A stretch of 64,000 bases of DNA from Cyanophora paradoxa CCMP329 (Eukaryota; Plantae; Glaucophyta). The notes below the pieces were generated by a model, which had not been told where the DNA came from, did no database searches, and worked only from the letters and a program-made list of their open reading frames with translations. How positions within the stretch are numbered: position 1 is the stretch's first letter; each line of letters starts with the position of its first letter. This document shows positions 1 through 64,000 of this stretch, one piece after another. The stretch spans positions 186,001-250,000 of the forward strand of contig QPMI01000040.1 in assembly GCA_004431415.1 (NCBI GenBank). Reading direction: 5' to 3'. A program made the translations under genes and the position numbers.

Positions 1-231
1 TCCGGAGCTCAGAAATCAGAAGACGCGAAGATTTTTCGTAAAGGCTTTGGCCAGGGGGCCTCCGAAGGGGCTGGCCCAAGGCCAGTGGCCTTGGGGGTGA
101 GGTAGGGGTGAGGCGCCGATTGAGCTTGCCGGCGAACCCGGCCCGGGCCCGACCCGACCCGGGGCGCCGCAGTGCGGGTCCGGCGCCTCCGCCCCGCCCC
201 GCTCCGCGGGCGCGCTTGCTCTTGCTCGTGA

Positions 232-3200
232 TCACTCGCGTTTGAGCTTGCCCTTGGGCGGCCGCACGAACACGCTGCGAGCGCGGCCTCAGAAAGAGAG
301 TTCGAAAGAGATTAGATCTCAAACAATCCTCTTTTCAGAAAGTCCGGCCTCTAGACAGCCTCCCTGGGGTACATCTGGATGTAATCCATATAAAGGAGCG
401 GGATCTAGAGCGAAAGGCAAGGCGAGATCAAGGTCTAGATCAAGGGCGGGAGGCGAGGCACCGGAGGATGATGTAGGCCATGAGGCGGAAGCCGACGATG
501 AGGCAGAGGAGCCACACGAAGTAGAGCCCGACCGACACCTGCCGGGGGGGAAGAAGGGGGGGGGGGGGGGGGGGGGGGAAGGGGTCAGTCATGTGGGTCA
601 TGTGGCCATCTAGAAACGTAGCTCCTGATTCTAAACCTAGCTTCTAGCTGAACGCTTGGGCGCGCGCCCGAGCTGAACTTGGGCACGCGCCCGACAGTGG
701 AGCCGGCGACCGGCCGCGGGGAGGAGGGGCGGGGCGGGGCGCACGCCCTCGAGGCCGAGGCGGCGGAGGATGACGTCACCGTTCGGCGTCGGGCACTGGC
801 CCCTGCGCGCCCGCCCCAGCCCCGGTCAACGCGCGCGGCCGAAGGGGGCCAAAGGAGGCCGCGGGGGAGACGGCGGGCTGGATGGAAGCTCGGAAGGAAG
901 CTTTGAGGCACGGGGCGGGGCGGGGCGGGGATCATGGGCACCCGACGAGCTCCGAGGGCTCGTTCTAATTTCTAGAAGCCCAGCTTCTAGCTTCTAACTT
1001 CAGGCTAGGAAGAGGGCTGGTTAAATGGGAGCTATGGGAGCGCAATCTTGGAATCTTAATCTTGGATGGTGAGCGGGGCGGGGATCATGGGCACCCGACG
1101 AGCTCGGAGGGCTCGCAGGAGAACTGCACCCCGCTGAACCTGCGCCCGCGCCGTGAGGGACCCAGGACACCACAGCCGAGACCAAGCCCTTCCCCTAGGG
1201 CCTGGGCCCCGAGGGCGGACGCGGCCCCGCCGTGAGGGGCGCGAGGGGGCGCCCTAGGAGACCGCGGGGGGCTCGGCGCGGGGGGCCCGGGCCCACTCAC
1301 TCGTTAATGGCCACGATCGCGAAGCCGTCTGCAGAGGGGGGGGGAAGAGAGAGGGGGTACAATGTTGGCTGGAGGCCCGGGGTCAGCCGCGGGCGGCGCG
1401 CGCACATTTGACGAAGGAGAGCCACTGCCGGGCGCGGGCGGTGAGCGGGGGGAATCGCGCGGGGCGGGGCCGGGGCCGGGGCGGGCGGGGCGGGGCCGGG
1501 TCCGAGGCAAGGGCGGGGCGGGCGGGGCGGGGCGGGGCCATGGGTACCTGAATCCAGCGGAGCCAGACGGGGATAGTGTCGTTGTTCGCTGTTGTTCCAA
1601 GGTCAGAGGTGGGTGCAACCGGCCGTTTCGAGCCGAGGCCCGCGCGGGAGTCCGCTCGGCCCGGCCAGGCCAGGCCCGGCCCGCGCCCCGCTATGTATCT
1701 AGGCCCCGGCGCCGGCGTCGCCGCCCCGGGCGGACCGTAGAAGCCGCCGAAGAGGAGGAGGATGATGGTCGTCGTCGACCCGATCGCCGTCGCCGCCTGC
1801 GCATGCCGCCCAAGGCGCGCTGGTCAGCCGGGCATGCGGGCGTCGGGAAGCCAGGGCGAAAGAAGGAGGCGGCACCTGGACGTTCGGGGAGGCGGCGCTC
1901 ACCGCCAGCCCCACGCTCTGCGGGCCCCAAGCGATCCGATCCGATCAGATCGGCCCGGGGCGGGGCGGGGCGGGGCGGGGCCCCCGCGCGCGGCTTCAGG
2001 CCGACGGGTCTGGGGCGGGGGTGGGGGTGGGTCTGGGGCGGGGTGGGGGGGGGGGGGGCGGCAGCTGTGGGCGTTGGCCCAGCTAGGCCTAGGGGCCGGC
2101 GGGGCGGGGCGGGGCGGGGGGCGGGCCTGGCCGGCGACGTAGAATTAGATCCCTCGCGGGTGTGGCGGAGGCGCTAGGCGTGCTTCCGTTCAAGAAGCGG
2201 ACGTGGCGGGGGCGGGGCGGGGGGCGGGCCTGGCCGGCGACGGCGGTGGTGATGACGGCGGCGAGGAAGAGGAGGAAGTAGTTGAAGCCCGCCCGCAGGC
2301 TGCCGAGCGGGCGCGGGGGGGCCAGTCAGTGAGGTCCATGGGCCCAGCGGCCGCAGTGGGGCGAGGCTAAGCTAAGGGGCGGGAGCGGGGGCGGGGGCGG
2401 GGCGGGGGCGGGGGCGGGGGGCGGACTTGACCATCCAGTAGGAGATGAAGCAGAAGAGGACGGGGAAGAAGACGATGAAGGGCAGGTCCACCTGCCGCGC
2501 GTCACAGAGACTCAGGCCAAAGCTAGCTAGCAACTTCCTTGTCCTGTGTTTCTAAGACTAAGGTCCACATGTACAAAGGCTAAGGACAAGGCTGCGACAA
2601 AGCTGCGCTTTGCGCGGGGCGGGGCGGGGGCGGGGTGTCTCGCACGGCGGACTTGGCGAGGAAGTAGGAGGAGACGCGGTACCACCCGCCCGTCCGCTCC
2701 CGCAGGAACACGCTCTGCGCCCTCGTCAGCGCCAGCAGCGCGAGGGCCGGCCTCGAGCGTGCGTGCGGGTCGCCGCTATCTATCTATCGCCGCCGCCAGA
2801 GCACGCGGGGAGGGGCCGCCGTCGGGTCGCCGCTATCTATCGCGCTCGCCAGAGGGTCGCCGCTATCTATCGCCGCCAGCGCCCTTGAGCACGCTATCTA
2901 TCTATCGGGGAGGGGCGGGGAGCTCAAGGGCGGGGTTCGCTCGCCTTCTCCTCGGGGAAGAGGGTCAGCGTGTTGAAGAGCGCCTGGAAGCACTGCGCGC
3001 CCGCGGCGTCAGGCGGGGGCGGAGCTTAGACTCGCGAAGCCTTATTGTGATCAGAGCAGAAGATTTAGAGTTCGAAGCCGGCTAAGCTAGCGCTGGTTGA
3101 GACATCGGGGGCGGAAGCGGGGGCAGAGCTTAGACGCCTAGGGCGAAGACACTCGTAAGCCAACGGAGGGCCTCGGGCGGCGCTTAGAGGGGCCGGAGGG

Positions 3201-6200
3201 ATGAGCGGCCGAAGGCCTAGCGAAAAATCGAAGCGAAGGGGGCGGGGCGGGCCCGCTTGATGACGATGAAGAAGAGGACGCCCCAAGGCCCCTCTATCCT
3301 GGCTGGGGGGCGGGGGGGGGGGGGGGGGGGAGGGGGGGGTAATCCTCTCTAAGGCCCTTAAGGCTGGCTGGGGGGGGCGGGGCGGGAGCTTAAGGGGGCG
3401 GCCTGGCTGATGACGACGACTAAGAGCCTCTATAGAGCTCTAAGATGGGCGGGGCCCGCTCTATCTATCACACCAACTTTCACCTGGTTGATGATGATGA
3501 AGAAGAGGACGCCCTGCCGGTTCTGGATCGCCCGCTGCGAGTAGTCTGCGGGGGAGGGGCGGGGCGTGTGGGTGGCGGCGCGGCGGGGGCGAGTAGTCTG
3601 CCGGCGGGGGCGGTGCGTGGGTGGCGGGGGCCGGGCGGGGGTGGGGTTGGGCGGGTGGGTGCGGGTGAGAGATAGCTTTGGGTGGCTTGGGTCTCTGGGC
3701 GTGCCTCGTCTTAAGGTGGCCTAAGGTCCCTCTGGCGCGGGGCGGGGCGGGGCGGGGGCGGACCGACGCGGAGGTAGATGAGGCCGATGAGCACCGCCAG
3801 CACGATCGTCTGGTGGGTAGAGGGGGTGGGGGGGGGGGGGGGGGGGGGGTTCAGCGTCGGCAAGGGCGGGGCGGGGCGGGGCAGGGCGGGGGAGCGGGGC
3901 GGGGGTACCTGGGCGAAGCGGGCGATGATGGCCGCGCGGTTGCGGATGGCGTCGCGCCACGCCCGCACCGCCAGCAGCCGCAGCTGCGTCCCGAACCCCG
4001 CCTGCAGGGAAGACCGCGGCCGAGAGCTCAGGAAGAGGCAGGGGGCCGCGCGAAGACCGGGCGGCTGTTAAAGCGGGTCTCTAGATCTAGATCTTTTAGC
4101 CTGTGGCCCGGATCCAGATAGGAGAGGGAAGAAGGATTCGAGCTCGAGCTCGCCTCGGCGCGCCTCGTACTTGCGGCGGTGGAGCTCGACGGCCTAAGCC
4201 CTAAGCCAGCACTCGGCTAGCCTTCTGGCCTCCCTAAGCCCTAAGCCCTAAGCTTTGGAACGCGCCTCGTACTTGCGGCGGTGGAGCTCGACGGCCTCGG
4301 CGGGTACGTGGCACTCCACCCCGCGCTCCTCGGGCGACGACTCCGCGAAGGCCCCCTGCAGCTCCAGCAGCCTGCGGGGCGGGGAGGAGGGAGGGAGGGG
4401 GCGGTCAAGGCAGGGAGGGAGGGAGGGAGGGAGGGCGGCCAGGGCAGCAGGGCAGCAGGGGGATGGGGCGATCAAGCCAAGCGGGGAGGGATGGGGGGGA
4501 GGGTAGCGAGGCAGGCAGGCAGGCAGGCAGGCAGTACACAGGCTTCGTGATATCGATTCTAGTTCAATGAAGAAATGAAGAGGGGCAAAGAGGGGCAGTC
4601 TAGTTTGGGGGGAGGGAGGGAGAATGGGGCGGCGGTCATCAAGCGGGGGAGGGGGGAGGGAGGCCAAGGCAGGTAGGCAGGCAGTACTAAGCTTAGGGCT
4701 TCGTGATTCTAGTTTCAAGGTAAGAAGGGCAGGCAGCAAAGCAGATCCTAGTTTCTGAGGCTAGGCCCCGTGATTCTAGTCTAGTCTTGGGGCGGTTCGG
4801 CTTCGGAGGGGGGGGGGGGGGGGGGGGGGTACCGGGCGCGGGAGGACTTCTCCTTCTCCGGGGTCCGCCGGTCCACGTTGATAATGTCCTGCGCGCGCCC
4901 CGTGAGCTTAGCGGGAGATCTTAGAGGATTAGGGGAGGGAAGAAAGAGGGGGTGGGGCGGGGCGGGGCGGGGTACCAGGAAGTAGTCGGCCGGGTTGACG
5001 TACTGCGGGCACTTGTACCCCAGCCTGCCGCCGCGCCGCGCCGCGCCCCCGGGCGCTCAGCACATGCGTGCGGGGCTCTCGAAGCGGGCGGGGCGGAGCG
5101 GAAAGCCCAGCATCCGCTCTCTAACTAACTAACTTCGACGTTTCGCTCGCTCGAAAGATTCTAGCGTCTTAGACATCTATCTATCTCTAGCTCGGCGCTC
5201 CCTCCCTCCCTCCCTCTTAACTTCGCTCCCCCTCCAACCGCGTGCACCGGTCGAAGTATGGGACGGCGACGGATGCCTTCCCGAAGAAGATCTGGTGGCC
5301 CTGCGCACGACACGCGCGGGAGGTCGGGCCCGAGCAGCTGCAGGCAGACAGGAGCGGAGGGAAGCTTCTAAGGAAGCCGGTGCCGGCTTCGGGTTCGCTA
5401 GGGTGGCGACCCACCCCTTCCGGCCCTCTCCCTCGCGCCCCTAGATCCCCTCCCAGGGCGGGGCCCAGGGGGGTGGGTGGTGGGTGGTGGGGGGTGGGGG
5501 TGGGGGGGGGGGTGGGGGGAGGAGATCCTAGTGGGTAGATCCCCGCCCTTAGAGACGGGGGCGGGCCTCGGAGATGAGGAGCTAGTGCCTAGAGCCTAGA
5601 TGCCCTAGCTCCCTGGGGAGCGGCGGGGCGGGGGCGGCGGACCTCGGAGATGAGGAGGAGGTAGTCGAAGAGGTGGTACATCGACGACGACGGCTGGTGC
5701 AGCACCTGCACGAGGGGGGGGGGTGGGGGGGTGGGGGTAGAGGAGGTGGGGGGGGAGGAAAGGGGGCGGAGGCACCGTCATGACGGTGCGGCCGCTGGCG
5801 GGGGTCGCGCGCGCGCGCGGGCGGGCGGGTCAGAGAGCCGTTGAAAACAGGGCCGGGCTGCCCGTGGGCGCCTCGCGTCTAGGGCCATAGGGAGTGGCGC
5901 TAGGCGTGGCGCTTGTAGCTTGACGTTGCTCGGGATCGTGGCCGGGGGCCGCGGCCGGGAGGGCCTAGGGCTAGGGCCTAGGCCGGGGCGTGGCGCTAGT
6001 AGCTAGGCCCCTCCTGCTCCTCCTCCAAGCTTAACAGCGGGGGCGGGGGCGGGGGCGCGGGGGCGCGGGGGCGCGAGGGCGCGGGGGCGGGCGGGGGCAC
6101 CGGCGGGCGAGCTCGTCGAGGGTCTCGATGAGGGAGAGCGCCGAGAAGGAGTCCAGCCCCGACGTCGGCTGCGAACGAAGTTAAGGGGGTGGGGGGGGTG

Positions 6201-6799
6201 GGCTCTGGTGGCAGCTGAAGCGCCCGCTTAGAACTAAGAACCAAGCACTAACTGCCAGGAGGATCCTATTTGATCGCAGCTAAACGGCAGCTAAATTGAA
6301 CCGCAGCCCATCTAAACCGACGTCGGCTGCGGACGAAGTTTAGGGCTTAGAGGAGGGGGAGCGGGGGGGCGGAGGGAGGGGAGGGGGGGTCGACTCGTAC
6401 GAGCCGCTGTGTGTTATCACTTCACGAGCCCCGGCCCAGCCTACGAACTAAGAACCTAAGAACTGCCAAAACGGCAGCTAGACCGCTGTCGCTATCGGAC
6501 TAAGGGGCCGGTATCGCAGCTAAACGGCAGCATAGCGAGTATGTTCAACAGATACCGATAGCGAAGCTAAACGGTATTAGTAGATTAGTTGGATTAGTTA
6601 GATTAGATTAGATTAGATTAGATTAGATTAGATTAGACTAAACGGCAGCATCATCTACGCTAGACCGCTCGCTTTTCAACTAATCTAATCCCGCCCCAGC
6701 CCGCACCTCGTCGAGGAAGAGGACGGAGGGGTCGGTGACGAGCTCCACCCCGATCGCCGTCCGCTTCCGCTCCCCGCCCGACACCCCCTGCAAGGAAGG

Positions 6800-6845
<46 letters not shown>

Positions 6846-8898
6846 TGTGTGGGAGGAGGGGTGGCGGGGGTAGCTCTGGCTCTGGCTCTAGGCCGCCCAA
6901 CACGCTCCTACCCCCCGCGGGGGGGAGAGGCCGGGGGGGGGAAGGCGAGGGGGGGGTAGCGCACGCGGACGCCGTGGCCCCCGATGATCGTGTTCTGCGC
7001 CGGCGTGCACGTGAGCTCTTAGAGGGCTCCTGAAACTCCTAAAAAGCTCTTAAAGCTCTTAAAGAGCTCCCAAAGCTTTCAAAAAGGTTTTAAAGAGCTC
7101 TCAGAGAGCTCTTACAGCTCTTGGAACCTCGTTGGCTCTAGCTTGGGCCCGCGGGAGCTCGAGCTCAAGCACGAGAGCCAAGCGGCTTCATTCAGGCTTC
7201 GAAGGCTCGAGGTTGGAGAACTGGAGAAGCCTAGGGAAGAGCTCCCGTCCCCGAGCTCACCGCGACGTGCCGGATGCCGAGCCTGCCGCCGGCGGAAGAC
7301 GTCAGAAGAAGAAGAGAGGTGCGGAGCCCGAGCGCCAGGGACGGGCCGCGGGAGGGGGGAGGGAGGGGGGTACGCTGCTCACTCGTCCATGACGGCGTCG
7401 ACGTGGCGCTTCTTCTCCGCGTGGTCCATCGTCCGCGAGAGGCGGAGCTGCGAACGAAGGAGGGGGGTACGGCGTGACGCGGAGCTCGAGGCTCGAGCGC
7501 GGCTCGGCGCCGCAGCGTGGCCGCGCCTGGGCGCTCAGCATAAGGGTCTCCCGGACGGTGAGGGTCTGTCCGGGGAAGTGAGGGGGGTACTGGGTTGAAT
7601 CACCGCGGGGGGTACGCGCCTTGAACATGAGGTCGTCCTGCATGACGTACCCGCAGAGGCGCCGGAAGTCCTTCGTCACAGGTCTGCAGGGGTACGGGTT
7701 CGAATTCAGGCCGGGCTCCCTGGACGGGTACGGGGTACGCACTTTCCGTTGACGAGGAGGGTACCGCGAATGACGCCGGACGCCACGCGGTCAGCAATGA
7801 CGTTCCTGGGGCGGGTCAGGGGGGGGAAAGGAGGGTCGGGACGCGTCGCGGCTCGCATGAGCGTTGTTTTGCCGCTGCGGAGTGACAGTGAGGCGGGCCG
7901 GGCAGGCGGAGCTGGGCCGGAATCATGTACCCGCCGGAAGGCCCTGCGGGTTGGGGGCGGAGCAGGCGGGCGCAAGCGCTGAGAGAAGGAAATGCGCGGC
8001 GGGTGCACAGCGGGGATGGCACCCTGCGCGGGATCGCGCGGCCGGAGCGTCGGTCGGATCAAATTCAAAAGCGCGGCACGTGCACGCGCACGCACCAGGA
8101 TTGCGACGATGTCCCCTGGCTTCGCGCAGCCCTGAAATCGAATCGAAATGAGGCGTGGGCCGGTTCAAGGATAGCCGCCAGAAAGGGCGGGAAGTTCGAA
8201 CCTTGACCCCTTTCAGAATCTCCTTCTGCTCGGCCTTGCGGCCGCGCCCAACCGTGATCGTGTACCGCAGATCCTTCCATTGAATCGTTATCGGCGCGCG
8301 CGTGGTCGTCATGTCGAGGAAGCGGCCGTGGTCAGCGCTTCTGCGCCCTCCTGCACCGCCGTTTTCGGGCGGCGAGGACGGCGGGGAAGAAGGCGGGCCG
8401 CCGTTGCCGGCGACGCTCGAAGGCGGAGTTGGTTGGATCTTCTGGCCCCCGAGCGCTAACAGGGGCGTCCTGTGCGTGAGGGCGGGGCGCGGGGACGAGG
8501 CAGCAGAGTCGACGTCTGCGGAACAGAGATGCGCGCTTCGGAGGCGGCTCGACCAGGCGAACGCCGGCGAACGCACTCCAGATGATCGGATGCTGGCCCA
8601 CAGAGCCGACGTACGTGCGCGCGGGAGCGCGCGTGCCGGTGCCGTTGAGGCCCGCGGGAAGCGCGGGCTCGCCAGGCGCAGGCGCGGGATGCGGCGCGCT
8701 CCCGCCGCGTGCCATTCCTTCTCTCCGACCGGCGTTCTCCGCGGGTGAGACCCACGGCCCGAAGCTCGACGCGCGCTCGTAGGACGGGAGGTTTGTTGGG
8801 TCCTGCCCGCGCGCCGCCATCGGCGTGTACTCGACTGCGTGCGATGAAGCGGCATCGAAAGCAGGCGAAGCCGTCATTTCCGGGCGGCTGCGATACAT
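232..8898 (-). CDS. ABCG (White-family) ABC half-transporter, >20 exons
   Basis: Joined exons give [19 protein letters not shown], Walker A (SGKTTLM), [18 protein letters not shown], signature [27 protein letters not shown]|[12 protein letters not shown]-loop [22 protein letters not shown], then an ABC2 membrane domain ([64 protein letters not shown]|[18 protein letters not shown]). Stop TGA at 232-234; start at 8898 is the likely but unproven ATG. Confidence 0.95.
6582..6637. repeat. (GATTA)n microsatellite in an ABCG intron
   Basis: Perfect GATTA units at 6601-6635 with degenerate flanking units. Confidence 0.9.
6803..6845. repeat. Poly-G tract (~43 nt), poly-C on the ABCG sense strand near a 3' splice site
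   Basis: Directly visible. Similar runs occur at about 556, 3826, 4808, 35165, 37034 and 62052. Confidence 0.9.
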
Positions 8899-9087
8899 TG
8901 CCTGACAGGCGCGCGCGCCGGAGCTGATGCCGAGGAGGCGTTCAATCTCGAAGCGCGGGTGCTCTCGCGCGGTCGCACAGGGCTAACGCGCTCGAATTCA
9001 GCCGCTCGTGCTCGCCCTGCGTCGGTCACGCAACTCTGCCCGGGTACTGCACCTTTCGGAGCACGGCGAGCGGCGGCAGCAGGCACC
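8899..9087. promoter_or_regulatory. Putative bidirectional promoter (ABCG / cytochrome b5)
   Basis: Divergent start codons about 190 bp apart. Inferred from gene geometry only. Confidence 0.5.
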
Positions 9088-9966
9088 ATGGACCCGGCGG
9101 ATATCGACAAGCTGATGGATCACCCGCTGTTCGACGTGTTTCTGACGGTCCTCGCCGGCGCCGTGCTCATGTTCCTGTACACGAAGTTCTTCACGACCGG
9201 CAAGAAGGCCGACGAGCTCGGTGCGCCGCGCGCTTGCGGGCCGACAGCCGCTGCGGAGACGGCGGCGGCTATCCGTGCCTGCTGGCCGACGACGCCGCGA
9301 TAGCCGCTGACATCAACGGCCCCGCCCGTCCCGCGCCCGCGCAGCGGCGGAGACGGCGGCGAAGATCGAGAAGCAGCGGAAGGCACAGGTGCTAGACGCG
9401 TCGACGGCGGCGCGGCGCGCTGACGGCACATTTGATCCGTGACTCGGCCCCGCCAGAACAAGGGCGAGGCCAAGTCTTACACGCTGGAGGAGGTGGCGAA
9501 GCACAAGAACGAGGGCGACCTGTGGCTCATCATCAAGAACAAGGCCCGCGCCGGCGGCCGCCTCGGCCGCCTCCCGCCGCACTCTGTGCTCACGCGGCGC
9601 CGCGCCGGAGCGCAGGTCTATGACTTCAGCAAGTACGCCGACCAGCACCCGGGCGGCAGGGCTATCTTCAACCAGGCGAGCGGGCGATGTCCTCGACCCC
9701 GGCCCGGCCCCGGCCCCGGCCGCGGCCTCGCTGACGCGGGGCGCAGGCCGGCGAGGACGCGACGGAGGGATTCTCGGGCGACCAGCACCCGGAGCGCGTC
9801 TGGACCATGATCCCAGACGTGCGAACCCGTCCCCGTCCCCGTCCCCGCCCATGCCACCAGCGCTGCTCGCTCGCTCACTCGCCCGCTTCGTTCGCTTCGC
9901 CAGTACTACATCGGCGAGCTGACTCCCGAAGCAATCCAAGCGCTGAGCCAGCAGGGGAAGAAGTGA
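9088..9966 (+). CDS. Cytochrome b5-like protein with N-terminal membrane anchor (6 exons)
   Basis: Spliced product MDPADIDKLMDHPLFDVFLTVLAGAVLMFLYTKFF...YTLEEVAKHKNEGDLWLIIKNK|VYDFSKYADQHPGGRAIFNQ|AGEDATEGFSGDQHPERVWTMIPD|YYIGEL...GKK*. HPGG motif and the second heme-ligand His are present. Confidence 0.95.
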
Positions 9967-10656
9967 GCAGCAAGCACTATCACGGGCGCGACGGGCCGAG
10001 CCGGTACTCTCCCGGCTCGGGTCCGTCGACATTGGCGCAGATGGTAAAGCTCCAAAGCTTTCGTCAGGTAGGTAGCAAAGTATATGTTTAGATACAGTTG
10101 CAGAGACGATATTGATTAATCACGAATTCGAAGAGCGCGCTTCAGCTTATCGACAAGATATCATAGTATCCTTGCTCAAGACTGCTTGCGATCGACCCAT
10201 GTCTTGAGGGTCACTAGTACTGGCCATATGCATGGGCCAGCAGGAGCCTCCCCGGGCCCCACCGTACGCGTGCCACAGCCAACACTGCGCGCCCCACGGG
10301 GTTTCAACTTTTTTTTGAATAGGCCTAGGCCTACTAAGATAAGAAGAACGTCGTGGCAATGGATCCGGAGGCAAAATTGATGAGCCTACAAAGAACGCTG
10401 AGGACAAAATTGATCAACCTACGAAGATGAACGTACATGTATACTACTGGTACAAAGCCCGTAGAGCTTAAGCTGCATGCCTGCCTGCCTGTCTATCTGT
10501 CTGTCCCTCCGAAACGTAATCTGTGTACTGCCATTTACTGTTACGTGTATCTGTTCGATACGAAGGCGCTGCTGAACAATTCTGCAAATCGAGTGCGGGC
10601 GGACTGTCGCAAAAGGGTATCGAATAATGAATAGAGCGAGCCGTTCGGAGTTCGAG

Positions 10657-12354
10657 CTAGGATGGCTGGAGGTGGAGAATCCTGGCCGCAGCGCCCAGGA
10701 TGGCGGACGGGATAGCGGGCACGGAAAAGGCGGGTAGGGCCGGCAGGGCCGGAAGCGCCGGCAGGCCAGGGAGGGGTACGGATTCGGGGTGGGTGATCGC
10801 GGCGGCTGCGGCGGCGAGGGGTATGGCGGCCGCGGCGGCGAAGGCGGAGGCGCAGGAGCGAGGGGGGTACTGGCTGGCGGCGATCTGGATCCGCCGGTAG
10901 AGGTAGGAGCTGGACCCGAACTCGCGCAGGAGCTCGAGCGGGGATCGGTAGGCGAGCGGCGTGAAGCGGGCGCGGACGCGGCCGGCCAAGCCGTAGAAGC
11001 TGTGCGGCCGGATCCTGTGCCCATCCGACTCGCAGCCTGCAGCCGGGCGCGTCAGCTAGGCGGCAAGCGGCAAGCGGCAAGCGGCAAGCGGCGCAGGGCG
11101 CGTACTGTCGGTGGGAGGTGCGCTAGCAGGGGGCGACCCCGATGATGAGCCGCTCGACGAGCAAGGAATGTCCTGAAGCAATCCGCGCAGCCCACTCCGA
11201 GAGCGTTCCTGCGCGGCCGCGTCAGCATCGCGGGCCGCGAGCGGCGCGCGCGTCGCTTCGCACGCACGGCGGCCCGGGCGTTGAGGGCTGTCAGCGCCCG
11301 CGGCGAGCGAACGTCGTCGTCCGACGCCGAGGAGGAGCACGGCTGGCCGAGATCCTCGACGTGCACGCCGGGCGCGCGGGGCGGGTCCTTCAGGAGCCGC
11401 AGGCGCGCGGCCAACAGCCGCGCTGTCTCTCGGTCGTCCACCGCCTCGAAGCCCTCGTCCGCGTTGCGGCTCGCAACCTCTCGATCCCGCCTGTATTCAA
11501 CGATGCGCGTTCGGCGCGACCCGTTGCTCGCCACGATCGTCTCGCAGAACTCGCCTTCCCGGCGATTCCGCTTCCACTGGCCGCGGACGCGCAGGTTGCC
11601 GTCCCGCGAGACCAGAACGCCATCGCCGTGTCTTCTATCGTCCAGCCACTGCGCCGCAATCATCAGCAACGTGCGCGCGAATGAGACGTCCAGATCAAAT
11701 CGCACCCCGCCAACGTGAACGGAGCCGTCCGACCCCACGAAGATTCCTTCGCCACATCTGCAATCCTCTTCCCATGTGCCTTCGTGAATAGAGCCATCCC
11801 AGTAGCTCAGCTGCGCTCGATAAGTCACACAGACTGGTCGGAAGTAGTTCGGATAGGATGTACCTTGCCGTGCCCGTGCATGCGGCCACGCTTCCAAGAA
11901 CCGCTATATATCGACTGGTCGCCGTACTTCTGCGTCCCGATTCCGTGCTTGAGGCCTGCAGCGGACGATGCCGTTTCAAGCCTTGCTCAAGAGGCAGAGC
12001 GGTGCTCTCGCAGGGCGTCGCGAGCACCTCGCTTCCACTCTCCATCATACACGGAGCCCTCCGGCGTCGTCAGCACCCCCGAGCCCCATCGCCTGGTAAC
12101 GCTGTCAGCTGCGGGCACTCAAACGAACTCGTCGGGGCGCGCACAGATTGTGCTTTCTCTGACCCATGTAGCACCTCCCATCGTCGTAATGATCCGTCGA
12201 CAGGACGAAGTCGGCTCCCGACGCCGACTCCGCTTGCGCGGGAATGCCGACGCTGCAAAAGGGTCAGCGCCGCCCGGGAGGCCGGGGCGCGCGGGGCCAG
12301 CTATGAATCCAGCCTCGTGGAGGCCGAAACTTGCCTCGGCGAGCGTCTTTCCAT
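10657..12354 (-). CDS. MORN-repeat protein
   Basis: Repeated MORN units: YDDGRCYMGQ, GSGVLTTPEGSVYDGEWKRG|LKHGIGTQKYGDQSIYSGSWKRGRMHGHGK, YWDGSIHEGTWEEDCRCGEGIF, QWLDDRRHGDGVL. Start ATG 12354 requires a GC-AG first intron; C-terminal exons are less certain. Confidence 0.85.
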
Positions 12355-14351
12355 CGCGGCCTCCGACCGCCTCCGCCTCTGATTTCTGTACCGGGGCTCA
12401 GGGGGTACAAGACGATCGAAGATTGTGGTTTGGATGGACGGGCCCGGGCTGCCAATGGCGCGATGATCGATGATGCGTATACGTACTAAGGTACCGCTGC
12501 GCGCACTGCAGCTGGCCTGGAACGTGCGGCGCGGCCTCGGGGCCGGACCGTCGACGTCGGACCATATGCATGGCCCAGTGGCCACTCAGGGCCAGCCGCT
12601 GAGCTGCATGCGCAGGCGCGCGCTCCGCGGCGGCGCGGCCCAAAGGACTCCGGCGCACTGCGGCAGCAGAAGAATTTCATTTAATTAATTTATAACCGAT
12701 CATGACACATTCATGAAGAGATTATGCTACTAGGCTATAAAGGGCCACTGACTTGCCGCGCGCGTCAGTTGGGTCCGGGGAAGGGCATTTAACCTCGGCG
12801 AATCCAAGATCTAGATGCGCGCATGCAGAGGGCAGCTGCAGGGACTTAAACTAGCGCTTAATTAAGCTTAAGAAGGCGCGCGCACGGTGGCCGGGCGAGC
12901 CGCTGGGCCGGCTCCGGCTGAGGCTGGCCATGCCAGGCGAGCTCAGCGGCTGCAGCTGTCCTCGCGATCGAGGCGAGCTGTCCTCTTAGAGGTAGGCCTC
13001 ATGATCGGGGCCTAGCGAGCTAGCTCTAGCTATGTAAGGCGCGGGCCTTGAGAAGGGGGAGGGAACCTTGTCTGGCCATGGACGTGCTCCAGCTCCTGCA
13101 GCTGCCAGGCTGCGCATGCCCCGTGGCCGTCGCGCGCGGAGGCGTGGCGGGTGCACGAGTGCACGAGTGCGCATGTGCTGCGGGTGCACGTGCGTCACGG
13201 CGTGGCTACATAGCTAGGGGCTGGCCGGCGCCTCGGCCTCCGCGCGATCTGGGCGCGGGCACGGGGACGCTGCTCAAGCTCACGTTCCGCTCAAAAAGCG
13301 GCGCAGCGGGCCAGCTCATGATCAGCGGCGCCGGCTGCATGCGCAGCAGGCATGCGCATCGCGCGCGCGCGGGGGCTCTGCGTCGCGCAGCACGCGCGCC
13401 GCGCTGGCATCGGCTTGTTGGAAGTGGCATAGCCCGCCAAGTGCGGCCGGCTTGCGGCCGGCTTGTGCAATTGCGTCGGGGCGCGGTTGGCGCGGGTGAA
13501 GCGTGCGCGGCTGGCGCGGCTAGCCGCTGAGCCACAGCAAGCTGCCGCGCGGGCGAGAGGCGTAACCATTGTTGAGCCGAGCCGAGCTGCGGCGCCCGGG
13601 GAGAAAGCGGCCGGGGGTACTTTAAGAGGTTTTCTCAGGGTAAGTTCGCACTCTCCAATGTGATTGGCTAGCGCGCGCGGCGTCCTCCCACGCGACCGCG
13701 TTCGCGCCCGGCCTCGCTCTCGCAGTACGGAATGTCGAACATGATGCGCGCAACGACCTCGAACTGGTCTGGCCCGTATATCTGCTCCCTGTGCGTCGCT
13801 GGACCCATTTTTGTCCCGGGTGTTGGTGCCTGTTCCTGGATCACCCTTTGGTCGGACGGGACCGGGAGACATGGTTTCGGGGTCCCCTGGGGATGCGCTT
13901 TCAGGGTGTACCGCGCGGCCCCGGTTTTGCGGAGGTCGGGGAAATGGGATTTGGGGTAGGGTTGGACCCAAGGGACAGGGACAGGGGAAGTGTTTTACCC
14001 TTCCCCAATTACCTACTGATACTATCTCAGAAGATCGACCGTCGGACCACTGATCATGATCATGATGAGGCCGGACGGTAGGGCTTACTGTACAGCTATA
14101 GCTAGCCATCTAGAACTGGGAAATTAAAATAGTTGAGTAGAAAAATGATCGACATGGCCACTGAATTCGAAACTGTAAGGCCGGGTCTTGATGATCACTA
14201 AAACGAGCCTCGGAGAACGGAAAAAGAGGTCGAATACGGATCACGGCCGTGGGCCGCGCATCAGTCAGCTACGCAACAGCAAAAATCAAAGAGAATAGAA
14301 TTGGAATCCGACGCTTGAGCCACGAGGCGAGCTACGTATACATGAGTAGCG

Positions 14352-16324
14352 CTACAATTGGCTCAGGCCGTGCAGGTCGGGCCCCATCTCCCACGCGGCG
14401 GAACCGGAATTCGAAGGCTCCGGCTGCGATATCGATGCCCGCTTGAGGCGCAGGAGCTGGTCCATGCGGTTGTGGAGGGCGCGGCGCCGGAGGGCGCAGG
14501 ACGCCTCCGGGTCCGACCCGCACGCCTCGGCCTTATCTACGCGGACGGCGGCATCGCGCCCCTGGCAGCGGGCATGGCCATGGGCCGGGCCGGGCCCCGC
14601 TGGCCCGGCCGGCGCCAGCTTGGATCCGAGCTCCGCCTTGTGCCCGTACGCCCGCGCGTACAGGATCGCGAGTACCCCGCTCGTCAGGCACGCGCCGGTC
14701 TCGACCTCGGTCCAGGGGCGAATGATGGGGTACGGGTGCTCCGCGTCCGCCGGACGAACGATCACCTGAATTCGATCGAGCGACGTGAGAAATTCGATCC
14801 GAGGGGCCGCGAATTCGAATTCGAATTCAAATTTTTGAATTCGAACCTCGGCGAGGCAGGCAAGGAAGAGGGTCGGAATGTTGCCGTCCCCGGCCGCGGC
14901 CTCCGTCGCCAGGAGCGCCATCGCTGTGCCCAGCTCGGGCGAAGCGTCCAGCAGGTTCTCGGACCAGTTGCGCGCCACGAGCGACAGCGCCGCGGCGAAG
15001 GCCTGGGGGTACCGTAACGTGAGCGGGATCTCGAGCGAGCAGCGAGGGCGCGCGGCGCACCCGCTTGCCCATGCGGCCGCTGCCGTTGGAGTCCGCCGCG
15101 AAATTGCGGCGGGAGAGGGCGCGGCCCTCGAGGAGGCTCCACGGGCCCCCGGGCGACATGAGGCAGCGGTGGAGGCTCAGGTGAAACGCCTGATACGAAG
15201 CAAGTTAAATTCAAATCGATACATGATCGATAAGCTCGAGCTCGGCTCACCTCGTATCCGGCGTAATCGGCGGACTCCTCGCCCGAGGAGGGCGCCTGGT
15301 CCCGCCCCAGTCCGCCCGCGGCCGCGAGGGACCGGAGAACGTTGAGCGCGACGGCGCCGGCGGCCGCCGCCCTCGAATTCGGGTTCGAGGTCGCGTGCGA
15401 GCTGGCAGAGTTGAGCGAGGCGCGGCGGGAGGATCCCTGAATCGCCTGCCAGATCTGACGGCGGCCGCGTGTGAGGGCAAAATTCGAGGCAAATTATTGA
15501 CACGCTCATCTTTGCGAGCGAGCGGAGCGCACCATATCGATGAAGTCGACGGCCCTTTGGGGCCTTGCGCGGGGCCGATGCATATTGGGCCTGGAGAGGC
15601 TGGCGCGGCGCGAGCTCGAAGCGGCCACGGCGACGGGCGCCTCGCCCTCGGAGGGCTCCATGGAGTTCATGCGGGATCGCGGGCCCCGGGATCCGGCGCT
15701 GGAGGGCGACGTCGATCGGGAGGAGCTGGGGCTGGTCGAGGGCGAGGCCAGCCGCGGCGCCTCGATCTCGGCGTCCAGGTCGTCCTCGGCCGCATCCGTT
15801 TCCGTGACGCTCTCAAGCGAGCCGGACCGCGACCGCGGTCGCCAGGCGCCGGCCGCGGCCGGTTGCGAGCTCGAGGGCCGCCGGGTGGGCCGCGGGCCTT
15901 CGAATCCGGCCGCAAGGGGAACAGCGTTATTAACGGCACTCTGCGCATATATAGACAGCGGTGAGCTGCGGTCCGGTGCAAAGTGGATTACCAAAAGTGG
16001 GTAAATAATCAGAGCGCACCGGAGGCACGACGGGGAGGGCATTCTTCGCATCATCGTTAAAACTGCAGTCAGCCAGATGCGTGTGCTCGTCGTGGGACGG
16101 TAGCCTTAGCACCCGCCGAATCCTGCGCGTGCGGGAAGGGAAATGACGATCAGCTGGAAGCGAATTCGAATGCAGTCGTGTCGAACTACTGCAGCAACGA
16201 TCTATGCGCACCGTGAGACCTGTTCGCGGACGATGTCTCGCACTGGAATTCGCGGCAGGGAGAGCTCGGAGGGGGCGGACGCGGCCGGCGCGTGCGACGC
16301 CGTCATGATCATCGCCGATGCCAT
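14352..16324 (-). CDS. Hypothetical protein, multi-exon, Ser/Arg/Pro-rich middle
   Basis: Coding-like exons MASAMIMTASHAP..., AVNNAVPLAAGF...RAVDFIDM, ARNWSENLLDASPELG...LACLAE|VIVRPADAEHPYPIIRPW...LHGLSQL* separated by GT-AG introns. No family recognised. Confidence 0.55.
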
Positions 16325-17341
16325 GTGAAGGTTGCTCGAGATCTCTCTTCGACGCGCGCGCGCAAGCCCGGCGCAGATCTAGAGATCCGATGGAACACTG
16401 ACGAGGCCGACAGCTGATCGGGAGGCTCGCGCTCGATGCTGCTTAGCGGCTGGTGCAGGCCCGGGTCCGGGGAAGCTGGATCCTACTGCACGCGGCTATG
16501 CTGGCTGCTGGATGCTGCTGATGCCACGCGTGCGGATGCTGCTCGCGTACGGGGGGATGATGAGCGGCGCATGCGCGCGCCGTGTACCAGTGTACATGTA
16601 CAGAGTCTCAGAGTCTACTACAGACTGAGCTGAGCACATGTACAGTGTGTACCTGCAGAACTTCGGAACCACCGGGTACCATGCACTGGCCGCAGTGGCC
16701 GGCGGCTGGCCGCCACTGGCCGGCCGGGCATGCAGCGCTCGCAGACTTCAGAACTGACCGTCGGACCGGTACCGTGAAATTCGGAAGTTCGGAACCAAGT
16801 TCCGAAGTTTGGAGCTTCGCGATCGCGGAACTTGGAAATTGGTCAGCCAGGACTCAGCCTACGGAGGTTACGTTGCCGCACGGTTGCCGGTTCGCGCTCG
16901 CAGTCTCGCAGCGCGGCACTGTGGCAGCACTGGCACATGTACAGGCTGTACAGCTAGTCTGGCAGCAGTGGCAGGCCGCGCGCGGCGCGCCGGCCGCGGG
17001 CATTGGGACCGTCGAATGCGAACCGCCAATTTGACGGTTAGACTTCGGTAACTGCCGCGACCGTGCGCATGCAACTGCCAACGTCGGTCAGACACTTTTG
17101 AATCAGTTTTGAATCTTTTGATTGGTCCGATCGCCGCTTGGACGGTTCATTTAACGGTTCGCTCTCCCAGATTTGCTCTTTTTTTATAACCACCTGGGAG
17201 TCTGGGAGTCTGGGAAAGCGAACAGTCAACGTCACCCGGACGCAGAACTTGGGTAAACTTAAACACCCAAGGACGATTGGTCGCGCGATCGAGAATCTAG
17301 ATATCGATATGATCATGAGCGCGCGCGGTTTCGATCGTGAG

Positions 17342-17829
17342 TAGGGCTGTCGTCAGTCACTGACAGTCACAGTCAGAGGGTCTGACTGACCTCACTGGGT
17401 CAGCTTTTGGCTGACTGACGTTTTCTCAGTCCCATACAACACCCTGCTGGGACTCCTGCGAGCGTGCCCCCCTGCGGGCTTTTTCCATCTAAAGCTGACG
17501 TGGGTCGACCAAAAAAATGATCTTCTGTCGTCGAAATCTTCAAAAGACCGCCCATGTGCATGGTAAGAGGCTAATGGAGTCTGACGTGCGCCTGGCGGGG
17601 GCCGAATCTCCTTTTCTCGTCCTCTCTGCTCGCATAACGTGCCTGGCCTGATGCTTGGCAACTTGAATGAAGTAGATAGATCGCGCTTGGGTCAATTCGT
17701 GCCAATTTCCTGGTCATTTTTTCCGGCTTTTGCACGGTAGCCTGACTGAACCTCGGGTTGACTGATTCAGTCACAGTCAGGGGGGCTGACGGACTGGGTC
17801 AGCCGGGGGACTGACTGACGACAGCACTA
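17342..17829. mobile_element. Non-autonomous hAT-type DNA transposon (MITE), 488 bp
   Basis: TIRs TAGGGCTGTCGTCAGTCA ... TGACTGACGACAGCACTA (1 mismatch in 18). Perfect 8-bp TSD ATCGTGAG at 17334-17341 and 17830-17837. Subterminal CAGTCA/TGACTG repeats; no transposase ORF. Confidence 0.92.
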
Positions 17830-18529
17830 ATCGTGAGACACGACGCGAGTCACGCGATCGCGATTCGCGAGTATCATCACGGTATATTCGAATTCGCCGA
17901 GTCGCGACGTTTTGACTCTCGAGGCTCTGATCATGACTGCCAAAGCTCGAGAACACGATCCTAAAGTTATATATAGCGCCTCCGGATCCGGGCCTCGATC
18001 CGAATATATATAGGACCGAATATCGAATTCGAAGCTTAAGAAGTGCACGGCCATATATAGGGGTAGTGCGGCGTGCGCGCGGTACCAAGCAGCAATTGCA
18101 AGCATGCGCAGTGTCATTGCGCACATGATCATGAGCTACTCAGTGACTAGCTATAGTACGTCCGGATCGGGACTCTGCCGCTAGCGCTCTGCCAGGCTGA
18201 TATCGATCGAGACTGATCGCAAATCAGATTCAAAGTTCAACGGTTCGCGACATGTACATCGATCGATATGCAATTGAGATTTAATTTGGCTCAGTACATG
18301 CAGTGCTTTTAATTATAATTTAATGTGGTGCATGCGCACGTGCTTAATAAGAATGTTCTCAAGGGCGCAAACTTGAAATTTCTGCACATAATCTTCCATT
18401 CCGAATTTCTATCTGCGTACTATCGCAAGCTGCAGAAGAGCCCGGCGGCCCTTGCATATATAGTCCAGACGGACCGGACGTCGACGTCGGACGCCTGGCC
18501 GCTGGGCCCCGCCGCTTGCTAGCTAGCTG

Positions 18530-21500
18530 GCTAGCGGGAGGCCCCCGGGTGGCTGTGGCCCCTGCCGTGTCGTCGCCCCCGTTAACGTTAGCGCCAGCTA
18601 GCGCCAGCCTAGGGCGGAAGAACGAACGAACGCACGCGGGCTGCCGGGAGGAGGCGGGCGAGCCGGGGGAGGGGGAGGGCGGGCCGCCCTCGGGCACGGA
18701 GTGCGCCCGGCCCGCCGCGGCGAGCTGCCGGGGTACAGTGAGCGAGCGAGCGGGTCGGAGAGCGAGCGAGATGATGGCTCGGGACGCACCAGAGGGGACG
18801 CGTGCCCGGAGCCAGAGCCAGAGGCGGCCCCGGGCGGCCCCGCCGGGTGGGCCGGGGGGTGCTTGGGCGGACCCGGGGGCTTCCGCAGGGCCACCAGCCG
18901 GGGTACAATCTCCTCGAAGGACGGGCGGAGCCTGCGGCGAACGAAGTCAATTGCGAACGAAGTGGGGCCGCGGGCGCTGGGCGCGTGCGCACGAAGGCTC
19001 CTCGTCCCAGCAGGCGCGCATCAGGGCCGCCAGCTCTGGCGGGCAGTTCGCCTGACCCTCCGGAATCTCCGGCCGCAGGCCCTGAGCGGGGAGAAGTCGG
19101 CGAAGCCACTCGAAGCTCGCGAGGCCGAGCTTTCTTCGTTCGCACCCCCTTGCGGGTAACGGCGAGGGCGACTTGGATGGGGGTCATCCTGGGGTACGGC
19201 AGCTGAGACATCACCATCTCCCTGCGTGACGTCGGTCAGACGAACGAGCGCTCCTCCTCAGCTGAGCTTCGTTCGCACCACAGCGTGATTCCGAACGAGT
19301 AGACATCTGACTTGTCCGAGGCGGGCTGGTTCCGCAGGATCTCGGGGCTGTACCCCCCGGGAGGACCCGGAATGAGTCCAGCAGGGGGAGAGGGGCGGGC
19401 GAAACGGCTCAGGTGAGCGAGCGGGTCGCACCTCGTGTATCGGTAGGAGCCGGCCTCCTCCTGCGCATTCCCGCCGGCCCCCTCGAGCGCCCTTGCAAGG
19501 CCGAAGTCGACGATCTTGACGACGCCCCGCTCGTCCATCACGAGGTTCGCGGCCTGATAAGGGACGACGGCGTGACCGGAAGGAGCCGGGCCGGCAAGCA
19601 CGGCACGGCGAGAGAAAGGACCGCCGACGAAGGGCGCAAACTAATTCGAGCCAAAGCTAAGAGATGGGAGCTAGGAGAAGCTAGCCCGGGGGGGGAGGGG
19701 CCGGCAGGGGGGGGTACCTTGAGGTCGCGGTGGATGAGCTTGTGCCTGTGGAGGTGCCGCATGCCCATTGCGGCGTACAGGGCGAGCTGGTGGACGCTCC
19801 GGAAGTCGAGCAGGCGGCGCTGGCTCCCGTGCAGCAGGTCCGCGACCGAGCCGCCGCCAAGGAACTCGAAGCAGAGCGCGATGTACCCCGGCTCGACGCA
19901 CGCGGCGACGAACTCGACGACGTTCGGGTGCGGCCGCAGCTGCGAGAGGACGGCGAGCTCCCGGCGGAAGGCCAGCACGTCGGGGCCGTCCAGCTCCTGA
20001 GGGGGGTACACACAGTTAAGAAAAGAAAAAAAAGGAAAAAAGGAAGGAGGCGCCCGCTCGCCTGGTTGAGGAGGCGCTTCACGGCGACGAGCTTGCCCCG
20101 GACCATCGCCTTGAAGATCTCGGCCGAGCCGCCCTGCCCGATCCGCTCGATCACCTGGATCTCATCTGAGCGCCCAGGTCGGGTGGGTGAGCCGATGACG
20201 AGCAGAGGGGGGTGGGGGGAAGAAGGGGAAAGGGAGTACCGTTGTGGACCTCCCAGCCTTCCTCGCCATCGTCCTCCGGGCCCGCCTCCCACCCCCCCTC
20301 CTCGTCGTCGAAATGGGTGACGGACACGGGCGGCGCAACAAGCGCATCGCCGTCCGTGCTCGGCGCGCGGCTACCCCGGTGGAAGGACCCGGGGAACGGC
20401 TCCGACTCGGAGAGGGTTCGGTCGGCAAGGGATTGGAGGCCGCCTCCGGGTGCCGCGGCGCGGGTCGGGGGGGGTAGGAGGGCGTCGGCTGGGCCGGGGC
20501 TGGCCCGCGGCGTGCCAGAGCCGGAGGGGGAGAGCGGCGCGTGCTGGGGGGCCATGGCGGCGGCGGCGGCGGCGGCCGCTGCCGCGCGGGAGGAGGAGGA
20601 GGAGGAGCCCGGGTGGGGCACGGGGCGGGGCGAAGGGGCTCGTGAGCTTCCCGAGTTGGAGTTGCCGACGAAGACGGGGGCGGAAGCGTAGGCGGGCGGG
20701 GGCGGGGAAGGCGTAGTCGTGGCGTTTCGGGGAGCGACAAAGGGGAGGGGTGGCGTGATGGGGGACTTGGGTGCGGGGCCGGAGGAGGAGGAGGAGGGCG
20801 CGCCGCGGTGGGAGGACGGGGATGTGGATCGGGCGGCGCGGGCGGCGGCGCCGGGAATGGCGTGGACGAACTGCGCAAGGCGGGAGCGCAGTCCCGAGAA
20901 CCACCCGCCCTGGGCCTGGGGGCCGGAGGGCGAGCCGGTGTCGGCCCGCGAGGGCTCAGGTGAGGAGGCGGGGGAGATGGAGGGGCCGTCGAGGGGGGTG
21001 GAGACGGGGGGCGGGGCCGCGCCGGGGTACCGCGGCGCCGGGTGGAGGAGGTTGCCGGCGGCGGCGCCCAAGTCGGAGTGGGACGCGGGACGCGACGAGT
21101 GCGCACGCTCAATCTCCTGGTAGCGGACGAGCCCAAAGGCAGTCCCGAGCGAATCCTGCGCGGGCGGGCGGGCGGGCGGGCGGCCTCAGGAGGGTAAAAA
21201 AAGGAGGAAAAAGAGGTGCGGGGGGTACCGAGACGGAGGAAAGGAAGTCGACATCATCGTTCGTCCACTGCGCGATCGTCGTCGGCTCGGGGGTACCGAA
21301 GGAAAGAAAGGGTCGGGCGGGGAGCCGAAGGCGCACCTCGCGGATCGAATTGCACTGGTGGACGGAGACGAGCCCGTTCGGCGTACCCTGGTAGAACGTG
21401 CCAGCGACGATCCACGATTTGATCGATGTCTCGGCGTACAGGCTCCGGACCTCTGGCGGCAGCAGCCCCTCCGTTGAGCAGTCCCGCACCATCTTCGCGG

Positions 21501-22221
21501 GTGCGCGGCGCTCGCTCAGCGCAGACGGCGGCGGAAGGAGCGCAGAGAGACGGCGGCAGCGCACCAGCACTTTCCCCTCGTGCAGCGCGCCCAGCATCTG
21601 TTCCTTGAGGAACGGGTTCATGATGGCGGTGACCCGCGGAGAGAGGAACGCGGCGACGTCCGGGAGATGCCACTCGGCCTGCAGTCACGCGTGAGCGAAA
21701 AGAAACGCGAGCGAAAGCGAGCGATAGCGAGGCAGTGCGGCGGCGGCGCGGTCCCGGCCTCTGTCCTTTAGCGCGAACAGCCGCGCCGGTCTAGACACGG
21801 CTCCGGCGGGTTCGCCGCGCGCGAGAGCGCTTATTCGCACCTGTATTATGGGAGCGAACTCTGCAGCGTCGGCGTCCTGGTACGAGCTGCACGAGCGCTT
21901 CAGCAGGGGCGATCCGATCCGATCTTCGGATGAGGGGAGCTAACCGGATGATCACGCGCGACGCGGCCAGCTCCTCGCCGATTAGAGTTGCCTAAGCGGG
22001 AGCTAAGGAGCGCACGACACGGCGAAAAGCAGGGAGCGTAGCGCAACCGCTTTGCGGAAAGATTGGTGTAGGTCGCGCTGCTTTATCTCTTTGGTGAGCG
22101 CCTTGAGGAGATTATGCCGTCTTCGTTCGAGCGAAAGCCGCCGCTCAAGGTCTGCGACGTCCAGCGGCTTGGAAGAGCCGCGCCTGCCTGCGATCTGAGC
22201 CAGGGCGACCTCCGGAGCCAT
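18530..22221 (-). CDS. GAF domain - tyrosine-kinase-like (TKL/Raf-like) protein kinase
   Basis: Kinase motifs IGQGGSAEIF, VAVKRL, HPNVVEFVAAC, IHRDLK|AANL, KIVDFGLAR, SPE, KSDVYSFGITLW|EMV, GLRPEIP..CPPELAALMRACW..RPSFEEI. N-terminal GAF: DLHQSFRKA|ATLIGEELAASRVIIR...IKSWIVAGTFYQGTPNGLVSVHQCNSIRE|WTNDDVDFLSSVS|DSLGTA. The 3' end is approximate. Confidence 0.9.
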
Positions 22222-22471
22222 CTGCGGCCCGTCTGCGCGCTCGTTAGCGGGAGACGAGATCTACGCTCGCTGCGCGCTGCGGTTGAACAGAGGTACCATC
22301 GCAGAGACCGTCGCGCAGGTCGAAGGAATCGATACGGTGCCTCAGCCTATCCAGCTCGAGTGCGACCCGACCTCCTCTGCGGCTGCCGCCCTCTGCGGCC
22401 GCTGGGTCGGCCATCGCACGCCGGTCGTACCCCTCCCCGGCTTTTCCCCCGGCCGGCTGACTCGCGTCGCC

Positions 22472-23342
22472 ATGAACGCGCCCGGAATGCCACCCGAAGT
22501 AGGTGAGAATCTCACCGCGCGATCTTCATGCCGTCCTCGCGGCGCCGCTGACGATCCGGCTGCAGAGCTCATCGAGCAGACCTTGCACTTCGTCGCCAGG
22601 CAGCCCGGGATCATTCCGATGATCCAGGCTAACAACGCCAACGACCCACGATTCAGCTTTCTCTTTGGCGGGCCCGGCTCGTGCGTCGCCCCGCCCGTGC
22701 GGGAGCGCGTACATCGAACCAACGCGTTCGCGCCTCGCCTCGAATTCCAGGGACTACTTTCAGATGCGCCTCGCCCAGCTAGCGATGCCCGGCGGCCAGC
22801 CGATATTCGGTGCGCCCGCCGCGACGCCCGCCGCCCGTCAGGGAGCCTCTCTCACCGAAGCCGCGCGCGACAGGCATGCAGGGAACGCCGTTCCCGCCGG
22901 AGCGGTGCGCGCCTTCCGCCGCGCGTGCGGCGCCCGCTCACGGGCCGGCAGCTGCCCCGCCGGCCGCCCCCGGCCCTGGGCCCGCCGCCGCCCGCCGGGG
23001 CGCCAGCCGCGGCTCCCGCAGTTCCTCCCGCTGCCTCGCTCCCGGAGCCGCTGCACGGGGAGCTGGAGAAGCTCCTCGCGAACCTCACCGGCTCGAAAGA
23101 GTCCATCAAGGCGCGTACCCGTGGCCCCGGCCGCCCCGCGTTCCCCCGACGACCGCCGCAGTCGAGCAAGGACTGGGTACTGGCCAACAAGGGACACGTG
23201 GTGGAGATCGCCGCGCGCGTCCGCGCCAAGGTTCGCTCCTGTACCCCCGCGCCGCGCCGGCGCACCCCCCATCCGGGCCCCAACTGTTGCCCTTCCTCAG
23301 ATTACCGAGGTTCCCGAGGCGGATAAGCGTCTGTTTCTGCTC
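22472..23342 (+). pseudogene. Truncated 5' copy of the CHERP gene (SURP plus partial CID)
   Basis: Same exons as 24496 onward, but cut at DKRLFLL by the duplication junction. May be an assembly artefact. Confidence 0.6.
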
Positions 23343-24248
23343 GGCGGGGAGCCGAAGGCGCACCTCGCGGATCGAATTGCACTGGTGGACGGAGACGAGC
23401 CCGTTCGGCGTACCCTGGTAGAACGTGCCAGCGACGATCCACGATTTGATCGATGTCTCGGCGTACAGGCTCCGGACCTCTGGCGGCAGCAGCCCCTCCG
23501 TTGAGCAGTCCCGCACCATCTTCGCGGGTGCGCGGCGCTCGCTCAGCGCAGACGGCGGCGGAAGGAGCGCAGAGAGACGGCGGCAGCGCACCAGCACTTT
23601 CCCCTCGTGCAGCGCGCCCAGCATCTGTTCCTTGAGGAACGGGTTCATGATGGCGGTGACCCGCGGAGAGAGGAACGCGGCGACGTCCGGGAGATGCCAC
23701 TCGGCCTGCAGTCACGCGTGAGCGAAAAGAAACGCGAGCGAAAGCGAGCGATAGCGAGGCAGTGCGGCGGCGGCGCGGTCCCGGCCTCTGTCCTTTAGCG
23801 CGAACAGCCGCGCCGGTCTAGACACGGCTCCGGCGGGTTCGCCGCGCGCGAGAGCGCTTATTCGCACCTGTATTATGGGAGCGAACTCTGCAGCGTCGGC
23901 GTCCTGGTACGAGCTGCACGAGCGCTTCAGCAGGGGCGATCCGATCCGATCTTCGGATGAGGGGAGCTAACCGGATGATCACGCGCGACGCGGCCAGCTC
24001 CTCGCCGATTAGAGTTGCCTAAGCGGGAGCTAAGGAGCGCACGACACGGCGAAAAGCAGGGAGCGTAGCGCAACCGCTTTGCGGAAAGATTGGTGTAGGT
24101 CGCGCTGCTTTATCTCTTTGGTGAGCGCCTTGAGGAGATTATGCCGTCTTCGTTCGAGCGAAAGCCGCCGCTCAAGGTCTGCGACGTCCAGCGGCTTGGA
24201 AGAGCCGCGCCTGCCTGCGATCTGAGCCAGGGCGACCTCCGGAGCCAT
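23343..24248 (-). pseudogene. Truncated 5' copy of the GAF-kinase gene (GAF lacking its last helix)
   Basis: Duplicate of 21316-22221 that ends in the intron after HQCNSIRE. May be an assembly artefact. Confidence 0.6.
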
Positions 24249-24495
24249 CTGCGGCCCGTCTGCGCGCTCGTTAGCGGAGACGAGATCTACGCTCGCTGCG
24301 CGCTGCGGTTGAACAGAGTACCATCGCAGAGACCGTCGCGCAGGTCGAAGGAATCGATACGGTGCCTCAGCCTATCCAGCTCGAGTGCGACCCGACCTCC
24401 TCTGCGGCTGCCGCCCTCTGCGGCCGCTGGGTCGGCCATCGCACGCCGGTCGTACCCCTCCCCGGCTTTTCCCCGGCCGGCTGACTCGCGTCGCC

Positions 24496-25849
24496 ATGAA
24501 CGCGCCCGGAATGCCACCCGAAGTAGGTGAGAATCTCACCGCGCGATCTTCATGCCGTCCTCGCGGCGCCGCTGACGATCCGGCTGCAGAGCTCATCGAG
24601 CAGACCTTGCACTTCGTCGCCAGGCAGCCCGGGATCATTCCGATGATCCAGGCTAACAACGCCAACGACCCACGATTCAGCTTTCTCTTTGGCGGGCCCG
24701 GCTCGTGCGTCGCCCCGCCCGTGCGGGAGCGCGTACATCGAACCAACGCGTTCGCGCCTCGCCTCGAATTCCAGGGACTACTTTCAGATGCGCCTCGCCC
24801 AGCTAGCGATGCCCGGCGGCCAGCCGATATTCGGTGCGCCCGCCGCGACGCCCGCCGCCCGTCAGGGAGCCTCTCTCACCGAAGCCGCGCGCGACAGGCA
24901 TGCAGGGAACGCCGTTCCCGCCGGGAGCGGTGCGCGCCTTCCGCCGCGCGTGCGGCGCCCGCTCACGGGCCGGCAGCTGCCCCCGCCGGCCGCCCCCGGC
25001 CCCTGGGGCCCGCCGCCGCCCGCCGGGGCGCCAGCCGCGGCTCCCGCAGTTCCTCCCGCTGCCTCGCTCCCGGAGCCGCTGCACGGGGAGCTGGAGAAGC
25101 TCCTCGCGAACCTCACCGGCTCGAAAGAGTCCATCAAGGCGCGTACCCGTGGCCCCGGCCGCCCCGCGTTCCCCCGACGACCGCCGCAGTCGAGCAAGGA
25201 CTGGGTACTGGCCAACAAGGGACACGTGGTGGAGATCGCCGCGCGCGTCCGCGCCAAGGTTCGCTCCTGTACCCCCGCGCCGCGCCGGCGCACCCCCCAT
25301 CCGGGCCCCAACTGTTGCCCTTCCTCAGATTACCGAGGTTCCCGAGGCGGATAAGCGTCTGTTTCTGCTCTATCTAGGTGCACGCGTTGCGATCTGGCCC
25401 CCTCCCCTCAGCCCTGGCCCCCACGCCTCACGCGTACCCCAGTGAACGACGTGCTGCACCACGCCGCGAAGGCGAGAACCGCGTGCCCCGCCCGCGCTTG
25501 CCCCCTCTCCCTCATCCCTGTACCCCAGGCCCGCGAGGGGGCGCCGTCCGATTCCGTGTGCGACGCTTTCTCGCGGGAGCTGAGGGCGATCGTGGCGGCG
25601 GGGTACGCCAATCAGACGCCCCAGAACCAGGAGCGCATCCGGAAGGCGCGCCAACCGTACCCGTTGAACCTTCCCCCATCGCTCACACCGTAGCCCCTCA
25701 GGTGCTGAAGCTGTGGACGGATCGATCCATCTACCCCCGAGATATGATCGCGTCCCTGGAGGTGGGGTACCGTGCCCGCAAGCGCGCGCGCCCCTCTCAC
25801 TTGCCGGGGTACAGCGCCACTTGGACGGGCATCCGGAGCCTCCAACCGA

Positions 25850-25904
<55 letters not shown>

Positions 25905-26607
25905 CTAGGCCCGGCCGCGGGCCCCTCCCAGCACCACCACGAGTCTCATCCCCCCCCGCCCCACGGCATGCACCCGGGCGGCGCCCCGCCCCCGCCGTGG
26001 GGCGTACCCCCCGGAATGCCCTTCGGCTTGGGCGCCCCCCCTGGGGCCGGCCTGCAGGCCGCCCTTGTGGCAGCGTCGATTGAGAGTACGCTGGCTTTCG
26101 CCGCAGCGGCCGCGGTCCGCCCCACTCCTCCCCCCTTCGTCGACGGGCTCACTCTACCCCCCGCCATGATCCTCGCGCACCGGGACCCCCGAGCGCCGCC
26201 CTATACCCCCGTGGACCCCGCGTCGGCGCCCGTCGTACCCCCTCCCCCTCCCCCCGACGAGCGGCTGCTCCGAAAGCTCGACTCGTGCGAATTCCCGGAC
26301 CCCCGCCCGCCAAATAACCCCCCTCCCCCCTTCGCTCATGGGGGTACGCAGGCTCTACCAGGAGCTGGCCATCATCCGGAAGGAGGGGGGGAAGGAGCCG
26401 GCCAGGGATACCGAGCGGGATCGCGAGAGGGGGCCAGAGTCTGGCCACCGGGACCGGGGGGGCGAGGAGAGGAGGGACAGCCACGGGGGGCGGGGCGCGG
26501 GAGCCCAGGCCCCCGAAAGGCGGGAGGGGCGGGCCCCCGCCGGCGGCCGCGCGGCCCCGGGCCCCAAATCCTTCAACGCGGTGGCCCCGCCCGTGTTCAA
26601 CGACTAG
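24496..26607 (+). CDS. CHERP: CHERP-like U2 snRNP-associated splicing factor (SURP, CID, polyQ/Pro, DUF3819-like)
   Basis: SURP: LIEQTLHFVARQP..NDPRFSFLFGGPGSDYFQMRL. CID: LANLTGSKESIK|SSKDWV..KRLFLLYLVNDVLHH..RIRK|VLKLWTDRSIY. LPPAMILAH..PYTPVDP..PPPPPPDERLLRKLDS resembles the CHERP DUF3819 region. No G-patch seen. Confidence 0.85.
25851..25901 (+). repeat. (CAG)n coding polyglutamine tract in CHERP
   Basis: CAA followed by a pure CAG run, in the frame PPTEQQQ...QHLG. Confidence 0.9.
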
Positions 26608-27384
26608 GCGCCGCGTGTACCCCCTCTTCCTCCCCCTTTCTCCTACCCCGGGCCCTGTCGCCCTTCATGCCGCCCTTGTTTAACAACTTGAGATCCGTGA
26701 CCGACGCTGCAGCGCCGCCGAGCCTGGGCCTGCAGCCCGACGGTCTCTAGCGAAATGGCCCGGCGGCCCCCCCTGGGCCCAGCTCGGCCGGCAGCCTGAA
26801 CTCTCATGATCAGTCATTGGCAGTCACCGGCCCTGGGGGCCGGGGGGCCGGGGTGCCGCGGTGCGGATGCTGAGGCAGATAAGGCAACCTGAGATTGGAT
26901 CCTGGTATCGTAGCGGTTGCCAAGTGCGCTCAAATTTAAACCGTCGGACCGTCACACACGGCGTACGTCGGTCCGACGGTCTTTCAGTACTGATTACCGT
27001 AGTACGATCATCATGGCATGCATGCGCATAACTTGTACATGTAATGTTCACAGTGTCCGACGGTCGCCGTCATGATCACTTGATCATGATGTATATGTAC
27101 GGCAGCGTTGGGCACGGGGCATGCCACGGGGTTGGACTCCGGGAGCTGGCCATAGGAATTTCGGAAGCTTTGAAGCTCAAGATCGCATCAGAGCCCAGAG
27201 TCAGAGGCGGCACCGAATGACCACTCAGTGAATGGCGGGTCTGCTCTGCTCATTGCAGCGCCACAAACACATAAACTGAAATCTGGATGGTGGGCTCTGG
27301 CTGGCGGGCGCCGGGTCCCGCCACAGGCAGAGCCTACAGCTAGCCGCGGCTAGCCTAGCCGACTCCCGGATCGCGGATCGGCGG

Positions 27385-30300
27385 CTAGTAGGCGGCGGGG
27401 GCGGGCCCCAGGCTCAGCGTCGAGATGAGGTCGTCCAGGTCGCGCTCCTGCGGAACCAGAGGGAAGCACAGGTGAGAACCAGACCGAAACTGAGAGATCT
27501 AGACTGCAAGAAGGCAGACCCAGCGCAGCAATACACTAAAAGAAGCAATGCTTTCAATCTAGAGGACCGTTGAAGGCTAAGCTAAACTAGAGTAGACCAA
27601 TATCTAGGTATCTTAAGAGGAATGAGGAGGAACAAACGCTGACCTTGATGGCGCGGCGGCGGGCCGCCTCCGTGTCCGGGTGGGGACCGAGCTCCACCCG
27701 GGGGGAAGGAACCGGCCCCGGCCCCGGCCCCGCCGAGCCTCCCTCCGCCGCCCCGGAGCCCCCTGCGCGCGCTCAGAGGTCGTGACGGTTTGGGCGGGGG
27801 GAGGGGGGGGAAGGAGGGGGGGGGTACCGAAGGCGCCGAGGTCGGTGCGGACGCCGCAGCGGCCCTCCCGCACCTGTCGGCGCCGCCGCGTCAGCGCCGC
27901 CGCCGCCTCGATTTCGCAGCTCCGCGCTCGCTTCGCTCTCGTTTCGGCGGCGCTCGTTCTATGTCATCTCTAGTAGTGCGGCGGACGCGCGCGAGGTTCT
28001 AAGACAGGAGGAGGCCGCCGCCCCGCCTAGAGCCCCGCCTAGACCCTCCCCCATCTCTAGTAGTGCGGCGGGCGCGCGCGCGCACCGTGGCGGCCTCCTT
28101 GAGCACGTTGACCGCGTTCTGCGCCCGCCCGCCCCGCGTCAGACGGCGGCGGCGGCGGCGGAGGAGGAGGAGGAGGAGGAGGAAGGAGGAGGGGGGGGCA
28201 GGCGGAGGAGCGAGGAACGAGGAAAAGGCGGCTATCCCACTGTCCCCGCCTCCTCGCTCCTCCGCCTCCCCGCCTCCTCCTCTATCTCACTGTCAACGGC
28301 TATCCCAGGCTATCTCTCTCAGGCTATCTCTCCCGGGGCGGGGGCCCGTGCGGGCCTGGGAGAGGGTGTTGCGGGTGAGGTCGAGGGCGGTCAGCGGCCG
28401 CAGCTCCCCCAGCGCCACCGCCAGGTACCTGCGCGGGAGGGGCGGGGCGTCAGGGGCCGGCACGAGCGTTAGGGGCTGGCGCCTCGTATCTATCTATCTA
28501 TCTATCTATCTATCTGGAGCTTCGTAAGATAGGGCGTTAGAGGGGGCGCGAGCCGCCTAGAGGCAGTTGAGCGGCAGCACGCTCGAGAGCATCTGGAGCA
28601 TCTGGCGCGCGCGCGGGGAGGGAGAGCGGGGGGCCGAGCCCCTCGGATCTTTCGCACCCGGCGCCGTCGTCGGTGATGCGGCAGGCGGCGAGCCCGAGCG
28701 CCGCCACCCGCGCCCCGTCCCGCACCGCCTGTTCGTTCGTTCGCGGGGGAGGCGCTCGTCAGGGGACAGCGGCGGGCAGCGCGGCCCGAGGCGGGCTCCC
28801 CTGAGCCGACCCCTCGCCCCAGCCCCCGGCGTGACCCCTCGAACCCCTCCACGCGGCCCGGGTCGGATCTAGCTCGGACCTAGCTCGCCCCCCCCCCCCT
28901 CCTCCCCCCCCCCTTCCGCTCCCACCTCCCGGGCGGCCCGGCTCAGCCCAGACCTCGGCTCTAGCCCCAGGCTTGGCCCTCGCCCTAGCCCCCCCCCCCC
29001 CACCCTCCGCTCCTAGCCCCAGGCCTGGCCCCGGCTCGGCTGGGATTCAGCTCGGCCCCCCCTCGCTCTAGCCTGCCCCCGGCTTGACCCCTCCAACCCC
29101 TCCGCTCCACCAGGGAAGGCTTGGCCCTGGCCCCCGGCCTCGCCCCGGCTCGGCTCGGAGCTAGCTCGGATCCAGCCCCCACCACCCCTCCGGACGGACC
29201 TCGGCGAGGTAGCGTGCGCCCTCGTTGCCGAGGGGGTTGTCCCCCAGCTGCAGCTCCCCCAGCGTGGCGCCCGCGTGCCTGCGCGCGGGGGCGAGGGGGA
29301 GATAGAGGGTGAGAGGGTGGTGCGCGAGGAGTGGCGGCGCCATCGAGTCGAGGAAGCGAAGAGACGAGAGCGTCTCGGCTAGGCGTCGGAAGAAAGAGAG
29401 ACCGGCGCCCATCTCCAAGGGGCCCATCTTTCTATCTCGTTTCTTTTCGCTTCCCGCCCGGGTCGCACCGGAGGGCCTTGGCGAGCTCAGAAGGAAGGAA
29501 AGATGGATAAAGATAGAATGATATGAAAGAAGGAAGGCGAGCTAATATTATCTCGAGCTAATTATCTGGATATCTCTAATATCCACCTCTAATGTCTCAT
29601 AGAGATCTGTCTGTCGCACCGGAGGGCCTTGGCGAGCTCGGAGGCGCCGCGGGGGGTCACCCCGTTGCCCGAGAGGTCCAGGTACGTGAGCCCCGCCGGC
29701 CGCGGCTGCGGGGCGAGAGGAGGTGAGGGCGGGAGGGAGGGTGTGAGAGAGGTGGTGGGAGGAGGGAGGGAGGGAGGGAGAGGGGCCGATTGTTATTCAT
29801 CACTATTCGTCAAGGGCCCGAGGCTAGGCGTGAACTATGATCGAGTAGTCCTACCCGATCCGATCCCATCCCATCTATCGGGGGGCCGGGACGGGGGCGG
29901 GGCGGACCTGGCTGGGGGTGCCGGCGGGGGCGGCGGCGGCGGCGAGGAGCGCGGCGGCGAGGTCCGCGGCGCCGCCCTCCCCGATCCCGTTGCGCGCCGC
30001 CGAGAGCTGCGCTCGAAGAGTGAGCAGAGAGGGAGGGAGGGGCGAGGGGGGTAGAGTGAGAGAGTTGGGGAAGGGGGCGCACGCGGGTGATGGCGCAGCC
30101 GGGCTGGCGCAGGACCTCGGCTGCAGCGGGGGCCCTTTCAGAGTCCGGGCGAGGGCTCAGAAAGAATCCCAGGAAGCGCTGGGCGCCGCACTAAACGTCT
30201 CCTAGGAGAAGCCTCCAGGTTCTCTAGAGCCTCTCCTAGCTTCTTCGTCTCGTAACGTGGAGCCTGGCCCGGCGCACCGAAGCGCTGGGCGCCTCTCTAA

Positions 30301-32757
30301 ACCTTCTAAGTCTAGGAAGGAGCCGGAGTAGCTTCTAAGTCTTCTCTAGCCTGGCGCTGCGCACCGAAGCACTGGGCGCCGCACTAGACGTCTCTCTCCT
30401 AAGCAACCTAGATCTTTATAGATCCTTCTAGAGGACTTAGCGCCAACTTAGCGCCGCACTAGAAGACGTCTCCTAAGAGAACTAGAGAACGTCTCTCAGC
30501 TTCTAAGTCTTCTGGGGCGCACCGAAGCACTGGGCGCCGCACTGGTTGATGTTGCAGCCGGCGACGTTCAGGTGCGTCAGCGTCCGGTTCTTGCGCAGCC
30601 TGGGGCCCGGCGGGGGTCAGAGGGGGGATCCTGCCCTCTAGCTAGCTAGCCGCGCGCGCACCGGGAGGCGATCTCCTCGGCGCCTAGGTCAGTGCAGTAC
30701 GGGTTCTCCGCCAGGCTGCCGTTCGCGGTACCCCCCGGCGTCACGTCAGCGGGGCGGGTCGAGGGGCGCGGGGAGGGTGGGAGGGAGGGGCGGCCCTAAC
30801 GGCCCTAACGGAACCCGCGCAACGGGTCGGATCTAACGGATCTGACGGAAGAAGCCGACGGATCCTAACGGAAACCTAACGGAAGAAGCTCACGGCACCT
30901 AACTGGTCCTAACAGAAGAAGCTAACGCAAGCCAAGTGAAGGAGTTAACGGAAAAAGGTAACCGAACCTAACGGGAGAAGCTAACGGAAGAAGCTAACGG
31001 AGCCTAACGGAGCCTGAAGCTAACGGAGCCTAACGGAATCTAACGGCGGAAGCTAACGGAATCTAACTGAAGATGCGGACGAAGCCTAACGGAAGAGGGT
31101 GACGGACGCTAACGGATCGAGCGAGGGAGGGTAGCGTTGCTAACGGAAACGGAGCCTAACGGAAGGAGCTAACGGAGCCTCACGGGAGAGGCTCGGGATC
31201 AGATCAGATCGTGTCACCTGAGGTGGAGGAGGGTGGCGTTGCCGTCGAGGGCCGCCGCCAGCGCCGCCACGTCCGTCGAGACCTGTGCCGCCGGGTGAGC
31301 GGGCGGTTCCGAGGCGAAGGACAGGAAGAGAAGTCTGGTTAGAGGCGAGGGGGGGCCGCTAGGACAGGAAAGGGCACGATCTAGACGGGAACTCCCGCCC
31401 CCGCCCCCGCCCCCGCCCTCGCCCTCGGCCCCGCCCCTCTCGCCGCGCACGAGCTTGCAGTCGTCGAGGGTGAGGGAGGTGAGCGTCCGGTTGCCCTGCC
31501 CCGCCCCGCCCCATCAATCAGCCGGGGCCTAGGCTTGGGCGGGGCGGGGGGCGCCGGTCGCTCGCCTGGAGGGCGGCGGCGAGGGCGCGCGCCCCCACGT
31601 GGCTGCAGTCGTTCCGCGAGAGGTCCAGCGCCTGCCGGGGGGGGGGGCAAAGAAGTCAGAAGGAAGGGGGGGGAGAAAGCCGTGGAGGAGGGGGGGGAGA
31701 CGTCTGAACAAGACGTCTCCCCTCGCTCGCAAGCGAGGGGGACCAGGCCGACTGATCCAGGCCCGTCTCTAGACCCGTACTACCCCCTCTGGGGCCGGGG
31801 GAGGGCGGGCGCGGGCCTTGAGGACGGTGTTGGTGGCAAGGGGCTCGGCCAGAGCCTCCACGCCCCGCGGGCCCAGCCCGTTCCCCGCCATCCTGCGCGG
31901 CGCCCAAGTCAGAAGGCGGCGGCCCGAGCCCGGCCAGCCTCGGCGCCTCTTCTCCTCCTAGGAGGCCGCCCCTTAGGCGGGGGGCGGGCAGCCCTCTCCC
32001 CAGGCGCCCCCCCACCTTGCCGGGTTCTTCCTAGGCGAGGGGCGGGCGGGCGGGCGGGCGCGCCTGAGCTCGGCGAGGTGGGCGGCGATGCGGGAGCCCG
32101 ACGCCGGCGCCAGCTGCGCGAGGGAGGGGGGGACGTCGGCTTCAGAGCCCGGCCAGGAAGGGGGGAGGGGAGGGGTGCGCTTGCCTGGGAGGCGAGGATC
32201 TCGGCGCCGCGGTCGCCGAGGCGCGCGTCCCGCACGTCCAGCACGCACACCTGCGAGGAGGACCGGCCGCCCACTTTAGTTTGAACTCTAGGCGGGGCGT
32301 CTAGTTTGTTTGTTTGATTGATTGTTTGGCTTGAGAGTCCGTTCCGTTCGGATCGGCCCGTCGGGGTCGGCCTCGCAAGCTGTGCTCTAACTGTACTGTT
32401 GGGGCGCTCTAATTTGCTTCTAATTTGCTTGGCTCGAGGGTCCGTCTAGTCTGTGCGGAAGCCGGGCACCTGGAGGGCCGAGGCGTTGATCGCGTCCGCC
32501 ACCATCGCCGCGCCCCGCGGGCCCAGCGGCCGCCCTGCGCGTCTGTTCAGTTGAGGCGCGCGCTGCGCCGAGGAGGCGCGAGGGGCGCGGGCGGGCGGAC
32601 CGCAGAAGGACGCGGTGAGGGGCTTGCGGTCAGCCTGCGAGCGAAGGGAGGGGCGGGCGGGGCGGGGCGGGGCGGTCAGGCGGGGCGGCCGGCCGGCCGC
32701 GCAACAGCTCTCTCGGTGAGTGCTAGGGTGAATGCATGCGGCTAGGCCCGGCAGCAT
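27385..32757 (-). CDS. RI-like leucine-rich repeat protein (NLRC3/CARMIL-type LRRs), many small exons
   Basis: Exons SFCGRPLGPRGAAMVADAI, VCVLDVRDARLGDRGAEILA, LDLSRNDCSHVGARALAAAL, GNRTLTSLTLDDCKL, LAAALDGNATLLHL, LRKNRTLTHLNVAGCNINQCGAQCF, LTYLDLSGNGVTPRGASELAKAL, LGELQLGDNPLGNEGARYLAE. Stop TAG at 27385. The 5' end is ambiguous and may be continuous with the upstream gene. Confidence 0.85.
30796..31186. repeat. Degenerate minisatellite of CTAACGG(A) units inside an LRR-gene intron
   Basis: Roughly 18 exact CTAACGG copies plus about ten variants (CTGACGG, CTAACTG, CTCACGG) with variable short spacers, counted by eye. Confidence 0.9.
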
Positions 32758-35700
32758 CACGGCGGCCAGTGCACGGCGCCCTGGGCCTGGCCCTCGGCCT
32801 GGCGGGGGGACGGGCGCGCCTCGACGATGTCGGTGTCGGCGAGGTCGAGGAGCTGCGCCCCCGCCGACGCCTCCAGCTCGCACAGCGCCTGCTCCTCGGA
32901 GGGGTGCCGGCTGGGGGGGCGCCCCGTGCGGCTTGGGGTGGGGAAGCCGCCGGGGCCGGACCCCGCCAGCCCCGAGCCGGACCCCGCCCCCAGCAGCCCC
33001 GACGCCGCCTGCGGGGACGGGGCGGGACGGGATGGGTCAGCCAAGGGGCCGGCCGAGCCGAACCGAGTCGGGCCTCAGGCCCTCAGAGCCTAACCAACTC
33101 GCTCCCGAGCCTCTCCCTCTCTCCCCCCCCCCCTCTCCTCCTCTCACCCTCTCCCTCGAAGTCGAGCCTCGGCCCTAGATGCTCCGGCTAGTCCTACTTC
33201 CCAGCCTCTCCCTCTCCCACCCTCTCGCTCACCTGGGCCTGGAGGGTCTCGAGGCGGGCGCGCATCGCGTCGAGTTCGCGCTTGACCAGCAGGATCGCCG
33301 CGCACACGCGCCCGTTCTGGCGGGCGGGGGGGAGGGGGTGAGGGGCCGGCGGGCGGGGGACGAGTGGGTGGATAGAGGCGGGGGGAAGGGAGGTCCGAGC
33401 GGCGCGTCCGAGGTCCCCTCAACTAAAAAAGTTGGGCCCCGCGCTTCCTCAACACCCCGTGCGCTTCTAAACTCTCCTCACTGGAGGGGCGGGGGCGCAC
33501 CTCGATAAGATCTAGATGCCTTCTAGGCGGCGCCCCCACGTTCCTCTAGACTAATCTAAACTACGGCGGGCGGGGGGTCCAGGCGGCGCGGCCACGGTCC
33601 TCTCACCTAAACTGGACTAGACCTCCAAACTAGCGCTTGGAGGGCGCACCTCGTCGCGGATGGCGCGGGCGCACGCCGCCTCGAAGGCGTCCGACCTGCC
33701 GCGGGGGAGGGGTGGCGCGGCGCCGGTCAGATTCGAATCAAGCTGTGCTTCTTCCTATGCCGAGGGCCGTGCTGCGGCTTCTTCCTACGCCGAGAGGGGC
33801 GGGGGGAGGAGGAGGCGGCCGGGTCGCGGGGGCTGCGTGGGCGCCCAGCAGCAGAGGTGCGCCCACTGCCAGAAGGTGCGGGAGGAGGGGGAGGCCGGTC
33901 TGCTCCTCACGGAGGGGGCTGGACGCGCGCACCGCTGCTGCTGGGCCGTGAGGCGGTCCCCGAGCCACTCCCGGATCTGCGCGGGCGTGGCCGGCGTCAG
34001 GGGCGCTGGGCCTGAGGAGGAGCAGAGCGAGGCGGGCGGGGCCCGGCCCGGCCCGGCCTGGCAGATCAAATCCCCTGAAGCTCTAAAAGAAAGATAGATC
34101 GCGAAAAACTCGCTCGCCTCCTTGTCGACGGCGCGGAGGGCGTCGCACTGGGCGCCGATCCAGGCGCGCTGGCCCTCCGCCCACCCCCGCAGCGCCTCCT
34201 CCTCGGCCTCGAGCTCCTTCTTCCGCCTGCGAAAGAAGGAAGGTGGGAGGGGCAGGGGCGGCCGGGGGGCGGCTCGGGGGGCACGCGCGGCCGGACGAAG
34301 GCGGAGAGACTAGCGGACGCTCAGAACTAACAAGACTAGCGGATGCTAGTCTAGAACTGGCGGCGCTTCTTACAGCTGCGCTGGGCCGGGGAGGCGCGGG
34401 GCGCACCGGTCGACCTGGGCGCGGAGCTTCTTATACTAGCTTCTTTAGACTAGCTAGAACTGGCGGCGCTTCTTATAGGCGCGGGGCGCACCGGTCGACC
34501 TGGGCGCGGAGCTCGGCCTGCTCCTGCTCGATCCGCTCCCGCAGCTTCGCGTCCTGCGGGGGGCGAGGGGCGAGGGGGTGGGTCAGGCCGCGCCGGGCCG
34601 GGCCGACAACCGCTCGTCTAGCTGTCCACTGTTGCGCTCGTTTGTTTGTTTGTTTAACCAAACATGTTTGTTTGTTTAACCAAACAACGACCGCTTTTTC
34701 ATGCTTGTTCAACTATTAAGCCTGTCCAACTCGCTCCAGCTTGAAGCATGTCCAAGCTTGAATTATAAGCTATGAAGCAACTATTAAGCTTGTTCTAGCT
34801 TTTGTCCATTTAAGCAACTGTTAAGCTTGTTCAACCATTCAGCGCACCTGAGCGGCGACGGTCGTCCACTCCTCTTCCGAGCGCTTCTGCAGCCACTCCG
34901 TGCGCTCCTGGAGCCACCTGGCCGAGGGCGAGGATCAGAATGAATATCAGACTAGAAGGCGGGACGGAGGGGCGGGGGCGGACTTGGCGGCGCGGGCGGC
35001 CTCCTCCTGCTGCCCGCGGATCGCCGACTGCACGCGCTCCAGCATCCCGTCCCCCGCGCTCTGCGGCGGGCGTCGAACGGGACGGCGTCAGCTTCTAGAA
35101 GGGAGGAGGACCGGGCGCCCTCCAGTTCTTTCTTCCGGCCTCTAGAAGAACGTTCTTCTCGGAGGGGGGGGGGGGGGGGGGCGGGATGGACCTGGAGCGA
35201 GGTGCGGAGGCGCTGGTCCTCCTCCCGCACCGCCTGCGGGGCGCCCCGAGCGTCAGGCGAAGAAAAAGAAACAAAAGGAAAGGAAAGGGAAGGAAAGGAG
35301 AGGAAAGGAGAGGAAAGGAAGGGGAGGGGAGGAGGGGAGGGGGGGTACGGACCTGGAGGCCCGAGTCGACGGCCGAGCGGACGGCCGCCACCTCCCCCCC
35401 CGCCCACGCCTGCAGGCCCCGACCCCGGGAGGAGTGAGGCGGGGGCGGGGTCGGGGGCGTGGCGAGGCGCGGAGGGCAGGAGGAGATAGGAAAGCCTCTG
35501 GCTGAAAGCTGAGAGGATAGGAGAAGCTAAGTGATATTCAGTACAAGTAGTAGAAGCTAAGACGTAGTAGTTGGAGAGGCTAAGTAGTAGTATAGGAGGG
35601 CCCGGGCCGGCGCACGCGGATCTTCTGGGCCTCGTCGGCGGCGGCCTGGCGGTGCTGCTCCACCCGCGCCGCCAGCTCCGACGCCTGTGCAAGCGCGGGG

Positions 35701-38700
35701 CGGGGCGGCGGGGCGCTCCGTGAGCGCGCAGAGCCAGGGAAGCTCCCATCGCAATCGTGTCGCATCCCACCCCACCCCACCCCGCCCCATCCCACCATTC
35801 TAGTCAAGGGGGGGAGGGCGGGGCGCACGAGGGCCTAAGGGGGGCTGAGCTTCGCGAGATAGCCTAAGGTGTCCTCTATCAACTCAAGACTATACCAAAG
35901 GCTTCATGTATCGTGCCCCACGCCACCCATCCCACCCGTCCCCCAATCCGAGGCCGGGAGAGGGCGGGGCGCACGAGGGCCTTGAGCTTGGCGATGTCGG
36001 AGCCGTGGATCGACTCGCGCTGGTCCATCCGGTTCCGCGCGATCTGCGCGGGCTCCGAGGGCGGCTCCGTGAGTGAGAGGCCAGCGACGGCGCGGAGGCC
36101 AGCGGCGCGTTGGAGCAGGGGTGGGGCGGGGTGGCGGGCGGGCCCCCTCTACTCTAGCAGACGGGCGGCGTCTGATCTGATCCCCAGCTGTCTAGCTAGC
36201 CCCCTCCAGCAGCCCAGCCTCAAGACGGACGTCCAGACCAGCCCCGCCCCGCCCCCCCTCCCTCCTCCTCCGCCCCCCCGGGGAGGCCAAGCTAAGGGAA
36301 AGGAGGCCCGGCCCGGCCCGGTGCGCCCCTCTAGCCCGCCTCCTCCTCCTCCTCCTCCGCCTCCTCCTCCGCCTCGCACCTCGAGCTGGGACTCGACGTG
36401 GTGGCCGAGCCGCGCGCACTCGTCCCGCGCCGCCGCCACCTCGTCCCCCACCGCCGCCTGCGGGAGGCTCAGAGGGCGCGCGAGAGATGCGGGAGACGCG
36501 GATCCAGAGAGCTCGGGAGGGGGCGACCTCTCTCGCAAGAAAGGAGAGCAGGACCTAGTATCTAGAGGGCTCTGCAGAGCTAACAGGACAACAAGGGATG
36601 GAGGGGAGGAGGGCGCACGCGGGCGGCGCGGATCTGGGACTCGACGAGGGCGCGGAGGGACTCGTTGGCGGCGCGCGTGTCCCGCGCCGTCCCCGCGATC
36701 CGCTCCGACAGGCCCCGCCCGATCTGCGGCGAGGGAGGAGGGGCGCGCAGAGGTCAGAGGGGGGAAGGGAGGGGAACCGAGCCCTAATCTCCTGCAGTGC
36801 CGGGCCGCTGAATCTTCTACAAGCCCAAACGGCCCAGGCGCGCGCAGGGCAGGACTCAGCGCTGCCCGGGCCCCAGAGAGCTTCCAAAGCCCTCGACGCC
36901 CCCAGGCGGACCTCGTCGGCGGAGGCGCGCATGCGCGTCGCCTGCTCCTCGAAGCGCCGCAGGCCCTCCTGAGGGGGGCGGAGTCAGGGTCCAGGGGGTG
37001 GGGGTGGGGTGGGGTGGGGCGGACGAAGAGAAGGGGGGGGGGGGGGGGGGGGGGGGAGTACGCGCCTGGACGGACTTGGTGACCTTCTCGTTGCGGGCCT
37101 TCGCCTCCTCGCTCACCGCCTTGATCCCTGCATGCCCGAGGGATAGGATAGGGTGAGCTCTAGGCCCTAACTTGAGGCCCTTCAGCTTCAGCCTAACGAT
37201 CCTTGACTTTCAGCGAAGGTTCTAGAACAGATACTGATTAAGCTTAGACTCGTTTCGGATTCGCACCGTCCTGGCACTTGTTCCAGGTGTGCTCGAGGGA
37301 CGAGAGGAGCGCCTTGCGGCCCTGCGCGCGGCGCGCGGGGCGGGGCGGGGCGGGGCGGCGCCGGTCAGCGGGCGAGGCGACAAGGAATGGGCGGGCGACC
37401 GGGCGACCGCCCGCGGCTCTGCTTCTTTGGGGGGGAGGAGGGGGGGGGGTACCTCCTCGTTCCAGGCCTTGAGGCGCGCGTCTCCCGCGTCCGCGTGGCG
37501 CTTGCAGTCCTGCGGGATCGCGGGGGCGGGCGTGGCGGCGGCTCGGTTCAGCTCAGGAGAACGAGGAGGACCCGACAGGGGAACGTTCGCCGGCTCGCTC
37601 GCCTCAAGGAGCCGCTGGAAGCGCTCCTGCGCCTCCCGCGCCTCGGCCGCCATGCGCTCCTCCAGCAGCGCCCCCGCCCGCGCCCCCTCGTCCACCTCCA
37701 AGGGGAGTCAGGGGGGTACGGACGCTGCGGGGGGGCGGGGGTACCAGGCCCTCCAGGCGCTCGAGATCCCTGGCCCAGCGCGCGCCGGCGTCGTCCAGCG
37801 CCGCTCGCCCCGCCGCCTCCCCTCTCTCCACGCGTCCGGCAAGCGCCTTGCGGGGGGTACGGGTCGGAAAAGGGGGGAATGAGCAGCGCGGGGGTACAGC
37901 CGCACGCGAGCGACGTCCTTGAGGCGATCCCGGAGGGCGTCCACCTCCAGCCGGTTCGAGACGGTTTCCTGTGGGGCCCCGTCAGGGGTACGGCGTTTCG
38001 CGAGAAGAAGGGAAGGGGAAGGGGGGGGGGTACCTGGAGGGCGCGGTCTGCGGCGGAGCGGGCGGCGGCGGCGTCGCCCGCGGGGCCCGCGACGCGGTCG
38101 TCCACGTGCGAACGAAGATCCTGCAGCTCGCCCTGCGCGAACGAAGTTGGGTGGCCGCCGCGGATCGGAAAGGGCGCCGCGCGTATTCGAACCTGGATGT
38201 CGCGGACGGCGGACCGCAGCTCGGCCAGCTGGGCCTGAAGGCTCCGGACAAGGCCCGAGTCCTGCGGGCGGCCGCCTGAGGAACGGAAGGGGGCGGGCGG
38301 GCGGGCAGGTGGGCGGGGCGGGAGGGGGCGAACCGGGGGCAGGCCAGCGAGGCCCCCGGCGCCCGGACCCGATGAAGGGGTCGACGAGGCCGATGCGAGT
38401 TGGGCGGCGGGTACGGAGGCGGCCGGAGCCGCGAGCGCCGGGGCCGCGGCTGCGGGGGCCGCCGCGGCAACTGGGGCCGCCGGGGCCGCCGAGGACGCGG
38501 GCGGCGGAGCCAGGGACGGCGCTGACGGCGTCTTCGCGGCAGGGGAGGCGTTAGGGGGGCCGGCGTTCAAGGCGGGAGGGCCCGCGCTCGGAGTCGGGCC
38601 GGCGGGCCCCGCTCCGGTCTTCGCATCCGGCTTCGCCTCTGCTTTCGTGTCCTGCTTCGCCTCTCCTTTCGCGTCCTGCTTCGCAGGGAGCTGCATTGGC

Positions 38701-39462
38701 GGGGGCGCCGCGGGCGGCTGATTGACGATCTTCGGAGATGCGGCGGCGGATGTGCTCGGGCTTGTCTCCTCCTGCGTTGCGGCGGGGTTCGAAGCGGGAT
38801 GCGGGCGGCGGGAAACGGGCTGCGGGCGGCGGCAAAGCGCACGGATGCGGAGTGTTTGCGCGTGAAGAAATCGGCGACCTTTCTGACAAAGGACGCGTTC
38901 TCTTCGGGATGCGGCGCGGCAACCGCGGCTGCAGCCGGCGCTGCAGGTGACCGCGCTATCTGAACGGCCTGTGGGGTCCCAGGCGGCGTGCTCACGGCCG
39001 GCGATGCCGTGTTACGCGTCGCGCTCTCTGCCAGAGCCTTCTTTGCCAGCTCCACAAGATTCTCTGCGACGGCGGTCGGAAGGGCCAGTTCAACGGGGAA
39101 GCGCTCGAGGCGGGCGGGAAGGTGACGCTCGCGACTAATGCAATCTCTGCATGCACATCGCAACTCCTAAGCGGCGGCGGCGGCGGCGGCGCCCGCCCGC
39201 GTCGCGATAGAGCTCGTACGCGTGCCGGCCCCTCGCCCATCGCATTCTAGGACGCACGGCGAGACGGCGCCCGAGCGAAAGGTTCGTGTACGGGCTCCTG
39301 AGGTGCCGCCGGCGCCGTCGACGCCCCTTCCTTCGCCTCGGGCTTCGGCGCTGTCAAGCTCGACGACCTGTACAGGCCGCTGCCGCCGGCGGGGAGCTGT
39401 CCTTCCGACGACGCGTCTGTTACCTGCGAGAGCCGAGGGTGGCGGTGCTTTTCTCGCTGCAT
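32757..39462 (-). CDS. Long coiled-coil protein with Ala/Pro-rich N-terminus, function unknown
   Basis: Many small heptad-rich exons: VRSLQAQLAELRSAVRDIQ, EERMAAEAREAQERFQRLLE, EGLRRFEEQATRMRASADE, ASELAARVEQHRQAAADEAQKI, DAKLRERIEQEQAELRAQVD, AILLVKRELDAMRARLETLQAQ. Start and stop are uncertain. Confidence 0.7.
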
Positions 39463-40006
39463 CCGGCGCGAACCTCTCCACCGGGGTACACGCGCGTGCG
39501 TCGCCAAGCTTGCTTGCGCAGGGTTTGGGGACGGTCTAACGCACGCGCGCGTACGGCACTTGCGTCGCAGGCGGATTCGACTGGCTAGGTCGGGCCGAGC
39601 GTGAGCGCTAGGTCCAGCGGCGGCAGCGCACCGCGGCCCCGCGGCCGGGCTGTGCGCATATGCATGCCGGCGCTGGCCATGGCCATGGCGCCAGCGCCGC
39701 CGCGCGCGGACCCGCCTGCGCAGCATGCGCAGTGCTGGTAGCAGTCTGCTGGAAGGTTGGACCGTTGAACGTGCCAACTCAACATAGCGGCCGCGAGCGG
39801 CAGCGCTAGCGCTGGCCATGGTTGCAATTGCAGCCCGGCCCCCTGATACCGATCATGACCCGCCGCCGGGCCCGGCCCTATACAGCTAGCCCTGCGCATG
39901 CCAGCTGCAGGCCCTAGGCTGCCCATGCATGCGCGCGATTGGCATAGCGCAGTCCCGGCAGGGCCGCATGCGCAGCAGGCATCGCGGCGCGTCGCAGAAG
40001 CTACAG

Positions 40007-40948
40007 TCAGTTGTACTTGAACAGCTGCATGCCGAGCCAGTTGAAGTAAAGGAGGACTGCGGCGACGGGGACGGTGGCGGGGGCCAGGAGGCAGTAGTAG
40101 CGGTCGGCGGCGAGGGCGTCCAGGGCCGGGATCCCGAGCGGCGGGAGGGCCTTGGAGAGGAGGAGGCCGTGCAGGGAGAGGGCAGCGAAGAGGAGTACGA
40201 GGGCGCCGCAGGCGTAGCCGAAGGCGGGCGGTGGCAGCCGGCGCCGCGGGAAGCGGCGGGAGATGCCGAGGGGAAAGGGCGCGCCGGGCTCGTACCACCA
40301 GGAGAAGTGGTCGTTCTCCCGAGGGCTCTCCGGCTTCCAGATCGCGCAGGCGTCGTCCCCGTCCGAGCCGCCGTCACTCTCGCTGGGCGCCAGCTCGTCC
40401 GGGGTCGCGACCCGCAGCTCGGGTCGACGCGTCCTGTCGGACCGCTGCGCGACGCGCTCGGCCGCCTGCTGCTGGTCGGAGCAGGACGGCGTGGATGCGC
40501 TAGGGGGCGCGGCGACGTCCGCTGCATTGCCGTTGACGTGCTCGCTGGGTATGCCGCTGGATCGGGCGGCCGCGCGGTGAGCCGCTGTCGCGAAAGACAA
40601 TTCGCTCGAGACGCCCGAGGATGCCTCCCCATGCTGGCGCTGAGCGATCTGTGCTTGGGGGCCGCTAGCCATGTACGCGGTAGCTCGCTCTTCAGTCTGC
40701 TGATGTCGAAGATGAAGGCCGAGTGCTGAGTAGGAATCCGCGTGCGCTCCTCCGATCCCTGCTGCCGGCGCTGGCGCGGCTGGCGGTCGGTGGACACTGG
40801 GATGCTCCGCGGGGCACGCTGCGGCCAGGCCGGTCGCCAAACTGTGCGGTATCGCCGCGGAAGCGATCATTGTGGCGGGTGGCTGCGACGGAGGCTCGTC
40901 GCCAGCGGCTACCCGCCGCCGTTTGCGCATGTGCTTCCCGCCGCCCAT
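40007..40948 (-). CDS. PIGY: PIG-Y domain protein (GPI-GlcNAc transferase subunit Y) with long N-terminal extension
   Basis: C-terminal two-TM region GYACGALVLLFAALSLHGLLLSK..DALAADRYYCLLAPATVPVAAVLLYFNWLGMQLFKYN* matches the PIG-Y pattern D.YYC.L.P...P.....Y.NW.....F..N. Start is uncertain. Confidence 0.8.
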   Translation of the reverse strand: MGGGKHMRKRRRVAAGDEPPSQPPATMIASAAIPHSLATGLAAACPAEHPSVHRPPAAPAPAAGIGGAHADSYSALGLHLRHQQTEERATAYMASGPQAQIAQRQHGEASSGVSSELSFATAAHRAAARSSGIPSEHVNGNAADVAAPPSASTPSCSDQQQAAERVAQRSDRTRRPELRVATPDELAPSESDGGSDGDDACAIWKPESPRENDHFSWWYEPGAPFPLGISRRFPRRRLPPPAFGYACGALVLLFAALSLHGLLLSKALPPLGIPALDALAADRYYCLLAPATVPVAAVLLYFNWLGMQLFKYN

Positions 40949-41214
40949 CTGCGGCGAGCGTGAGACTAATGGCACGTGCACGCTTTCGCATGAGCTTCTA
41001 CGCACCAGGGCGATTACCGGCGTGCACACGCTCCGTGCACGGGCTCCTCGGGAGCCGTGAGCCCGCACCGGGTCAGTAATGTGTCGGCGTCGAGCTGTAG
41101 CGGGCTCGTCGGCAGCAGCACAAGCCGCGTCAGCTGCCGAAATCTCCTGGCGGCAAGCTTGACGGGTGATTGCAATTGAGCCGAGGGGGGGTGGCTCAAA
41201 TTTGATCGCCCCCG

Positions 41215-42216
41215 ATGGCCGGAGCGCCGCCGTGGGGCGTGCTGGACGCTCTCCAGGCGGAGGCGAAAAACGATTTCTTCATCACATTCAACGCCGACGG
41301 CGAGGCGATCGAGATGGCGCGCCCAGCAAGCGCTGCCGCCGGGCGCCTAGGCGTCGAGCTGACCTTGCAGCAGGTGGCCACGGATGTGTCGCGCACGTAC
41401 AAGCTCCGCGCCGACTTGAAGGCCTTCGACGCGGCTGTGCGCAGCCGTATGCATGTTCATCGCCGCAGGCGAACGGCTAAGGGCTGCCGCGCGCAGAGGC
41501 GAGAAGCGGCTCTGGACCCTTCCTGGAATGCGCTGTTCCACTCCATTCGTGGCGCTCTGCAGACCGGAGACGTCGAGGTGCAAGTCCCCGACGCTCTCAC
41601 CGCACGGGCGGCGCTGCGCATCACGTTCGCCGTGGCGTCCTTCCGCATGCGCATCGAGTTCCCGCTGGAGCGCGTCGACGAACTGTCGTCGCGGGACCTG
41701 CTGCGCTCCATCCTGAGGCGCGCGTTCCGGCGGAGCTCGAGCCATGGCCAGACGGATGCCGCAGCGGCCCAGGTGCGCCAGCGTCACCTTTATATCACGT
41801 GTGGGCTATCGCTCAGTCGCTGCCAGGCTGCGCCTGCCAGGCCGTCAGCGGCGGAGCAAGCAGCGCCGGCGGCAGCTGCTTCGGGCGCATCGGCTCAAGG
41901 CAGCTTGACGCTGCAGCAGCTGAGGGAGAAGAACAAATATAAAGCGCAACTCGACGAGCCGTGCGCCGCGGCCTCGGCGGCCTCGTCTTCAGCTGCGGAC
42001 GTGCACGGGACCAGCGCTAGCGCTGGCGCAAGCGCGGCCTCGCCGCCCCCACCAGACGCTCCCAGCCGGCCGGCCGCCGAGCCGGCCGCGGCGCCGGCTG
42101 CACCTGCAGCAGCGCCTCCCGCGAAGCGGAAAGCGACCGGGCCGCTGGTCAAAGGTGCCGGGCGCCGCAGGGGCGCCGGGGCGCGCCTAGACCTCGACGG
42201 CGATGACGACTCGTAG
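41215..42216 (+). CDS. PAXX-like (XRCC4/XLF/SAS-6 superfamily) NHEJ accessory factor
   Basis: Head region VATDVSRTYKL..DPSWNALFHSIRGALQTGDVEV..RIEFPLERVD followed by a short helix, a disordered tail and a terminal basic-hydrophobic-acidic motif (GRRRGAGARLDLDGDDDS). Resemblance to plant PAXX-like proteins is from memory. Confidence 0.55.
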   Translation: MAGAPPWGVLDALQAEAKNDFFITFNADGEAIEMARPASAAAGRLGVELTLQQVATDVSRTYKLRADLKAFDAAVRSRMHVHRRRRTAKGCRAQRREAALDPSWNALFHSIRGALQTGDVEVQVPDALTARAALRITFAVASFRMRIEFPLERVDELSSRDLLRSILRRAFRRSSSHGQTDAAAAQVRQRHLYITCGLSLSRCQAAPARPSAAEQAAPAAAASGASAQGSLTLQQLREKNKYKAQLDEPCAAASAASSSAADVHGTSASAGASAASPPPPDAPSRPAAEPAAAPAAPAAAPPAKRKATGPLVKGAGRRRGAGARLDLDGDDDS

Positions 42217-42423
42217 CTAGTTGTATAGGCCCCGAGTGGCAGGGCGGGCCGCCAAGCGGGGGGAGAGCTCTCTGTTAGTTATACTGAATTTCTGATACCA
42301 ATAATCATTCTCTTTACGTAAACTATTCCTAGATTATGTCGATTGCGTTGCATGTTGTATGTAGCTCCCAGCGCAAGCTTTAAGCCCTGCTGCAGCCTGG
42401 GCGGCGCGCGGATCCGGACTCGG

Positions 42424-43519
42424 CTATGGCTGGTAGGCCAGAGCTCTGCATACAGGGCACTCGGGGTGGTCGGGGAGCCACTGGCTGATGCAGTTCCGAT
42501 CTGGGGGCGAAACTCAGCGATGCCGGGCGGGTGTGTGGCCGGGCGGGCGGGCATAGAGATGCGAGCGAGAGAGAGGCAGAGAGGGCGCACGGAAGATGTG
42601 GCTGCAAGGAAGCGAGTTCACCTCGCATCCCTTCGAGAGGGGATCCAGGCAGATGGAGCAGGCGTCCGGGTGGTTCTCGGTGAGAGTGTACGCCTGAGAG
42701 GTGATGGACGCGGCCGCCGCGCGGTGCTGCAGGGACAATAGATCGGTAAAGGAGGACGAAAGGGGAAGAAGGGGGGAAGAAGGAAGCGGGGCCCGCGCAC
42801 CCGTTCGCGATTCTCGATCTCTTCTTGAGACTCCGTGCGAGCGGCGGCCGCCATTTGCCTGGAAAAGGAAAAGCCGCGCTAATAAAAAACTCACGAGCAG
42901 AATTTCTCTAAGTTATCTGAAAAACCGACCCTCTCAAATCGCCGAGGATAGACTGCATCATAGAGGAGACCGCCCGGAACTCCTGCGGCCGGGGCTCAGC
43001 CTCGCGCAAGGAGCGCGGCACCGCCGGCGCCTGCCTGGAGCTCGTTCAGTATTCTCCTAATGTGAGTCTCCCGCACGAGCCTCACGTCCGGGACTGCGCC
43101 CCCGGAAACGAAGCGATCAGGCAGCGCAGCGACACGGCCCATTTCGCGCCGCCGGGCCAAGTGGCGCATGCGGCTATACGACAACGCACTCGGACCCTCT
43201 ACATCGTCGTCCTCGTCTGCGAGCGATCTCCTCCAAAACGCGGGACCCGTGATGACGACTGCAAGGAGCATGAGCTGCGGTGCGGCACCGCGCGGGCCCT
43301 AGATCCGGAGCTCTTACGCACCGCTTCCAAAGGGGCTGGACGTAGGAAACGGGGAATCAGAGTGGGGCGAGAAGGGACGGGCGGGGTGCTTGCGTGCCTC
43401 GAGTAAGTAAACGATGATGGCGGCGGAGCTGCTATGACGCGCACGCCCGCGGGAGCGTGGCTCGAGCTTGGTTGTGCCCAGGACCGCTGCTGGGCGGTCA
43501 TGCTCGAGGTGGCGCCCAT
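42424..43519 (-). CDS. RING-H2 E3 ubiquitin ligase
   Basis: Spliced C-terminus DACSICLDPLSKGCEVNSLPCSHIF|HRNCISQWLPDHPECPVCRALAYQP* (C3H2C3). Upstream exons are less certain. Confidence 0.85.
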
Positions 43520-43921
43520 GGTGGTGCTACGTGGGATCGGCTGCGGCGGCGGGCCGAGTCCCCCGCCCCCGGGGCTGCCGCGATCGAGGGCAGTATAGAT
43601 TCAGGCGCGGCTCAGCTAGTCTAGGACTCGGGGCCGCCGTGAAAGCTGCTGCTTCCGTCGGAGCCTTGCCGTTAGTGGAGGCGCGACGATCTCCTGGCGC
43701 AGGCGGTCTCTGTGCACAAGGCAGTCGTTCGCGTGATACAAGCGACAGCTGGGCACGGTTTCAAGGGCAGTTGAAGGGCTTGCTCAGGGGGTACACGCGA
43801 TTCGCGAAGCCTACTTGGGCAGCTGGCCCTGGAGTCGCAAGCAGTTAGCGAGACTCTGTAGCGCGCATACTGAGCACCGCGAGAGTTGGCTCTAGCGGCT
43901 GGCACACAAAGCTAAGGAGCG

Positions 43922-46900
43922 ATGGGCAACGCCGCAGTGGCAGTGCCGGCGGCCGTGCCGACGACCAAGGCGCTGACAGTCGATCCACCGGAGCCTGGTG
44001 CGCCCGGCCGGCCCCTCCGCTTTGCGTGAAGCTGACCTTCAGCGCCCGCGCGCCGCCTGCAGCACCTGGGTGAGTGAGCTCTGAACCAGCAGTCTGCAAG
44101 ACGTCTGCTTCGTCGGCAAGGCGCCCCTGACCAGGCTGCTTCACCGACCGCCGCTCTTGAGCGCAGGTCCACAGGCGCGGAGCGGTTCGCAACGCATGCG
44201 GTCTTCAAGAAGAACAATGCAGTGCGGCCGCTCATCTTCGGGTGCGCGAGCCTCGCGGCGTGCCGCGCGCGGCCCAGGCGTCCAACTCGGAACCGCGGGG
44301 CGCCCGCAGCTACAACGGCGCGCCGCCGTACCAGCGGGGCCGCGCGGTCGAGAGCTCGAACAGGGGGATACAGCAGGGGCTGGACGGTATCGTCGTCGAG
44401 GCTATGTTCTCGTTGGAGAACTCGCAGGACATCGTCATCGCCAGCGAGTACCGCGACCTCGTCCCCGGTGCGCCCGCGGCCCCGCGTACCCCCGCCAGGT
44501 CACCGCCCTCTGATGCCGTACCCAGGCGAGAACGACCTCGACGTCATCACTACGAAGGCGCGCCTCGAGAAGGCCATCAACCCGCAGGGTACGCGATTGA
44601 AGTCCCCTTGCCACCGCTCCCACGTTCCCGCCCTGATGCGCACGCGCCCTCGCCAGACGAGCGCATGAAGGACGTGTTTCTCGAGGATTTCCTCACTGTG
44701 TTCAAGGCGCGCCCCAGTCCGACTCTCGCGGCCTGTGGTACGCGGCGCTCGTCTCGTCCATTCTGAGGGGGCGGGGGTACAGGAGCGGACGATCGTCGTG
44801 ATCGAGCTGAAGGCGCACGGCCAGCGGAAGGAGGAGCTGTCTAGGGTGCTGCGCCCCCTTTTCGCGCCCCGCCCTCTGAGCCGCAAACGAGCGCCGTACC
44901 CCCCGCAGCGCGTCGCGGAGATCATCGATCGGTGCCAAGCAATCGACAGCGTCGTCATCGCCTCGGCTGACAGGTACTCCTTCCTCTTTTTCCCCTACCC
45001 GTCCCTCGCACCAACGGCGTACCCTTCCCCACAGCACGATCCTCAACGCGATGCGGAGGCACTCCCCCGACGCCATCCTCGCGGTCCGCGTACTCCCCTC
45101 TTCCGCACCCATACCCCGAGGATCCGAGCGCGTGTACCCCCCAGGTCACGTACCGGAAGACGCACAAGCTGTTCGAGGGCAGAAAGGCGGGGTACCCCGA
45201 GCCCTCGGGCGCCAAGCAGGCGAGCCCCCCCCCCCCTCTCCGTTCCGTACCCCCCCGCCCCGCGTTCCCGACCGACCGGCCCGCCGCCAGAACGTGCACC
45301 CCTTCCGATCCGAGTACTACAGGGCGGTCCGGGGCGACATTGAGGCCCGCAAACTCGACATCAACGCCGTCGACATCGTACCCCCCGCTCCGCCCTCCCG
45401 CTACCCCCCCACCCCCTTTAAGGCGCGATCCCCCCGCAGGACGCCTCGGTACTCGACAAGAACTGCATACCCGAGTTCCGGGACGAGAAGGTGGTCGTGG
45501 GGGTACGCCTCATGATGGACGAGCGCGGCCGCAAGGCCGACCGCGACGTCCTGGAGGCCCTGTACCCCTCGGTCCGTCTCCCCCCCGCATCTCCCTTGTG
45601 AACTCGTACCCCCGTCTTCGCGCCTCACGCTTCGAGAAGGTCGCGTTTGTCGTGTCGAGGGACCCTGTCGTCGCCCTCCAGTGGCGGGCGGAGCTCCTCA
45701 CTGAGCGAATCCGGCGGAACGTGGGGCTTCCCGGCCAGGTGCCCCTTCCCCCACTCCCGGGGTACGCGGCGCTGCGGCCTGAAGGCCTGCTCCGCAGGGC
45801 CGATACACGATCCGCGTCAAGACGGGGTACCTCCCCCAGGGGGGTACCGACGCGCAGCCGTACCTCAGGGCGAGCCGCGCCCCCGCACCCCTCCCCGCCT
45901 CCCCGGCCCAGCTCACACCGGGCGGGGTACGCAGCTCACGGGCCTGAGGGGCCACGGCAAGATCGTGCGGCTGGGCCACCGCCACCACGCGTGCTTCCAG
46001 GTCCGCAGACCGCGGGGTACAGTAAAGTTTCGGCTCTGAGCTCCGCCGCCAGACGGGTCGCTCGGACGTTTTTGCGCTCGAGGAGGAGGACCTGGGCCCC
46101 CTCCAGTACCTCACGCTGCGGCTCAGGGGCGAGTCCCCGAGCGAGCGCGGCTGGTACCTCGAGTACATCGAGGTACCCGTACCCCCCTCCGAGCTATTTT
46201 TAGCAGATCAGATCTTCTTCATCTGAGTTTCTCCGCTCAGATCCACGATCGGGGCGGCCTGGGCGCCACCAAGCCGGAGGTCTACATCTTCCCCTACATG
46301 GATTGGGTACGCGGTTTCATGGCCGTGAAGGGGGTACGGCGTCCTCACAGGGGGGTACGCGGCAGGTGAAGTGCGTGACGACGTCGAACGTGGAGGGGGG
46401 GGACCCGACTGCGGGGCTGGTGCGGGCCTGGCTATGAGAGAGTCGGCCGAGCCGGCCTGGCCGGCCCCGTGGCGCTCACGCCTCCCCCCTCCCTCGCTCA
46501 GGTCCGCATCGAGCGTCCGCTGCTCTTCGGGCGGTCCCTGGCCGGGCCCATCGAGAAGCTAAAGGCGGACATCAAGACGGGTGCGCCCGTCCCGGAGCCC
46601 GAGCCCCGAGCCCGATACCCCGCCCGCACCGGCCTGACATCGTCCTTCGCAGGCGACATCATCCTGTACAGCGGCGGAAGCATCGCAGACGAGGCTGCGA
46701 AGCTGCGGTCAGGCTCCAAGTTCACACACGCGGGGGTACGACGTCAAACCGCTCTCGCGCGCGGGCCCGTGGGGCGCCGCACGACCGTACCCCGCAGATC
46801 GTGATCCGCGACGGCGCCGACAACAGGATTCTGGTATACGAGGAGACGCTGAGTGCGCACGTACCCCTCACCGGCCTCCCGGCCGCCCAGCCCAACCCCG

Positions 46901-48644
46901 TACCCCTCAGACTACAGGGAGAGCGAGATTCGGGACGCCTTTTCGGACGAGTACTGGGACGGCGTGCACGCCTACGACCTCTTCGTGCGTACTCCCACCC
47001 CTCCTTGTCTGCATATCGCTCCTCACAAGTTGTACCCTGCAGCAAAAGATCCTTGGCTTCTTCGGCTCCGTCTATTGGCTACCCCTCAAGGTTTGCTACC
47101 CCCTACCCCCTCGCCGCCAGTCAGAGCGCACCCTCCCTCCCCGGGCGAGCGTCTACCCCCGCAGGTCCCCCTGAGTCAAGACGAGCGGTTCCGCCTGCTT
47201 GGGTACCCCCCGCGCCCGCCCCCGCCCCCGCCAGGCGCAAGACCGCTCACGCGTACCCACTAGCTACGCCGGGTACTACTACGAGAAGCGGCAGGCTTCG
47301 GACGAGACAATACCCCAGGGCGAGCTCGAGCGAGAGCGGTGCGGTCCTCGTACCCCCCAGCACACCATGGACGGCTCAAACGTCTCCCCGCAGGCGGCCG
47401 GCCAAGGCCGATCCCGGATACCTCGACAAAACGGTGGGCCAGTTCGTCTGGAACGGTGAGCGTAATACCCCTCCCAAGCGCACGCACGCACGTACCCCCC
47501 TCGAGCTTCTTCCTTCGTACCCCCCAGCGCTGGTGGAGGCTGGAGTGGTACCGGACGACCTCCCGCGCTCGCACGTCCACGAGCTCACGGCCTTCAACGG
47601 TGCCCGCCCGCCCGCCCGCCGACGCCGCCGCCCTCGTCTGTTCTCCGTCTCCGCCATCTGAAAGGTCGAGGCAGGGCCGGCCAAGGAGCTGCGGCTCACC
47701 GAGTGGCCCATGTTCTGCCGCCTCCCCGACGCGGTCAACGTTCGGACAGGGGACATCCTCCTCTGCTCGTGCGCCCGCGCCCCGGCCCCCGCCCGCGCCC
47801 GCGCGCCGGCCTCCCCTCCAGTCCATCCTGACCGCCCCTACCCTCTCCTTTCCAGCTTCACCGAGGGCCAGAACCGTACCCCATTCGTCGAGTCCAGGCA
47901 CCTGTGGGACCACCTCGCCTGCATGATCAAGGTTCGAGTCCGGGCGGGGCCCGTTCCAATCCGCCCCCGTTCCGACGTCCCCGAACGCAGGACGGCCACC
48001 GCAAGCTGTGGTTCGACGTCACGGGCGCGCCCCTCCTTCTCAGATCAGATCACATCAGATCTGATCAGATCTGATCTCTGATTGCAGAGGACGGCCCGAG
48101 GCTCGTGGACTTTTACGAGCGCCTCAGCGACCCCCGCCTCCGCGTCGTCGCCCTCCGAAAGGTCCGGGTTCGATCCCGCGCCGGCCCGCTTTGCGCTGAA
48201 GCGGCCTGGCGGGTACAGATTGTGGCGGACCGGGACGAGGCGATGGAGCAGACGGCCGTGGCGTACGTCAAAGAGATCGCGGAGAAGCTGTACCCCCGGG
48301 GCGAGCTCCTGAGGGACCTCTACAAGAGCCCCGCGGGGGTAGCCCCGCGGTACCTGTCGCTGAACCTCTCCTCCTGCGAGGTCCGCGGCCGCTTGTACCC
48401 CTCCCCGCTCGTCGTTCATCGCCGTACCCCCGCAGGTCATCGCGGTGCTGCTGCAGAAGATGGGAATCCTCTCCGAGCAGGTGGCCTCCCCGCCGCGCCG
48501 CCGCGCCTTCTCCTGGCTCTGACTCGCCCTTCTCCCCACGCTCAGGTTCAGGTGAAGAAGCTGGCCCCGGTCGATTTCTCCAAGTCCGACGGGGACGACC
48601 TTCACGGGCTCGAGATGACCGACAAAATTTTCCTGAAGATTTGA
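43922..48644 (+). CDS. Multidomain protein: degenerate GDPD-like barrel + PLAT/LH2 + two permuted papain-like NlpC/P60 (YiiX/C92-type) domains
   Basis: GDPD-like: RPLIFG, RGIQQGLDGIVVE, FLEDFLTVFK|ERTIVVIELK, DSVVIASAD|STILNAMRRHSPD. PLAT: YTIRVKTG..GGTDAQPYLR|LTG..FQ|TGRSDVF..EDLGPLQYLTL..GWYLEYIE|I..YIFPYMDW. NlpC/P60: IKT|GDIILYSG..SKFTHAG|IVI and VRTGDILLC..WDHLACMI..SSCE|VIAVLLQKMGIL..LAPVDFS. About 30 exons. Confidence 0.8.
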
Positions 48645-51505
48645 TCGAAGGGCATACGCTCGAACTCTGAAGAAGCCGTTGGAGTATCCGATATCATAGT
48701 AGTAAATCGATGGTCATTGAATGCGCGGCGGACTGGATCCGGAGCAGCGCGGTCGCAGCTGCAGAACTCCTTAACATTCTTCGAATCCGCTGTATACGTA
48801 GTCGCAGTGGAATTTCCACAGTGTACCAAGCTTCATGATCAGCTTAAGCTTAGCTTCGAATAACAAGCTTGAGTCTACATAGCTACGCGCGCGAACGGCG
48901 ATGCACCGCGGCAATCCGTGTAGCACATTGACTCTGACTCAGTGATTAATTCGTGATTTACTACTATACTATTCGTGATTTGCTTTGTTGTCCTTAATAT
49001 CACTACCTACGGGCCGGGGGGTTCGCCCCACCGTAGTCTCTCAAAGAAAAATGATAGCTAGTTATGATTACATTGACACTTCCACATGTACATATACAGC
49101 GCGCGGCTGCCGACGCCGGCGCCGCCGGCCGGCCACATGCATGCGCATGGCCAGCTGCAGTGGCCACAGCCCCATGGCCATCGCGATCGATATCCGGATT
49201 CGAATCATAATCATCATGATGTCAATCATCATTGTGCGTGTCGCCTTCATTCCCGATTTCAACTTTTTTCGACGTTCGATCGCGACGTCCGCCGGTCCGG
49301 CGCCGGACCGGGCGCCGGTCAATCGGTCTGGTCGAGTCGCTCGCGATCGAGTTTCACCCACTTTCACGTCATCCCGACTCATCCGCCCGGGCCCGGGCCG
49401 CTATTCGGATTCATGAACTCAGGATCAGCCTCGACCGTCCGTCGTCCGATACTGGACGTGAAACTTGAACTTGAAAGCATTCTCTGATTCATGCCGTGAT
49501 AATGAGAGGAGTTTTCGAGTGGTCGATCTGCATTCGAATTCGAAGCATGCAGCATGATGCGGCATTGATGCCATGAGGATGGCCATGGGCCATGAATATG
49601 AAAGATCCTGAATATTTGTGCGAGCGATTCAGGCCCGGCAGGCGCCGGCGCCGGCCGCGGCGCTGGCCAATGGCCATGGGCCCCGCGGCCGCCGCCGGCC
49701 CGCCGGCGCCGCCGCGCCGGCGGCCGCCCGGGCCGGCCCGGCCCGGCCGCGGCGCGCCGCGTCCGACGTCGACGGTCGGCGGCCCCGCTATATAGTATAT
49801 ATCATAGTATATATATAGCGCTGCAATTTTAATATATATATATATATATTCGAATTCGAATTTGAACGTTAACGCGTCCGGCGCCGGCGCCGGATCCGCG
49901 GACTGGCGGACACGAACACGGCGATTTTTTCGAACGAGACAAGGAGGACGAATCGAAAAATCAAAATCCTACAGCCTTCGTGAATCAGGGATTGACTCAT
50001 CACCCTATAGCTAGCGCCGGCCTCAGGGCCTATAGCCTAGCGGGTACTTCAACCCGTACCAGTACAGTGGCAGTACTACTTTATATAGTACTACTGCGGT
50101 ACTTGCGCATGCCGCAGTTCGCGCGGTACTTCTAAATTCTGACTCGGATCCGGAATCCGGATTGCCTTTCCGTTCACCATCAAAACGACCAAGAAAAACA
50201 ACTGCGATACAGACTCGATTCGCAGCATTCGCGATCATGGTTAGTGCGCTGGCTGGCAGTGGCTGCATTCAAGCCGGTCACTGGGGTATACGTACGTACG
50301 ACACCAATACTGAGACACCCCATTTCAAGCCTTGAACTCAGTGACTTGGCTTGAAGGCTTGAGGGCTCGGCTTTCAAAAGTTTCAGGCTTTCAGCTTCAA
50401 GGCTTGAAACTTGAAAGGAAGGAGCTGATGTGACAGTTAGTGTCAGTTACTAGTACTGTATACGTAACTTACTACTACGGACCAGTCTACCTACGGTTAG
50501 GACGTCCGACGGTCTAGATCTATAGGCTCCGTAGTACTACAAGTAGTCTACTACTAGGCTACGCGTATACGGCCGGGCGACTCGACAGTGAGTCGACACA
50601 CTGTGACAACAAGCCATATTCAAGTCCGACGGTCTTGCGGCCCGGCCGGCTAGAGACCGCTAGAGATCAAGCTTGAAGTGCATTCGAGGTCCAGGCCCGG
50701 CGGCCGCAACTCTCGATCTAGCTTCGAGGCCTAGCCTAGTAGGAAGTTCGAGCGCTTTCAAGGCCTAGCCGCCTAGGCCCTTCATGATCATCTCCGACAT
50801 CTCGTATATATCAATCCTCGTTCGTAAATGATGCCATGATGGTAAAACTTCTTCGAAACGTGGCCCAACTTCCACCACTCGATAATTTCGTGGTAAAATC
50901 CGTATCAAGCAGCTGGTTGGAGGTTTAGAAGCTTGCAAACCGCTGGACCGGCGTCCAGTCGTCGCGGGTAAAGTTGAAAAAGAAAACATCCGGACATGAA
51001 TCGGAAATTCACCAAAACTTGCAATATTTAATTATAATTGCCTGCAAGGCGCGCGCGGATCGAAAACAAAACTTTTTAAGCTTAATCTGTACCCATCTGC
51101 ATGTTTTGGGGTCCGACGGGTACTGGTCCATGGCCATGGCCGGCGCCAGGCGCCGCGGCGCCAGAGCAAAATGAAAGCGCCGGACATGCGCATATGCAGC
51201 TACAGCTGGCTCGATGGCTCGACGTATAAGGGTAGGCCTAGGGTCGCTAGACTAGCTATAGCTATAGCTAGAACGCTGGATTGCAAACAACTGCGTACCC
51301 AAAACGCATTATTTCTTTGATTTCCGGCCGGGTGGTTTTCTAATTTCATCTTCGTCGCAAGCGATCGCGATCGATAGCTGCGCGTGCCGGATCCGGCTGC
51401 ATGTAAGCAGAGTACATGCATATACATGTACAGGGCCTTTTCTCTTTCAAGACCTCTGTCTCCTCAAGCTGATCATGCGAAGGACGCTGGCGCCTTTGTG
51501 TGGGT

Positions 51506-51507
<2 letters not shown>

Positions 51508-51560
<53 letters not shown>
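51508..51560. repeat. (CAG)n microsatellite
   Basis: Pure CAG run upstream of the STAT-like gene; coding status unresolved. Confidence 0.9.
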
Positions 51561-51906
51561 CGCGCCTGGGCGCGACAAGCAGCAGCAGCAGGACAGCCTT
51601 CTGGACGGGTGTGCCGCGTCGGCGCGTTGTCGGGCGTTTCGGCAGGCTGAAACGCGAATTCGCACGCGGTTGTTCGAGAAGACTCCGAGCCGAGAGCAGG
51701 GCCTTCGCCGGCTGTAGTCCTGACCTTAGAATCACCCCAAGAAGCGACTGTAGTCTTTGGGTCGCCGGAGTGGCGCGGAAATCCGAGATTCCGAGTGCCA
51801 CCCGAAGAGTCCGAAGAGCTCCATCGCCAGCCTAGCACCGCAGAAGTTTGCTGTAGGCCATGGTCAAGTGCGTTGTTTCTTGTCCGAAATCGCTTGTGCG
51901 CCGCGG

Positions 51907-54900
51907 ATGCCCGTTGATGCCGGCGTTCGGCAGGGCCTTCTAAGGTCCATCCAGCACAATGATATCAGCGTCAGTCGTTTTCTCTGGTAGGAATGTACGA
52001 GAGCGCACGGAGAACAATCAGAAGGTTGTCACCGTGATTGGAGGAAATGCGGTTCGGTTGCTTTTCGTCTCTCACCTTGGTCACGAGCTCACTCGTCCTC
52101 GCCAGGCCCAGCAAGTCAGTGTGACTTTGTATATCAGAGCACCAGGGCTGAATTGGCGAGAATTGCGCCTCCGCGCCGTGCTGCAGGAACGCCCGAAGAC
52201 CGCGTGTGCGTGACTCGTCCGAGCGTTGTTTGGTTCGTCCTCACGGGACCGTGCAGCCGATATCGAATGGGTCGAGAAAGGACCGAACGTTTTCGTCACG
52301 GTTCGTTCGTGTCCGCGCATGCGCAGCTGCGCCGCATCACTCGCACGCACAGGACCCGAAGAACCGGCTGGCAAACCGAGTGGTCGCGCCGCTGCTGGAC
52401 TGGGGCTCGTTCGAGGTTCCAGAAGTGAACTTCGCAGACGCGCAACTGGACGCGGACGGCCAGGGAGCGACGAAGAACTTCAGCCTGCGCTGCGTGGCGC
52501 TAACAGGGCAGACCCATGTCTTTCGGATCCTGTTCAAGTCCATCACGCCCAGCATTCGTATCAGCTTCGTGTCCGAACTGATCGAGAGTATTTCCCGTGC
52601 TCCTGAGCGCTTCAAGAAAGCTCGCGGTGAGACCTCCAATACGCAGTGGGCCGCTTGATTCTAATGCTGATTCCTTCTTTTCGTTTCTTTGCAGTGACGT
52701 TGGATGAAGGCGGGCAGAACCCGCAGACCCCCAGCCCCTCCATGCTGTCGGACGGGAACACCTTCTCCGACGGATCCAGTCCAGAGCACCAGACAGTGCG
52801 GCCTAACATTACTCCTTGGCTCAACTACACGCTGGTGTTCATTTACTTTCTTTGCAGGACGGCGAGTCGTACTCTGGGGGCCCATTCGCTCCTGGAAACC
52901 CGGCGTCGCCGGGCGATATTCCCTTCTTCCCCGGCAGCGGCGGCCAGAGCAGCATGGCGCTGGTTCCGGGAGGTCCCTTTGGAGCGGCGACGGCGGTGCC
53001 ACACTCGCAGACGACGCAGCCAGCGGCTTCGGGCGCCGCGGGCTCTGGCAACATGATCGCCCAGGTGATGGTCCCGATCAACCACATGGGGGGGATGATG
53101 CAGCAATCGGCGCTGTCGAGCTCGGCCGCCCCGGCGCCCGTCACCGCGACCACCAGCGCCAACACTTTCGCCGCGAGCATCAGCAGCGCCTCGCCCGCCG
53201 CCTCCAACTCCGGTTCCAGTGCGCCCGCCCCCTCTTCCTCCGCGCATTTCCTGTGCTCATCATCTCCGCACAGGCTGCACGATCCTGGACTTCAAGCCGA
53301 AGCTGGGCCGCGCATCGTGCAATCGGATGCGCATGGACCTGCACGTTCAGCTCCAGATCAACGGTCAGGTCGTACAGGCAAACAACGGGCCCTCTCCGCG
53401 CTTCTGCGTCTACTTCGCCAAGCACGAGGAGGGCGCGGACGACTCGGCGAGGTCCGTTCCAGAACGCGTTTCGACCGCGCTCGCCCGCCCGCTCGCTCGC
53501 TCACGACGGGCCGCTGCAGCCGCTTCATCCCGTCGAGCTCCGTCACGGTCGTGCCGCACCGGCAGTCGGGGTGGCAGATCACGGCGGTCGTTCCCGTGCT
53601 CAACGCGTCCACCTACAACGTCGTCGTGACAGACGCGACGAACACGAGCTTCGGCCGGGCGCAGGACCTGTACGGGGCATGTAGCATTGCGTTCGGCTGC
53701 CCGCGCCCCAACGAGCGCATTCCCTCGCGGGCCGTCGATTTCATGTTCAGCCCGTCGCCCCTCTCGCCCTTCTCCGGCAGCAAGGGCTACCGCCTCTACG
53801 TGGACGACGGCCGCGTCTTCGACACGCTCAACAGCGCCCTGCAGGCGAGGAGCTGCTCTGTGCCGCCTTATTCCCGTTCCGTCATCTAACCGCGCGGCTC
53901 TCGTCCGCAGGGCGAGGAGGCCGTCATCTTCGATCGGCCGGGCGTGCACCACGCGGCGGTCGAGCTGATCGACGCCCAGCACGGCACGGCGCGCTTCGGG
54001 GCGCGCTCGCGCATCGTGCACGCGGCGCGGCTGCTGCACCTCGAGCTCTGGATGGCGGTGCTGGACGACGGGCGCAACATCACGACGCGGGTGAACCTCG
54101 ACGAGCTCGGTCTCAACGCCTTCCTCCCCGTCCGCGACTGCACCAACCGCAACGACCTCTCGGTCCGCCCGCCGGCCGCGCCGCCCGCCCGCCCTTCTTT
54201 TCCCGCCTCCTCATCCTCCTCTTCTCTCTCTTTCAGGTTTCTCCCTTCTACGAGGTGCGCTCGGACATCCTGGAGTTCGAGATCATCGACACCGTCGAGG
54301 AGGTCCACAAGAACCGCCTCGGCATCGCCGCGGGCGACTCGGCCGCCTCCACGAGTGCGCCGCCGCCCTCGCCTTGCTTCTTCTTCTTAGACTGCGAGAC
54401 GATCCTGATGCCTCGTTTCTTGTTCTTCTGTGTCGCAGGCCAGCTCTCCGCTATGTTCATGTCCCTCATGAACGAGTTCCAGGGGCTGAACGTCCGCCTC
54501 GATCTGGCGAACGTCCCGCGGCCCGTCGGGAACCCGGGGACGCCGCAGGGGCAGCCGCAGGCGGCGGGGATGCAGCTGAACGACCGGCAGCGGACCGAGC
54601 TGGACGCCATCCGCGTGCACGCCGCCGTCTCGATCGGGCGCCTCGTGCGCCTGCTGAGGACGCTGCCGGCCGCCGAGTCGCGGCGCTTCTTCTCCTTCGC
54701 CGACTCGCTGGGCAACACCCTCCTGCACTACGCCTGCGCATTCGGGGCCGAGACGCCCGTCGGGGAGCTTATCCTCGGTCCGCCCGCCCGCCCGCGCGGC
54801 AGCCCTTCCCTCCCATCGCCGCGGCTCACACCACCGTCCGTCCCGCAGCCGGCGCGGACCCGCGGGCGCAGAACCGGCTGGGGAACACGCCGGCGCACGA

Positions 54901-57641
54901 GGCGTACCGCCGGAACCGCGTGCGGGTGCTCGACGTGCTCCGGTCGCCTCAGGCGGGCCCCCTCGCCCAGGCCTCCCTTACCATCCCCAACGCCAACGGC
55001 GTCACCCTCCGGTCCATCATGGAGCGCGGTGCGCCGGACCCCGCCTGCCCGTCCGGCTCGGCTCGGCTTTGCCCTCGTTCCCCGCCTGATTTCCCGTCTG
55101 CCTCGCCCGCAGCGGACGAGGACAAGCTCCAGGCGAGCGTGGCGCTGCTGACGCTCTCCCTCGCCTCCGGGAGCACGCCGGCCTCGGCCAGCCCTTCCCC
55201 GGCCCCCCGCGCCGCCGCGGGGAGCCCCGGCTCGGCCCCGGCCCCGGGCCCCATCGGCGCCGCCTCGCACGACGCGGCGGCCGGCGGCGCGGCGCCCCCG
55301 CCGGCCTCCATCATCATGGACAGCCTCCGCAAGCAGCTCACCTGCGCCATCTGTATGGACATCTACTCCGACCCGCGGCTCCTCCACTGCTCCCACACCT
55401 TCTGCGCCACGTGCCTCATCCGCGCGGAGCACGCCGGCGTCGTCGTGTGCGCCGTCTGCAGGCAGCCGACGACCGTGGGCGCCGGCGGCTCGCTCTCGCT
55501 CAACAAGAACTACACGGTCGTGCAGCTCTCCGACCAGTTCCGCGCGATGGACAAGGAGCACAGCGGCGGCGGCGCCGGCAGCCATCCCGCCCGCCCGGGC
55601 TCGCTGGAGAGCATCCTCAACCCGCGCGGCTCGGCGGCGGCGGCGGCGGCGGCGACCGGCGGCTCGCCGCAGGCGCCGGGCGCGCCCCGCAGCAAGCTCC
55701 ACATGATCCTGAACGACCGCGAAGACGAGAAGAGCGCCTCGCGGGCGGGCTCCTGGACCGAGGACGGGGCGCTCCCCGCGGAGACGCTGGCGGCGCTTGC
55801 GCGCAAGTGGCAGCGGCTGCTGGGCGCCCCGCCCGACGAGGCGGAGTCGACGCGGATCCACTTCCGGCTGGAGGAGCGGCACATGCTGCGCACCGAGGTC
55901 GACCGCGTCTCCGGCAAGGAAGTCTACGTCGTCACCGGCGGCGCGGGCCGCTCGGCGACCCGCGTCGAGGCCGTCGCTCAGGTGAGATAGATAGACAGGC
56001 GCAGGAGGCGGTTGGGTTCCACAGCGGAAGACTCAACTTGCTCGCGCGCGCGCAGGTGTCGAGCACGGCGCGGACGCGGGACGAGCTCTGCGGCCTCCGC
56101 CTCCACTGCTTCCTCCTCTACGACGACTCGCTCTCGGGAGCGCAGGCGGAGCAGGCCTACGCGGCCGCCTTCGGCGTGGCCAAGACGAAGCTGCCGACGC
56201 CGCCGCGCGTGACGGCCGAGTGCGCGCTGAACCCGCGCACGGGCCACGTCGAGGCGCGCTTCAAGATGGTCATCCGCGCGCTCTCGCCGCGGCACGGGCG
56301 CCGCAAGTTCCGCCTCGTCTGCTGCTCGGACGAGCGCCCGCGGAGCGCGAGCTGCACGTGGGCCTTCCTGGATCGGGCCATATGGTCGGCCGAGGATGCC
56401 GTCGAGCGCAACTCGCCCACCTCGGACATGGACGTCGACGACGAGACCATGCCCGCCATCCAGGTGAGAGCGAACAACGAGGCGAAGTAGTAGGAGGCGG
56501 AGCCGAGCCGAGCCGAGCCGCCTGTTTACTTACTTCGCCGAGTGCAGGGCGTGGTGGAGCCGGACCACCGCGCCGCGGCGAGCCGCTACGTCGAGCTCGC
56601 GGCGGAGGCCGAGCGCTCCGGCGACACCTCGGTCCGCCCCGCCCGCCCGCCCGCTTTCCCGTCCCGTCCCGTCCCGTCCCGCCCCGCCGACGCCCGCATC
56701 TCCATCCAGGCCGTGGCGACGCACCTCGCTTCGTTCCTGGAGCCGCAGCTTCCCGAGGAGTGGTGGGACTCGCTCGCCTCCGAGGTGGGCGGGCCTCTTA
56801 ACCAAGCCCCCGAAAGTCACATAAGCCGACTCGCCGCGCGCAGGTCTGTCAGCTGGTGGGCAACACGGAGCACCGGGACGTTGTCCGCGGCGTCCCCGCC
56901 ATGCGCGCCTCGTTCGACGCCGCCTGGCTCCGCCTCGCCGGCCCCGCCGCCGCCTCGGACCCCGACGACAACCAGACGGTCCCCTGGCGCCTCGTCGTGC
57001 CCCTCGTCGAGGAGGCCTTCCCCGCCCCCAAGATCAACGACATCGGTGAGCCTCTCTCTTCTTCCCCTGTTCTTAGCGTACCCGGCTCACTTTCTTCTTC
57101 TCCCCCCGCTACAGACATCATGTTCATCGAGCGGAGGCTGCCCGGCGGGGCGCAGCGCACGGTCTCGCGGGCGCGCCTGCGCGAGTTCTGGGCCTGGTTC
57201 TACTTTGCGGCCCGGACGTACCGCCTGACCCGGGACCTCTGGTGCCGAGAGGAGCGCGTCATCCGGGCCTTCATGAGCCGCGAAGAGGCCGAGCGGCTCC
57301 TGAAGGGCTCCTCCCGCCCGGGAACCTTCCTCCTCCGCCTCTCCTCGCTCGCCTGGCCGGCGCCCTTCGCCGGCTGCCTCGTCGTCTCGACGCTGCGGGC
57401 CGAGGGCGACGTGCAGCACTACCTTATGAACCCGGAGCAGTGCCGGTCCCCGGACGCCGTCATGACGTACCTCTGGGAGCACCGCGAGACGTTCCTACAC
57501 GTCTACGGCGCGGCCGCCACGCGGCAGGCCGCCTACGGCGAGGTCGCCAAGCGTTACCTCACGTCCAAACAAGTGCCCGGGCAGCAGGCGCCGGCGGCCC
57601 CGCGGGCGACCCCCGCCGGCCCCACGGACGTCAACGTCTGA
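51907..57641 (+). CDS. STAT-like multidomain protein: putative Ig-fold DBD - IPT/TIG - ankyrin repeats - RING-HC - second Ig-fold DBD - linker - SH2
   Basis: Ankyrin: DSLGNTLLHYACAFG, GADPRAQNRLGNTPAHEA. RING: CAICMDIYSDPRLLHCSHTFCATCL..CAVCR. STAT-type linker-SH2: FWAWFY..DLW..IRAFMSREEAERLLKGSSRPGTFLLRLSSLAWPAPFAGCLVVS. Exons join in frame. The 5' end is uncertain and may extend to about 51750 or further upstream. Confidence 0.85.
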
Positions 57642-58259
57642 ACTCGAACGTTCTGAGCTGAGCGGGGCACCGCACGCATAGTCAGCTTAAGTTGTGGACT
57701 CTTTTCCGAGTGTCGTATTTTCGCTTTTCCTCTGTTTCCTGCGTTGGACCAAGGGTAGTAGCTATAGTGTCTAGAGCTTTTTAGGTATGAGAAACGTAGA
57801 ATAGCCAGGCGCTTGCATTTCCCAAAGCGTTCCATGCAGACCGCAGTAGCGCGCCCTTCCACAGATGACACTTGCACACGTTTCCCATGTCCGTGCACAT
57901 ATTGTCAACGGCTCTCCCCTCTAGTCGAAGGAGCAAGTGCATCGTTCTCTACGTATGTGCAGCCATCTTATCGTACATATCTTAAATACACACACCAAAC
58001 TATTGCAAATTGAACGCTGTTCAAGCTTCCAGCTAGCGAGAGCCCGCATGCGAACACTATCGCTAGCCGGGCGAGGCTAGCGCTGTGTTGTTGTCGCTGC
58101 CGAGATGCAGTTCCTATTCGAGTACGTCCGGCTCGGAAACGCAGCTGGCGCCGTCATGAGAAGAGATGTCGAGGTCGGTTCCGGTGTGAACGATGCGAAC
58201 GCAGTCGTGCTGAGGTTGCGATTGAGAGCACGAGTCAGCGAAGCGGGAAACTTTGAAAT

Positions 58260-60209
58260 TTAAAGCTCGAAGCTTAAGAGCATGCCTTGGCGCACCAACC
58301 AGCTCTTGAGGATACCCCACGCCGCACTGTACACAGCGGGATCCTGCGTGGAGAGGGCGAGGGAAAGCCCGCGGTTCGCGATCGTTAGTGGGCGAAGACC
58401 CTGCGAAGCGATCGATCAGGCGAATTTGAATGCGAAAAAGCACCACGAAGCCTCACGAACCTGCAGCACCAGGATATCCCCAACTTCTGAGAGGGTGCTC
58501 TCGATCAACAAACGTTCAGACTTGCTGCAGGAAGCCAGCGCGGCCACCTCCCCTGCCGTCAGGGGCCGCTCCAAGTACATGCCTACTCTCATGAGCACGC
58601 CACTAGCTGCCGAGATGCAGTCGGCCAGGGCGGCCGAAGACGCGGCCGGCGCTGCGACTGAGGGATCACAATCAGTACCGGCGGGACACGGCAGAGAGAT
58701 AGAGAGCAGACCATTGAGATCGAAAGAAAGACTCTCCAAGCAGGAGGAGTCGCGCGCTGCGGTCGCAAGGCCCTCCAGGAACGACGCGCCGTCCGTGTCC
58801 CTGGGGTTATGCAAAAGTTCCAGCGTGCGGAGCACGGGGGGCGCGCCCAGATGCGCCACGTCTTGGCTGGAGGCGCGCTCGTCGACCTGACCATATGAGG
58901 CGGGTCAGTCTGGAAGCGACGCGGAGCGCCGGCAGACGCACGTGGAAGCCGGAGAGGGACTCGAGTCTCGAGAAACGGGCAAGCGCTCGCAGATCCTCGC
59001 TGCTGAGAATCCAGCTAGAGCCGGAGACCTCGATGTCCGTCTTCATCGACGAGATCCGCTGCAGGGAGCGCGCTGCTTCGCCGCCAGCGAGGGCGGCCAG
59101 AACCCCGTTGCGATGGGGAGCGGCGGCGGCGCTGCCAGATAGCAAATGGAGCTCCTCCAGCGGGAGCGACGCCAAACGCGCTGCTGCGGCGGCCGACGTG
59201 GGCTCGAACGTGAGCTTCGCCAGGCGAGGAAGGCACTCCGCAAACGCTGCTGCGTGTTCCTCGGAAATCTCGCCCAATGCCTCCTCTGCGCCAAAGGGAA
59301 CGCACATGCAGATATCAGATGTTGTTGCAGATATCAGATGTTATTTAGAGATAGCTAGGAATGGGGGGCCTTACCAAGGATGAGACATTTCAAGTTCGAA
59401 AACGGGGCGAGCGCAGTGCGAAGGGCTGCTGCGGAAGTCGAATCCCGCCTCTCAATTTTGAAGCGAAGACGCAGCCCCAGCTGCAGCTCCTCTAGCGGGC
59501 TGACGCCGCCTGCTCCCGTTGCCGATGTCGCCGGCGGGTGGAGTGCTGCGAGGGCTCCGAGCAGGACGGCGTCGCGTATGCGAGTGTCGGCGACAGCTTC
59601 TGCGGTGCGCCCAGGTGCAGGCTCCAGTATGAAGCAGGCTTTCTTCGGGCCGCCGGTCGCGTGATGCCTCGTGATGGTTGCGAGGAAGTCGAGCCCCGCT
59701 TCCAGCACGCCGAACAAGGTCTTGCGTGCGCGCGCCACGGAGGTACAACTATACCAATCGTTTGACACGTAGCATCCGTAAGATTCGAAGCCCGCGTTGC
59801 ACTTGCCGGCGCGGACGAGAGTCGAGAAGGCCTCCAAGCGGAAAGGGCCAAAGCTTCTGAGCTTCAACTCGCTGAATGGGGCGCGCTCGATGACGCCGCG
59901 CCACAATCGACAGACCCTGCGCCGTGCCAAGGTATCTGTCAGAGTTCCGGCGTGCGCGTGGGGCGCTGCGGCGGCTGCAGGCAAACTGATCGCTCACCCG
60001 CGAAGTGGCCAGGCGTGCTTAACGCTTAGTGAAGCGAAGATCTTCGTCAGCAGGTCCTCGGAAAGGCCGTGGATGCTAGCCGGGGCAAAGTCGGCCGCTG
60101 CACCCACTCCCCCCGCCGCCGACGATCCGCTCCCGCCTGCTGGCTCTGTTGAAAGCTGGCTGGTCTCTTCATCGGACACGGAGCGCGCGCGCTTCGACGG
60201 CCGCTTCAT
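58260..60209 (-). CDS. F-box protein with degenerate LRR-like C-terminus
   Basis: SIHGLSEDLLTKIFASLSVKHAWPLRG|VCRLWRGVIE is an F-box; followed by LEELQLGL, FSNLKCLIL, LPRLAKLTF, LEELHL, LESLS, LRTLEL. Stop TAA at 58260. Confidence 0.85.
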
Positions 60210-60297
60210 CCAGTGCCGCTCTGCCCGCAGACTGTACCCCGGTCCGACCCACCGAAAACAGCTCAAGACAAGCAGCAGGTAGCAAACGAGGCAGAAG
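60210..60297. promoter_or_regulatory. Putative very compact bidirectional promoter (F-box / SMP-30)
   Basis: Divergent ATGs at 60209 (-) and 60298 (+), 88 bp apart. Inferred from geometry only. Confidence 0.45.
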
Positions 60298-61818
60298 ATG
60301 GCGCAGGTAGCGGAGCGGGTGCTCACAGCGAGCACGCCAATCCAGTCTCCCACCTTCCACTCGTCCGGGGTCATGTACTTGGTTTCGTGCGCTCTCCGAC
60401 CGTGCCTCGCGCCCGCTAGCAACTTGCATGAATTAGCTGCACAAAGCTAAGCTATAGACGCCCGTACCGCTCGCGCCTCTGCCGCAAGCTAATTCCCGCG
60501 GCGCTGCTTGTGCCGACCTAGCGCGCCAGGGCATCCGCCTTGCTAGACGCAGCCGAGGTTAGCTCCGTGCGCCCGCGGCGGCCCGCTGACGGGCGGCCCA
60601 GGCCCGAGAGCGCGTGCATCTACACGGTAGTGAGTGAGAACGGCGTCACGAAGCTAGCAAAGCACGGGGATTCGCTCGGCGTGGTCACGAACGCGCTGGC
60701 CTTCGATGCGGACGGGCAGGCGTTCGTCGCCGACAGCGGATACAACGCGCTACGTGCGTGTGCCGCCCGGCCCCGCGCGCTGCCGCCCAGCGCGCTCTGA
60801 CCGCGCCGCCCGCAGTCACGGTGCCTCCCGAGGGCGGAGACTTTGCAGAATTCGTGAAAGAGTACGAGGGGAAGCCCTTCAAGGCACGCCGCCGCCCCCG
60901 CCGCCCCCCGCGCCCGCGCCCGCGCCCGCGCACTCGGCCGCTGATCTCGTGAGGGCCCCGCAGGGCCCGAATTCCATAGCGATCGATTCGAGGGGTAGCA
61001 TATACTTCACGGACAGCGGCCCGCTAGGCGAGACGACGCTGCAGAGGCCGCGGGGCAGCGTCTTCGTAGTGGTGGCCGAGGGGCAGGTGCGCCCCACGGA
61101 ATCCCGCCCGCGCCCCTGCGCCCGCGCGCGGGTCGCCGACGCGCGCCGCGGCAGATCCTGCAGCCCATCTGCTACGAGTCCCTAGCACACCCATCCGGCA
61201 TCGCGCTCTCCCGCAACCAGCAGACGCTGTGCGCCCATTGGCCGCCCGCGCCCGCGTTCCGGGACGGGCCCGCTGACCCTCCCTTCGTTCGCAGATTCGT
61301 GGCCGAGACGCTGCAGAACAGGGTACTGAGGCTCGCGCAGCGGCCGGCCGGCGTCTTCCACGCCTCCGTCTTCCACCAGGTACCCCCCTTCATCTCATTC
61401 CCCCCTTCTTCGAATCCGCACGGCGCAGTTTTCCGGCGGACTGGGCCCCACGGCCGTCGCGGTGGACCCGGTCAGGGGCGACGTCTGCGTCGCCCGCTGC
61501 GACTTCGCGTCCGGTACCCCCCTTCGCTCGCCCTTTCCCGTACCCCCCTCCCCCTGTTCTGAGACCCGTCGCAGAGGAGGGGGCCCGCGGCGTCGTGTCG
61601 GTGCTCTCGGCCGAGGGCGCCCACAAGTACGACATCGCGGTACGCCCCTCAAAAAAGATGCAGAGAAGGGGGGTACAGCATCTAAGAGGGGGGTACGACG
61701 TCGCCTGCAGGTGCCGGGGCCGGAGGTGACGGGCCTGTGCTTCGACCCGGCGAGCCCCGAGACGCTCTACATCACCGAGGCGTCCACCCGCTCCCTCTAC
61801 CGCGCCACACTCCAGTAG
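60298..61818 (+). CDS. SMP-30/gluconolactonase/LRE-like six-bladed beta-propeller
   Basis: NALAFDADGQAFVADS, EYEGKPFK|GPNSIAIDSRGSIYFTDSG, LAHPSGIALSRNQQTL|FVAETLQNRVLR, GPTAVAVD, VPGPEVTGLCFDP..TLYITE. Confidence 0.92.
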
Positions 61819-62182
61819 ACATGGAGGGCCATTGGATGTTTACCCAGCCCGGCTGCAGCGGCCTCGTGCGAGGAAGGCCCGCGCGGGCCGCAGTCCCGGC
61901 TCCGTGCTGCCCCGGCGCTCGAACGAGCGGGCGAGCGAGTTGTTACGCTTAACATGAATGGAGACCTAACTGAGTAAAGCCCTTTCACCTGCACGCCAAG
62001 CGCTCAGAAGCACTACCGGACGCTAGAAGAGGAGAGGGAGGTCGGAGGGGCGGGGGGGGGGGGGGGGGGGGGTGTGCCTCGGGCCACTCCATGCCTCGTG
62101 CCTCAGGCCATGATGCATGGAGCTGAGCGAGGATGGCTCAGGCCACTCTTACAAGAGAGGGGCGGGAGTCCAAGGGGCTCGC

Positions 62183-64000
62183 TCAGGCGACGGTGCAGGC
62201 CTTGGAGCGGCCGCCGCCGCCGCCGCCGCCGCCGCCCGCCGCGGCGGCCACGCGCAGCTCCTCGATCCTCCGCTGCGCCCGCGCGATCCGCTCGCGCCGC
62301 TCCGCCAGCGCCCGCTCGAGGTACGGCACGTCGGTAGTGACGGTGACGGCGACGGCCGGGCCCGCCGCCGCGGCGGCCTCGGCCCTCTTCTGCCCGGCGG
62401 ACGCGGGGCGCAAGCCGAGCGCCGCCGCGTTCGGGAGGGACTCCAGGAGCGCGTCCAGGTTCTGCGTGCGTACCCCCGTTGGCGCTCGAACGAAAGCTAC
62501 GCGAAAGGGAGGGGGTACACGTACCGCGAGGAGGGCGACGTTTCCTTTCGTCATGTACGCGCGTGACTGCGAGTCGGGGTACAGTCCCTCCACCGCCTGC
62601 AGGGGGGCTTCAGGGGGTACGGTAACAACGCCGCCGTGGGGGGCGCAGGGGGGTACCTGGCGGTCGGAGACAACCACCGGCCTCAGCGGCCGCTTGTTCA
62701 GCTCCGCCAGCTGCGGAGGGGGAGGCGTTGATCGACGTGCGCAGCGAAAAAAGGCGGGGGTACGGGAATGCAGACCTGGAGGCGGTCGCGGAGGAGGGGG
62801 TCGGCGATTGCGGCCTTGGAGAGGAGGGGTACGAAGGCCGAGCACTGCGCGGGCGTCGGGCGAAGACGGAACGGGGCGAGGGGGGGTACGGGGGCGAGCG
62901 GGCCTTGACGACGGCCTGGGCGCCATCGTCGCCGCCGCCGCGGACGGCGCCGGCGGAGGGCGGGCGCTGCGTGCCGCCGCCGGAGCAGTCGAGCCAGCAG
63001 CGGGCGCCACGGTGGGCCAGGCCCCGCACGAACTGCTCCGCGAAGGACGCGTCCGCGGCGTGGCACCAGACGAAGAGGAAGGGCGATGGCTCCTCCACGT
63101 CGCAGCGGGCGCCGGGCGTCGCGAGCAGCGCCGCCGCCGCCTGCGCCAGGGCCTCCTGTCCCGCGGGCCCCGCCCCGGCGGCCCCGCCCGTCGCCAGCCG
63201 CTGGGTCAGCGTGAGGGCAAAGGGCGGCAGTCCCGCAGCGAAGAGGGCGTCCCTGCAGCCGGGCGGGCGCGTGAGCGCGTGAGCGGCGGGCGCGCCAAAT
63301 CGGACGGCGCGCAAAGCAGCGCACGTCGAGAGATCCCTGCGCAAGCCGCGAATCAGAGGTGGGTAGAAGATCGATCGAAGAGGTTTAAAAATGGCTTCGC
63401 GCACGCGAACTGCTGCTTCATAAGGGCTCCTTGGAGCTGGTCGTCCAGTGCGCACTTCTCGCGCCAGACAGGGTACACCGCGCGCCCGAGCCGCCGCGCC
63501 GCCGCCAGCTGCGCCCGGCACCGCGCCGACCGCCTCGCGGCGTCGCTGCGGGGCGGGTCTGAGGGGGGGTACGGAACGGAATCTGAGCGGAGTCTCGGCT
63601 CACCTGACCACGAAGATGAGGGCCTGCGCTTTCTTGAGCCCCGCCGACTCCTGCGAACGAAGCGAAAGCCGTCAAGGCGGGGCGGGCGGAGGAAAAAGAG
63701 AAGGGGGGGGAATGCTTCGTTCGCGCACGTCCGCCTCGGAAGGGTCGTCCAGGGCGCACTGCGCAGGGGCGGAGCTTGAACTTAGCTTAAGCTTGAGCAA
63801 TCTTAGCTTCACGAAGTTCAGAGGTTAGCTTAGGGCTCAGCGGGGCCGGCTCTGCTCGGGGCGGGCGGCGCGAAGGGGCGGGGCGGGGCGGGGCGGGGCG
63901 GGGCCCACGGTCAGGTGGGCCGCCTCCAGGCCGGCGTGCAGTCGCCGCGCAAAGGCCGCGTCCTCGGGGGCGTGTCTGCGGCACGCGGTCCCGAATGAGA
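62183..64000 (-). CDS. Tandem TIR (TIR_2-type) domain protein with C-terminal coiled coil and CaaX motif; 5' part beyond the window
   Basis: TIR-a: HAPEDAAFARRLHAGLEAAHLT|CALDD..GLKKAQALIFVV|SDAARRSARCRAQLAAARRLGRAVYPVW. TIR-b: FLFVWCHAADASFAEQFVRGLAHRGARCWLD..AVVK|CSAFVPLLSKAAIADPLLRDRLQ|LAELNKRPLRPVVV. Ends RSKACTVA*. Confidence 0.8.

Follow-up and report, generated by a model that had tools for sequence, protein, structure and literature searches.

The window analysed here is a 64,000-nucleotide stretch of the Cyanophora paradoxa CCMP329 genome (contig QPMI01000040.1, positions 186,001 to 250,000). On its minus strand, from 22221 to 18598, lies a nuclear gene model of 14 exons with a summed length of 2565 nt, in which one frame is kept over 854 codons plus a stop. 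The introns measure 46-164 nt, twelve of them with GT-AG borders and one with GC-AG. Each pair of neighbouring exons was tested for splice donor and acceptor, for a common frame and for the absence of a stop; the junctions between exons 10 and 11 and between exons 13 and 14 were set by hand from the sequence, the pairwise check of the latter giving weaker GC-donor solutions only. Family, profile and structure searches were run exon by exon. GC content and intron sizes of the gene fit the values published for C. paradoxa, with 67.6 % GC and a mean intron of 86 bp (PMC6704402). A bacterial contaminant is rejected in view of the introns throughout, the fusion to a eukaryotic kinase and a GC content like that of the window around the gene. 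The peptide strings quoted in a first-pass annotation of this DNA were all found on the minus strand where it had placed them. Its description of a sensor seen after joining about six small exons holds for the joining of small exons and not for the count, as the 14-exon model gives seven exons for the GAF domain alone.

Together, exons 1 to 7 rebuild one GAF domain of about 170 residues (summed length ~172). Exon 1 (22048..22221) begins at the first ATG after an in-frame stop and encodes a linker-type helix and the first GAF helix, matching positions 2-13 of a profile built from 118 sequences of a cyanobacterial GAF subfamily. Exon 2 (21945..21991) takes up positions 24-38, and exon 4 (21565..21678), the middle of the domain with NPF versus NPY/NPH in the subfamily, takes up positions 47-65. 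The GAF core lies in exon 5 (21337..21492; positions 89-137) with the signature KS..T.YQG.PNG...HQC..R, and exon 6 (21229..21267; positions 138-150) resumes exactly at the end of exon 5 with the motif WT..D...L. The last GAF helix (about 21100-21155) opens exon 7 (20240..21155), the remainder of which is a Pro/Ala/Ser-rich linker of ~290 residues. Exon 3 (21841..21886) would supply the GAF strand region; it is placed only by frame and GT-AG splice sites, and the subfamily profile lends it no support, its placement there being uninformative. For exon 4, an alternative donor site is possible at 21571.

Against the subfamily profile, exon 5 scores 34 bits (1.5e-12). Exons 1, 2, 4, 5 and 6 are collinear on this profile, with boundaries that abut at 137/138 and 150/151, and in a shuffle control the score at the right profile place was reached in 1/2000 shuffles for exon 1, 0/2000 for exon 2, 3/2000 for exon 4 and 0/2000 for exon 6. 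Generic Pfam and NCBIfam scans gave no GAF match on any GAF exon or on the read-through 21112-21684, even at E 10; the connection to PF01590 is indirect, through subfamily members that match this family at 1e-30 to 1e-53. A language-model feature search ranked GAF clusters first (0.96). For 10 of the 12 best local matches of exon 1 in cyanobacterial kinases, an HQC motif follows 135-157 residues further on, and exon 1 matches the helix directly upstream of the subfamily GAFs.

When the exon 5 stretch was searched against 1.84 billion representative proteins, four cyanobacterial multi-GAF/PAS hybrid histidine kinases (P0001, P0004, P0005 and P0006; 37-41 % identity over the core) were the only genuine matches at E<=0.001, and no eukaryotic GAF was found at this threshold. 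Two further matches (P0002, P0003) were discarded as low-complexity repeat proteins. The signature KS..T.YQG.PNG...HQC..R.WT is common to the query and all four kinases, and in each of them the GAF matching best is the one adjoining HisKA. One of the four clusters carries the name Xenococcus (P0004, which includes MDJ0901959.1 from Xenococcus sp. MO_188.B8). At the genomic level 498 matches were confirmed, the best 80 of which are nearly all labelled Cyanobacteria, and the named records of the subfamily are almost wholly cyanobacterial. In one word search 641 proteins of the subfamily scored E<=1e-5. A word search with 21229-21684 gave no match among proteins of 84-266 residues, a size range that says nothing on longer kin. 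Nearly all of the best 120 relatives of a subfamily GAF carry HisKA and/or HATPase_c and none (0/120) a protein-kinase domain, in agreement with the earlier statement that such GAFs normally signal through histidine kinases. In the C. paradoxa gene HisKA and HATPase_c are absent from every exon in family scans, and the output domain is a TKL kinase.

Among solved structures the subfamily profile comes closest to cyanobacteriochrome GAFs (8k9o, 6oap, 6bhn, 7ckv RcaE, 3w2z/5zoh AnPixJ). These matches, at 3e-19 to 1e-14, extend over the entire domain with the HQC..R.W stretch included; exon 5 alone gave no GAF match there. The profile matches, together with the four hybrid histidine kinases, the Xenococcus name and the labels of the best 80 genomic matches, bear out the initial assignment to a cyanobacterial sensor-kinase type of GAF related to cyanobacteriochromes. 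Whereas cyanobacteriochrome GAFs bind bilin via a Cys-His pair, found at profile positions 100-101 in 6oap, exon 5 has Glu-Val at the aligned place, as expected from the remark in the first-pass annotation that the canonical bilin-binding CH motif is not evident. The subfamily consensus also is without the bilin-binding Cys-His. The place of the DXCF motif appears to be taken by MNPF, as judged by eye via the 6oap alignment. Family scans found no PAS or PHY match in any exon. A bilin photoreceptor is rejected on the missing Cys-His, and for the cyanobacterial subfamily as a whole we found no reported ligand.

The kinase domain is encoded by exons 8 to 14. Exon 8 (20062..20165; Pkinase positions 2-33) carries the Gly-rich loop and the VAVK lysine and is followed by the GC-AG intron, only GC donors fitting at its 3' junction in the splice-pair check. 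Exon 9 (19718..19996) runs from helix C to the catalytic loop HRDLK and exon 10 (19432..19553; Pkinase positions 127-163; GTGCGA donor at 19431) from the AAN of this loop through DFG and the activation segment. The SPE and DVYSFG motifs lie in exon 11 (19279..19347; PF07714 positions 171-195). The C-lobe continues in exon 12 (19146..19221), based on splice sites and frame and without a family match of its own, and in exon 13 (18993..19081; PF07714 positions 226-246; GTGCGC donor at 18992), which reaches CWDEEP. Exon 14 (18598..18931) holds the kinase end RPSFEEIV, a Pro-rich tail and the stop codon; the family scan gave no match for this tail, and a further intron is therefore possible.

Read directly from the exons, the catalytic residues are intact (the VAVK Lys, the helix-C Glu, HRDLKAAN as HRDLKxxN, and DFG), as are the Gly-rich loop, SPE, DVYSFG and CW..P..RPSF, and the intact kinase with HRDLKAAN and DFG proposed earlier is thereby confirmed. 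Exon 9 (56.7 bits, 3e-15) and exon 11 (25.6 bits) exceed the curated PF07714 cut-off of 23.1 bits, and bacterial kinase models score lower. The best solved matches are TNNI3K, CTR1, KSR, TAK1 and B-Raf for the N-lobe and CTR1 (best for exon 11), FERONIA and DLK for the C-lobe. By these sequence affinities the kinase is a eukaryotic TKL of Raf/CTR1/MLK-like type, and the assignment to the TKL group made on first reading stands. CTR1 and other Raf/MLK-type TKL kinases (3ppz, TNNI3K 4yff, KSR, TAK1, DLK) are the best matches to both lobes and have the catalytic and C-terminal motifs in common with the gene, but their regulatory parts are of EDR1-type, ankyrin, Ras-binding or leucine-zipper character, with no GAF.

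We consider it probable that GAF and kinase belong to one nuclear gene of ~854 codons encoding a soluble, proximity-switched sensor kinase, in which a cyanobacterial-derived GAF has been placed on a host TKL kinase. Eukaryotes that took up bacteria also gained bacterial sensors, most of which kept their histidine-kinase output or were lost; this gene has the look of a bacterial sensor whose output was exchanged for host-type signalling. Its predicted N-terminus is a single GAF behind a linker-type helix like that ahead of such GAFs in the cyanobacterial multi-sensor histidine kinases. The domain would belong to a subfamily akin to cyanobacteriochrome GAFs, without the bilin cysteine, that probably entered the algal lineage from cyanobacteria. 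The most likely route would be exon shuffling from one of the alga's own cyanobacterial-type multi-GAF histidine kinases to a host Raf/CTR1/MLK-like TKL kinase.

In the cyanobacterial hybrid histidine kinases several GAF and PAS domains are linked by a continuous helix to a HisKA-HATPase_c output, to which a receiver may be added; the gene combines a single GAF with a disordered linker and a eukaryotic TKL kinase, and is interrupted by introns. The last GAF helix of the bacterial proteins passes directly into that of the histidine kinase, whereas in this gene it is followed by the disordered linker of ~290 residues (150/305 residues of exon 7 are Pro, Ala or Ser). From the replacement of a continuous helix by such a linker we infer that no rigid helix transmits a push from the GAF to the kinase. 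The GAF would instead govern the pairing or location of the protein, and a putative ligand or redox change may turn the kinase on by proximity and trans-autophosphorylation, by analogy with dimer-activated TKL kinases. Coupling of a sensor to a kinase through a long disordered linker is unusual, which counts against the proposed explanation. A more specific version, possible but on balance doubtful, holds that a cyanobacterial GAF (from the plastid ancestor or a later donor) was cut, together with its linker helix, from a two-component histidine kinase and wired to a host Raf/CTR1-type kinase, forming a glaucophyte-specific one-protein pathway from a non-bilin signal, perhaps redox or a plastid-derived metabolite, to Ser/Thr/Tyr phosphorylation. 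If true, this GAF-TKL pathway would be a kind of sensor kinase without earlier description.

Part of the GAF region is repeated in the assembly. A tandem duplication of 2,027 bp (copies 21316-23342 and 23343-25370) takes in exons 1-5; the first-pass annotation had picked out the region without seeing it. The only differences between the copies are seven indels of one base each, in runs of G or C, with zero substitutions, and the duplication is possibly an assembly artefact. Copy 2 holds a second, truncated set of exons 1-5 (23364..24248, minus strand), without exon 6 and without a kinase.

These features bear on whether a mis-assembled repeat alone has put the 5' exons beside the kinase exons. 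Exons 1-5 do lie inside the duplication, and differences confined to homopolymer runs are the error type of long reads. A tandem duplication, however, creates only one new junction, that between the copies at 23342/23343, and 21315/21316 is original. Across this original border the profile match runs on from position 137, the last of exon 5, to 138, the first of exon 6, a continuity that a false join would not give; a false join from the repeat is therefore rejected, and we regard this explanation as very improbable. The linker raises another alternative, of two genes or transcripts: a GAF-plus-linker protein ending at the stop at 20154-20152, with the 74-nt intron after exon 7 retained, and a kinase transcript whose start lies in exon 7, such as one from the in-frame Met near 20555. 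Retention of that intron leads to a stop after 28 further codons, the linker does contain an in-frame Met, and the gene models published for this genome reportedly require curation by hand (PMC6704402). The minus-strand frame of exon 7 is open, with no stop from 21185 to 20154, and along the linker each of the three minus-strand frames stays open over 190-360 codons; in GC-rich DNA long open frames arise by chance, which counts against the single-gene model. On the other side, a canonical GT...AG pair links exon 7 to exon 8 in frame and exactly at the kinase start, third-position GC of coding type (0.76-0.96) is continuous along exon 7, and no feature marking a gene boundary was found in the linker sequence. 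The first kinase exon, exon 8, has no ATG ahead of the Gly-rich loop. We judge separate transcripts improbable, and predict that the 14 exons are joined in one mRNA.

A real fusion could also carry a decayed GAF that has lost all binding and is left with only a pairing or scaffolding role beside a TKL kinase under constitutive regulation. Four positions invariant in ten reference GAFs of the subfamily are altered (Cys to Val in RC, Arg to Gly and Ser to Phe in RTS, Asp to Asn in HQCD), so that the sensing function may be lost; the N-terminal half scores weakly against the subfamily profile, and the linker stands where the bacterial proteins have a rigid helical output. Yet most of the core signature is kept, with KS, T, YQG, NG, HQC, R and WT all present in exons 5 and 6, the length of ~170 residues is preserved, and third-position GC shows selection on the frame. 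We therefore hold a decayed domain to be rather unlikely and retain the functional sensor kinase as the preferred reading.

No orthologue with a GAF-TKL layout was found in protein libraries, which apparently lack the Cyanophora genome, and in papers on algae and kinomes we found no description of a TKL or Raf-like kinase that carries a GAF. The closest precedents are the cryptophyte phytochrome-kinase hybrids (PEK), which, like the kinase-bearing phytochrome of Ceratodon purpureus, join a GAF-containing sensor of bacterial ancestry to a eukaryotic protein kinase (PMC4525182). They are alike in having a eukaryotic Ser/Thr or Tyr-type kinase in place of a histidine kinase, but carry a full PAS-GAF-PHY bilin photosensor, whereas the only GAF of the gene is of non-phytochrome type and comes with neither bilin cysteine nor PAS or PHY. 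If expressed as predicted, it would represent the same kind of rewiring as in cryptophytes, arisen independently, with a different, non-photoreceptor GAF and in the earliest-branching plastid-bearing algal group. The gene would also open a way into the large cyanobacterial GAF subfamily, as a protein in which one GAF is paired with a kinase that is easy to assay would be simpler to test than the multi-domain bacterial proteins, with their about 900-1,600 residues. In fungi, the group X histidine kinases combine an S/TK-related domain, GAF, histidine kinase and receiver (PMC6324907). They, too, are eukaryotic signalling proteins in which a GAF occurs together with a protein-kinase-like domain, but in reversed order, with the kinase-like domain N-terminal and a true histidine-kinase output present.

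The putative sensor kinase gene is encoded on the minus strand and is modelled as 14 exons, from an ATG at 22221 to a stop codon at 18600-18598, with a GAF domain and linker in exons 1-7 and a kinase domain in exons 8-14. All peptides quoted in the first-pass annotation, which proposed such a fusion, are found on this strand. Neighboring exon pairs were checked for donor, acceptor, common frame and absence of stops, with two junctions set by hand; the summed exon length is 2565 nt, therefore giving one frame of 854 codons from start to stop. The 13 introns measure 46-164 nt, and half of them have GTGCG as donor sequence. A GT donor is present in all except the exon 8/9 intron (19997-20061, minus strand), where only a GC donor fits (GCGAGC...CAG, i.e., GC-AG). 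GC content is high across the window (0.54-0.73 per 2 kb); together with intron size, it fits the values published from the PacBio assembly of Cyanophora paradoxa (67.6 % GC, an average intron length of 86 bp, and 9.2 introns per gene; PMC6704402).

Generic Pfam and NCBIfam models gave no GAF match on any exon or on the in-frame read-through 21112-21684, and a word search with the GAF stretch (21229-21684) found no match among proteins of 84-266 residues. GAF clusters ranked first (0.96) in a language-model feature search, and an exhaustive search of 1.84 billion representative proteins returned six at E<=0.001. Low-complexity repeats account for two of these, which were discarded. The remaining four, hybrid histidine kinases with a length of 1171-1474 residues (E 4.9e-14 to 3.4e-4), each contain several GAF and PAS domains and share with the gene the signature KS..T.YQG.PNG...HQC..R.WT; in all four (P0001, P0004, P0005, and P0006) it is the GAF directly upstream of HisKA, rather than the N-terminal copies, that resembles the algal domain most. 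A named cyanobacterial protein, from Xenococcus, belongs to one of the matched clusters.

We ran each exon alone against a profile of this subfamily (118 domains, 170 positions). Exon 5 (21492-21337) covers profile positions 89-137 with 34 bits (1.5e-12), while exons 1 (positions 2-13), 2 (24-38), 4 (47-65) and 6 (21267-21229; 138-150) are weak alone, each with a score at the right place that was matched in just 0-3 of 2000 shuffles. Exon 3 has no profile support of its own. The exons map collinearly with boundaries that abut in the profile, and the pieces total approximately 172 residues vs. 170 in the profile. The "coiled helix" noted earlier in exon 1 finds its best match in the helix upstream of the subfamily GAFs in bacterial proteins, with ten of the top 12 local matches located 135-157 residues before an HQC motif, which suggests that the GAF was excised from a multi-domain kinase along with its linker.

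Kinship with eukaryotic GAFs, which the first-pass annotation had set as refuting a cyanobacterial-type GAF, was not seen: at E<=0.001, the 1.84 billion representatives yielded none from a phytochrome, phosphodiesterase, ethylene receptor or other eukaryotic protein. A genomic scan using one genome per prokaryotic species yielded over 600 pattern matches and confirmed 498 of them; nearly all of the best 80 are labeled Cyanobacteria, the others being two metagenome bins (Rhizobium, Actinomycetota) and three entries labeled "uncultured bacterium". Likewise, when a subfamily GAF served as the query of a word search, the named proteins among the best 120 were cyanobacterial, except for one Actinomycetota bin. 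HisKA and/or HATPase_c occur in nearly all of these 120, consistent with the histidine-kinase output expected for this GAF type, and a receiver domain in most; none has a protein-kinase domain. The Rhizobium- and Actinomycetota-labeled bins hold cyanobacterial-type multi-GAF histidine kinases (L010, CALRKB020000006.1; L056, JBLNEP010000162.1; P0058), which are likely mis-binned because their nearest DNA loci are from Nostoc and Richelia (~77 % over 230-310 nt).

The solved structures closest to the subfamily profile are cyanobacteriochrome GAFs (8k9o, 6oap, 6bhn, RcaE, AnPixJ). In line with the first-pass annotation, which saw no evident CH motif, the bilin-binding residues are missing: exon 5 has Glu-Val in place of the Cys-His of 6oap, making a role as bilin photoreceptor unlikely.

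The kinase domain is, as proposed, of the TKL group and apparently active, judging from model matches, similarity to solved kinases and a full motif set. The PF07714 model scores 56.7 bits on exon 9 (3e-15; cut-off 23.1), successive segments of it are matched by exons 8, 10, 11, and 13, and scores from bacterial kinase models are lower. The closest solved structures are TNNI3K, CTR1, KSR, TAK1, and B-Raf for the N-lobe exon and CTR1, FERONIA, and DLK for the C-lobe. The Gly-rich loop, VAVK, HRDLKAAN, DFG, SPE, DVYSFG, and CW..P..RPSF are all found.

That GAF and kinase form a single gene is probable, with the join predicted from the exon model. A single exon of 916 nt (exon 7, 21155-20240) holds the linker together with the final helix of the GAF, no stop lies between the GAF and the donor at 20240, and a canonical 74-nt intron leads exactly onto the first kinase strand in exon 8 (20165-20062), an exon lacking an ATG. 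A point against a single gene is that open frames arise easily in such GC-rich DNA: over the linker region (20154-21253), each of the three minus-strand frames stays open for 190-360 codons. ORF length is thus uninformative about coding in this genome, and the frame had to be picked by third-position GC, which is 0.76-0.96 in frame throughout the linker exon.

The last GAF helix of the bacterial relatives runs on into the histidine-kinase helix, whereas its counterpart in the algal gene ends in a linker of ~290 residues, half of them Pro, Ala or Ser, from which we infer that rigid helical coupling has been lost. GAF domains often pair, and Raf/MLK-type TKL kinases are activated by pairing. Considering these aspects together, ligand- or redox-controlled pairing or recruitment of the protein, leading to trans-autophosphorylation of the kinase, would be the most likely mechanism. 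Its main functional rival is a decayed GAF that acts as a scaffold only; in its favor, four positions invariant across ten reference domains differ in the algal GAF, and against it, the core residues of the subfamily signature are retained.

Similar sensor-kinase combinations are known: eukaryotic kinase domains were recruited independently in the cryptophyte phytochrome eukaryotic kinase hybrids and the Ceratodon phytochrome-kinase (PMC4525182), and in fungal group X histidine kinases a GAF occurs alongside a kinase-like domain (PMC6324907). We found no description in the literature of a TKL kinase carrying a lone GAF of the cyanobacterial type, and neither GAF nor histidine kinases are mentioned in the genome paper on Cyanophora (PMC6704402).

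A tandem duplication of 2,027 bp (21316-23342 and 23343-25370) encompasses exons 1-5 together with the 5' portion of a plus-strand neighbor in head-to-head arrangement (22283-23342 and 24310 onwards). Between the copies there are no substitutions and seven single-base indels, each within a run of G or C, pointing to either a very recent event or a long-read assembly error. The gene model is not undermined, because exons 5 and 6, which flank the original junction at 21315/21316, continue the GAF profile across it without a gap. Beyond exon 5, the second copy of exons 1-5 (23364-24248, minus strand) continues as unrelated sequence that lacks exon 6 and the kinase; if real, this copy would be a truncated fragment of the gene, accompanied by a promoter-region copy of its own. 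Only the neighbor copy starting near 24310 is able to extend past the duplication; the neighbor shows a weak, sub-threshold match to a SURP module (0.0055, 17 bits).

Follow-up and report, generated by a model that had tools for sequence, protein, structure and literature searches.

The fusion gene that lies in the analysed window (a stretch of 64,000 nucleotides from Cyanophora paradoxa, a non-animal eukaryote as the first-pass annotation had supposed) is real: it is a single transcribed gene with a continuous frame, tig00000158_g10177 (g10177 in the following). Its coding sequence (51959..57641, on the + strand like all features below) comprises 18 exons and 4,530 nt, and encodes 1,509 aa with zero internal stops; the database copy (P0001, C. 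paradoxa tig00000158_g10177.t1) has 1,457 aa and lacks exons 1-2. The gene was compared with contigs of various runs, of which X1 and X5 (two studies) were taken as RNA by guess and X18 represents a third study. The introns of g10177 are skipped by the contigs of X1 and X5, the full span 51934-57740 is covered by one contig of each, the 18-exon model equals the X1 record coordinates at six checkpoints, and 14 of the 15 listed exon joints are present in the X18 contigs; X15 contained 0/15, its contig aligning unspliced at g10177. The listed joints account for 15 of the 18 introns, and introns 53452-53519, 55982-56055 and 56632-56709 were placed by record-coordinate arithmetic. The ankyrin-to-RING joint (55028|55113, intron 55029-55112) is in frame and present in X1, X5 and X18, and the claim that one gene runs across these exons is thereby borne out. 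The alternative that the first-pass annotation had itself raised, namely two adjacent genes or a separate downstream transcript from MDSLRKQL (55317), joined by assembly, was rejected as highly improbable: transcript ends are not visible in the contigs, the X1 contig extends ~2 kb past the compared stretch and an additional internal start is compatible with the contigs, but three studies show the in-frame joint, no stop closes the upstream half, and the same halves are joined within one ORF in four homologues.

The first in-frame ATG of g10177 is found at 51959, with an in-frame stop upstream at 51941-51943. A CDS start at 51907, where the gene had been placed initially, is ruled out because this position falls within a 5'-UTR intron (51868-51933), the joint of which (51867|51934) is present in X1 and X5. 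The intron splits an upstream ORF of five codons (MVKAF-stop, 51860..51943) that leaves 15 nt to the main ATG and supplies the sole ATG in the estimated 357-nt leader.

From N- to C-terminus the protein contains a beta domain, a basic cluster, two Ig-like domains, two ankyrins, a RING, a second beta domain, a linker and an SH2 domain. Pfam recovered the SH2 (E 1.7e-6), the RING (E 1.6e-8) and the ankyrins (above the curated cut-off, database copy P0001), but the putative IPT segment and both beta domains gave no Pfam or PDB sequence/profile match. Shape searches with Foldseek, VIA and Atlas returned generic Ig and ankyrin folds and nothing IPT-specific, a single-sequence AlphaFold model of the C-terminal third yielded no usable fold (pLDDT 39), and no clear transmembrane helix was found in the protein.

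Beta domain 1 (aa 1-164, exons 1-4; 51959..52607), putatively DNA-binding, and beta domain 2 (aa 1036-1192; 55853..56397) had both been described as DNA-binding domains. That reading is partly supported: both are probably homologous to the plant SHA/SHB beta domain, but no likeness to a STAT DNA-binding domain was detected. The protein has no STAT_bind or STATa_Ig Pfam match (amoebozoan P0028 does match STATa_Ig), and profile-profile comparison with the amoebozoan STATa Ig domain gave P 0.3%. Rel-homology, SPT23_MGA2 and CG-1 DNA-binding domains gave no Pfam match either. Within beta domain 2, exon 14 exceeded 1000/1000 shuffles (with a plant-only profile, 0/1000 shuffles reached its score) and part of exon 13 stood at 27/1000. 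Within beta domain 1, the paralog+plant profile placed exon 4 above 1000/1000 shuffles (13/1000 with the plant-only profile), exon 1 was weak (35/1000) and exon 2 not significant, the control exon 7 also reaching 5/1000 against this profile; hhalign gave P 0.003-0.008. The paralog beta domain matched the plant SHA/SHB domain with P 89% and E 2e-6 in profile comparison. These comparisons support, moderately for beta domain 2 and weakly for beta domain 1, a reading of each as a copy of the plant SHA/SHB beta domain that has diverged. In the Atlas, beta domain 2 has among its neighbours PF28397 DG1062_N (0.93), LAG1 (0.87), CBP60 (0.77), p53 (0.76) and, as a lead only, the Spt23/Mga2 DBD (0.76); four p53-clan DNA-binding families are among the neighbours, and by language-model features the domain looks similar to the p53 clan. 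No confident fold was predicted for either beta domain; the fold of these SHA/SHB-type domains is probably the p53-clan Ig fold. Beta domain 1 has diverged strongly, and a single exon supports it. Yamada and colleagues reportedly found in 2008 that the DNA-binding core of Dictyostelium CudA is similar to the beta domain of plant SH2 proteins.

Directly after beta domain 1 lies a basic cluster (KKAR, 52611..52625), a possible nuclear localisation signal; g10177 and all four paralogs have basic clusters at this place, ahead of the first Ig domain. A low-complexity linker rich in S, P, G, A and Q (aa 171-325; 52695..53218) precedes Ig-like beta sandwich 1 (aa 326-436; 53276..53676), which is IPT-like by position only. 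The IPT/TIG label given earlier to ~53275-53700 was not confirmed by any Pfam/PDB profile match or IPT-specific shape match, and true kinship with NF-kB, CAMTA or Spt23 is therefore unconfirmed; the domain was modelled as all-beta (pLDDT about 50), and its Atlas similarity to TIG-bearing clusters (0.76-0.79) is a lead only. Between this domain and the ankyrins lies an Ig/FnIII-like beta sandwich (aa 437-594; 53677..54290) that had been missed earlier, is better modelled than the first, constitutes a family hallmark and contains a GC-AG intron (53845-53910). Ankyrin repeats are indeed present after the Ig domains, but there are only two, with flanking helices (aa about 704-775; 54702..54988). 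The C3HC4 RING that had been read from the sequence (aa 866-904; 55343..55459) has all eight zinc ligands; it is TRIM2/3/23/56-like, keeps the C3HC4 spacing as well as the Arg that follows the last Cys, has Ala in place of the usual Pro of C-P-x-C, and is predicted to be a TRIM-like ubiquitin ligase module.

The helical, EF-hand-like STAT-type linker (aa 1225-1384; 56578..57263) was assigned by profile comparison, the family profile matching both amoebozoan STATs (P 92%, E 5e-7) and plant SHA/SHB proteins (P 96%, E 2e-9). It is followed by a STAT-type SH2 (57264..57509) with intact Arg1409 (57336-57338), the best PDB match of which is Dictyostelium STATa (1uur, E 1.6e-6) and which shares the W-P insert common to streptophytes and glaucophytes, P0008 and P0081 included; the earlier assignment to the plant SHA/SHB kind is supported. 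A STAT-type coiled coil ahead of beta domain 2 was not matched by Pfam, the region consisting of the RING and low-complexity sequence. Tyr1482 in KRYLTSK (57555..57557), a candidate phospho-acceptor, lies 73 residues past the SH2 Arg, a distance that is 65-76 in other Cyanophora SH2 proteins and 87-94 in amoebozoan-type STATs (G-Y tail). A quick linker-SH2 tree, the rows of which were collected with g10177's own SH2 exon as query, recovered streptophytes with SH-aLRT 99, glaucophytes versus all others with 88, and a weak joint clade (81).

The relatives with both halves in single ORFs comprise one more Cyanophora gene (C. paradoxa P0020), two Gloeochaete genes (P0081, P0064/P0008) and one MMETSP transcript (P0006). 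The halves are shared in this glaucophyte family, but the relatives have an F-box where g10177 has the RING and beta domain 2. In all family members the ankyrins are closely followed by a ligase module (F-box or RING), which implies that the ligase slot was kept and the module swapped; the SH2 Arg is likewise retained in all members. Members outside glaucophyte/MMETSP records were not found in homologue searches that were length- and word-limited and partly swamped by ankyrin proteins, nor in metagenome contigs and phages. The F-box-for-RING replacement is absent from the earlier description, and the layout is described nowhere in the literature searched, as the first-pass annotation had maintained; neither was a Cyanophora or glaucophyte STAT-like SH2 protein described there (most subscription papers lie outside its coverage).

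Streptophyte SHA/SHB proteins (e.g. Selaginella EFJ30626) have a beta domain, linker and W-P-insert SH2 homologous to those of g10177, but carry an N-terminal laminin-G-like domain (P0012, P0024) that g10177 lacks, gave no Pfam match to an Ig pair, ankyrin or ligase in the scans run, and in most cases extend no further than the SH2 and lack a tail tyrosine. The amoebozoan/animal STATs (Dictyostelium STATa, 1uur) share the linker, the SH2 with intact Arg and an upstream beta domain; in contrast to these, the g10177 beta domain is not detectably a STATa Ig, no coiled coil was recognised, the tail tyrosine is nearer the SH2, and 1,000 additional aa with ankyrins and RING are present.

We propose, with moderate confidence, that g10177 belongs to the STAT/plant SHA-SHB lineage and is a latent transcription factor under phosphotyrosine control, with its own ubiquitin ligase built in. 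C. paradoxa encodes kinase-linker-SH2 proteins with TKL-type loops (P0002, P0040, P0048), and such kinases, having the same linker-SH2, may phosphorylate tyrosine on themselves or on the g10177 tail. The g10177 SH2 would dock on that phosphotyrosine, leading to recruitment or dimerisation; the beta domain(s), aided by the Ig domains, would bind DNA in the nucleus; and the RING (or SCF via the F-box) would end the signal by ubiquitinating either the docked partner or the factor. The single frame, the halves shared with the relatives, the F-box and RING at one and the same position, the SH2 Arg in all members, the basic cluster in all five, the missing transmembrane helix, the paralog-plant beta likeness, the p53-clan neighbours in the Atlas and the kinase-linker-SH2 proteins of the same genome speak for this proposal; the divergence of beta domain 1, the negative Pfam, PDB-profile and fold results for both beta domains, the score of control exon 7, a tail tyrosine off the STAT distance, a RING without the conserved Pro and candidate kinases that are TKL-type, with only putative tyrosine activity, speak against it.

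Cbl carries a RING in the same chain as its SH2, but the g10177 RING is TRIM-like and N-terminal to the SH2 instead of following a TKB (four-helix, EF-hand, SH2), and g10177 has no Cbl_N Pfam match. It is possible, if somewhat unlikely, that the protein acts as a Cbl/FbxB-like adaptor, with an SH2 that captures phosphotyrosine substrates for ubiquitination by the RING/F-box, and with beta and Ig domains that are scaffolds or non-DNA-binding relics. Dictyostelium provides a precedent with FbxB, which like the g10177 family combines SH2 and ligase (SH2, F-box and ankyrins in one chain), and with a Cbl orthologue, both assumed to send proteins to degradation (PMC2906285, PMC3085826); moreover, the function conserved across the family is that of the ligase slot, and F-box members have no beta domain beside the linker. 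However, the N-terminal beta domain followed by the basic cluster is kept in 5/5 members, and in this domain the two Gloeochaete genes reach 92% identity versus 76% on average overall. No DNA-binding or Ig domains are described for FbxB, CblA or animal Cbl.

A precursor of the p105/Mga2 kind, in which a phosphotyrosine signal would trigger self-ubiquitination and the proteasome would remove the C-terminal half to free beta domain 1, the nuclear localisation signal and both Ig domains, is unlikely. The order of beta DNA-binding domain, Ig and ankyrin is that of yeast Mga2/Spt23, NF-kB p105/p100/Relish and CAMTA; Mga2 has a p53-like DBD, and its processing follows Rsp5 ubiquitination and stalls near the IPT (bioRxiv 10.64898/2026.08.31.748402). 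The ligase position directly after the ankyrins also fits, as does a Gly-rich stretch (10-11/20) ahead of the ankyrins in both Gloeochaete proteins, but g10177 has no such stretch there (<=6/20 anywhere), the IPT identity is unproven, an additional Ig domain intervenes, and beta domain 2 beside the linker-SH2 would be destroyed. Further differences from these proteins are that g10177 has no membrane anchor and unites a ligase module and an SH2 in a single protein. The more elaborate version, in which SH2-phosphotyrosine binding activates the protein's own ligase and partial proteasomal processing frees an NF-kB/Mga2-like N-terminal factor amid a Cyanophora phosphotyrosine network that includes TIR-kinase-SH2 proteins, we regard as quite doubtful; if true, processing would unite STAT-type input and p105-type output within one chain.

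As of 2010 no function had been assigned to either of the two SH2 proteins of Arabidopsis, and Dictyostelium was the only non-animal case of functional SH2-phosphotyrosine signalling (PMC2906285). The SHA/SHB-type SH2 set is expanded in glaucophytes, which branch deeply within the plant supergroup, and the present family couples this SH2 type to a ubiquitin ligase that can be swapped and to domains that putatively bind DNA, offering a culturable alga for asking what role plant-lineage STAT-like proteins have and whether ubiquitin control is built in.

Twenty runs from one organism contain the stretch, and contigs from four of these (X1, X5, X18 and X15) were aligned to 51770-57740. The runs were assigned to RNA by guess, and the spliced joints found in three studies put that assignment on safe ground. 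The gene, C. paradoxa tig00000158_g10177, lies in GC-rich sequence with short introns. In the contigs of X1, X5 and X18 it shows GT-AG joints and one GC-AG intron (53845-53910, + strand; joints in all three runs), and the X15 contig over it is unspliced. Single contigs in X1 (7,060 nt) and X5 span 51934-57740. The model built from the joints contains 18 exons (4,530 nt, 1,509 aa, one stop) and matches the positions of the X1 record at six checkpoints. The earliest in-frame ATG is at 51959; the start proposed in the first-pass annotation, ATG 51907, falls within a 5'-UTR intron (51868-51933) and was discarded. Since transcript ends are invisible in contigs, there may be an additional internal start.

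The leader carries a uORF of five codons (51860-51943) that is split by an intron, has a strong context (GCC ATG G), is in frame with the main ATG and ends 15 nt upstream of it. Acceptor 51990, if used, would turn this uORF into an in-frame alternative N-terminus; the corresponding joint was not seen in the aligned contigs. A (CAG)n run of ~17 units (51507-51559) is found at the estimated transcript start. Downstream, an RNA contig extends ~2 kb past 57740, possibly into a convergent minus-strand gene, and the ORF 59355-59984 (-) yielded no Pfam match.

Homology searches were performed exon by exon or with P0001, the database copy of the product (tig00000158_g10177.t1), which agrees with our model from aa 54 onward with four mismatches. 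In this public model the first two coding exons are missing, which shortens beta domain 1 by ~53 residues; searches and folding therefore covered this domain only in part. Pfam recovered the RING (E 1.6e-8), ankyrins and SH2 (E 1.7e-6), as anticipated from the sequence. The RING is nearest to TRIM2/3/23/56 (E 2e-11), with all ligands present. The expected STAT-type linker-SH2 was recovered as well: among proteins of solved structure, the last exon is best matched by Dictyostelium STATa (E 1.6e-6), and the helical region upstream gave matches to the linkers of amoebozoan STATs (P 92%) and to plant SHA/SHB (P 96%). The SH2 retains its Arg and contains a W-P insert that is shared by every glaucophyte and streptophyte-type SH2 row and absent from all others compared.

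The SH2 search also retrieved long proteins matching aa 435-747 of the product: P0020 of C. paradoxa, the paralogs P0081 and P0064/P0008 from one sample of Gloeochaete wittrockiana, and MMETSP transcript P0006. The paralogs are laid out as beta domain, basic cluster, two Ig domains, two ankyrins, acidic stretch, F-box and linker-SH2. They form a family with common halves, in which an F-box stands where tig00000158_g10177 has RING and second beta domain. When a profile was built from both Ig domains of the paralogs, tig00000158_g10177 was its single match (E 2e-29) among the fetched sequences. Homologue and metagenome-contig searches, of limited sensitivity, found no members beyond the glaucophyte/MMETSP records. 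In a quick tree 11 glaucophyte linker-SH2 rows separate from 41 others (SH-aLRT 88), which suggests a lineage expansion. All four F-box paralogs (P0064, P0081, P0006, P0020) bear a basic-flanked Y-F motif in a low-complexity tail, 142-193 residues past the SH2 Arg, resembling KRYL of tig00000158_g10177.

Because two unrelated ubiquitin-ligase modules share one slot, ligase activity seems to be what is kept there. We give an even chance to the product being a transcription factor regulated by a phosphotyrosine input, whose built-in ubiquitin ligase would terminate the signal; each step of this we infer. Possible, though rather unlikely, is an adaptor ligase in which the DNA-binding domains are relics. 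Self-processing as in p105/Mga2 appears doubtful: the domain order fits and the Gloeochaete proteins contain a Gly-rich stretch, but the product of tig00000158_g10177 has none and the IPT identity is unproven. As to the NF-kB/CAMTA-like module proposed earlier, membership of the NF-kB/Mga2/CAMTA families failed on the tested features. Two genes rather than one is very improbable, as the spliced contigs give the single-stop model of one gene in one frame that the first-pass annotation had envisaged.

In its predicted mode of action the phosphotyrosine-regulated factor would come closest to a STAT that carries a ligase of the Cbl/FbxB type, although membership of the canonical STATs, as of Cbl, failed on the tested features. 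Beta domain and SH2 type are in common with plant SHA/SHB. Every pairing of domains has precedent, including FbxB (SH2, F-box and ankyrin in one protein) and Mga2 (p53-like DBD, IPT and ankyrin). The searched literature yielded no description of the whole layout, in line with the earlier claim of novelty, and no paper on glaucophyte SH2 proteins.

C. paradoxa also encodes the kinase-linker-SH2 proteins P0040 and P0048 (TKL) and the TIR-kinase-SH2-kinase-SH2 protein P0002. Their catalytic loops are of the TKL type, and they have tyrosines 65-68 residues past the SH2 Arg; five comparable SH2 kinases are known from Dictyostelium (PMC2906285). The same linker-SH2 occurs in P0003 and P0039, and in four of these five C. 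paradoxa proteins the C-terminus is a short tail that bears a Y-V/I/N motif. P0038 of the malawimonad Gefionella okellyi combines two EF-hand-SH2 units with an EVH1-like domain.
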